This document shows positions 1-40,397 of a stretch of DNA of 40,397 bases, one piece after another (the first letter of the stretch is position 1; each line of letters opens with the position of its first letter). Location: the IMG/VR virus record IMGVR_UViG_2541047757_000012; one strand, given 5' to 3'. The translations under genes and the position numbers were made by a program. The stretch comes from a virus. Lineage: Duplodnaviria > Heunggongvirae > Uroviricota > Caudoviricetes. The notes under the pieces are model-generated. The model was given only the letters and a program-made list of their open reading frames with translations. It ran no database searches and had not been told where the DNA came from.

Positions 1-8977: not shown

Positions 8978-9418
8978 TTAAAACTCCCCGAGAACCTGGT
9001 CAATCTTGCCACAGTCAAACACCCACGGCATCGTATTACCGGTTTTAGCGTTGGCGTTATCCGGTTGCTTCTGGAACGCAACACTGCGTGCCGTGATGAT
9101 GTCGCCGCTGACCTTGTTGCGGATCACGATAACGTTATTCCCCCATGTGGCAGAAGACTGGCTCTGTGCGTTATACGCCAGCGACAATTTTTTATTTGTC
9201 GGTGATGTCTTCAGAAGGTTAACGGTAATCGTCCCGCTTTTATCTGCATGGAGACTGTGCATCACTTCGCCATCAGCACCGATGGTCATGGTGTTTTTAG
9301 GACCGCCCATCGCAACCACAATCCCCTCTTCAGAACTTGCCGAACCGTACCCGAGGTCAATCGAACCTGTCGGCCCGGTCAGCGTCGCAGTGACATCCAT
9401 AAAAGAATAGGTAGACAT
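8978..9418 (-). CDS. Tail tube protein
   Basis: 146-aa ORF directly after the sheath gene, the canonical sheath-tube-chaperone-tape measure order. Confidence 0.6.
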   Translation of the reverse strand: MSTYSFMDVTATLTGPTGSIDLGYGSASSEEGIVVAMGGPKNTMTIGADGEVMHSLHADKSGTITVNLLKTSPTNKKLSLAYNAQSQSSATWGNNVIVIRNKVSGDIITARSVAFQKQPDNANAKTGNTMPWVFDCGKIDQVLGEF

Positions 9419-9428
9419 TCACTTCCCC

Positions 9429-10574
9429 TTAGCGAACAACGTTAATCTGTACGTCAGCGTAATGAACCGCGCCTGCAAGTTTTATTGCAGCCTGAATCAC
9501 CGGAGCCTTACGGGCTTCACGTTCTGATTGTGCCTGTTCATCCAGCGGCTGGGCGTATACGTAATAACCTTTGGGCAGTGTGTCACCTGATGACAACTGA
9601 CCAAGGTCGCCCCCGTTCCATACGCCCGGAGCAATCAGTCCATTCTGAACGGCCTGATCCAGTGATTTTTCAACATTTGATAACAGTCGGGTAATACCGG
9701 CTTCAGTCTGGGGAACTTTCGTGGTGCTGGTATAAAGCAGGTTATAGAGGTTGGTCTGCACATAATTCTGTAACCAGTCCAGGCCGTGGCGTTCATCAAA
9801 GAAATCGCCGTTAGCCATCACTCCCTGCTGGAGGATAGCTGTATCATTCTGGTAGTACACGAACACATTGCAGTTTTTTGCATCAAGTGCCGATGCCTGG
9901 CTGACTGTCAGTGTTTCATACCCGACACCCGGCTCCTGCTTAAACTTGAGCGTAATCGCGGTATTACTGCCATTGAAATTAACCGTGAATGCCCGGCCAA
10001 ATGCAGATAACGCAGCGTATTTATTACCCGATGAATATTGAATAAAACTGCGTGAATATCCGGCGGTTTTCAGTTTTGATGCCAAATCATCGCTGGATGC
10101 AGTCTGCAGGCATTTCTCATCGCTTGTCGTAATCGCCAGAATACGGCTTACAGAAGAGGATTCGATCGCCGCAGCCACTTTCAGCCAGTCTGCATCCGGA
10201 ATATCTTCATCGTCTGCAATCCCCAGCCCATACCATGAAGTATAATCGAGCATGGCATTCACAGCCTGCTCCAGCGTCTCAGGCGTGGCCTGTTCGCTGT
10301 CTCCCTTCGTTTTCACCCAACGCCCAACAAAAACCTCCTGAGGTTTCGGTGATTGTGAGAAAAACACCTGCGCAGCCTTATATTCTGGTGATTCCACGCC
10401 AAAATCTTTTCCAATATCTTCCGCGGCAGAATAACGGCGAATGCGCTCACTTACCGGAATGATTGTGGACGGGCCGAGAATGAGTAATGCACCAAAATTT
10501 CGCCCTGATGCTGCACGCGGCGACATGATCACATCAACATTAACAACGTTTGATACAGGCAAGCCCTGTGCCAT
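9429..10574 (-). CDS. Tail sheath protein
   Basis: 381-aa ORF upstream of the tube gene; size and position fit a contractile tail sheath. Confidence 0.6.
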
Positions 10575-10577
10575 AGC

Positions 10578-11141
10578 TTAATCTCCGAAAAAGATGACTG
10601 GTGCTTCCACCAGCGATTTAATACCGTACTCGCGCACAACCTTCCGGCGCAGACGCACCGTCATATCGTAGCGGCGGACCCATTGCTGATTAATAAGTTC
10701 AGGGAAGGGAGTCAGACCTGTGTAATCGCCAAGAGACAGCCCCAGCGCATTCAGTGCTGCGTTGTTCTGCGGTACAGATATACCGTCACGAAACCGGGAC
10801 GCATACACCATCCCCGCCGGACCATAAAACGAAGCCATACACTCAATCGTTTCATGCCGCCAGAGCTGAGAGCCATCATCGGTCTGTCTGATGAATGCCG
10901 GACTGTCATCACCTGACCATCCGATAACCCCAAACGCACACCAGTTCGTTTCAGCCGGTAGCAGTGGCGGCTGCTCTTTCTGCCAGCGCGGACGAACCAT
11001 CCCGGCAGACAGACCGGAAACGTTACGCATCCACTGGCTTAACAGCCTGTCGAGCGCTTCGTCATAATCCGGATCGCCACTGGTTGGTATCAGCCATCCG
11101 CGCTCTGTGCTGGTGTTATTGCTCAACCGGAATTCCCCCAT
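10578..11141 (-). CDS. Hypothetical virion protein (head-tail joining region)
   Basis: ORF in the structural operon; start uncertain (ATG at 11186 or 11141, neither with a clear SD). Confidence 0.45.
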   Translation of the reverse strand: MGEFRLSNNTSTERGWLIPTSGDPDYDEALDRLLSQWMRNVSGLSAGMVRPRWQKEQPPLLPAETNWCAFGVIGWSGDDSPAFIRQTDDGSQLWRHETIECMASFYGPAGMVYASRFRDGISVPQNNAALNALGLSLGDYTGLTPFPELINQQWVRRYDMTVRLRRKVVREYGIKSLVEAPVIFFGD

Positions 11142-11505
11142 CAAACGGCAGCAACTCACAATGCGCCTGAACGAATCCGGCCCCATAAGCTGTATACGGG
11201 TCGACGAAGGTCACACGATAATCACGGTCCTGATACGTCACGATATCGGCATCAAGGCCAGTCTGTCCCTGCGTCAGTCGCTCAGTCGTCACAATCAGAA
11301 TTGCACCGCTGATTACCTGCCCTGCCTGCATACGGCGGTTTTCCAGAGAGCGATCAACAGTTACGACTCCGGCAAACTGCTTTTTAACTTCACTGTCGCT
11401 GCCGATCCCGTCCTCATCCACCGTTTGCACTCGGCGTGTTACCCACAAATTGAAGTCGCAAAAATCGGGGTCAAAAAGCACATCTGTTACATCAAGAGTC
11501 GGCAT
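11116..11505 (-). CDS. Hypothetical virion protein
   Basis: 129-aa ORF in the structural operon, overlapping neighbours. Confidence 0.5.
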   Translation of the reverse strand: MPTLDVTDVLFDPDFCDFNLWVTRRVQTVDEDGIGSDSEVKKQFAGVVTVDRSLENRRMQAGQVISGAILIVTTERLTQGQTGLDADIVTYQDRDYRVTFVDPYTAYGAGFVQAHCELLPFDGGIPVEQ

Positions 11506-12046
11506 CTTTATCCCTCACAACATGGGTAATAGCTCTGCGATATTGCCCGGTATCAATTAATGGTTTCGCCAGTTCGGTTCCCGGAGATTCGCCAGCAGCA
11601 CGCCGGGCAAGTTCCAGTGTTGCCCCCTTGCGCCCCCGACGAGCCCGGGCTTCAACAGTGCTGTCAGCAAGCGGCGTAAAGCCGGTAATGGTCATGTAAC
11701 GCCTGACGCCATTAGCGGCCAGCGTTCCGGCACGGTTGAGTGCGCGTTCTGCTCCCGCAGCATTACCATCAAGTGCAGCCTGCGCCGCGGCTTTGAGCTG
11801 CGGCACCGTCTGCTCTTCTGCCGATTTAACGCCGGGGACCAGGTGAGGTCGTGGCGGGATGTTCTGCTCTGGTGAGCCGTATTCGTTGAGGTAACCGATG
11901 CCCGCATTACCAAACGGAACATCATCCCGCCCGCTGTCTTCCGAAGGGATGCCGACCAGCACATCTTTTTTGGTTAACGACCTGAGCGCATCCAGAATGG
12001 CCTTAGCGTTATCCACCCTCGTTGTTACACCGCTTTTGAAACTCAT
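11492..12046 (-). CDS. Hypothetical virion / head completion protein
   Basis: 184-aa ORF, coupled, between capsid and tail genes. Confidence 0.5.
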
Positions 12047-12450
12047 AGCTGGCGACCGCCTGCACCGAACATCGTGATCAACTGATAAAATTCAGCGCCA
12101 TATCGGGTGTTATTCCAGAAGCCTGCATCAGGATTCAGCGTCGCGCTGATGTCATAACTGACACTTACCTTGTCAACGGACTTTGAGGACTGAACACCAT
12201 TGGTTGAGCCGCCAGGGCCACCAGCCAGCATCGCCCTGCTGTCAGCCGCCCAGAGCGTCATGTAGTGCGCAACGAACAATCCGGCAAAGTACGGAAACAA
12301 CTTTTTGCCGGTGACGTTTTCGCTCAGCAGTTCATCTGCCAGATTCAGACGAAACTGGATTTGCGCTTCGGGATATTTGGCAGGGTCAGCAAACTGCGGG
12401 AAGTCGCGGCGAAAATCACTTACCGCTGGCAGACTTTGATTCTTTGACAT
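12043..12450 (-). CDS. Hypothetical head-tail connector-region protein
   Basis: ATG at 12450 ([10 protein letters not shown]...); overlaps neighbours. Confidence 0.5.
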
Positions 12451-12784
12451 CTTTAGCCCCATTACCGCCAGTCCGGGCGGCAGTAATCTGCGCCTGCAGG
12501 CTGTCGTTCTGCTCCTGCAGTTTGAGCAATGCATCTTTAAGATCGGCAATCAGCTTATCTTTGTCGGCAATCTGCGCTTGCAGGCCGTCGATAATGGGTT
12601 GCAGATCATCGGTGTCGCTAATCACGCTTTCGGAAAGCTCAGAGTGCGCCTGGGTGAACCAGTGCGACGCGACCTCTTCCGGTACGTTATGCCGTCCCCG
12701 GCCAAACTCCTGTTTTGACTGATCGCCGAGCGTCAGCGTAAACGGGGTGTGAACATGGATGGTAACCAGCTTTTCTTTCGCCAT
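12416..12784 (-). CDS. Hypothetical coiled-coil protein
   Basis: Internal ATG at 12784 ([11 protein letters not shown]...) with AAGGA upstream; track ORF start at 13015 would overlap the capsid gene. Confidence 0.5.
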
Positions 12785-12824
12785 TTCAGTTTCCTTCAGG
12801 CCCCTTTCGGGGCCATTCTGGTTA

Positions 12825-13766
12825 TCAGATACCGTCCACATAGGACAGAGTTTCTTTATACACTGGCTCGACTGCACCCAGCTTGCCGTAGTAAGTGACG
12901 ATCTGATACAGGCCGCGATACTGCACCGGCACGCTCTGAAGCGGAACCAGCGGGTAGCGGACGTATTTTTTATCGTTGGTGTACGCAACCATGCGATCCT
13001 TATTCCCCACACCACGGCCTTTCAGCCATTTAACCGCGCGGATATTCAGCGGAACACCGTTCTGGTGATAGCTGATGGTGTTGGTCTGAAGGTACGTCAA
13101 CAGGGACTGGTTACCCGCAGATGAAACGATGATGCTGGACAACAGAGCAAACTGTTCAGGCGGGATCAGCAAATCACGCGGGACCACAGAGTAACCAGAA
13201 GCGGCCCACGCATCAGACAGCACCTGGTTAATGCTTGCGCGGATTTCGTCCGGTGTTGAGGTTGCCCACGTTTTGGCAGCGTTGTTGACAGGCACGCCGT
13301 CCAGGGTAACAAGGCCTTTCAGGTTTAATGCGGAATCGCCAACATATACCTGTTCATCGTTATCCATCTGCCATTTCAGTTGCATCCCGTCATACTTCTG
13401 CGTATCAATCGGGCGGCCGACCTGCTGAGCAGCCTGCAATTCTATGACCGTCCAGCCAAGTTCCATCCCCCACAGGTTCAGCGGGTTACCGGATTTGCCG
13501 GTATCCACGTTCACGCCAGCAATAGCGGTTGAGTCTTTGCCTACCCAGTTTTTGCCATTCGGATTTGCACCAGTACCCGCAGCGGCGAAGCTGGTATTCG
13601 TCCAGCTGGAAATGTCATCTGCGATGGAGACATCTTCACGCAGTTGGATATCGCGGGTCCAGGTGTACCCCACCAGTGGCAGGTTCAGCGTCTGGTCGAG
13701 TCGCTCCAGCTCCCCGATGAGAAAGGCACCAGAGCTGTCAACGGTTGCCTGATCAAAAGTAATCAT
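12825..13766 (-). CDS. Major capsid protein
   Basis: 313-aa ORF after the scaffold-like and small structural genes; size and position fit the major capsid protein. Confidence 0.6.
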   Translation of the reverse strand: MITFDQATVDSSGAFLIGELERLDQTLNLPLVGYTWTRDIQLREDVSIADDISSWTNTSFAAAGTGANPNGKNWVGKDSTAIAGVNVDTGKSGNPLNLWGMELGWTVIELQAAQQVGRPIDTQKYDGMQLKWQMDNDEQVYVGDSALNLKGLVTLDGVPVNNAAKTWATSTPDEIRASINQVLSDAWAASGYSVVPRDLLIPPEQFALLSSIIVSSAGNQSLLTYLQTNTISYHQNGVPLNIRAVKWLKGRGVGNKDRMVAYTNDKKYVRYPLVPLQSVPVQYRGLYQIVTYYGKLGAVEPVYKETLSYVDGI

Positions 13767-13777
13767 TCGTCTGTTCC

Positions 13778-14284
13778 TTAAATCTTCCAGGAAATTTCTG
13801 CATTGCCGTCAGCATCACCGGCACCTGTGAATTCAGCGTTGGTCAGCACCACGTTTTTGCCACTGACTGACGTGGCCATGAATCCACCCAGCGGCACTTT
13901 GATGGATTCATCAGTGGAGACGACAACGTATACCGGGTCGCCTTTTTTGATGGTGCTGGCATCAAAATCAGAACCGAGATTAACGGTCACGTAGCCACGC
14001 TTCATGGCGTCGCCCGGGAAGTTCTTGCCACTCCCCACCTGGCGAACCATGTCCGGCTGCGAAGTGGTCGGATAAGGGCGCACGTAGATCCCCTTCACCT
14101 TGTCTGCGGTATCACCATCTGCCAGCGGCACGAAAAAACCGTCATCATCGTATTTACCAGCCAGCCCATAGGCAGCGAAGGCGTTATCGGATTTAAGGAC
14201 CACCGGTTCGACGGTTAAGTCCTGCGGGCGAGAGACAGCCCCGGCAATGCCAACAGGCATCCGGTACAGAAATACATTATTCAT
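13778..14284 (-). CDS. Head structural protein (possible decoration/auxiliary)
   Basis: 168-aa ORF between scaffold-like and capsid genes. Confidence 0.45.
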   Translation of the reverse strand: MNNVFLYRMPVGIAGAVSRPQDLTVEPVVLKSDNAFAAYGLAGKYDDDGFFVPLADGDTADKVKGIYVRPYPTTSQPDMVRQVGSGKNFPGDAMKRGYVTVNLGSDFDASTIKKGDPVYVVVSTDESIKVPLGGFMATSVSGKNVVLTNAEFTGAGDADGNAEISWKI

Positions 14285-14287
14285 TTT

Positions 14288-15520
14288 TTACCCTTTACGG
14301 TTTGCCCAGAATTCAGCGTTTTGTTTGTTCAGGGAAGCGATACTGGTCATGCCCATGTTTAGGCGCTGTGCATCGCCGGTGGTGGCGCGGGTGTTTCGCC
14401 CTTTGGCAATCTCAGACACGGCATTAAACGCCATGTCGACCGATTGTTTCGGCAATTTGCGGATATCCGCATCACCGACTATCTGGCGAACCAGCGTTTT
14501 GTCAGCGGCGGACAGCACATCACGTTTGAACGCGGTCGGTTTCACCTTACGGCTCAGATCGATACCCGGAACGATAACTTCGGCACGATAAGCAGCGTCA
14601 CCGGTAATCGTGGTTTCCTCTTCGTCGTCCTCACCGTCGCCGGTAGGGTCTTTGTTATCTTTGCCGTCAGGCTTATCGTCGTTATCGCCCGTTGCAGTAC
14701 CTTCCAGCTTAGCCAGCAGGGCTTTGAGCAAGGTTTTGATATCGTCCTCGCCGTCGCCGGTTGGCTCTCCGCCCATTTCCGGCTTTTTGTCCGGCAATGG
14801 TTGTTGCGGTGAAAGATTAATGTTGAGGTTAACGCCGCTCGGCAGATCCCCTTCATCGCCCGTTACCGCCGCTGGCGCAGAGTCCAGCAGTTCGTTCATG
14901 GTGTCAGCATCACCCGTTTTGATGGCCGTGCGCATGCGGGTCCACCAGCTTTTCTTTTGATTTGCCATTGTGTCTTTGTCTCCAATTGCACAACGATTTC
15001 CGGCTCTGCCTTTAGGGACAAGAGCCACATGGTTTCCGGTAATATCGACCTGCTCGGCTTTTCCGGGTTCGGTCTGCTCGTACTCAGCGTCATAGCCGCA
15101 CGACACTTCGCGCAGACCATCTTCGATCAGCTGAATGGCGCTTTCGTCTTTGACGATAAGGTCAGCCAGCATCAAATCAGACTGATCACCAGTCCCGCGC
15201 CGAACGTTCTGAAGATGCCCGACCGCAAGCTCTTTCCAGTTCTCGGGGTTGACCAGCCGCACATTCCCGTTTTCATCTTCAGGATGCAGGATCGTGATGC
15301 TCATCCCTTCGAATGAGGCAAGCGTGGCCGGATGGAATACCTGCTCAGGAGAACGCGTGACGACTATTTCACCGAACTTATCGGGTTTCAGTTTTGGCAG
15401 GTCATCAGCACCATAGAGCTGCTTACCTGTTCGTCCTATCGGCACGTCTTTGCACAGCAACGAGCCGTCAGCCAGCTGATAGCGGGTTTCCCCCAGCCGG
15501 GTATTGAAAAAATATTTCAT
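14288..15520 (-). CDS. Putative prohead scaffold/protease-like protein
   Basis: 410-aa ORF after the MuF-like gene; C-terminal half acidic and low-complexity with repeated PTGDGEDD. Confidence 0.5.
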   Translation of the reverse strand: MKYFFNTRLGETRYQLADGSLLCKDVPIGRTGKQLYGADDLPKLKPDKFGEIVVTRSPEQVFHPATLASFEGMSITILHPEDENGNVRLVNPENWKELAVGHLQNVRRGTGDQSDLMLADLIVKDESAIQLIEDGLREVSCGYDAEYEQTEPGKAEQVDITGNHVALVPKGRAGNRCAIGDKDTMANQKKSWWTRMRTAIKTGDADTMNELLDSAPAAVTGDEGDLPSGVNLNINLSPQQPLPDKKPEMGGEPTGDGEDDIKTLLKALLAKLEGTATGDNDDKPDGKDNKDPTGDGEDDEEETTITGDAAYRAEVIVPGIDLSRKVKPTAFKRDVLSAADKTLVRQIVGDADIRKLPKQSVDMAFNAVSEIAKGRNTRATTGDAQRLNMGMTSIASLNKQNAEFWANRKG

Positions 15521-15534
15521 GGGTTACCTGCGAT

Positions 15535-16308
15535 TCAGGCGGGATAAGAATGGGAGGAGGGAAAAACGATTTCTTTATAACAACGACAATTCGGGAGCTC
15601 GCCAGCGTGACCGGTCATGCCGTCAAGCGTTGGAGGTTTGCCCCATTCGACAAATTTACCTTCCATTTCCCGATGAGAATGCCTGACGTCACCATCTTCG
15701 GCTGTACGCCAGATATAACCATTCGAACCAATTGACAGCGCACGCGCCTGATCCAGCGCGCCGGTTGCACGTCCAAGTTCAGTACGGGCAATCAGGTCAG
15801 CTCTGGACTTTGCTATATCACCCGATGCGGCTATTTCTTTAGCAAAATGTTCCGCTCTCCCACCGGTAACAACAGCTTCTATCGCCCGATTCTGGATGTC
15901 GTACACCCTGTCAGCCGCCTCGAGGGGTAGCGATTTGATGTACTTAACCTGTTCGGCAACGATGGATTTCATCACCTGCCCAGGCGGGGAACTGTTTACC
16001 AGATTGCGTAGCTCACGGCTGATGGTTTTGCTGTGTTTGCGCCACTGCTCATCATTCTTGCGCACAATGTCGGCGGTAAAGTTTTCCGCGACCTTTGTCG
16101 CCCAGGGGGTTATGATTTCACTGTAGCGCTCCAGCGCCTCAATAATTTCCGTGATACTGTCATTTGAACCATCGTAGTGACCATTTACGATGTCCCCGAC
16201 CGCCCGCGCTATCCTGCGTAGGCTGGTTCGATACCGGATTTCCGCCTGACGGTTCCTGCGGTTCGTCATCAGGTTCGCCGATGCCGGGCGGCGCTTCATC
16301 TTCGGCAT
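15535..16308 (-). CDS. Head morphogenesis protein, Mu F / SPP1 gp7-like
   Basis: 257-aa ORF directly after the portal gene, overlapping the portal 3' end by about 150 nt; C-terminus ...GELPNCRCY. Confidence 0.65.
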   Translation of the reverse strand: MPKMKRRPASANLMTNRRNRQAEIRYRTSLRRIARAVGDIVNGHYDGSNDSITEIIEALERYSEIITPWATKVAENFTADIVRKNDEQWRKHSKTISRELRNLVNSSPPGQVMKSIVAEQVKYIKSLPLEAADRVYDIQNRAIEAVVTGGRAEHFAKEIAASGDIAKSRADLIARTELGRATGALDQARALSIGSNGYIWRTAEDGDVRHSHREMEGKFVEWGKPPTLDGMTGHAGELPNCRCYKEIVFPSSHSYPA

Positions 16309-17626
16309 TCTCGATGTCCTCGTCGGTAATGGATGCCCCGATGCCGGTTACGTCAGAATTTTCGCGCAAATCAGTCATAGCGGCTTTCAGTGTCATCAGA
16401 CCATCACCCAGCGCTGTACTGATTGCGTTGGTGGTATTTAACGCCACCGTTGAACGATCGACATCAGACATTTGCCAGAGCGGGTTAAACTCAAACGTGA
16501 AATCATCCGGGAGCGGCTTGCCAAGTTCCGAACGATGCATGATGTCCAGTATCCGCCGCACCGGAAGACGTAAACGCCTCTCCTGCAATGAGCTTACCCG
16601 GTCGTAATAGTTGGCAAGATCTGCATCACCGGTAGAAAATCCTTTCGGGGACTGTCCGAACAACCGCACCAGTGGGATACCAACAGCGCCGCTAATCTGT
16701 TCTGCAAACTGCGAAAGGATGTCATCCAGACCACTGAAGTTGTACTGATGGGTTTCGAAGGTATCTTTGGCATCCATTAGCGTCATGCCTTCATTGCTCT
16801 GAAACTGTCGAATCAGATCAATGTTTTTCAGCAGCGCCTCGAATGCCTGGCCGCCCAGCGCAATAAGCTCACGAAGTTTTTCCACCTTGTAGGTCCGCAA
16901 ATGCGCCTTGTAGACCAGCTGCGCCGCGCCGACAGTAGCGCTGTCGAACGCGGTAAGACGATCCCAGATACGCTCTACAACCGACATTCCCCATTCGTTC
17001 TCGGTCATCTTCTGCTGGAATGGCAGCGTGACGCCATCAAAGCGAATCAGACGACTGTGATGAATGCGCCAGGCAGGAATTCCCGTTGCTGTGGTCACCA
17101 CATCGTAAAACTCAGGTTTACCCAGGTCCGGCCCCATATCTTTAATGCGGCGGGTCAGCACCGGGTTAATCATCCAGCGGTCGAGCGGGAGAATGCCCTT
17201 AAACTTGCCTTCTCCAATGGTTTCGAGCCGCAGCGGGGTCATTGGTGCCTGCCCCTCAATCATGATGAAACCCACCGCGCCGCCATAGAGGCGCGACCAT
17301 TTCAGCACGTCATTCAGCGCATCCCAGATTTGCAACTCATCCAGTTGTGATTCGAGAATGCCGCGATCTTTTGCATCAATTTCCGAAGTGATGCGAATGC
17401 CTTTGCGGGTCATATCATCCGGGATAGCATCGACCGCTTCGCCGATGATCCAGGACGAACGATAGGACCATTCCACCAGCATGCGGTTACGACTGGTGAA
17501 ATTAGCCCGGTAGGTGGATGCTGAGTGCTGGTTAGGTGTCTGCATCCCTACGCGGGCAATAAAATTCTCATAACCATCAGCTGTGGCCTGCGCAGTTCTT
17601 CGCAGGGCTTGCTTGTTTCGTGCCAT
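16160..17626 (-). CDS. Portal protein
   Basis: 488-aa ORF immediately after the large terminase (ATGA-type overlap at 17626), the canonical portal position. Confidence 0.7.
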   Translation of the reverse strand: MARNKQALRRTAQATADGYENFIARVGMQTPNQHSASTYRANFTSRNRMLVEWSYRSSWIIGEAVDAIPDDMTRKGIRITSEIDAKDRGILESQLDELQIWDALNDVLKWSRLYGGAVGFIMIEGQAPMTPLRLETIGEGKFKGILPLDRWMINPVLTRRIKDMGPDLGKPEFYDVVTTATGIPAWRIHHSRLIRFDGVTLPFQQKMTENEWGMSVVERIWDRLTAFDSATVGAAQLVYKAHLRTYKVEKLRELIALGGQAFEALLKNIDLIRQFQSNEGMTLMDAKDTFETHQYNFSGLDDILSQFAEQISGAVGIPLVRLFGQSPKGFSTGDADLANYYDRVSSLQERRLRLPVRRILDIMHRSELGKPLPDDFTFEFNPLWQMSDVDRSTVALNTTNAISTALGDGLMTLKAAMTDLRENSDVTGIGASITDEDIENAEDEAPPGIGEPDDEPQEPSGGNPVSNQPTQDSAGGRGHRKWSLRWFK

Positions 17627-19029
17627 CAGGCCTGTCTCCCCAGCTGTTCCCAGATATCCAGCGATGTATCAATTGGCGCGAAGGCCATAATGAATGCGTC
17701 AGCAACGTTTGGTGACGGTATCTCGCGTTTTGCGAGGTCTTTTTTACTTTCGACCATCACACGTCCGTTACGGTCGAAATCACGATGAGGTGTTGTCAGT
17801 TCCAGTTTCAGCTTTTCAAGCAACGGACAACGAGAATCTATGCTGATCAGCTCATCCACAGGATACTGTTCTCCGTTGTTAATGGCGTTAAACGTATTTC
17901 TGAAACGGTCAGCCACCAGCCACCATGCCTGAGCCTTAAGATTTGCGAAAAAGTCTTTGTTGGGGATGCCGTTGTATTCGTCATCTGGTTCATGCACACC
18001 AGCGCCGGCGTTAAACCTCTGGTAATTCACACGTCGCGCGTATGCATTCTCGCTCTTCCGGTCAGCGTTAATTTCAGAGAATTTAGCACCGGCAGAAGCA
18101 CCAACACCGATAGAGTCGTAAACAATATCTGCTTCACGCTCCAGCGCCGACTGATAAGTACGCTGGCAGCTCTTCAGTAATTCATCTTCTTTGGCCTTCC
18201 ATTCGTCGGCCCAGAAAACAACGGAACCGTGACGGTAAACGTTAGCGCACTTATCTGTACCACTGTCAGCCACGTCAAAGCCAATACGCTTTCTTCCACT
18301 GGGTTCGAAATTTAACGTTTTGTGCGCATCCACTGCGGCTTCTATCCAGGACAGTTTGATGATTGCCGCATCATCATCAGACTCCGGAACGCCCTCATAC
18401 ACATGTTTAAAACCATCCGGATCACGGCGTCGCGCCGCGTCGATAACCTTAAGCATGGTGTCAGACAGAAACGGATTTTCGTCATAGTTAATTTTGCGGA
18501 TGAGAGTGCCTTCAGGCGGATCAACAACGAAGTTACGCCAGACGAAATCAGTAACAAGTCCGGGGTTGAATATGAACCAGCATTCCGAACCCTCTTTACG
18601 GATCGTTGGCTCCAGAATTTTCCACTGGTATTCAGTCAGTGCGTGGGCTTCTTCCAGCCACAACACGTCGATCCCCTCCAGTGACTTAATTTCTTCGATG
18701 TTGCGCCATAATCCATAAAAAACAAATTCCGAGCCAGTAACCCGGTTAATGATTTTGTTGTTCAGAATCCGGAAACGGTGCCGCAGGCCAAACCTGTCTA
18801 TCTGAATTTTGAGCAGGGTATACACCGACTCTTCGATTTTATTCTGGATCTGACGGGCACAACAAAAACGCAGGGTGTATTTATTCGACAGAAATATGGC
18901 AATGCCAGCGGCATCCCATGATTTTGACGATGACCGGCCACCATAAAGCACTTTGTTACGTGCCCGCGTAGTCCAGAAACTACGTAAAGCCGGATTAAGC
19001 GTCGGTTTGGATGTCAGAATAGAAGTCAT
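17626..19029 (-). CDS. Terminase large subunit
   Basis: Walker A-like YGGRSSSKSW near the N-terminus and LWLEEAH / FIFNPG motifs; likely start is the internal ATG at 19029 (track start 19137 overlaps terS by 143 nt). Confidence 0.8.
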   Translation of the reverse strand: MTSILTSKPTLNPALRSFWTTRARNKVLYGGRSSSKSWDAAGIAIFLSNKYTLRFCCARQIQNKIEESVYTLLKIQIDRFGLRHRFRILNNKIINRVTGSEFVFYGLWRNIEEIKSLEGIDVLWLEEAHALTEYQWKILEPTIRKEGSECWFIFNPGLVTDFVWRNFVVDPPEGTLIRKINYDENPFLSDTMLKVIDAARRRDPDGFKHVYEGVPESDDDAAIIKLSWIEAAVDAHKTLNFEPSGRKRIGFDVADSGTDKCANVYRHGSVVFWADEWKAKEDELLKSCQRTYQSALEREADIVYDSIGVGASAGAKFSEINADRKSENAYARRVNYQRFNAGAGVHEPDDEYNGIPNKDFFANLKAQAWWLVADRFRNTFNAINNGEQYPVDELISIDSRCPLLEKLKLELTTPHRDFDRNGRVMVESKKDLAKREIPSPNVADAFIMAFAPIDTSLDIWEQLGRQA

Positions 19030-19744
19030 TGAGGTCACGCTCTCCATTGCCATCATCAATACCTGCATCACGGCGAAGACGATCAGCCTCCAGAGACACC
19101 TTATCAGTGGCGGCCTTGCGGTAGGCTGTATCAGCAAATATTTTTCCTACCGTCGCAAGCGTGCCAACGATGGACTCAATACGAACTGTATTGCGCATCA
19201 TTGCTTTCTCGGCGGCGCTGATATTTTCCATCAGCATCTTCCTTTCCTGGTCCCCATTAGCATCTTCCAGCGACACCAGCCACCGACCGATATTCTCTGC
19301 AGCGACAAGGTTGTTAGCACGAAGGCGAAATAATTCGTCCTCGAGCGTCAACGCTTTAGCGTCCTCTATCACCTCATCTTTGAGCAGAAGGCGACGGGCA
19401 TAACCACCGTGTTTTAATGCCTGTTGGTTACCGGGTTGGAATGGGTTAGTCGGGGGATCGGTACGCATTCCGCGTATCGGTTTCGTATCCAGTGTAGGTT
19501 CTGTTTTTAGTTGCGTACCTTTTTGTGTAAGGCCAGTAATGGCAGGCTTTCTGCTGGTACGCACTTTTCTTTTTTGCGTACCATTTTTGCAAACCTGCAT
19601 ACCGCCACTGCGTACCCAACCAAGCTTTTTGGCCCTCTTCCTGATAGCCCCTTCTGTAACGCCGTATTTCTCGCCTATATCACGGAGGCTAAGGACTCCG
19701 GCCCGGTATGCCGATTCGATGGCCTCCCAGTCCGGTTTTGCCAT
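18995..19744 (-). CDS. Terminase small subunit
   Basis: 249-aa ORF immediately upstream of terL; N-terminal HTH-like segment ...LSLRDIGEKYGVTEGAIRKRAKKLGW. Confidence 0.65.
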   Translation of the reverse strand: MAKPDWEAIESAYRAGVLSLRDIGEKYGVTEGAIRKRAKKLGWVRSGGMQVCKNGTQKRKVRTSRKPAITGLTQKGTQLKTEPTLDTKPIRGMRTDPPTNPFQPGNQQALKHGGYARRLLLKDEVIEDAKALTLEDELFRLRANNLVAAENIGRWLVSLEDANGDQERKMLMENISAAEKAMMRNTVRIESIVGTLATVGKIFADTAYRKAATDKVSLEADRLRRDAGIDDGNGERDLNDFYSDIQTDA

Positions 19745-19801
19745 GAATTTTTCCTCTTAGTGACATTATCGAAGCCCCTTATCAAAGGAGCTTCTGTAAT
19801 G

Positions 19802-19987
19802 TCAGTCCCGAACAAACGTAACCTTCGTGTTTGTCGCTCGCCTTACAAGGCGCGCCGCTTCGCGTTGCATTTCATCGATAACTTTTTGCGTCATCGGCTG
19901 ATGCGCATATTTACGTTCAATCTCTGCAAAAATCCCGTTCATCGTTTCGCTGTCTGGTGGGATAACTTCAACGTTTAATCGTGCCAT
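19802..19987 (-). CDS. Hypothetical small protein
   Basis: 61 aa from ATG at 19987 (track start at 20014 is TTG); lies between Rz1 and terS; weak SD. Confidence 0.3.
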   Translation of the reverse strand: MARLNVEVIPPDSETMNGIFAEIERKYAHQPMTQKVIDEMQREAARLVRRATNTKVTFVRD

Positions 19988-20246
19988 TGGTTTGTGCTGC
20001 CCTGTTTTTCTCAAAAGTCCTGATATCGGCCTTATCCCTGTTGCACTGTGCTAACGCTGACAACAACGCAACATTCAGGTTAAGGCTGGCTCCCCACGTA
20101 AACGGGTCGGGTAAATCTGGCTGGGGTGTTTCATCCGTCAGACTGGCTGGTAACGGAACGACCGGCACCGACACGTATACCGTTCGCGTATTCGTGCAAC
20201 CGCTTAACTGCGCCAGAAGGAACGATACGAACAGCACAATCATCAT
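19968..20246 (-). CDS. Rz1-like o-spanin (outer-membrane lipoprotein)
   Basis: Alternate frame overlapping the 3' end of Rz; N-terminus MMIVLFVSFLLAQLSGC with lipobox LSGC, then proline-rich mature region. Confidence 0.55.
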   Translation of the reverse strand: MMIVLFVSFLLAQLSGCTNTRTVYVSVPVVPLPASLTDETPQPDLPDPFTWGASLNLNVALLSALAQCNRDKADIRTFEKNRAAQTNGTIKR

Positions 20247-20523
20247 CCGCAACAGCCACTTTGATATCTTCCTGGGTTCTCTGTGACTCCAGTGCGATCT
20301 GCTGTTTTGCATGCTGGTTAGCCTCTATAACTGTATTGATGATTTGCAGTGATTGCAGGACGTTACTGGTAATGGCTGTTGCAGATTCAGCATTTCGTAC
20401 AGCCTCATCAGCACGCTCCTTTTCGTGTTGATATTTGCTGTAGTAATGCCCGGCAGACCAGATAAAAGAACCGATGACGGTAACAAAGAAGGCAACAATA
20501 ACCAGCTTATATCTCAGCTTCAT
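20131..20523 (-). CDS. Rz-like i-spanin
   Basis: 130-aa ORF with N-terminal TM helix and coiled-coil-like periplasmic domain; directly after the endolysin, overlapping its end. Confidence 0.7.
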   Translation of the reverse strand: MKLRYKLVIVAFFVTVIGSFIWSAGHYYSKYQHEKERADEAVRNAESATAITSNVLQSLQIINTVIEANQHAKQQIALESQRTQEDIKVAVADDDCAVRIVPSGAVKRLHEYANGIRVGAGRSVTSQSDG

Positions 20524-20983
20524 TTACCACCCCACCAGCTTCTTTAAATCGGGAAATCAGGTCACCGATTCTATGTTCATACTGACCGTAACCTGCACCA
20601 GGTAACGACGCCCAGATATTGCTGCAACGGTCGATTGCCTGACGAATATCGCCGCGGTCAATCATCGGTAAAGCGCCACGCTCTTTAATCTGCTGCAGCG
20701 CTACAGCATCCTGGCTTTCTGGAGAAAAATCTTTCAGACCAAGTTGCTTGCGGTAGGCATCCCACCAGCGTGAAAGAAGCTGGTAACGTCCGGCGGCTGT
20801 TGATTTGAGTTTCGGATTTAGCGTGACAAGTTTGCGAGGGTGATCGGAGTAATCAGTGAACAGTTCGCCACCAACAATAACATCATAACCGTGGTTACGT
20901 GTCGGTTGTCGCCCGTTATCCGTTCCTTCTGACCATGCCACCATATCAAGGAAAGCTTTACGCTGGGAATTAAGTGTCTGCAT
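20507..20983 (-). CDS. R: Endolysin, lambda R-type lytic transglycosylase
   Basis: 158-aa protein near-collinear with lambda R as I recall it (...NQRKAFLDMVAWSEGTDNGRQPTRNHGYDVIVGGELFTDYSDHPRKL...). Confidence 0.85.
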   Translation of the reverse strand: MQTLNSQRKAFLDMVAWSEGTDNGRQPTRNHGYDVIVGGELFTDYSDHPRKLVTLNPKLKSTAAGRYQLLSRWWDAYRKQLGLKDFSPESQDAVALQQIKERGALPMIDRGDIRQAIDRCSNIWASLPGAGYGQYEHRIGDLISRFKEAGGVVNEAEI

Positions 20984-20986
20984 TAA

Positions 20987-21328
20987 TTACTCCTTATGGG
21001 CACCGAACTTGTTACCGATGACCCTCATTGCCGCACCACGAATAGCATCAACACCAATCAGCCCCACCCCACCACCAATGGCAACAGAAAGTGATTTAGG
21101 CCATCCGACATACTCAAGCGCGGATGCAAAGGTCAGCGTCAGAGCACCACAAAGCAGAATCTCAAGCGTTTTTCGTTTCCAGCCGCCGCCACCGCCAAAA
21201 TAGGCAATGCGCAAACCAGCCATAATAATTGACATAACCACTGCACCCAGCGGCGTATCTCCACGCCACCAACTTTGTAAGAGTTCCAGTAAGTCAGGCC
21301 AGGAATGAGGGGCATTGTGCATTTTCAT
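20987..21328 (-). CDS. Holin with lambda-like dual start
   Basis: ATG-AAA-ATG (MKM) at 21328-21320 preceded by GAGGTGAGG; hydrophobic helices; immediately upstream of the endolysin. Confidence 0.65.
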   Translation of the reverse strand: MKMHNAPHSWPDLLELLQSWWRGDTPLGAVVMSIIMAGLRIAYFGGGGGWKRKTLEILLCGALTLTFASALEYVGWPKSLSVAIGGGVGLIGVDAIRGAAMRVIGNKFGAHKE

Positions 21329-21424
21329 AAGCCTCACCTCCGAGAGTTCGGATGGTGCTAAGTGTAAGATTCAGGCTCTCAGGCTTGCTAACAAGAAGTC
21401 GAGGATGTTTCCGGAGCCTAACAA

Positions 21425-21451
21425 CGAAAAAGCCCCGGGACATGCCGGGGC
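21425..21451 (-). terminator. Intrinsic terminator-like hairpin upstream of the holin
   Basis: Minus-strand stem GCCCCGG/CCGGGGC (21432-21451) followed by T5; lies between the moron gene and the holin start. Confidence 0.5.
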
Positions 21452-21545
21452 CAGATGGAGTGCCAGATTAAGCTTCTGGCGGTATATACTCGTGTTTGAT
21501 ATCGTTAAATCGCCAAAAGTAACAATTCAAACAAAGAGGAGTTTT

Positions 21546-21707
21546 ATGTCTGAAAAAAACAAGCCACAAGGTGAAAATAAACCTCAGCAACCCGTGGCAC
21601 CAAAACCAACTCCAACACAAAGTACTGCAGACTTTGCTACACGTCGTGTTTTTGTTGGAGATTCTGCCGACTCAGTCATTGAACATATAAAAAAACAGCC
21701 GAGATAA
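21546..21707 (+). CDS. Hypothetical small protein, 53 aa
   Basis: ATG at 21546 preceded by AAAGAGGAG at 5-nt spacing; Pro/Gln-rich N-terminus; 3' end overlaps the convergent minus-strand gene by 32 nt. Confidence 0.4.
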   Translation: MSEKNKPQGENKPQQPVAPKPTPTQSTADFATRRVFVGDSADSVIEHIKKQPR

Positions 21708-22245
21708 ACATCGCCGCTACCGGAGCAAGGATGGTATACATCCTTGCTTTATCGAGACTCGTGCGGATTTTCTCATTTTCCAACAGTAACTCTCTTGCTG
21801 TATCACTCAAGTCAACAAGGCGATACCTTCGTATAAGCGGCAATAACTTATCAGGTCCTAAATATCCTGCATCAGCGAATATTTTAAAGCTCGAGGGCTC
21901 CATATCCTTATATTTTTCATGATATAGATGATCAGGAGGGGCATTGATCAGGCCCCTAACCTTCACAGATAAACCAGTACATACCAAGTAAATGGCGCAC
22001 CATGTCCATAGTAATGTAAATGTGGTAATTCCGGCGGTGAGAAAATCGAAATTAGTTTTCTGTGTCAGCAATAAAAAAGATGAGCCAATTCCAACAATCT
22101 GAATGTTCAGAAGTTTGTATCCATTCTCAACATTGGTTTTGTTAGAAAGATGAATCTCTCGTATCGTCTCTTCCCCTTGTTTTTCAAGATAATCGACGAG
22201 CTCATCATCTACTCCTAAAAAATAAACTTTAGGTAGTTCTCTCAT
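21676..22245 (-). CDS. Hypothetical membrane protein (moron between late terminator and lysis genes)
   Basis: ATG at 22245 with GGAGGTGAG upstream; 189 aa with soluble N-terminus, central hydrophobic helices and a C-terminal TM; region is AT-rich. Confidence 0.6.
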   Translation of the reverse strand: MRELPKVYFLGVDDELVDYLEKQGEETIREIHLSNKTNVENGYKLLNIQIVGIGSSFLLLTQKTNFDFLTAGITTFTLLWTWCAIYLVCTGLSVKVRGLINAPPDHLYHEKYKDMEPSSFKIFADAGYLGPDKLLPLIRRYRLVDLSDTARELLLENEKIRTSLDKARMYTILAPVAAMFISAVFLYVQ

Positions 22246-22349
22246 CTCACCTCCACATCCTGTACTGAACACAATTTTACCAGAATGTCTCGATTCTAGG
22301 TATTCCGCCAGGAATCGCGCTCCAGAAATGAAACATCAGGTTCGCCAGT

Positions 22350-22383
22350 ACCAAAAACAACAAAACCCGCACAATGGCGGGTT
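22350..22383 (-). terminator. Candidate tR'-like terminator downstream of Q
   Basis: Minus-strand stem AACCCGC/GCGGGTT (22364-22383) followed by a T-rich tract, about 85 nt downstream of the Q stop. Confidence 0.45.
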
Positions 22384-22441
22384 CTGGTAAAGTTCATGCG
22401 CTTGGTTCGCCTCGCGATACAGCTTTGCGAAGCATACCGGA

Positions 22442-22470
22442 ATTGAAGCAGTTTATGCGTAAAAAATCAA
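22442..22470 (-). promoter_or_regulatory. Candidate late promoter (pR'-like)
   Basis: Minus-strand TTGATT (-35, 22470-22465), 17-nt spacer, TTCAAT (-10, 22447-22442); overlaps the Q stop; followed by the hairpin at 22350-22383. The -10 is weak. Confidence 0.3.
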
Positions 22471-23009
22471 GCTATTTTTTGAGCAAATGATTCTCGCATG
22501 GGAATATATAGGGCATACTCAGCAACAGCCAACCAATTAGCAATTCGCTTTTCGCATGTGCTAAAACACCACTCAGGATGTGCATCATTTAGCAATTCAG
22601 CCATTTTGCGCTTAGTCATCCCCCGTCCTTCATACCGTTGCCGGAGGACACTAATCAATCCAGGATGCTCTGCCAGCACCTCACTTATGACTCTATCAAT
22701 ACATAACGCCTCTGCATCAGTACAATGCGCCAGCCAGGTCTTTTGCTTGCCATTGATCATCTCTCGCAAAAACGCTTCCAGCTCAGGTTTCTCTATTCCC
22801 GCTTTTTTCATCCTGCGCAGGGCTTCATTGACGGCTGCTTTCGTCAATTTTTTGGATGCCAGCAACTGGTTGAACATATTCCCCGTCTTACCGCCGCCAA
22901 TATACGACCAGCGCCCCCACATACGCAGTTTCCCCTGAATCCAGACACTTTCCAGCGTTGCGAGACGAAGGTGCTCTCCGTTTTTTCCTGTATTCGTTGG
23001 ATAAATCAT
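22467..23009 (-). CDS. Antitermination protein Q-like
   Basis: ATG at 23009 (MIYPTNTG...) overlapping the upstream stop; motif LESVWIQGKLRMWGRWS; positioned immediately upstream of a promoter/terminator unit and the lysis cassette. Confidence 0.55.
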   Translation of the reverse strand: MIYPTNTGKNGEHLRLATLESVWIQGKLRMWGRWSYIGGGKTGNMFNQLLASKKLTKAAVNEALRRMKKAGIEKPELEAFLREMINGKQKTWLAHCTDAEALCIDRVISEVLAEHPGLISVLRQRYEGRGMTKRKMAELLNDAHPEWCFSTCEKRIANWLAVAEYALYIPMRESFAQKIA

Positions 23010-23296
23010 AAATAGCCTTCCTCTCTCCAGATTTCTTGTGTGCGAAAAACACCTTCTGCATGCATCAGGCGTAATTCTTCTTTGGTGTAATCGCTGGTTT
23101 TTACCCGCCCGTCGATTAAATCGTGGCATGAGCTACAGGCAATCGCTGCCTGCATATCGTGTGGCTTTATCGCCGTTCCGCACGTTCCCGTCAGCCGGTA
23201 ATGCGCCAGTACAGACGTTTCGGGATTGTGATTGCAGTAGCCAGGAATTCTGACGGTGCACATCTGCCCCCGCGCCGCTTTACGTAAATCCACCAT
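23006..23296 (-). CDS. YbcO-like cysteine-rich small protein (DUF1364-like)
   Basis: 96 aa; MVDLRKAARGQMCTVRIPGYCNHNPETSVLAHYRLTG...ACSSCHD; resembles the lambdoid nin-region ybcO family as I recall it. Confidence 0.55.
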   Translation of the reverse strand: MVDLRKAARGQMCTVRIPGYCNHNPETSVLAHYRLTGTCGTAIKPHDMQAAIACSSCHDLIDGRVKTSDYTKEELRLMHAEGVFRTQEIWREEGYL

Positions 23297-23895
23297 TACG
23301 CAAACTCCAGTAACTGTGCGGCCACATTTTCGACTTCCTCCGGAGAGGAAAATTTACGGAACAGGATCCAGTTCCACAGCACATTCAGTACAGATTTATA
23401 AACCTGCTGAAACTCGGTTTCGTCCATGTTCGCAAATGCGATAGATTTTGCCCTGCGCCCACGACTACCATCAGGATAAATATGCTCGGTGTAAAATCCT
23501 GCCTGAATGGTTACCCACTCGCGGAAAGCGTCAAACGACTTTAGCAATGCCGTATCCCGGGTTCTGCATGTCGCAACGGTATTAAGGTATTGCTCTGCGG
23601 CATCACTCAGGGTTGGAGTGTGTTCCCGACCTACTGATTCGCACAGGTAATCAACGAAGCCCGATACCAGTTTTCGTTCGCGAGGCGTGATCGCCCCACC
23701 GACCGGAGTCCAGTAATCGAATCCCAGTTGCAGGAGTTTGAAAAAACGCTTGTGGAATGCGTAGTTACGCACACGCTTAAAGTCTGCGTGTATCCACTCA
23801 CCTATTTTGATTTGATGCAAAAAATCGCAACTCTCCGGCGTCGCCGGGAGAAGTAATCCGGAAGAGGTTTGTTTGACCAGTTGTATATGCGCCAT
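23296..23895 (-). CDS. YbcN-like protein (DUF1367-like)
   Basis: 199 aa, coupled to the ybcO-like gene; position upstream of ybcO/Q as in lambdoid nin regions. Confidence 0.5.
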   Translation of the reverse strand: MAHIQLVKQTSSGLLLPATPESCDFLHQIKIGEWIHADFKRVRNYAFHKRFFKLLQLGFDYWTPVGGAITPRERKLVSGFVDYLCESVGREHTPTLSDAAEQYLNTVATCRTRDTALLKSFDAFREWVTIQAGFYTEHIYPDGSRGRRAKSIAFANMDETEFQQVYKSVLNVLWNWILFRKFSSPEEVENVAAQLLEFA

Positions 23896-23966
23896 CGTAG
23901 TTCTCCGCTGGCGCAGTAGAATGGGTGTTCAGCCCGTTATGTAGTATAACAGAATTAATGCCAATA

Positions 23967-24218
23967 CTAACAGGATGCTCTGACTCGCAATTCATCCAGC
24001 AGTTTATCATTTCCCATAATGTCACTTACCCTCATCGGTAAAAAAATTGCCTTTCGACCATTACGATACATCATTGATTTTGGGATTTCAGGGAAGTAAT
24101 CCATTTCGACTATAACTGACAGGTCATCACGACGTATGACTGCGTATTTGCTACTAAATAGTTTCTTTATTTTTTCCACGATGCCTCCAGGTTTATAAGT
24201 ACAAAAGGTTATATCCAC
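23967..24218 (-). CDS. Hypothetical small protein (GTG start, AT-rich island)
   Basis: 83-aa ORF starting with GTG at 24218 and no clear SD; region 24180-24330 is very AT-rich. Confidence 0.3.
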   Translation of the reverse strand: MDITFCTYKPGGIVEKIKKLFSSKYAVIRRDDLSVIVEMDYFPEIPKSMMYRNGRKAIFLPMRVSDIMGNDKLLDELRVRASC

Positions 24219-24360
24219 ATAGAGACAAAAATATTAATCTGAAAAATATTTATTTCACGCCGTATATTTGATTATTTAATGTGCAGGTACAATGACTTTT
24301 ATTTTGTGTTGTGTATATAATCAAATATATGGTTATTTTTCACCCTGCGTATTCAGCGCG

Positions 24361-24386
24361 CAACAAAAAACCCGCCGAAACGGGTT
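24361..24386 (-). terminator. hok mRNA terminator-like hairpin
   Basis: Minus-strand stem AACCCG/CGGGTT followed by T-rich tract, about 70 nt downstream of the hok stop; second hairpin at 24426-24447 in the 3' UTR. Confidence 0.4.
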
Positions 24387-24454
24387 AAGCGCGGGTGCGT
24401 TGAGGATGCCTGACTCATCAGAGGTGGCGAGGGATTTCTCCCTCGCCTGGTCTC

Positions 24455-24610
24455 TTACTCCTCAGGTTCGTAAGCTGTGAAGACAGCGACCTCCGTCTGG
24501 CCGGTTCGGATTCGTACCTCGCAGAGGTCTTTCCTCGTTACCAGTGCCGTCACTATGACGGTTAAACAGATGACGATCAGGGCGACTAACATCGCCTTTT
24601 GCTGCTTCAT
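24455..24610 (-). CDS. hok: Hok/Gef-family type I toxin
   Basis: 51 aa MKQQKAMLVALIVICLTVIVTALVTRKDLCEVRIRTGQTEVAVFTAYEPEE, near-identical to HokD/RelF as I recall it; SD AAGGAGAAG before the ATG at 24610. Confidence 0.8.
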   Translation of the reverse strand: MKQQKAMLVALIVICLTVIVTALVTRKDLCEVRIRTGQTEVAVFTAYEPEE

Positions 24611-24760
24611 AGCCTGCTTCTCCTTGCCTTTCGGCACGTAAGAGGCTAACCTAGATTTGCCGTTCATAGATTGAGCCTCAGATTAATGTTAAGCGTCTTG
24701 CCGGACGCGTAATGTTAACTGGGGCTTTTCTCTGTCTGCCTTACAGTGGCATGCCTGAGG
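24611..24760. promoter_or_regulatory. hok leader region, expected site of Sok-like antisense RNA and mok overlap
   Basis: Inverted repeat TCTGTCTGCC...GGCAGACAG at 24730-24770; in hok/sok loci the antisense RNA is encoded opposite the leader. Exact boundaries not determinable by eye. Confidence 0.35.
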
Positions 24761-24948
24761 CAGACAGCCTCAAGCACCCGCAGCAATCTTACCGACACCG
24801 ATAAGAAAACGCTATTTTTTATTGCCAGCACCTTCTATCCAGGCTAATTTATCTGCGTCAGAACGGCGCAATGCGCTCGCCTGAGATACGTTTACTTGCC
24901 ATGGTAACAACAGGTAACGGCAATTGTTGTTTCTGTTTTGTTTCCTTC

Positions 24949-24979
24949 AAAAACCCCGGACCATCAATCCGGGGTTTTT
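24949..24979. terminator. Bidirectional intrinsic terminator
   Basis: A5, stem CCCCGGA (24954-24960) / TCCGGGG (24968-24974), T5. Confidence 0.55.
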
Positions 24980-24984
24980 GTTTG

Positions 24985-25068
24985 TTAACCCCAACGGCAA
25001 ATCGAATACACCACCAGCGCCACCGCCATCACCATTCCTACCGTTGCGAATGCTTCAGGCCAAGTCAT
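24985..25068 (-). CDS. Hypothetical 27-aa hydrophobic peptide (absent from ORF track)
   Basis: ATGA start/stop overlap with upstream gene at 25065-25068; GGAGG 9 nt upstream; translation MTWPEAFATVGMVMAVALVVYSICRWG; terminator immediately downstream. Confidence 0.4.
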   Translation of the reverse strand: MTWPEAFATVGMVMAVALVVYSICRWG

Positions 25069-25889
25069 CGTAAAATATCCTCCACACCTACCAACCCGTT
25101 CTGCTTCAGATATTCCATCGCCTTATCAGGCAAGCTGCTTAAACTATTGGCGTACTTTAAGGAGTGAGCCAGACGCTTAACCCACATTGTTAATTCGCTA
25201 ACCTGGTTACCTGGCACTGGCGACGCTACTGTCTGTTCCAGAACGTCATCAGGTACTACCGGCTCTACTGCCAACTGACTGGCATATTTGTTAATGGTAA
25301 CGATAAGCTCTTGCTCGGCCTCATCCAGACAATCACCAACACCTCGCCTGTCACCGTCAAAATCATCGAAATCGGCACGAATCCTGGCAACCTCCCGGAT
25401 TGCGGACAACACTTCACCAGGAATTAGCGGAGAGTTGGTTGACGTTTCCGAAATTTCCCGAAAATTATTGGTTGACGAATCCTTGTTTTCCCGAAAGTTT
25501 CCTGACTGAAGCATGGCTTCGCGGCAATCGTTCCATCCTTCAGCATAATCACTATACGCAAGAGGCCAACCTCTTATGTATTCACGCGGCAACTTATCAG
25601 GCACTACCAGCGCTGGCGATGATGCATAAAGTGGTGTTATTTTTGCCCGAAAATCACCTACTTTATGCAGTCGCACCCACCGTTCGACTTCTGCTTTGTC
25701 AGAATACATAGCGGTGAACGTATTATATTCATGGTCAATTTGCGTGAAGGTTGCCTTCCACGCCACCGGCTCTGCTGCCAGTGAGGCCAGTGCAATCTGC
25801 GCCAGTTCCATTTGTTCGCCACGGGCAAGCCCGTTTTCAAGCGGATTTTTAATGAACAATTCAATACGTTCTTTGGTAATAGTGGTCAT
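25065..25889 (-). CDS. Hypothetical phage protein
   Basis: 274-aa ORF; contains an imperfect 33-bp tandem duplication at 25437-25502. Confidence 0.55.
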   Translation of the reverse strand: MTTITKERIELFIKNPLENGLARGEQMELAQIALASLAAEPVAWKATFTQIDHEYNTFTAMYSDKAEVERWVRLHKVGDFRAKITPLYASSPALVVPDKLPREYIRGWPLAYSDYAEGWNDCREAMLQSGNFRENKDSSTNNFREISETSTNSPLIPGEVLSAIREVARIRADFDDFDGDRRGVGDCLDEAEQELIVTINKYASQLAVEPVVPDDVLEQTVASPVPGNQVSELTMWVKRLAHSLKYANSLSSLPDKAMEYLKQNGLVGVEDILR

Positions 25890-25899
25890 GTGTTAATCC

Positions 25900-26163
25900 T
25901 TATCCTGCTGTGCTTTCAACTGATGAGGGGAATAAAATCTTTTCATCAAATCCGGCATTCATATCATGGACAGCAACACACCAATCCATTGACGAACGAT
26001 TATCAAGAGCCTCCATGATTTCATCCATGCGGCGTAGGTCATACAGGTAAATGCTTTTATCGCCAATGGTGTAAAAACCAATTTTTTTCGGTGACGGGCA
26101 GCGATCAAGAACGTTCTGTAATTCGCTCAACCATGCCTGTTCCTTTTTTGTCAAAGTTGCCAT
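25900..26163 (-). CDS. Hypothetical phage protein
   Basis: 87-aa ORF; start preceded by the conserved junction motif carrying an AAGGAGAG SD. Confidence 0.55.
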   Translation of the reverse strand: MATLTKKEQAWLSELQNVLDRCPSPKKIGFYTIGDKSIYLYDLRRMDEIMEALDNRSSMDWCVAVHDMNAGFDEKILFPSSVESTAG

Positions 26164-26164
26164 A

Positions 26165-26656
26165 TCACTCTCCTTTGATGCGAATGCCAGTGGTACTCAT
26201 TCTCCTGATTTCCCAGAGCACACGAGGAACACCACCGTTTCCGACCGGATCGCGTTTACTCCGCAAGGCGACGCTTGATTCCGCCCAGCTTTTTCTTGGA
26301 GGAAGCTCTTTCACACGAACAAAACCAGCTGCGCGAAGAGATGCTCCTGATTCATCTGCCTGGGTGTACGTAATACAACGTTGATAACCCATAGCTTTTG
26401 CTGCTCGCCAGACAGCACCATAAAGCGCGCTGTTAGCGTTGCGTTCTCCTGTGGTACATGTGCGATTTACTTCAAGCGTTAATCCATCGTCCAAATGTCG
26501 TGCAACAGGTCGACCAGCTGTCGCCACACCTATCAATTCTCCGGCATCATTTATCAGACCAATGCTGAATTTATGCCCAACAGGTGGTTTATTGTGTCGG
26601 TGATGTCTGGATATAAACGCCTTCGCAACACGAAGAGTAACCGGTGAAATTTGCAT
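26165..26656 (-). CDS. Hypothetical phage protein
   Basis: ATG at 26656 (MQISPVTLRV...) preceded by the junction motif; C-terminus ...GIRIKGE encoded by the next motif copy. Confidence 0.55.
   Translation of the reverse strand: MQISPVTLRVAKAFISRHHRHNKPPVGHKFSIGLINDAGELIGVATAGRPVARHLDDGLTLEVNRTCTTGERNANSALYGAVWRAAKAMGYQRCITYTQADESGASLRAAGFVRVKELPPRKSWAESSVALRSKRDPVGNGGVPRVLWEIRRMSTTGIRIKGE
26168..26186. repeat. Conserved gene-junction motif CTCTCCTTTGATGCGAATG, copy 1
   Basis: Identical 19-mer also at 26662-26680 and 27592-27610; on the minus strand it encodes IRIKGE-stop of the upstream gene and supplies AAGGAGAG as SD for the downstream gene. Confidence 0.8.
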
Positions 26657-26658
26657 TC

Positions 26659-27135
26659 TCACTCTCCTTTGATGCGAATGTTTACAGCCTGACAAGCCTC
26701 TTCGAGAACCCAGTCAACAGCGTCTTTCCATGCTCCGGTTTCGACTGGCGGATTTTCACGCTTAACCTGTTCATAGAAGCGCACCGCTTTAACCAGTCCT
26801 TCCGGCGCTGGCTGCCCTGTCTGCGCCCTGACCCACGCCACTCGTGCCGGATTCATATGGCACATGTTGTGCCCTCTTTCTTCATGGTAATGCTCTTTAC
26901 CCTCGTTAAACGGCAACGCCTCATTCAGCCCGGCACTTCTGAAATCAGCGTGTAATTGCTCCAGCGCTGCCTCACAGGGGGTACCAATTAATGTGAGATA
27001 ATCGAAAAGATTGGCGCATAAACCATAATTTTGAGAAAACACTCCGCCGGGTTTTGCCCCGTTCTTCAGCCACAAATCATAAGCAATATAAAACCCGTAA
27101 AGCTGTTGCCTGATATTTTCTTTGATTTCTTGCAT
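26659..27135 (-). CDS. Hypothetical phage protein
   Basis: 158-aa ORF; C-terminus ...NIRIKGE encoded by the junction motif. Confidence 0.55.
   Translation of the reverse strand: MQEIKENIRQQLYGFYIAYDLWLKNGAKPGGVFSQNYGLCANLFDYLTLIGTPCEAALEQLHADFRSAGLNEALPFNEGKEHYHEERGHNMCHMNPARVAWVRAQTGQPAPEGLVKAVRFYEQVKRENPPVETGAWKDAVDWVLEEACQAVNIRIKGE
26662..26680. repeat. Conserved gene-junction motif, copy 2
   Basis: Same 19-mer; precedes the ATG at 26656. Confidence 0.8.
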
Positions 27136-27230
27136 TATTTGTTACCGCCCTTTCGGGCGGCCTCCTGATGTTCTGAGGGTGCAGAAATCCCTCCGGTTAA
27201 GGATCGAATTTTTAACAGTGCTAAATTTAA

Positions 27231-27587
27231 TTATTCAGTTCTGGATTTTGTCACCCTGCGTATCCGCGCTTTCGCGTTACGCTCAATCTGAATTAACTTT
27301 TCTATATTTTTCCGTCTTTCCTGTTCCTCCTGGCGCAATAGCCTTACATCATCTGCCAGTCTGGTTTCTCTTTTCGCCACAGAGAGCATCCAGTCAAATG
27401 GCTCCACAACTGCACCGCAGATTTTACAGCGGACCTGACGCTCTTTTTCGTCAACCCGGACAGAAGCGTGATGGCAATATGGTCTTTCCGATGGCTCATA
27501 AAGAAAATTAACCTGATTACGAGGGTCATCCTCTTTTACCGGAAATAAAACGATATTGCTTAACTCATCTTCTGGTTTTATTTCCAT
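27231..27587 (-). CDS. Hypothetical zinc-ribbon protein
   Basis: ATG at 27587 (MEIKPEDE...) preceded by the junction motif; CHH...CKICG cysteine/histidine cluster. Confidence 0.5.
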   Translation of the reverse strand: MEIKPEDELSNIVLFPVKEDDPRNQVNFLYEPSERPYCHHASVRVDEKERQVRCKICGAVVEPFDWMLSVAKRETRLADDVRLLRQEEQERRKNIEKLIQIERNAKARIRRVTKSRTE

Positions 27588-27591
27588 GCTC

Positions 27592-27610
27592 CTCTCCTTT
27601 GATGCGAATG
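27592..27610. repeat. Conserved gene-junction motif, copy 3
   Basis: Same 19-mer (23-nt identity with copy 1 including downstream GCCAG); precedes the ATG at 27587; here it is a leader, not an upstream C-terminus. Confidence 0.8.
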
Positions 27611-27644
27611 CCAGCGGTAATTGAAGCCTGATAGCTAATTTCAC

Positions 27645-28067
27645 TCACAGTACCGCCTCCTGAAAATTACCCTGATAGAAAGCCAGTACACGCTGCATAA
27701 CCTCACTCTTCCGGCACTCGTGACAGATTATGTTCATACTCCTGTCGTAGCGACGTATTTCTCCGTCAGGTAATGACCAGATAAGGTCAGGATCAACCAC
27801 AGATGGTTTCTTCACCTTTGCCCTGGATAGTTTTTTGCGGGCATTTTGCCAGTCCTTACGAGCCTGTTCTGACGGGAATAACCCGTAGCCGGAGTTATAT
27901 ACGTCGCCACTGGCAACCAGCTCTCTGGCGAGAACGCTCATCAGATATCTTGTCGCACCTGTCTTGGCTTCCAGTTGCCGTAACGTCTCACGACCGCTCT
28001 GGCGCACGAGTTCAACCACCTGCCCTTTAATTTTTTCCCGCTCTTCTTGTGTAAATACTTTTGCCAT
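27645..28067 (-). CDS. Hypothetical phage protein
   Basis: ORF with likely start MAKVFTQEE at 28067; contains a CHEC cysteine pair. Confidence 0.45.
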   Translation of the reverse strand: MAKVFTQEEREKIKGQVVELVRQSGRETLRQLEAKTGATRYLMSVLARELVASGDVYNSGYGLFPSEQARKDWQNARKKLSRAKVKKPSVVDPDLIWSLPDGEIRRYDRSMNIICHECRKSEVMQRVLAFYQGNFQEAVL

Positions 28068-28082
28068 AAGCGCCTCCGGCAA

Positions 28083-28832
28083 TCACTTTTCCGATGCAAC
28101 ATGGCGGGAAGAATCAGTAATCTGTCGTACAATATCCCTGTGCTTGTTCAACTCACGCAGCGCGGCGCAGACACGCTCCCACTTCTGGACATGATTTTTC
28201 GCCCGACGCAGTTCGCGGTTTGCCATATGCAGTGATGGTAAAACCAGGTCATCCGCTCGCGTTTCAGTAAACGATGGCAGCGACTGCACAATGTCCGCCA
28301 CAGTTTCTGTTTTAATATCTTCCTGTGTTGCAGCTTCCTGTACTGGTAACGCAACACCTGCGGGCTGAGGAAAGGCCTTACCATCAGTTTCCGCTACCGA
28401 TGCTGCTTTCGGCTCTGCTGGTAAATTATCGCCCGGTATGCAGTAACGAAATTTACCGCCCTGATTTACGCGAATCAGACGACCTTTGCTGATTGCCATT
28501 GCCAGCGTTGAAGCCACTTTGCGTGATGTGGTACCAAACAATGTAGCCAGCTCATCAGCCGTTTGTGGTCCGCGTTGTTCAATCGTCGCGGTTAAATCGC
28601 TCTCCGAAATTTTTGTCACTGTTGCCGTAGTAGTTTCTTCCGGCGCTGGCTGTTCCTGCTGAACGTTGTTATCAGCCACACGCCAGGTGTACGCGCTTTT
28701 ATCAACAAAACCAGCCTTTTTCAGTTCCCATAGTTCGTTCAGCACTTCTTCACGACTGATATCAAGTCGCGCAGCAAGTTCTATGGATGTGGCTTTTCCC
28801 ATTGCTTTCAGTGCGTCAAAAACAGTCTCCAT
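28083..28832 (-). CDS. Putative DNA-binding protein (winged-helix-like)
   Basis: ATG at 28832 ([43 protein letters not shown]...) with GGGAGA SD; a second similar segment mid-protein. Confidence 0.45.
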
Positions 28833-28854
28833 TAAATTTTTCTCCCGGTAAAAA

Positions 28855-29601
28855 TTACTTCGCAATTCCTGGCTGGACGACATTCGGACGCCAGCTCTCC
28901 CAGTTAAAATTCACCCAACGCCCGCCGTTCATGGTCATGCGATCCATAATCCTCTCGCCGAGCAATGGTTTCATGGCCTCATAGTTCAGGTTTGTCAGCA
29001 TCCCCACGCTGCGCATCGACGCTGTCCGGCGATCAACAATCTGATGCAGCACCACCTGCTCGTTTTTTGTCTCGCGCTGAATGCCAATTTCATCAAGAAC
29101 CAGCAGATCCACTTCGCACAGTTCCCGCAAAAATTTTTCGCCTGATTGCCCGTCGTCATAGCTGGCGTGTAGAGCACTCATAACATCAGCCACGGTAACC
29201 ACAATCACTGTCTGACCATCTTTCAGCAGGCGATTCCCGATAGCCGCCGCCAGATGGTTTTTTCCGGTACCAGGTTTTCCGCTGAACGCAAAATTTGTAC
29301 ACCCGGTCATCAGTTCATCAGCGATAGATTTCGCCTGACTCAACGCGTATCGCTGGCCGTCGTTCTGCACCTGGTAATTCGCAAACGAGCATTTACGGTG
29401 CAACGGCTGGATGCCTGAGCGATTCAGAATTTTTTCCACCCGCAACTGGCGATTCAGGCGGTTGATCTCCTCGCTACGTTTCTGGCCTTCAGCAAGTTGC
29501 CACTCGCGCCACTCCGAAACCGTTCTGAATGGGGCGGTTACATGTGGTGGGGTCAGTCTGCGGATACGCTCCAGAACGCCTCCTGTCGCAATATTTTTCA
29601 T
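28855..29601 (-). CDS. DnaC-like replicative helicase loader (IstB-like ATPase)
   Basis: Walker [12 protein letters not shown] and Walker [10 protein letters not shown]; directly downstream of the replication initiation gene. Confidence 0.85.
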
Positions 29602-29607
29602 GGTCTG

Positions 29608-30396
29608 TTACCCCCTGAAGCCTGGCGGGATCGCACTATCCGGTAACGAAACGGTGTTAACCTGTCGGAGTAACGTCTCAGGTCGAACACCTTTCGGCGC
29701 GAACAAGCCCTGGTATTCATTGGCGATGCTGTGTCGAATCACCTGCTCAGGTGAAAAACCCTGCTGGCGGAATTTTTCCAGCTCCCGTATCGCCCCGTTA
29801 GCGCCCTGCTCCGTTCGAATCGGTTTTCGCAATGCCTGCCTGAACTGAACCCACTCATGCCAGAGTGTTTCCGGCAACCAGTCAGGCAGCTCGATAGCCT
29901 CCGGCTCGAATTTTTTAGACGCTCGTTTTTGGCGAGGGGGATTTAGGGGGAGATCAGTATTTATATCTTCCTCTTCCTCTTCCTCTGGTAACGCTTTTTG
30001 ATCCGTTTGTGTAACGCTGGCAGCGTTACCTTTTCGTTTCAGTTCGCGTATTTTTGTTACTCGCTCGTTTGTAACCGCCCGTTTTTTAGAGCTTTTCCCG
30101 TTATGACGTTCAAAGTTAGGTAGAGAAAGCCCACCGTCATTTTCGATCAGCCATCCAACCTGAATTAACGCATCAGCAAAACCAGCCATAAAAGTGATGC
30201 GATCTATTGCACTTTTTGTAACGCCGCGAGCGTTACAATCTGCATTACCGTCTATCATTTGTTGATCCGCCCATGCCCAGAAGCGAATAACCTTCCCTAA
30301 TGCGGCATCTGGATCAATATTCAGAATCTCAGCAAGCCTGAATATTTCCGGCTTATCCGGCGTAATAACCTCGAGCTTTATCCAGTTTGAAGCCAT
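29608..30396 (-). CDS. Replication initiation protein, YdaU-like
   Basis: 262-aa ORF upstream of the DnaC-like gene; acidic EEEEEED linker; position fits a Rac-type replication module. Confidence 0.55.
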   Translation of the reverse strand: MASNWIKLEVITPDKPEIFRLAEILNIDPDAALGKVIRFWAWADQQMIDGNADCNARGVTKSAIDRITFMAGFADALIQVGWLIENDGGLSLPNFERHNGKSSKKRAVTNERVTKIRELKRKGNAASVTQTDQKALPEEEEEEDINTDLPLNPPRQKRASKKFEPEAIELPDWLPETLWHEWVQFRQALRKPIRTEQGANGAIRELEKFRQQGFSPEQVIRHSIANEYQGLFAPKGVRPETLLRQVNTVSLPDSAIPPGFRG

Positions 30397-30473
30397 TTGT
30401 TTTCACCTTGTAACGCTCGCAGCGTTACATTTAACTGATACCGAACAAAACAATCCGGCACGATCAATTTCAA

Positions 30474-30896
30474 TCAATGCACTACGACAGAATCGCCGGG
30501 CGACCCACCACCGCTGAAATGTGCTTTCCGGTAAACGGCCTGGACTGCATCATCATGCGCATCAATTGCCGTACTCAACGCTTCCTGCGCCGCCAGTAAT
30601 GCACGGCGTTCCAGGGTATCGAAGATGCAGAGTCGGTGACGCAGCTCGCGCGGAAGAATTGCCAGAACCGCAGGGATCAGTTTCTGAATTTTTTCCCTTT
30701 GCGCTTTCGTTTCACCTTTCAACCAACGGTGATAGATATTCTGCTGATTGTTCCAGTCCTTGCCTGGTACAAGGGGCAATTCGCCGCCCCCCTGGCGCAG
30801 ATATTCTTCAGTAATTGCGTTAGCGACCCACGCCTGCCCTTTTTCGGCTGCCAGGGCTAACAACACTGATTCGATGTGCTCATGCCTGATTTTCAT
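30474..30896 (-). CDS. YdaT-like protein
   Basis: 140 aa, MKIRHEHI... to ...VVVH; size and position between the Cro-like and replication genes as in Rac. Confidence 0.45.
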   Translation of the reverse strand: MKIRHEHIESVLLALAAEKGQAWVANAITEEYLRQGGGELPLVPGKDWNNQQNIYHRWLKGETKAQREKIQKLIPAVLAILPRELRHRLCIFDTLERRALLAAQEALSTAIDAHDDAVQAVYRKAHFSGGGSPGDSVVVH

Positions 30897-31135
30897 GAAT
30901 CAACCGCTCCTATGCTGTTTTCGCTATGCTTACCGTCTGGGGGGAATACATCGTCAAGTCCACAATGAGCGCCAAGCCGATTAAGGGTAGAAACAATTTT
31001 TCTGCACTCCTCTAGTCCAGGGGTACGAAAATTTGCTTCGTAATTTGCCAGTCGGCTTTGTATCCACCCTAACTGAACAGCAAGTTGTCTTTGAGACAGC
31101 CCAAGCTGTTTTCGATATGTTGAAATTTTGTTCAT
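30893..31135 (-). CDS. Cro-like HTH regulator (XRE family)
   Basis: 80 aa with HTH LGLSQRQLAVQLGWIQSRLANYE; GGAGG SD; divergent from the repressor across an operator-rich region. Confidence 0.65.
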   Translation of the reverse strand: MNKISTYRKQLGLSQRQLAVQLGWIQSRLANYEANFRTPGLEECRKIVSTLNRLGAHCGLDDVFPPDGKHSENSIGAVDS

Positions 31136-31231
31136 TGAAAACCTCCGATGACAATTTTAAACACACCTTGTGTTATATGGTCAAGCTGTTTTGTGTTTTA
31201 TGTAAATCACGATTCGTGATACAAGGATGCA
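31136..31231. promoter_or_regulatory. Divergent promoter/operator region between cro-like and repressor genes
   Basis: Palindromes AACACAccTTGTGTT (31160-31174) and ATCACGAtTCGTGAT (31206-31220) plus a further TGTGTT half-site. Confidence 0.5.
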
Positions 31232-31651
31232 ATGGAAAAAGAAAACGAAAAAATTGCCGCTAGTAGGCTCAATGACAAAATTGCAATGCGTCTTAAAGAG
31301 CGCAGGCAGAAGCTTGGTTTATCTCAAGGAAAACTTGCTGAAATCTGCGGATGGACGCAATCGCGTATAGGTAACTATGAGGCGGGCAGCAGAAATGTTG
31401 GAGTGCATGACGCTGTCGTATTGGGAAAGGCACTTGGCATATCTCCTCCTGAGCTCCTATTTGGAGAACAGGAATCTTCTGAATTGTGGTTAAATGAATC
31501 CCAACGAAAACTTCTTGAGTTGTTTAACCAGCTACCTGGCTCAGAACAACAACGAATGATTGAGCTATTTGAAGTCCGGCTAAAAGAAATCGATGAGTAT
31601 GTAGAAAAATATTTGAGAGGCAGGCTTAAAGATAATCCCCCACCGGAGTAA
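31232..31651 (+). CDS. Prophage repressor (XRE-family HTH, no obvious S24 peptidase domain)
   Basis: 139 aa with HTH LGLSQGKLAEICGWTQSRIGNYE; divergent to the cro-like gene; terminator follows. Confidence 0.65.
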   Translation: MEKENEKIAASRLNDKIAMRLKERRQKLGLSQGKLAEICGWTQSRIGNYEAGSRNVGVHDAVVLGKALGISPPELLFGEQESSELWLNESQRKLLELFNQLPGSEQQRMIELFEVRLKEIDEYVEKYLRGRLKDNPPPE

Positions 31652-31681
31652 TGATCTTGCTATCACAGTAATATGCCAATC

Positions 31682-31706
31682 AGCCCGCTATCAGCGGGCT
31701 TTTTTG
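31682..31706 (+). terminator. Intrinsic terminator after the repressor gene
   Basis: Stem AGCCCGC/GCGGGCT with 5-nt loop followed by TTTTT. Confidence 0.55.
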
Positions 31707-31734
31707 TACCATCATCATATGACACTCACCACAA

Positions 31735-31776
31735 AACACATTTCGTGTTGACATAAGAAAACGCATTGTGTTTAAT
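31735..31776 (+). promoter_or_regulatory. pL-like early-left promoter with overlapping operator half-sites
   Basis: Perfect -35 TTGACA (31748-31753), 17-nt spacer, -10 TTTAAT (31771-31776); palindrome AACACAtttcGTGTT overlaps the -35 and a TGTGTT half-site overlaps the -10. Confidence 0.5.
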
Positions 31777-31950
31777 AAGCATATCCAAACAACGCCCCAC
31801 CAGAGAACGGCTGGACAATACCTCGAGTTATCCAGCCACTGAACAGGGCTAAGTAGCCAGCCTGAGGCATACGAACATGACGGCAGTTGTTGATTGATAC
31901 AAAGCGCAGTAGATAAAACGTTCCGCCACCCGGCGTTAAGGGGAAAAAAG

Positions 31951-32169
31951 ATGGTTGGTGAAGATCTGGTTGTTATTAACGGTCAATTGTGCAGCAAAGA
32001 TGTGGCAGCCATGCTTATTAGCAAGGTTCTTCCAACTGTGCTGGAGGTCATTGCAGAAAAAGTAAAGGCTGGTCGTCCAGACAAGGAAGTTGAAGAGGCG
32101 GCAAAAACAGTTGTTCATGCCGCTACAGAAGCAATTATTTTGAAGAGCCTAGTTTCGCCCAAGCCTTAA
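31951..32169 (+). CDS. Hypothetical small protein, first gene of the early-left operon
   Basis: ATG at 31951 preceded by AAGGGGAAAAAAG; 72 aa. Confidence 0.45.
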   Translation: MVGEDLVVINGQLCSKDVAAMLISKVLPTVLEVIAEKVKAGRPDKEVEEAAKTVVHAATEAIILKSLVSPKP

Positions 32170-32329
32170 GTGAATCGGCGCTTTTTTTAGCATCACGTTC
32201 ATTGAGTAGTGACAAAAACTCATTCTCAGCATTCTCGATTTCCGAGAAAAATTCTTGATGAGTTGTTTCTCGCTGCGATCTGATGCTGAAAGCTAAAGCA
32301 AGTAGCCAGGCTTTGTCTTTATTATCCAT
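32135..32329 (-). CDS. Hypothetical small protein (convergent)
   Basis: 64-aa ORF with ATG at 32329; overlaps the 3' end of the plus-strand gene; no strong SD. Confidence 0.25.
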   Translation of the reverse strand: MDNKDKAWLLALAFSIRSQRETTHQEFFSEIENAENEFLSLLNERDAKKSADSLKAWAKLGSSK

Positions 32330-32724
32330 CTGAATACCTTATTACTGGTTGTGTGAGAACTCCAGTATACCACCGAGCCTGAAGTGGTAAAAAGACAGGC
32401 GCACAACACGAAGGCGCATTTCCGGTATTCATAAAGAGTCGGTCTTGTCTGTTAAATTTAAATGGTGGGAGTGCGCCTCCGGTTGTAAATAACGACATTG
32501 CTATGTGTAGTCTTTGGCGGCATCAGTTCTACTCCGTGGCTGCCCTGCCGCCCCTTTTTAAAGTGAATTTTGTGATGCGGTGAATGCGGCTAAGCGCACG
32601 CGGCACAGTTAAAAGCATCAGTGTTATGGGTGGATTATCCGGCGTTAATTGTTAACTGGTTAACGTCACCTGGAGGCACCAGGCACCGCATCGACAAAAT
32701 TCATTTGTAAAAATGGAGATAATT

Positions 32725-32946
32725 ATGATTGCTCATCACTTCGGAACTGATGAAATACCACGTCAGTGTGTGACCCCTGGCGATTATGTTCTTCATGAAG
32801 GTCGGACATATATCGCCTCGGCAAACAATATTAAAAAGCGAAAACTTTATATTCGTAGCCTGACTACAAAAACATGCATTTCTGACTGCATGATTAGAGT
32901 CTTCCTCGGTCGTGATGGTTTACCTGTAAAGGCGGAGTCATGGTAA
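32725..32946 (+). CDS. Hypothetical protein
   Basis: ORF with GGAG upstream of ATG at 32725 (track start 32713). Confidence 0.4.
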
Positions 32947-33116
32947 TGACTAAGAAAATAAAATGTGCTTATCACCTTTGCAATAAAGAAATTGAAGAAA
33001 GCAAAATCATTACAAGACCACTTCATTTCATGCGTGGAGTTATACCAACGACGGAAATGAAAAAATATTGTAGTGAAATCTGTGCCGAAAAAGACCAGAT
33101 GGCACACGAACTTTAA
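32946..33116 (+). CDS. Hypothetical zinc-ribbon-like small protein, 56 aa (absent from ORF track)
   Basis: ATG overlaps the upstream TAA; translation [56 protein letters not shown] with two Cys pairs. Confidence 0.3.
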   Translation: MTKKIKCAYHLCNKEIEESKIITRPLHFMRGVIPTTEMKKYCSEICAEKDQMAHEL

Positions 33117-33190
33117 TTAACTGACTATCCGAAACTGAATTTATGCCAGCAATGGCAGGGATTCGCTCAACCTTAATTAAGGAGAAAAAC

Positions 33191-33466
33191 ATGATTACCA
33201 GTTATGAAGCCACTGTTGTTACTACTGATGACATTGTTCACGAAGTTACCCTGGAAGGAAAGCGTATTGGCTACGTGATTAAGACAGAAAATAAAGAAAC
33301 CCCATTCACTGTGGTTGATATCGACGGTCCATCAGGCAACGTTAAAACACTTAACGATGGTGTTAAAAAAATGTGTCTGGTGCACATAGGAAAGAATCTG
33401 CCCGCAGAAAAAAAAGCCGAATTTCTGGCAACTCTGATTGCAATGAAATTAAAAGGTGAAATCTGA
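33191..33466 (+). CDS. Hypothetical protein
   Basis: ATG at 33191 preceded by AAGGAGAAAAAC; 91 aa. Confidence 0.45.
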   Translation: MITSYEATVVTTDDIVHEVTLEGKRIGYVIKTENKETPFTVVDIDGPSGNVKTLNDGVKKMCLVHIGKNLPAEKKAEFLATLIAMKLKGEI

Positions 33467-33565
33467 AAAAAAGAAAGCCTGCACACTGTGCAGGCCTGAG
33501 TGAAGAACCTGGGACATTTATTCATCACTCGCATTAATTTTAATCTGAGTTGAGGTTAAAAAACA

Positions 33566-36500
33566 ATGAGCACCGATAAACAAGTTTACCCACTGTATTA
33601 CGAAGCAAAAAATGACAAAGTAAGAAAACGTCTCGGTATTAAAGGCGGTTTCTACTGGGCTGAAGCGAAAAAATTATCCATTGCCATCTCCCGTGGTGCT
33701 GTTGCGATTGACGATGCTGGCTACGATGAAGATGACTTTAAAAAACCTGTTCGCGTCAATTTGCCCGTTGTTGATGACCTTCCACCAGAAGGCGTATTTG
33801 ATACGGAATTCTGCAACCGTTACGAAAAAGGCGGGGAAGATGGCATCACAATGGTATTTATCGCGCCCTCATCCTCTGCGCAGGACAAACCAGCCAGCAC
33901 TGACAATACCAATGTTAATGGCGAAGACATGACGGAGATTGAGGAGAATATGCTACTCCCGATTTCCGGTCAGGAGCTGCCCATTCGCTGGCTTGCTCAA
34001 CACGGCAGCGAAAAACCGGTAACGCACGTTTCACGCGACGAACTACAGGCATTACACATTGCACGAGCTGAAGAACTACCAGCAGTTACTGCCCTGGCTA
34101 TTTCGCACAAAACCAGCCTGCTCGACCCACTGGAACTTCGCGACCTCCACAAACTGGTTCGCGACACTGACAAAGTTTTCCCTAATCCCGTTAATTCCAG
34201 TCTGGGATTAATGACTGCTTTTTTCGAAGCATACCTGGACGCTGACTACACCGATCGCGGCCTGCTGACAAAAGAGTGGATGAAAGGAAATCGTGTTTCA
34301 CGCATCACCCGCACGGCTTCCGGTGCTAATGCTGGCGGTGGGAACAAAACCGATCGCAATCCGAATTTAGTACACACCCTCGACACACTGGATGTGGAGA
34401 TTGCAGCAGCCACACTTCCGATGGATTTTAATATTTATGAAATTCCGGGCAGCGTTTATCGTCGCGCAAAAGAAGTAGTCCTGAACAAAGAAAGTCCGTT
34501 CAAAGAATGGTCCGCAGCACTTCGTGCAACCCCGGGTATTCTGGACTATTCCCGCGCCGCTATTTTTGCACTTATCCGAAGCGCACACCCTGAATTTTAT
34601 CACTACCCGGGACGCCTTCAGGGGTATATCAACGCCTATTTGACGGAAACTGATCACGAGAACCCCAGCAAGGAAACTCTCACAGCTGCCCGGCATACGC
34701 CGGAAAAAGATATCCTGGAAGAAATTAACCGCGAGGTGGTTACTGAGCGTGAAACAGAAGAAGAAAAACCACAACCATCTGACGCAATGGCAGGTGAACA
34801 GGCAACAACTGAAACAATGGAACCGGATACAACTGAACATGGCCAGAACGCGCAGTCGCTGGATGCTCAGTCGCAGGTGAGTTCCGCTAACCAAGTAAAA
34901 GTCACCGCTGACGAAGTAAACAAAATTATGCAGGCAGCCAATATCAGCCAGCCTGACGCCGATAAGTTACTTGCTGTATCGCGTGGTGAATTTGTTGAGG
35001 GGATTAGCGACCCTAATGATCCGAAATGGGTCAAGGGGATCCAGACTCGCGATTCTGTGAACCAGAACCAGCATGAATCGGAACGGAACGACCAAAAAGC
35101 GGAACAAAACAGCCCAAATGCGCGACAAAATGAACCAGAAGCGCAACAGGAACCGGAAAAAGTCTGCGCCGCCTGCGGTCAGACTGACGGGGATAACTGC
35201 CCTGACTGTGGTGCGGTAATGGGCGACGCAACATACCAGGAAACATTCGATGAAGAGAATCAGGTTGAAGCTAAGGAAAATGATCCGGAGGAAATGGAAG
35301 GCGCTGAACATCCGCACAAGGAGAACGCTGGCAACCATCCGCATCACGATTACAGTGATGAAACTGGTGAAGCGTCAGCTCCTGTAGCAACTGAAATCAT
35401 GTGGCCGTCATATTTCGAGCCAGGCCGCTATGAAAACCTCCCGAACGAGGTTTATCACTCCGCCAACGGAATAAGCAGCACGATGCTGAAGGATGCCCGT
35501 ATCAGCCTGATGTATTACCACGGGCGGCACATTGCCGGAACTATTCCGAACGAGGAAAGTGATGCACTGCTGCGTGGGCGGATCATTCACAGTTATGTTC
35601 TGGAAACGGATAAATTCGCTGATGAATATGTCATTCCGGTACCGGTTCCTGAATATGTGGTTACTACTTCTAACGAACTGATCGCCATCATTAAAAAACA
35701 CAATGCCAGTCTGCCAGCACTGATGACACCAGAGCAGATGAAAGAGTGGATCGAAAGCTACAACAGCACTCTTATACAGCCACTGTCTGTAAGTGCTGGG
35801 GGCGAAGAAACAGGCATCCTTTACGGTTCGCTTCCGGTGGAATTTCGGCGTATTCCTGAGGGGGAAAAACATACAGCATCAGCAATGAAAGCCTGTATTA
35901 AAGAATACAACGCAAGCCTCCCTCCTCTGTTGAAAACCAGTGGAGCACGGGAGCAGCTTCTGGATCAAATTGAAACTGTAGACCCAGAACTGGCAAAAAA
36001 AGAACGTGCTAAATCTTTGCCTTACAACATCAGTGGCACAAAAGAGCAATTAACCGAAATCGCACGGAAAATTCGCCCGGAACTGGTGACACTGGAGGAC
36101 TGGCAAAAACGCCAGCAAGAAGAAAACGCCGGGAAAACGTTTATCAGTCTGGATATGTATGAACAGGCAAAAAATATTCACGCGGCACTGCAAAACAATA
36201 CCGATGCAGCAAGGCTACTCAACCACCCGGATCGCAAATCTGAAATCAGCTATTTCGGGTTTGATGAAGAAACCGGGCTGGAAATCAGGGTCCGTCCTGA
36301 TATCGAAATCCGGCTGCCATACGAAAGCATTTGCGCTGACGTGAAGTCAGTCAGCCTCGGTTATGTGCGGCAGGAACGACTTAAAGATCGCCTGCACCGT
36401 GAAATTATTGAGCGTGATTATCACCTCAGCGCCGCAATGTATTGCGATGTGGCAAACCTGGACAAATTTTTCTGGATCTTCGTCAACAAAGATGCTGGCT

Positions 36501-36691
36501 ATCACTGGGTGGCTGTCGTGGAAGCCTCGCAGGAACTCCTGGAACTTGGTCGACAGGAGTATCGCCGGACGCTACGCCAGATAAACGAAGCCCTAGAGAC
36601 AAACAACTGGCCAGCACCGATTACCGAAAGTTATACCGACGAATTAAACGACTTTGATCTTCGTCGTCTTGAAGCACTGCATCTGGCTTAA
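33566..36691 (+). CDS. RecE-like exonuclease with long N-terminal extension
   Basis: 1041 aa; C-terminal third has PD-(D/E)xK-like features (...RVRPDIEIRLPYESICADVKSV...); followed by a coupled annealing-protein gene; internal Cys4 cluster CAACGQTDGDNCPDCG and acidic low-complexity region. Confidence 0.55.
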   Translation: MSTDKQVYPLYYEAKNDKVRKRLGIKGGFYWAEAKKLSIAISRGAVAIDDAGYDEDDFKKPVRVNLPVVDDLPPEGVFDTEFCNRYEKGGEDGITMVFIAPSSSAQDKPASTDNTNVNGEDMTEIEENMLLPISGQELPIRWLAQHGSEKPVTHVSRDELQALHIARAEELPAVTALAISHKTSLLDPLELRDLHKLVRDTDKVFPNPVNSSLGLMTAFFEAYLDADYTDRGLLTKEWMKGNRVSRITRTASGANAGGGNKTDRNPNLVHTLDTLDVEIAAATLPMDFNIYEIPGSVYRRAKEVVLNKESPFKEWSAALRATPGILDYSRAAIFALIRSAHPEFYHYPGRLQGYINAYLTETDHENPSKETLTAARHTPEKDILEEINREVVTERETEEEKPQPSDAMAGEQATTETMEPDTTEHGQNAQSLDAQSQVSSANQVKVTADEVNKIMQAANISQPDADKLLAVSRGEFVEGISDPNDPKWVKGIQTRDSVNQNQHESERNDQKAEQNSPNARQNEPEAQQEPEKVCAACGQTDGDNCPDCGAVMGDATYQETFDEENQVEAKENDPEEMEGAEHPHKENAGNHPHHDYSDETGEASAPVATEIMWPSYFEPGRYENLPNEVYHSANGISSTMLKDARISLMYYHGRHIAGTIPNEESDALLRGRIIHSYVLETDKFADEYVIPVPVPEYVVTTSNELIAIIKKHNASLPALMTPEQMKEWIESYNSTLIQPLSVSAGGEETGILYGSLPVEFRRIPEGEKHTASAMKACIKEYNASLPPLLKTSGAREQLLDQIETVDPELAKKERAKSLPYNISGTKEQLTEIARKIRPELVTLEDWQKRQQEENAGKTFISLDMYEQAKNIHAALQNNTDAARLLNHPDRKSEISYFGFDEETGLEIRVRPDIEIRLPYESICADVKSVSLGYVRQERLKDRLHREIIERDYHLSAAMYCDVANLDKFFWIFVNKDAGYHWVAVVEASQELLELGRQEYRRTLRQINEALETNNWPAPITESYTDELNDFDLRRLEALHLA

Positions 36692-37794
36692 TGGAGAACC
36701 TGACCATGCAAAATACCAATATCATCACGACAGAGCAGACACCAAATACCATTTCTGCCAGTAACACTATTTTTAACGTTCAGGCGTTGACGCAACTTCA
36801 GGCAGTAGCCGGGTTGATGTCACAGGCCACCGTCACAGTTCCCGATCACCTTCGCGGAAATCCTGCCGATTGCATGGCAATCATCATGCAAGCCATGCAA
36901 TGGGGCATGAACCCCTACGCTGTGGCTCAGAAAACACACCTGGTAAACGGAGTTCTGGGTTATGAAGCACAACTGGTTAACGCTGTGATCTCTAGCTCAA
37001 GTGCAATTGTAGGCCGCTTCCATTACAAGTACGAGGGAGACTGGGAGAAATGCTCTCGCACCCGAGTGGAGACCGTTAAGAAAACGGCCAAAGGAGGCGG
37101 AATCTATGAGAAAAAAGAAACGATCCCATGTTGGACCAGTGAAGATGAGTATGGTCTCTCAGTTCGAGTTGGTGCAGTTCTTCGCGGTGAAAGTGAGATT
37201 ACCTGGGGAGAACCGGTGTTTCTTTCCAGCGTGATTACGCGTAATTCTCCTTTATGGACCTCAAACCCGAAACAACAGCTCGCCTATCTGGCGTTGAAAT
37301 ACTGGGCTCGCCTTTATTGTCCTGACGTCATCCTGGGCGTGTATACCCCGGACGAACTGGAAGAGCCACAGGAAAAAATCATCAATCCTGTGCCGGTACA
37401 GAATTATAGCGAGGTAAGCGAGCAGCGAACAGAAACCATCGAACAGCGTATTGACGAAGCGTGGATTGATGAATTCCGGCAGCGTGTCGAAAGCGCGGCC
37501 ACGACTGAGGAAACCACTGCATTACGCCAAGAGATAGAGGATCAGAAAAACCAGATCGGCGAATTCTTTGCCGAGCTTAAAGGAAAAGTGGTTCGGCGTC
37601 ATCACCGTCTCAATGCTATTGCCAGTATCGAGAAGATGATAAATGACCTTCCTTCATCAGGTGATCCAGAAGCAGAACAAAAATTTACTGCTCTGGAAAA
37701 TACGCTGAATGCTGCCCGGCCACATCTGGGTGAATTATATGAGGCGTATAAAACGACACTGACAGATATGAAACCAGAATATATCGGCTCCTGA
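36691..37794 (+). CDS. Putative single-strand annealing protein (RecT/Red-beta-like)
   Basis: 367-aa ORF coupled (TAATG overlap) to the exonuclease gene; assignment is mainly by position. Confidence 0.45.
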   Translation: MENLTMQNTNIITTEQTPNTISASNTIFNVQALTQLQAVAGLMSQATVTVPDHLRGNPADCMAIIMQAMQWGMNPYAVAQKTHLVNGVLGYEAQLVNAVISSSSAIVGRFHYKYEGDWEKCSRTRVETVKKTAKGGGIYEKKETIPCWTSEDEYGLSVRVGAVLRGESEITWGEPVFLSSVITRNSPLWTSNPKQQLAYLALKYWARLYCPDVILGVYTPDELEEPQEKIINPVPVQNYSEVSEQRTETIEQRIDEAWIDEFRQRVESAATTEETTALRQEIEDQKNQIGEFFAELKGKVVRRHHRLNAIASIEKMINDLPSSGDPEAEQKFTALENTLNAARPHLGELYEAYKTTLTDMKPEYIGS

Positions 37795-37857
37795 TATTGA
37801 CTTTGGCGGTGTAGCCTCACCGCCATCACAAAATTTTATTATATGAGAGAAAAGACA

Positions 37858-38052
37858 ATGCGGTATGAAAAAGTCAAACCATGCCCTTTTTGTGGTTGTC
37901 CATCAGTAACGGTGAAAGCCATTTCAGGATATTACCGCGCGAAGTGTAACGGATGCGAATCCCGAACCGGCTATGGTGGAAGTGAAAAAGAAGCACTCGA
38001 ACGATGGAATAAACGAACCACTGGAAATAATAATGGAGGTGTTCATGTATAA
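37858..38052 (+). CDS. ralR: Restriction alleviation protein Lar / RalR toxin
   Basis: 64 aa MRYEKVKPCPFCGCPSVTVKAISGYYRAKCNGCESRTGYGGSEKEALERWNKRTTGNNNGGVHV, closely matching Rac Lar/RalR as I recall it; SD GAGAG before the ATG at 37858. Confidence 0.8.
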   Translation: MRYEKVKPCPFCGCPSVTVKAISGYYRAKCNGCESRTGYGGSEKEALERWNKRTTGNNNGGVHV

Positions 38053-38233
38053 AATTACCGCCACTATTGAAAAGGAAGGTGGCACTCCTACTAACTGGAC
38101 AAGGTACTCAAAAACAAAGTTAACCAAATCGGAATGCGAAAAAATGCTCTCGGGGAAAAAAGAAGCAGGCGTTTCCAGAGAGCAGAAAGTAAAGCTGATA
38201 AATTTTAATTGCGAGAAACTTCTGCCCTCGTGA
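38045..38233 (+). CDS. Hypothetical small protein
   Basis: ATG at 38045 preceded by GGAGG; overlaps the lar stop by 8 nt; 62 aa. Confidence 0.4.
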   Translation: MYKITATIEKEGGTPTNWTRYSKTKLTKSECEKMLSGKKEAGVSREQKVKLINFNCEKLLPS

Positions 38234-38333
38234 GTTGCATTATATCCAAATTATAACTTCATAGCTGATTATTAAAAATCAATCACGTCCGCCAGTATTC
38301 TGTATATTTACTGGCGGTCATATCGTAAGAGGT

Positions 38334-38621
38334 ATGGCAATGAATCTTGTGACACTCAAAACGTGGGGAAAACTCAGATATCCGGATAACCCACCATCAA
38401 TATCAACGCTGAGACGATGGGCAAGGAATGGAAACATTTATCCTGCACCTGAACTACACGGGAGGAGTTACAGGGTGGTTCCGGAGGCTTTCTATATCAA
38501 CCCAAATAAGGTTGATACCGATATAACACACCATCAGCCTAATGGGCGACAAGGGAGAGACAGTCCGTTACTGGAGAAGTTAAAACATGCAGCGGAAAAA
38601 ATACGATCCCAATTTGCCTAG
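38334..38621 (+). CDS. xis: Excisionase, lambda Xis-like
   Basis: N-terminal ...VTLKTWGKLRYPDNPPSISTLRRWARNGNIYPAPELHGRSYRVV... parallels lambda Xis; 3' end overlaps int. Second ATG at 38340 has better SD spacing. Confidence 0.7.
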   Translation: MAMNLVTLKTWGKLRYPDNPPSISTLRRWARNGNIYPAPELHGRSYRVVPEAFYINPNKVDTDITHHQPNGRQGRDSPLLEKLKHAAEKIRSQFA

Positions 38622-39663
38622 GAACTTAACATATCGAAGGAGGGACAAAGCATATTACTGGCGCAACCCTCTGACGAAAGAAGAATTTACACTAGGTAAA
38701 ATTTCAAGAAGAGATGCAATCGCGCAGGCAATTGAAGCAAATCATTATATATACAAAAACTACTCTCCTGCTGCCTTAATTGAAAAACTTAAAGGGTTCG
38801 ACTCATTTACTATGGCAGACTGGATTGAACGTTACAAAACGATTCTTATAAGGAGAAAAGTGTCCAGAAATACTTATAAAATTCGGGTAAATCAACTGGA
38901 GACAATAAAAGAAAAATTGGGAGAGATTTTACTGACAGAAATAACCACTCGCCATATTGCCGAGTTTCTTGATTTGTGGATTGAAGGAGGGAAAAACACA
39001 ATGGCAGGATCAATGCGTTCTGTGTTGTCTGATATGTTTCGTGAGGCCATTGTTGAAGGACGTATATCTCAAAATCCAGTAACGCCAACAAGAGCACCGA
39101 AAATAGTAGTTACAAGAGAACGACTGAAACTAAAGACATACAACTGCATCAGGGAGGCAGCAGATCAACTTCCGGCATGGTTCCCATTAGCTATGGATTT
39201 AGCCCTTGTAACAGGACAACGTCGCGAAGACATAACGAATATGCGGTTTAGTGATATTTATGATGATCGTCTCCACATCAGGCAAATTAAGACAGGAATG
39301 ATGATTGCTATCCCCCTGTCACTCAGCCTTCCTGTCGCTGGTCTACGGCTTGGTACAGTAGTTGAACAGTGCCGCCTGGTAAGCCGGGGAGATTATCTAA
39401 TCAGTGCCGGGATTAGAAAAAACAGCCCTGACGGCAGCATTCACCCGGATGGCCTGACAAAAAAATTTGTCGCAGCCAGAAAATTAACAGGTATCCAGTT
39501 CAGTGAAAACCCACCAACTTTTCACGAGATCAGAAGCCTGGCTGGACGATTGTACAAAGAAACATGTGGAGAAGAATTTGCTCAGCGTCTACTTGGCCAC
39601 ACATCGGAGAAGACAACAAAAATGTATCTTGATGAGAGAGAAAAAACGTACTTACTGCTCTGA
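38587..39663 (+). CDS. int: Integrase, lambda-family tyrosine recombinase
   Basis: 358 aa; C-terminal catalytic region ...[11 protein letters not shown]...[18 protein letters not shown] with conserved Tyr; overlaps xis; adjacent to the att region. Confidence 0.9.
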
Positions 39664-39740
39664 TTTTAACGTAAATGGATTGTTAAATGTATTTTGGTTG
39701 TGATATAACCAAAAAAGACCGGAATACAGAAATTCGAGTA

Positions 39741-39760
39741 AATTTCGGGGAATTTCGGGG
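39741..39760. repeat. Perfect tandem 10-bp repeat AATTTCGGGG x2 in the int-proximal att arm
   Basis: Read directly; possible arm-type Int/accessory-factor site. Confidence 0.5.
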
Positions 39761-39794
39761 AGACGCTTGCAACTGATTGATTTTAAATACAATT

Positions 39795-39897
39795 AAAAAA
39801 AGACCGAATACGATTCCTGTATTCGGTCCAGGGAAATGGCTCTTGGGAGAGAGCCGTGCGCTAAAAGTTGGCATTAATGCAGGCTTAGTTGCCTTGC
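39795..39897 (-). ncRNA. sdsR: sRNA SdsR (RyeB)-like host gene
   Basis: Minus-strand sequence GCAAGGCAACTAAGCCTGCATTAATGCC...GACCGAATACAGGAATCGTATTCGGTC + T7 matches my recollection of SdsR; sigma-S-like -10 CTATTCT upstream (about 39905-39911); terminal hairpin 39802-39828. Confidence 0.55.
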
Positions 39898-39984
39898 CCT
39901 TTAAGAATAGATGACGACGCCAGGTTTTCCAGTTTGCGTGCAAAATGGTCAATAAAAAGCGTGGTGGTCATCAGCTGAAATGTT

Positions 39985-40026
39985 AAAAACCGCCCGTTCT
40001 GGTGAAAGAACTGAGGCGGTTTTTTT
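39985..40026. terminator. Bidirectional intrinsic terminator downstream of yebY
   Basis: A5, stem CCGCC...GGCGG (39990-40019), T7. Confidence 0.55.
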
Positions 40027-40055
40027 ATTGGAAATCAAAAGGCTATTTTAGGTAA

Positions 40056-40397
40056 TTAACAGAGTTTTTCAGCTCGTTCTATAAACGGTGCCAGACTCAT
40101 TTTTTCGCCGGGATTGTTAGGATCATCAATCTGAATCACCGAAATGGGTTGGGCTTTAGTCTTCCCACTGGCAACTTCCTTTTGTGCGATATCGTTTAAA
40201 GGATACTGCACGAGGGTACTTGGGTTGATGACATACAAAGCATTACCCGGTCGGCAAGTCAGCATCACCTCTTCGCGATTAAACGCCCATTTGTCTTTAC
40301 CCACTTCAAAACGGCTGACGGTAATCACCTGCGGTGCAGCCAGCGCCGCTGCAGAACTGGTGAGTAACAGAAACGCCAGAATACTTTTTTTCATCAT
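40056..40397 (-). CDS. yebY: Host periplasmic protein YebY-like (signal peptide)
   Basis: 113-aa ORF ending exactly at the window edge; [37 protein letters not shown]... matches my recollection of E. coli YebY; not phage-like. Confidence 0.55.

Follow-up and report, generated by a model that had tools for sequence, protein, structure and literature searches.

Genes and features of the ralR region

The region studied here (37795-38333) is situated close to the right end of a Rac-like lambdoid prophage within the window, by which we mean the whole 40,397-nt stretch of viral DNA that was analysed (IMG/VR record IMGVR_UViG_2541047757_000012). On the plus strand, recE (33566-36691) and recT (36691-37794) are found upstream, with recT directly preceding the toxin gene ralR, while the next gene downstream is the excisionase gene xis (38340-38621), which is annotated by PGAP in the ETEC4085 genome and matches Pfam Exc. 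The tyrosine integrase gene int (38587-39663, plus strand) follows xis, and after int comes the host gene yebY on the minus strand. Integration is at the ryeA/ryeB-yebY locus, in contrast to the Rac prophage of K-12, which occupies ttcA. The ETEC4085 genome, which is 99.5% identical, was the source of the PGAP annotation used for comparison, and the region has matches in 1922 of 5426 complete E. coli genomes, which is over a third.

Alignment to the Rac ralR-ralA region of K-12 MG1655, which an initial annotation of this DNA had proposed as a check, was collinear from 37804 to 38282 at about 93-95% identity and included ralA at full length. When we compared the excisionase of the window with K-12 XisR, no similarity could be detected. 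Elsewhere in the window, at 24605-24779, a whole-window Rfam scan found a sok-family RNA.

The ralR gene (lar) encodes a protein of 64 amino acids on the plus strand (37858-38052), and PGAP assigns the same coordinates, under the name ralR, in ETEC4085. The mechanically called ORF is longer (37843-38052), whereas both PGAP and the K-12 annotation start at the ATG at 37858. The protein matched the NCBIfam equivalog NF007260 ('type I TA endodeoxyribonuclease toxin RalR') with 163 bits against a cut-off of 113, as well as the Pfam family Lar_restr_allev (PF14354; E 3.5e-14) and TIGR03655, the 'Lar family restriction alleviation protein'. It is identical to K-12 RalR at 62 of 64 residues, differing only at residues 4-5 (EK compared to DN in K-12), and it retains all six residues reported to be needed for toxicity (C14, T37, Y39, R49, N51 and K52). 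The ORF had been recognised as Lar/RalR by eye, and the NF007260 and Pfam matches, together with the identity to K-12, bear this out: by homology, the toxin here is a RalR orthologue, a Lar-family zinc-ribbon protein. When overproduced, K-12 RalR is reported to act as a non-specific DNase and to be toxic (PMC4041452).

The antitoxin RNA gene ralA lies antisense to ydaC

An Rfam scan of positions 36500-39000 revealed a match to the RalA family RF02694 on the minus strand at 38051-38229, which spans model positions 1-179 (E 6.6e-53) and scores 216.7 bits where the gathering score is 170. The match is collinear with K-12 ralA (b4714) and describes a 179-nt antitoxin sRNA whose start corresponds to 38229 and whose 3' end corresponds to 38051. 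The whole-window Rfam scan reproduced this match and found no second copy of RalA. The ralA gene follows ralR immediately, is encoded on the other strand and falls inside the ydaC/rcbA ORF; in K-12 MG1655 it occupies the same position relative to ralR and rcbA. The last 2 nt of RalA coincide with part of the ralR stop codon, again as in K-12, and the RalA sequences of the window and K-12 differ at 13 of 179 nt (166/179 identical).

The full-length RF02694 match and the collinearity with K-12 uphold the earlier assignment of the locus to the type I RalR/RalA system of Rac. The initial annotation had not been able to locate the antitoxin RNA, and had therefore left open whether the system is complete. 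As it turns out, ralA sits inside the very interval that was described (38051-38229, minus strand), and it was missed by eye because it is the reverse complement of an ORF; an sRNA antisense to an ORF is easily overlooked in this way. In addition, ralA is absent from the RefSeq annotation of matching genomes, from which readers could wrongly infer an orphan toxin. At the sequence level the question of completeness can be answered in the affirmative, with RalA present at full length and its seed, terminator and -10 elements intact.

The Rho-independent terminator of RalA, described previously for K-12 (PMC4041452), maps to 38051-38084 on the minus strand in the Rfam consensus structure. It consists of a GCCACC/GGUGGC stem (RalA nt 146-171) followed by the tail GGUAAUUUU, and both the stem and the U-tail are identical to those of K-12. 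The 5' stem of RalA displays one A-U to G-C double change among alleles, the window included, and Rfam helix 5 (nt 97-101 with nt 112-116) is broken in the window allele and in about half of its relatives. Across 31 distinct alleles, covariation in the RalA structure was close to that of shuffle controls, with only one pair doubly changed.

Upstream of the RalA start, a putative promoter region (38239-38255, minus strand) contains two TATAAT hexamers, one running from 38244 to 38239 (-15 to -10 from the start) and the other from 38255 to 38250, with an A/T-rich stretch upstream of them. The K-12 counterparts of these boxes read TACAAT and TTTAAT, and the window is thus closer to consensus. No good -35 element was evident, and a consensus scan of 37600-38700 called neither a sigma-70 promoter nor a terminator (0 terminator-like sites). 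Since the scan called nothing, we assign the ralA promoter by comparison with K-12, its function being deduced from the start mapped there by primer extension (PMC4041452).

Pairing between RalA and the ralR mRNA

Work on K-12 has mapped the start of RalA 62 nt upstream of a 16-nt repeat. Mutations in this repeat, combined with compensatory ones, showed that protection works through it, and 11 contiguous perfect pairs within the repeat suffice (PMC4041452). In the same study, RalA required Hfq for its action and lowered RalR protein but not ralR mRNA, and the half-life of the ralR-ydaC message exceeded 20 min (PMC4041452).

In the window, the 16-nt RalA target site in the ralR mRNA, AAGTGAAAAAGAAGCA (37980-37995, plus strand), covers codons Ser42-Ala46 and is the same as the site defined experimentally in K-12 (PMC4041452). 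The corresponding RalA seed (nt 63-78) reads UGCUUCUUUUUUCCCC and runs from 38167 to 38152 on the minus strand, whereas the K-12 seed ends in ...UACCU, the two alleles differing by A/U to C substitutions at RalA nt 75 and 78. The 11-nt perfect core, formed by ralR 37985-37995 with RalA nt 63-73 (38157-38167), is retained.

We assessed the pairing by the longest contiguous run, with shuffles as controls, and by short-oligo duplex energies. The 11-nt core proved to be the longest Watson-Crick run between the ralR mRNA and RalA, a length reached in 3 of 200 shuffles, and it was also recovered as a direct repeat family in a repeat search of the window. Over all 16 nt, the duplex comprises 12 Watson-Crick pairs and one G-U pair in the window compared to 14 and one in K-12, with the distal 5 nt being weaker. 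Despite this poorer distal pairing, the CCCC of the window RalA can pair with GGUGG just upstream in ralR, and the predicted local duplex energy of the window (-19.3 kcal/mol) is similar to that of K-12 (-19.2 kcal/mol), with values of -16.6 kcal/mol for the CCCU variant and -9.7 kcal/mol for the published inactive M1 mutant. A whole-length RNAduplex calculation of the ralR mRNA against RalA gave a multi-loop duplex of -72 kcal/mol, which we discarded as meaningless because it pairs a purine-rich mRNA with a U-rich antisense RNA.

Natural variation at the ralR-ralA locus

We compared a set of 88 sequences, consisting of the window and 87 related loci. A scan of genome contigs gave only 9 loci, and a scan of viral contigs gave 80, all of them close relatives. 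The RalR ORF is intact in all 88 sequences, and a single locus departs from the otherwise invariant ralR target. Variation in the RalA seed is almost wholly confined to nt 75-78, where 51 of the 88 sequences have ACCU, 23 have CCCU and 5 have CCCC, and the variable positions coincide with the third-codon (wobble) positions of the Ser-Gly codons of ydaC.

These frequencies bear on whether the window carries an incomplete or decayed system, namely a toxin gene that lacks a working antitoxin. The two substitutions at RalA nt 75 and 78 in the distal part of the 16-nt duplex, and the silence of the consensus scan on a promoter, are what such a reading would draw on. We regard it as highly improbable: the Rfam match of RalA is full-length and exceeds the gathering score, nothing has been lost from the core seed, the target or the terminator, the predicted duplex is as stable as in K-12, and the -10 boxes resemble the consensus more than those of K-12 do. 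Moreover, the CCCC variant of the window recurs in 5 of 88 sequences, with the intermediate form CCCT in 23.

Two further kinds of change touch the seed itself. One locus (L016) combines a GCA-to-GCU change in ralR with a U63-to-A change in RalA, which keeps the terminal pair, and a close relative (L031) carries the U63-to-A change alone. The changes in L016 are consistent with the pairing model as a single compensatory event. In two other loci (L072 and L089), a 12-nt in-frame deletion removes RalA nt 59-70, and with them most of the seed, while RalR remains intact. The toxin can evidently be carried beside an RNA whose seed no longer functions, presumably owing to repression of the early operon, and the antitoxin may be dispensable at native levels of expression.

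The seed-deleted loci also favour a different view of what RalR is for. In that account RalR would be mainly Lar, a protein made early by the phage to relieve type I restriction by the host, and it would be expressed on induction from an otherwise repressed early-left operon, recE-recT-ralR-ydaC-xis-int; RalA, as an antisense RNA, would restrain leaky expression, and the toxin-antitoxin label would be a product of over-expression. The anatomy of the locus is the same, and only its purpose differs. Both Pfam Lar_restr_allev and TIGR03655 match RalR, as this account would have it, and ralR is positioned at the distal end of the recET operon with no promoter called between recT and ralR. It is further favoured by the intact RalR of L072 and L089 beside a seed-deleted RalA, and by the finding that deletion of ralR or ralA is without effect on Rac excision (PMC4632033). 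Set against these points are the compensatory mutations made in K-12, which demonstrate a specific RNA-RNA antidote relation (PMC4041452). On balance we consider a primary role in restriction alleviation possible, but not probable, and continue to read ralR and ralA as a toxin-antitoxin pair.

Evidence that ydaC is a protein-coding gene

The ydaC (rcbA) ORF occupies 38045-38233 on the plus strand, opposite ralA, and encodes a 62-residue protein of the DUF1187 family (Pfam PF06688, E 1.3e-37) that PGAP annotates as a CDS. Its ATG at 38045 overlaps the end of ralR, whose stop codon is at 38050-38052, and a GGAGG Shine-Dalgarno sequence is located 5 nt before it. In K-12, rcbA is annotated as a 'double-strand break reduction protein'. 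A structure model of YdaC (AlphaFold) has a beta-beta-alpha-beta fold with a pLDDT of 80; when we searched this model against the PDB with Foldseek, nothing significant was found, the best hit being the phage p56 UDG inhibitor at E 0.9.

We examined the pattern of substitution in ydaC at several levels. In the segment covered by ydaC only, polymorphisms fall at codon positions 1, 2 and 3 in the numbers 13, 8 and 24 (chi-square about 8.9, p about 0.01); the corresponding numbers for ralR are 6, 4 and 25. Between the window ydaC and its homologue in Citrobacter braakii (L008), pS is 0.79 and pN 0.23, and between two Citrobacter-type homologues (L008 and L009) dN is 0.038 and dS 0.768, giving a dN/dS of about 0.05. 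An alignment of DUF1187 proteins displays residues that are invariant across Escherichia, Citrobacter and Klebsiella, and in three loci (L092, L095 and L096) a DUF1187 gene is present with no Lar gene upstream. Judged by these substitution patterns, ydaC evolves as a protein-coding gene, contrary to the conclusion reached in PMC4041452.

That study could not detect a His-tagged YdaC protein, and found that neither mutation of the ydaC start codon nor an early stop codon abolished protection, while RalA supplied in trans protected against a plasmid carrying only ralR in a manner dependent on the 16-nt repeat (PMC4041452). The role of RalA as an RNA antidote therefore stands despite selection on ydaC, since both the start and stop mutants of ydaC and RalA in trans conferred protection. 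A search of the literature on rcbA, ydaC, DUF1187 and Lar restriction alleviation yielded nothing newer that bears on the mechanism.

The RalA seed is antisense to the YdaC codons K-K-E-A, and its target in ralR encodes E-K-E-A. In Citrobacter-type loci that carry both ralR and ydaC, the complementarity between the two was no better than chance in the longest-run shuffle test. On this evidence, the trans pairing would seem to be a by-product, specific to one lineage, of the similar codon strings in the two genes. The comparative data on ydaC further suggest that it is a genuine gene and that RalA is in addition its antisense RNA in cis.

Taken to its limit, this argument would make ydaC the genuine protein gene of the locus and RalA primarily an RNA antisense to it in cis, perfectly complementary over 179 nt to any ralR-ydaC transcript. 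The short trans pairing would then be young, specific to the Escherichia lineage and derived from the shared (E/K)-K-E-A codons, and YdaC protein might itself counteract DNA damage. The codon-position polymorphisms and the dN/dS and pS/pN values of ydaC all argue in this direction, as do the residues that are invariant across genera, the occurrence of DUF1187 apart from Lar in L092, L095 and L096, the GGAGG Shine-Dalgarno sequence, the confidence of the structure model (pLDDT 80), the K-12 annotation of rcbA and the Citrobacter-type loci in which ralR and ydaC lack above-chance complementarity. However, no His-tagged YdaC was seen and the ydaC start and stop mutants still protected (PMC4041452). 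Protection by RalA in trans through the 16-nt repeat moreover means that the RNA antitoxin activity is real, whatever YdaC does. We therefore think it unlikely that the antisense relation to ydaC is the primary one.

A reading that accommodates both activities is a three-part ralR-ydaC-ralA module, which we put forward tentatively. YdaC would be translated, selectively maintained and translationally coupled to ralR, and RalA would serve both as the cis-antisense RNA of ydaC and, through its 11-nt seed, as a trans repressor of ralR. The trans pairing would have arisen recently in the Escherichia/Shigella lineage, because relatives of the Citrobacter and Klebsiella types retain DUF1187, whether or not Lar is present, yet show no complementarity; the K-E-A codon string shared by both ORFs would have enabled it. 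If this is true, the module would offer an example of an antitoxin seed whose evolution is constrained by the codons of an overlapping gene. Selection on ydaC at the protein level, a pairing restricted to one lineage and the naturally seed-deleted RalA alleles beside intact RalR would, if confirmed, be of modest interest to specialists in type I systems.

Two hairpins flank ralR and ydaC

An inverted-repeat search recovered the two plus-strand hairpins that had been noticed by eye. Hairpin 1, located in the recT-ralR spacer, has an 8-bp stem (TGGCGGTG/CACCGCCA; 37804-37811 and 37818-37825) and a 6-nt loop. It had been described as a 7-bp hairpin at 37805-37824; its presence is upheld, and its size is corrected to 8 bp at 37804-37825. 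As RNA it has a predicted dG of -15.5 kcal/mol (z = -4.2), with 0 of 200 shuffles folding as well. The stem is kept in K-12 with a different loop, and the sequence to its left, corresponding to the recT 3' ends, is unrelated. From this alignment, hairpin 1 marks the left edge of the conserved ralR-ralA module and travels with it.

Hairpin 2 has a 9-bp stem (CCGCCAGTA/TACTGGCGG; 38289-38297 and 38309-38317) with an 11-nt loop, exactly the inverted repeat at 38289-38317 before xis that had been reported, and its dG is -18.8 kcal/mol (z = -4.8). It ends 8 nt before the Shine-Dalgarno sequence of xis. Homology to K-12 and to most Rac-type loci stops at 38282, just before hairpin 2, which is invariant in the loci that carry this xis-int module, except for a 4-nt insertion in one of them (L055), and is absent elsewhere. 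By this distribution, hairpin 2 belongs to the exchangeable xis-int module and not to ralR-ralA. In K-12, an unrelated sequence at the same place has the same shape, with 10 bp including a G-U pair and an 11-nt loop. This analogue is stronger on the sense strand, the G-U becoming an A-C mismatch on the antisense strand, and the sense-strand G-U points to a role in the sense transcript. The published study of Rac excision (PMC4632033) does not mention a palindrome upstream of xisR.

Both hairpins exceed chance expectation, yet they are far from unique in this prophage: when loops of 3-12 nt are allowed, the window contains 17 perfect inverted repeats of at least 8 bp compared to 4.9 in shuffles, and 9 of at least 9 bp compared to 1.0. 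An intrinsic terminator consists of a G+C-rich stem-loop followed directly by a U-tract, and neither hairpin has this arrangement, with no T-run within 0-2 nt on either strand; the terminator scan likewise called neither.

The initial annotation had set the hairpins beside its search for the antitoxin, implying a link. Such a link is not supported by their positions: neither hairpin overlaps ralA or its promoter, and hairpin 2 lies outside the conserved module. We likewise rejected either hairpin as the antitoxin or as its terminator. A TTGACT sequence at 37797-37802 was considered as a -35 element for ralR and was also rejected, having no -10 at a workable distance and not being conserved in K-12.

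The most likely role of the hairpins would be to insulate the ralR-ydaC message or to stabilise it, either as partial terminators or by protecting transcript ends. As a best guess, they would bracket this message and shield xis-int from read-through. A hairpin conserved in shape upstream of unrelated xis genes would, if confirmed, be of modest specialist interest.

A RalR/RalA pair that is complete by sequence

[quoted passage not shown] We infer that it behaves like the K-12 allele. In this model, ralA would be transcribed convergently from its own promoter, antisense to ydaC/rcbA, to give a 179-nt Hfq-dependent sRNA, and nt 63-73 of this RNA would pair with ralR codons 43-46 (37985-37995). 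Pairing would lower the level of RalR protein with no degradation of the ralR mRNA. The hairpins would fold as stable stem-loops that flank ralR-ydaC in the sense transcript (ralR-ydaC-xis). The characterisation of RalR/RalA dates from 2014 and Rfam includes a family for it, and the main finding is in this respect ordinary and already known.

Comparison with known systems

The closest known system is RalR/RalA of the K-12 Rac prophage (b1348 and b4714; PMC4041452), in which the order recT, ralR, ydaC with antisense ralA, xis and int is the same. The ralR target site and the RalA terminator are identical in the two, and the 2-nt overlap between ralA and the ralR stop codon is shared. The window differs from K-12 Rac in having longer recE and recT genes and an unrelated xis-int module, and its RalA lacks Rfam helix 5, has an altered distal duplex and is preceded by -10 boxes nearer to consensus.

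Among other type I systems, TisB/IstR-1, ShoB/OhsC and ZorO/OrzO likewise have an sRNA gene that adjoins the toxin gene instead of being antisense to it, and a short seed of 11-21 nt (PMC4041452). TisB, ShoB and ZorO are small hydrophobic membrane peptides, and their mRNAs are paired in the 5' UTR. In contrast, RalR is a soluble zinc-ribbon toxin reported to be a DNase, and the pairing occurs deep in the coding region. Unlike IstR-1, OhsC and OrzO, RalA is fully antisense to a third gene, ydaC.

The Lar and Ral proteins of lambdoid phages (PF14354, TIGR03655) belong to the same family as RalR and are encoded at a similar early-left position. The Ral protein of lambda shares only about 24% identity with RalR, and no antisense sRNA partner is known for it (PMC4041452).

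Finally, the hok/sok system resembles RalR/RalA in placing a stable toxin mRNA under the control of an antisense RNA. Sok is encoded in cis over the mok/hok leader and triggers decay by RNase III. RalA differs from Sok in that it pairs in trans and reportedly does not lower the level of ralR mRNA.

The ralA locus overlaps a conserved reading frame and varies naturally in its seed

The ydaC/rcbA ORF (DUF1187; 38045-38233, plus strand) lies opposite the antitoxin gene ralA. With a dN/dS of approximately 0.05 (from one pair of homologues, the Citrobacter-type loci L008 and L009) and polymorphisms found in excess at third codon positions, the ORF shows purifying selection at the protein level. Besides the window, the comparison covered loci L008, L009, L092 and L094-L096. 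The DUF1187 gene is also present in other enterobacterial prophages that lack a Lar gene.

Two related loci, L072 and L089, carry natural alleles (about 1694-1860, minus strand) with an in-frame deletion of 12 nt, which removes RalA nt 59-70, that is, most of the seed, and additionally costs YdaC part of its conserved KEAGV stretch. RalR is intact in both loci and identical to that of K-12. In L016, a GCA-to-GCT change in ralR is accompanied by a U63-to-A change in RalA, such that the terminal seed pair is kept (ralR site at approximately 1623-1638); these paired changes amount to one compensatory event. Its close relative L031 has the change at RalA nt 63 only.

Distribution and annotation of the toxin-antitoxin region

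Both ralR and ydaC are kept in the Citrobacter-type homologues (L008:3001-3398 and L009:3001-3398). Since the Rfam RalA score in these two loci reaches only 29-35 bits, and the complementarity between ralR and the strand opposite ydaC is no better there than chance, RalA-ralR pairing seems to be confined to the Rac lineage of Escherichia and Shigella. The ralR-ralA-xis region was also found in a record named Actinobacillus phage vB_Apl-pPE4 (PP818812.1, 254-792), where all 539 nt align at 98% identity, a surprising match for a phage of Pasteurellaceae. This match may stem from an E. coli prophage or from a wrongly assigned host.

In the window, ralA exceeds the Rfam gathering score. Among the RefSeq matches (NZ_CP122634.1 and others), the single feature table examined, that of the closely related genome ETEC4085, has PGAP names for ralR and for the DUF1187 gene but no ralA ncRNA entry. 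Such an entry is also absent from the feature names given with the remaining RefSeq matches listed, and thus the antitoxin appears to have been left unannotated in these records.

Stem-loops precede unrelated excisionase genes

Two excisionase genes, one in the window and one in the related locus L001, each have a stem-loop approximately 20 nt ahead of the start codon (38289-38317 in the window; L001:2445-2535, minus strand of the locus). The two structures are alike in shape, with 9-10 bp and an 11-nt loop, and differ in sequence; BLASTP detected no similarity between the two excisionases, indicating that the genes are unrelated. The K-12 version of the stem-loop contains a G-U pair, and this pair works on the sense strand only.

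Other RNAs, operators and the insertion site

A match to the sok antitoxin (Rfam RF01794; 24605-24779, minus strand), which at 112 bits is well above the gathering score of 59, indicates a putative second type I toxin-antitoxin locus in the window, of the hok/sok type. Between ORFs of divergent orientation lie three palindromes (30011-30029, 30216-30238 and 30409-30429) that are related to one another, have TGTAACGC(T) arms and are spaced by approximately 200 nt; they look like repressor operators of the immunity region. Upstream of recE there is a hit to the DicF sRNA family (RF00039; 32502-32553, plus strand), with 60.9 bits where the gathering score is 48; K-12 Rac has a comparable kilS/DicF-like region.

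Immediately past the integrase gene lies the host sRNA pair SraC/RyeA and SdsR/RyeB (39791-39935, plus strand, and 39795-39894, minus strand), followed by the host gene yebY (40056-40397, minus strand); an inverted repeat at 39802-39828 falls within these sRNAs. This arrangement places the insertion site of the prophage at the ryeA/ryeB-yebY locus, unlike K-12 Rac, which is inserted in ttcA.

Follow-up and report, generated by a model that had tools for sequence, protein, structure and literature searches.

The right end of the DNA stretch that we analyzed (40,397 nucleotides, referred to throughout as the window) is very probably the int-proximal junction of a temperate myovirus prophage of ~42 to 47 kb, which integrated by a lambda-type mechanism into the Rho-independent terminator of the small RNA gene sdsR, also known as ryeB. 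The target site was published in 2008, and in this respect our result mainly confirms, in Escherichia coli, known biology and a textbook mechanism.

The recombination genes sit next to the junction. The integrase gene int (38587–39663, plus strand) encodes a 358-residue lambda-type tyrosine integrase, with a catalytic domain (Phage_integrase, PF00589, 61.6 bits), a further match to Phage_int_M (PF22022, 41.3 bits) and, at its N terminus, the arm-binding domain of lambda Int (Arm-DNA-bind_1, PF09003, 29.8 bits against a cut-off of 22), all from Pfam. Overlapping the start of int is xis (38334–38621, plus strand), the 95-residue product of which matches the Pfam family Excisionase-like (PF07825, 52.1 bits, cut-off 23). 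Its counterpart in AVS0790, a colinear prophage, is annotated 'excisionase'. Catalytic and arm-binding domains in one integrase, with an excisionase adjacent, make this a lambda-type module. Elsewhere, the prophage combines a Rac-like early region with a myovirus structural module resembling that of EcoM-606R2.

On the other side of the junction the DNA is that of the host. The minus strand carries yebY (40056–40397; 113 residues; Pfam DUF2511, 152 bits), a conserved gene upstream of sdsR that is annotated in all matching genomes, and it lies beyond the small RNA just as the initial annotation had it. That annotation had also recognized the small RNA as SdsR, and an Rfam search bears this out: RF00111 matches at 39795–39894 (minus strand) over model positions 1 to 100 of 100, scoring 118.1 bits (gathering score, 38). 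The gene lies downstream of yebY on the same strand and ends in a Rho-independent terminator, in keeping with the synteny rule for SdsR (yebY as neighbor, same strand) given in PMC3333887. The stretch upstream of sdsR is the same as in K-12 when compared by eye, and the yebY side as a whole is 98.5% identical. SdsR is an abundant, RpoS-dependent, Hfq-associated small RNA, with reported targets in the literature that include ompD, tolC and mutS.

Where exactly does the phage end? Homology to E. coli begins at 39794 in every one of 5426 genomes, while the int-side sequence occurs in only 228 of them. The first few bases of that homology are deceptive, since 39794–39809 is phage-derived and resembles the empty site only through the similarity of attP and attB at that point. 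This similarity region, AAAAAAAGACCGAATACGATTCCTGTATTCG at 39795–39825, is the sdsR terminator hairpin itself, as a three-way alignment and the attP of a free phage both show. To define the crossover, we compared the empty site of K-12 (L001), the far junction of AVS0790 (L003), int-side junctions (the window and L004) and the free-phage attP (PP818812.1, L005). The attB of E. coli differs from attP at two core positions. The int-side junction reads T at 39809, as in the phage, and A at 39821, as in the host, and the far junction in AVS0790 has host C and phage T. Nine further far junctions and all the int-side junctions give the same pattern. The far junctions behind this interval, AVS0790 and nine from IMG/VR, come from other lysogens of the same phage type, that of the present genome lying beyond the window.

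Strand exchange is thereby confined to 11 bp, ACGATTCCTGT at 39810–39820, and both junctions are hybrids of phage attP and empty attB that have a short core in common. Genome homology limits and the three-way alignment, which takes in the uninterrupted sdsR–yebY region and the other prophage end proposed as a check in the initial annotation, agree in placing the boundary between prophage and host in the 3' terminator of the small RNA. The free phage PP818812.1 carries exactly the attP that these junctions predict, with the int-proximal (P'-like) arm that now forms the phage side of the junction (39664–39809) contiguous with core and distal arm. The 11-bp interval contains the 7-nt loop of the hairpin, GATTCCT (39812–39818), flanked by the inverted repeats GACCGAATAC and GTATTCGGTC. 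The terminator hairpin would serve as the att core: core-type Int sites probably lie in the two arms (GACCGAAYAC and its inverse), and the loop is the likely overlap region, of 7 bp.

The att partner has no copy in the window: the core pattern was found only once in the 40.4 kb, with up to three mismatches allowed. AVS0790 is colinear with the window and has the order pphA, prophage, sdsR, yebY. We place the partner copy beyond the left end of the window, adjoining pphA, where the sequence is expected to read ...GAGACCGAACACGATTCCTGTTTTCGTCAAC... The best-matching genome, O45:H2 FWSEC0003, was tried as a guide to the far end and rejected, as the 35 to 40 kb leftward in that strain are ordinary chromosome (paa, ydbD).

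Integration in this way leaves SdsR with a complete terminator. An 11-bp stem (39801–39829) with a 7-nt loop is followed by seven T residues, and a terminator scan also calls a terminator-like site there, so the terminator is intact, as had been claimed. It is also a composite: the body of sdsR and the 5' half of the terminator are host, and the 3' half of the stem and the U-tract (39795–39811) are phage. The predicted fold is the same as that of K-12 SdsR, with a terminator of −15.8 kcal/mol in both. The proposal that phage DNA reconstitutes the terminator is well supported by this unchanged energy, together with the three-way alignment. A lysogen keeps a full SdsR because attP bears an A-run and a sequence closely resembling the left half of the hairpin. 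The last ~17 nt of SdsR would be phage-encoded in the lysogen, with a perfect stem and with UUUUUUU replacing UCUUUUUAU.

Next to this core, the phage arm contains a puzzle that had caught the eye from the outset. The sequence AAAAAAGACCGGAATACA at 39711–39728 nearly repeats the end of the small RNA, where the core-side copy reads AAAAAAGACCGAATAC (39796–39811); a repeat search finds an exact 11-mer, AAAAAAGACCG, in both. The copies are where they were first described, as are the other features of the region, each at its original position or within 3 nt of it. When the phage-side segment (39664–39790) was aligned locally to the core segment, the score of 30 was reached by none of 2000 dinucleotide shuffles, a test designed after the fact. 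Better evidence against chance comes from comparative sequence: the near-repeat, and a tandem repeat next to it, are conserved in diverged attP arms. Shuffles and conservation together rule out a chance origin of the repeats.

It would be natural to take the near-repeat and the copy at the small RNA 3' end (39795–39811) for two att copies, or a target duplication, with the boundary of a mobile unit between them. After all, there is an 11-nt exact direct repeat, extending to ~17 nt with one indel, and one copy coincides with the boundary between phage and host. We nevertheless give this reading almost no credence. The free phage PP818812.1, with its attP intact, has both copies, as does the circular record of a Salmonella SopE phage, ZC-S1_prp; the real partner copy adjoins pphA at the far end; and the 85 bp between the copies bear conserved elements of the phage arm. 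Near-repeat and tandem lie 55 to 105 bp inside phage DNA and are unchanged in free-phage attP and in diverged phages. The initial annotation had taken the repeats as consistent with integration into the small RNA 3' end, and had named their failure to coincide with the boundary as grounds for giving up its reading. The copy at the small RNA end does coincide with the boundary, but neither the tandem nor the copy at 39711–39728 does, and on these comparisons the latter is not the integration duplication.

Might the near-repeat instead be a functionless scar, left when an ancestral phage excised imprecisely or integrated in tandem, acquired a piece of the sdsR terminator and passed the copy on? 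The block does resemble a core half-site, A-run included. In one phage arm (L089), 17 nt match the left half of the core perfectly, and the two copies are able to recombine, as a natural 85-bp deletion that fuses near-repeat to core copy (L066) makes plain. A neutral scar, however, should decay like the spacers around it. The heart of the near-repeat, CCGRATAY, is instead kept at a fixed position in 18 diverged, nonredundant arms with spacers that have diverged beyond recognition, and it is retained in a second class of arm too (GACAGGATAT). On balance we consider a scar quite unlikely, and regard the near-repeat as a conserved, core-like block of the phage arm. It lies about −87 to −104 from the center of the loop. 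The attP of lambda has its boundary at about +82, so the near-repeat is farther from the core than that. In the predicted hybrid RyeA transcript (see below), pairing of the near-repeat with the core hairpin is absent from both minimum free energy and centroid folds, and the local hairpin stays.

Between near-repeat and core are the elements expected of a lambda-type arm. The perfect tandem of AATTTCGGGG reported between the two copies is indeed there (39741–39750 and 39751–39760), but the array in fact has three members: AAATTCGAGT, AAATTTCGGGG and AATTTCGGGG form 10- to 11-bp tandem repeats across 39730–39760 on the plus strand, and in each of the three TTCG is invariant among the 18 nonredundant arms. 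The same motif occurs in the distal arms of many lineages, only at the fixed positions +115/116 and +136/138. Because the motif recurs at these fixed distal positions and Int has an arm-binding domain, we read the triple array as putative arm-type Int binding sites, equivalent to P'1 to P'3 of lambda. Between the array and the core, on the minus strand (39770–39782), is a match to the IHF consensus, AATCAATCAGTTG (WATCAANNNNTTR), that would correspond to H'; it is a perfect consensus match, one of only two on both strands of the 40.4-kb window, and its YAA-N4-YTGAW is conserved in the arm alignment.

The tandem repeats lie directly downstream of a promoter-like block, TGTGATATAAC, a plausible position for an operator. 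Conceivably then, repeats and block are operators or a promoter for a regulator, of phage or host, unrelated to recombination, or Xis sites, and not arm-type Int sites at all. We think this very unlikely: in many lineages the distal arm has the motif at two set distances, with its orientation unchanged, Int carries a domain for binding such arms, and the positions parallel P'1 to P'3 and P1/P2 of lambda. The roles of operator and Int site are in any case compatible with each other.

Set beside lambda with its Int, Xis and IHF, our favored arm-site arrangement shows several parallels. Here, too, there is an arm-binding tyrosine integrase with a lambda-type Xis and a core with inverted repeats on either side of a 7-nt spacer. 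On the int side, three repeats lie 52 to 85 bp from the core; on the opposite side, two lie ~120 to 150 bp away, in the manner of P'1 to P'3 and P1/P2. The IHF consensus lies between repeats and core. Unlike lambda, which has its attB between gal and bio, this phage targets a small RNA terminator, and both its arm and its core sequences differ. Beyond the lambda-equivalent boundary of its arm there are, in addition, two conserved blocks, CCGRATAY, which is core-like, and TGTGRTATAA.

The second of these blocks brings us to RyeA, the antisense antagonist of SdsR, described in the literature as its antitoxin. The retained part of ryeA (also sraC) occupies 39791–40027 on the plus strand and runs to a bidirectional terminator at 39985–40027. 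Rfam RF00101, a model that spans only the part of RyeA overlapping sdsR, matches at 39791–39935 (plus strand; 179.1 bits against 37). PMC6610125 describes RyeA as a 272-nt RNA ending at its own terminator, with a promoter fragment that runs from +341 to +132 as counted from the start of sdsR; with that mapping placed on the empty site, RyeA starts ~40 nt beyond the sdsR 3' end, toward pphA. The K-12 promoter and RyeA 5' portion (L001, ~1925–2000) are replaced here by the phage arm at 39664–39794, so that the contiguous native arrangement of K-12 is absent from this junction. In the colinear lysogen AVS0790 the native promoter and the first ~50 to 60 nt are found at the far junction, beside pphA.

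The first reading of this region was that insertion separates the RyeA promoter from its target. The native promoter has indeed moved, by ~42 kb, but a probable replacement in the phage was overlooked. The block TGTGATATAAC (39699–39709, plus strand), just upstream of the near-repeat, is invariant and contains an extended −10-like element, TGnTATAAC, with TTGTTA 18 bp upstream (39680–39685). It makes a candidate promoter directed toward sdsR, with a predicted start at ~39716, and its TGTGRTATAA is the most conserved island among the 18 nonredundant arms. A promoter scan made no call at the TGnTATAAC element, because its position 6 is C. PMC3333887 reports that SraC of Shigella is ~35 nt longer than that of K-12, with a −10 box ~35 bp farther upstream. 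The geometry of the phage arm gives +37 nt, matching the longer Shigella RNA, and a Shigella flexneri genome that we examined carries the same arm.

If nothing had taken the place of the native promoter, RyeA would be abolished and SdsR left unopposed. In favor of such a loss are the native promoter and RyeA 5' end stranded on the pphA side, and the finding, in PMC7380047, that lysogeny by PhiW104 lowers ryeA and raises ryeB expression. The same paper, though, speaks of a 'modified' 5' portion of ryeA and of transcription that is reduced, not lost. The arm has an invariant, extended −10-like element of its own that is aimed at sdsR, the longer Shigella SraC fits its geometry in a genus where the arm occurs, and read-through from int could supply antisense RNA, a possibility raised because no plus-strand terminator was called between int and sdsR. 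Outright loss of RyeA therefore seems unlikely to us. Since the invariant element points at sdsR and the geometry agrees with Shigella SraC, antisense transcription has probably been replaced, not abolished; the phage element probably drives a hybrid RyeA in the lysogen, substituting for the native promoter.

A bolder idea, which we find possible but would not bet on, is that the RyeA promoter and 5' end are a swappable, phage-borne module and that the native promoter is itself an exapted relic of an integrase. Every phage using the sdsR terminator would bear a core-directed, promoter-like element in its int-side attP arm, and RyeA would receive a fresh 5' end with every integration. In E. coli and its relatives, the promoter now regarded as native would derive from the last ~14 codons of an integrase gene, with the conserved columns CTGGAC and TATGGTT as −35 and −10 elements. 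The near-repeat would be a promoter-proximal part of the module; alternatively, it would be an additional Int site, through which antisense transcription is coupled to the occupancy of Int. The second class of arm alone is clearly homologous to the native RyeA flank; an arm of the type in the window, compared with the K-12 RyeA promoter flank, scores 16, which 255 of 500 shuffles equaled or exceeded.

That the sdsR/ryeA locus is an insertion hot spot had been stated correctly: Balbontin et al. 2008 (J Bacteriol 190:4075) is cited to this effect in PMC7380047, PMC3333887 and PMC3603311, and PMC3333887 describes the ryeB locus as an attachment site. For the Salmonella phage PhiW104 of that study, PMC7380047 places att in the final 23 bp of ryeB, which lie within ryeA, and describes ryeA as altered. 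Our phage does the same, with attP/attB similarity (39795–39825) and crossover (39810–39820) inside the sdsR terminator, within about those 23 bp and internal to ryeA, and with the 5' part of ryeA replaced on lysogeny. The core sequence is common to many enterobacterial phages. Unlike PhiW104, ours has E. coli as its host, an attB that differs from attP at two core positions, and the Rac-like and EcoM-606R2-like regions described above, PhiW104 being compared here through its description in citing papers. The wider parallel is with phage and island integration into the 3' ends of tRNA, tmRNA and other structured RNA genes, where the hairpin of the RNA gene is attB and the RNA gene stays functional because the 3' segment that it loses is also encoded by the phage; PMC3603311 discusses hairpin-bearing small RNAs as integration targets. 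In contrast to those cases, the target here is a bidirectional small RNA locus, and a single event leaves SdsR preserved, gives RyeA a different promoter and 5' end, and uncouples the downstream gene pphA.

How common is all this? The empty site is intact in 5189 of the 5426 complete E. coli genomes, so that ~4% (roughly 237) carry such an insertion. Among viral contigs, a DNA scan found the core 127 times; the left flanks comprise 99 different sequences, and 44 different distal arms of phages are represented. A protein scan of genome contigs with Int, by comparison, returned only two close relatives. In the Salmonella phage ZC-S1_prp, int is ~73% identical at the nucleotide level, and arm blocks and core are kept.

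For those who annotate such genomes, the att core of this family of prophages in the sdsR terminator is now defined exactly, along with the interval of the crossover and the anatomy of attP, and there is a warning that the internal near-repeat is unsuitable as a prophage boundary. For the host, the consequences are several. The 3' end of SdsR is kept in the lysogen, but with a longer U-tract, and the promoter and 5' end of RyeA are phage sequence instead. PMC6610125 describes pphA as normally co-transcribed through read-through from sdsR, and this the prophage would sever. Levels of SdsR, RyeA and pphA may change as a result. Because ~4% of complete genomes bear the insertion, the regulation of SdsR, RyeA and pphA in carrier strains may differ from that in K-12.

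The right-hand end of the window is an sRNA locus with a phage integrase for a neighbor. A scan against Rfam at gathering thresholds bore out the initial annotation's reading of the sRNA as SdsR: the full-length SdsR_RyeB model matches at 39795–39894 on the minus strand (118.1 bits), with its antisense partner SraC_RyeA on the plus strand at 39791–39935 (179.1 bits). An 11-bp stem and a 7-nt loop, then seven T, make up the sdsR terminator; further along lies yebY (40056–40397, minus strand; 113 aa, DUF2511). A tyrosine integrase gene has its 3′ end at 39663, and the repeats follow: AAAAAAGACCGGAATACA at 39711–39728 (the near-repeat), AATTTCGGGG in two perfect tandem copies at 39741–39760, and AAAAAAGACCGAATAC, the core copy, at 39796–39811. 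Every feature first listed was there in the sequence. Alignment of the near-repeat with the core segment scores 30, which none of 2000 dinucleotide shuffles reached.

Where does phage end and host begin? We aligned the window (...ACAATTAAAAAAAGACCGAATACGATTCCTGTATTCGGTCCAGG...) with the uninterrupted sdsR–yebY region of K-12 (...ACAGATAAAAAGAGACCGAACACGATTCCTGTATTCGGTCCAGG...) and with the far junction of strain AVS0790 (...AAAAAGAGACCGAACACGATTCCTGTTTTCGTCAACAAAC...). AVS0790 is colinear with both window ends. Its prophage, ∼42.5 kb, runs pphA, far junction, pinE, tail genes ... recE, recT, ralR, xis, int, sdsR, yebY, which places the far junction ∼2.8 kb past the left window end. The attP inferred from these sequences, AATTAAAAAAAGACCGAATACGATTCCTGTTTTCGTCAAC, is found exactly in PP818812.1, a 47.5-kb free-phage record in which the core lies between the window's int-side arm and the far-junction arm of AVS0790. 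It differs from E. coli attB at two positions, C/T to the left of ACGATTCCTGT and A/T to its right. At the int-side junction the left base is phage and the right base host; at the far junction this is reversed, so strand exchange is confined to ACGATTCCTGT (39810–39820). Nine further far junctions and all the int-side junctions in IMG/VR, among the matches listed, agree. The interval holds the terminator loop GATTCCT between perfect inverted repeats, GACCGAATAC and GTATTCGGTC, a geometry that would suit core-type sites with a 7-bp overlap. PP818812.1 itself is deposited as "Actinobacillus phage vB_Apl-pPE4", with A. pleuropneumoniae as stated host; its integrase is 97% identical to that of the window prophage, its attP matches the enterobacterial sdsR terminator, and the host label looks doubtful.

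The SdsR left by integration is K-12 RNA up to the loop and phage DNA for its last ∼17 nt. One G·U pair becomes A–U and UCUUUUUAU becomes UUUUUUU, and the predicted energy of the terminator hairpin is −15.8 kcal/mol in window and K-12 alike. The central interpretation of the initial annotation, integration into the sRNA 3′ end with phage DNA reconstituting the terminator, was therefore correct.

Against 5426 complete E. coli genomes, an 898-bp junction query matched all 5426 from window position 39794 rightwards, and its int side in only 228. An unbroken K-12-type empty site (pphA, sdsR/ryeA, yebY) is present in 5189, leaving ∼237 genomes (4.4%) interrupted there, nearly always by an element with an integrase of the window type. 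In the E. coli record NZ_AP027783.1, yebY-side homology starts only at 39882, within the 5′ portion of sdsR, a breakpoint distinct from the att core; the query also matches that record at a second place. The O45:H2 strain FWSEC0003 (NZ_CP031916.1, 3100000–3165294) has an int–sdsR–yebY junction 99.9% identical to the window, and 35 to 40 kb to its left lies ordinary chromosome (paa operon, ydbD, ynbA-D) in place of the window prophage, which suggests a prophage-mediated rearrangement or else a much shorter element. Elsewhere in the window, Rfam finds RalA, the antitoxin of RalR (38051–38229, minus, 216.7 bits), sok (24605–24779, minus, 112 bits) and DicF (32502–32553, plus, 60.9 bits). All three belong to a Rac-like early region that also holds recE (33566–36691) and a recT-like gene (36691–37794). 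The structural module to which this region is joined is of myovirus type and shares ∼97% identity with Escherichia phages vB_EcoM-606R2 and 611R5.

The near-repeat and tandem are not a duplication made on integration: both are already in the intact attP of PP818812.1. They are also in the circular record of a Salmonella SopE phage whose integrase is only ∼73% identical (DNA). Scanning IMG/VR for the core gave at least 120 loci; with loci from other comparisons there were 127 occurrences, with 99 distinct 125-nt left flanks among the matches listed. When 18 window-type arms from the matches listed, non-redundant at <90% identity, were aligned, conserved islands stood out from otherwise diverged sequence: TGTGRTATAA (39699–39708); CCGRATAY, inside the near-repeat; three tandem 10- to 11-bp repeats, each with an invariant TTCG (39730–39760); YAA-N4-YTGAW after these; and an A-run plus the core. 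The perfect pair thus stands as described, as the final two units of a triple array rather than the complete unit. On the int side of the core this array lies 52 to 85 bp away, and between the two, 33 to 45 bp from the core, is an IHF consensus (39770–39782) whose sole other match in the window is at 14729. Across 44 distinct distal arms from many lineages, WWTTYCGNN is confined, among the matches listed, almost entirely to +115/116 and +136/138 from the core and always has the same orientation, giving two distal sites at ∼120 to 150 bp. Int carries a lambda-type arm-DNA-binding domain, and Xis is lambda-like. Array, IHF-like site and distal sites parallel lambda P′1–P′3, H′ and P2/P1 in position. 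From the conserved motif, this geometry and the Int domain, we read the tandem as putative arm-type Int sites; conservation and geometry are observed, and binding is what we infer from them.

The near-repeat is harder to place. Its conserved CCGRATAY resembles the core-type half-site GACCGAAYAC, and in one lineage (L089) it reproduces the left half of the core perfectly over 17 nt. Seen from the core it lies beyond the lambda-equivalent arm boundary, 7 to 10 nt downstream of an invariant TGnTATAAC. It could be an extra, core-type-like Int site, or it could be a promoter-proximal or 5′-transcribed element; folding gave no support for RNA pairing between near-repeat and core hairpin. That near-repeat and core copy can recombine is clear from another prophage (IMGVR_UViG_2728369554_000022, ∼8555), where a precise 85-bp deletion, equivalent to window 39722–39806, fuses the two. 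With it go the triple repeat and also the IHF-like site, a loss that would probably lock the prophage in place.

What of RyeA? Choi et al. (PMC6610125) report a 272-nt RNA with its 3′ end at its own terminator, a promoter within the fragment from +341 to +132, numbered from the sdsR start, and pphA expression via read-through from the sdsR promoter. Given a terminator at 39985–40027, their mapping puts the native RyeA start ∼40 nt beyond the sdsR 3′ end, toward pphA (∼1960 in our K-12 empty-site locus, L001), so the prophage shifts the native promoter, the first ∼50 to 60 nt of RyeA, and pphA to its far end. The predicted separation of RyeA promoter from target thus holds; loss of RyeA does not follow, as the phage arm brings a candidate promoter of its own. 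Aimed at sdsR is an invariant extended −10-like element, TGATATAAC (39701–39709), with TTGTTA 18 bp upstream; its −10 is 93 nt from the core, 37 nt more than the 56 nt of K-12. In Shigella and Salmonella, according to Frohlich et al. (PMC3333887), the SraC −10 box lies ∼35 bp further upstream and the RNA is ∼35 nt longer; the same int-side arm adjoins sdsR in Shigella flexneri SFBU1023 (L007:3001–4240). In SFBU1023 two ORFs take the place of a single integrase reading frame and there are several indels in the sdsR region, which could reflect prophage decay or a low-quality assembly. Integration would, on this evidence, swap the native promoter for one in the phage arm reading toward sdsR, and the lysogen would make a hybrid, phage-promoted RyeA of ∼310 nt instead of losing it. 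A promoter scan of the window made no call at TGnTATAAC, and so the phage promoter stays a candidate. At the AVS0790 far junction (L003:12149–12614), the displaced native promoter faces the phage distal arm, toward pinE. With pphA there immediately following pinE in the same orientation, its expression may have switched from sdsR read-through to phage read-through.

The native promoter may have a phage past too. CTGGAC-N17/18-TATGGTT is common to the pphA-side flanks of several hosts (K-12 L001:1918–1962 and loci L030, L078, L080, L086, L100 and L114) and the 3′-terminal codons of integrases of a second sdsR-targeting class (class-B phage arms such as L009 and L073). The integrase genes end LDARGAEYVMV*; the host relics translate as KSLDDRGAEYGMVW, and K-12 as KTLDSDSRVCVMVD. 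A 64-nt alignment of the K-12 flank with L009 scored 31, reached by 0 of 500 shuffles. To judge from these sequences, the native pphA–sdsR region appears to be a remnant of the final ∼14 codons of such an integrase. With the CTGGAC and TATGGTT columns falling where the RyeA −35 and −10 are inferred, the native promoter may be an exapted integrase 3′ end. Only tentatively do we entertain the broader idea of the RyeA promoter as a swappable, phage-derived module.

Mechanism and target are known biology, the window prophage having entered the 3′ hairpin of a structured RNA gene by canonical lambda-type integration. The sdsR (ryeB) target was published in 2008 for Salmonella phage PhiW104, as cited in PMC7380047; Bobay et al. 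(PMC3603311) cite ryeB as a known phage target, and "RyeB" serves as a target label in an island catalogue. The locus had been flagged at the outset as a reported hotspot, and the literature does describe recurrent insertion at sdsR/ryeA (PMC7380047, PMC3333887). The contribution of the window is a case from E. coli in which the crossover interval is precisely bounded and the anatomy of attP described.
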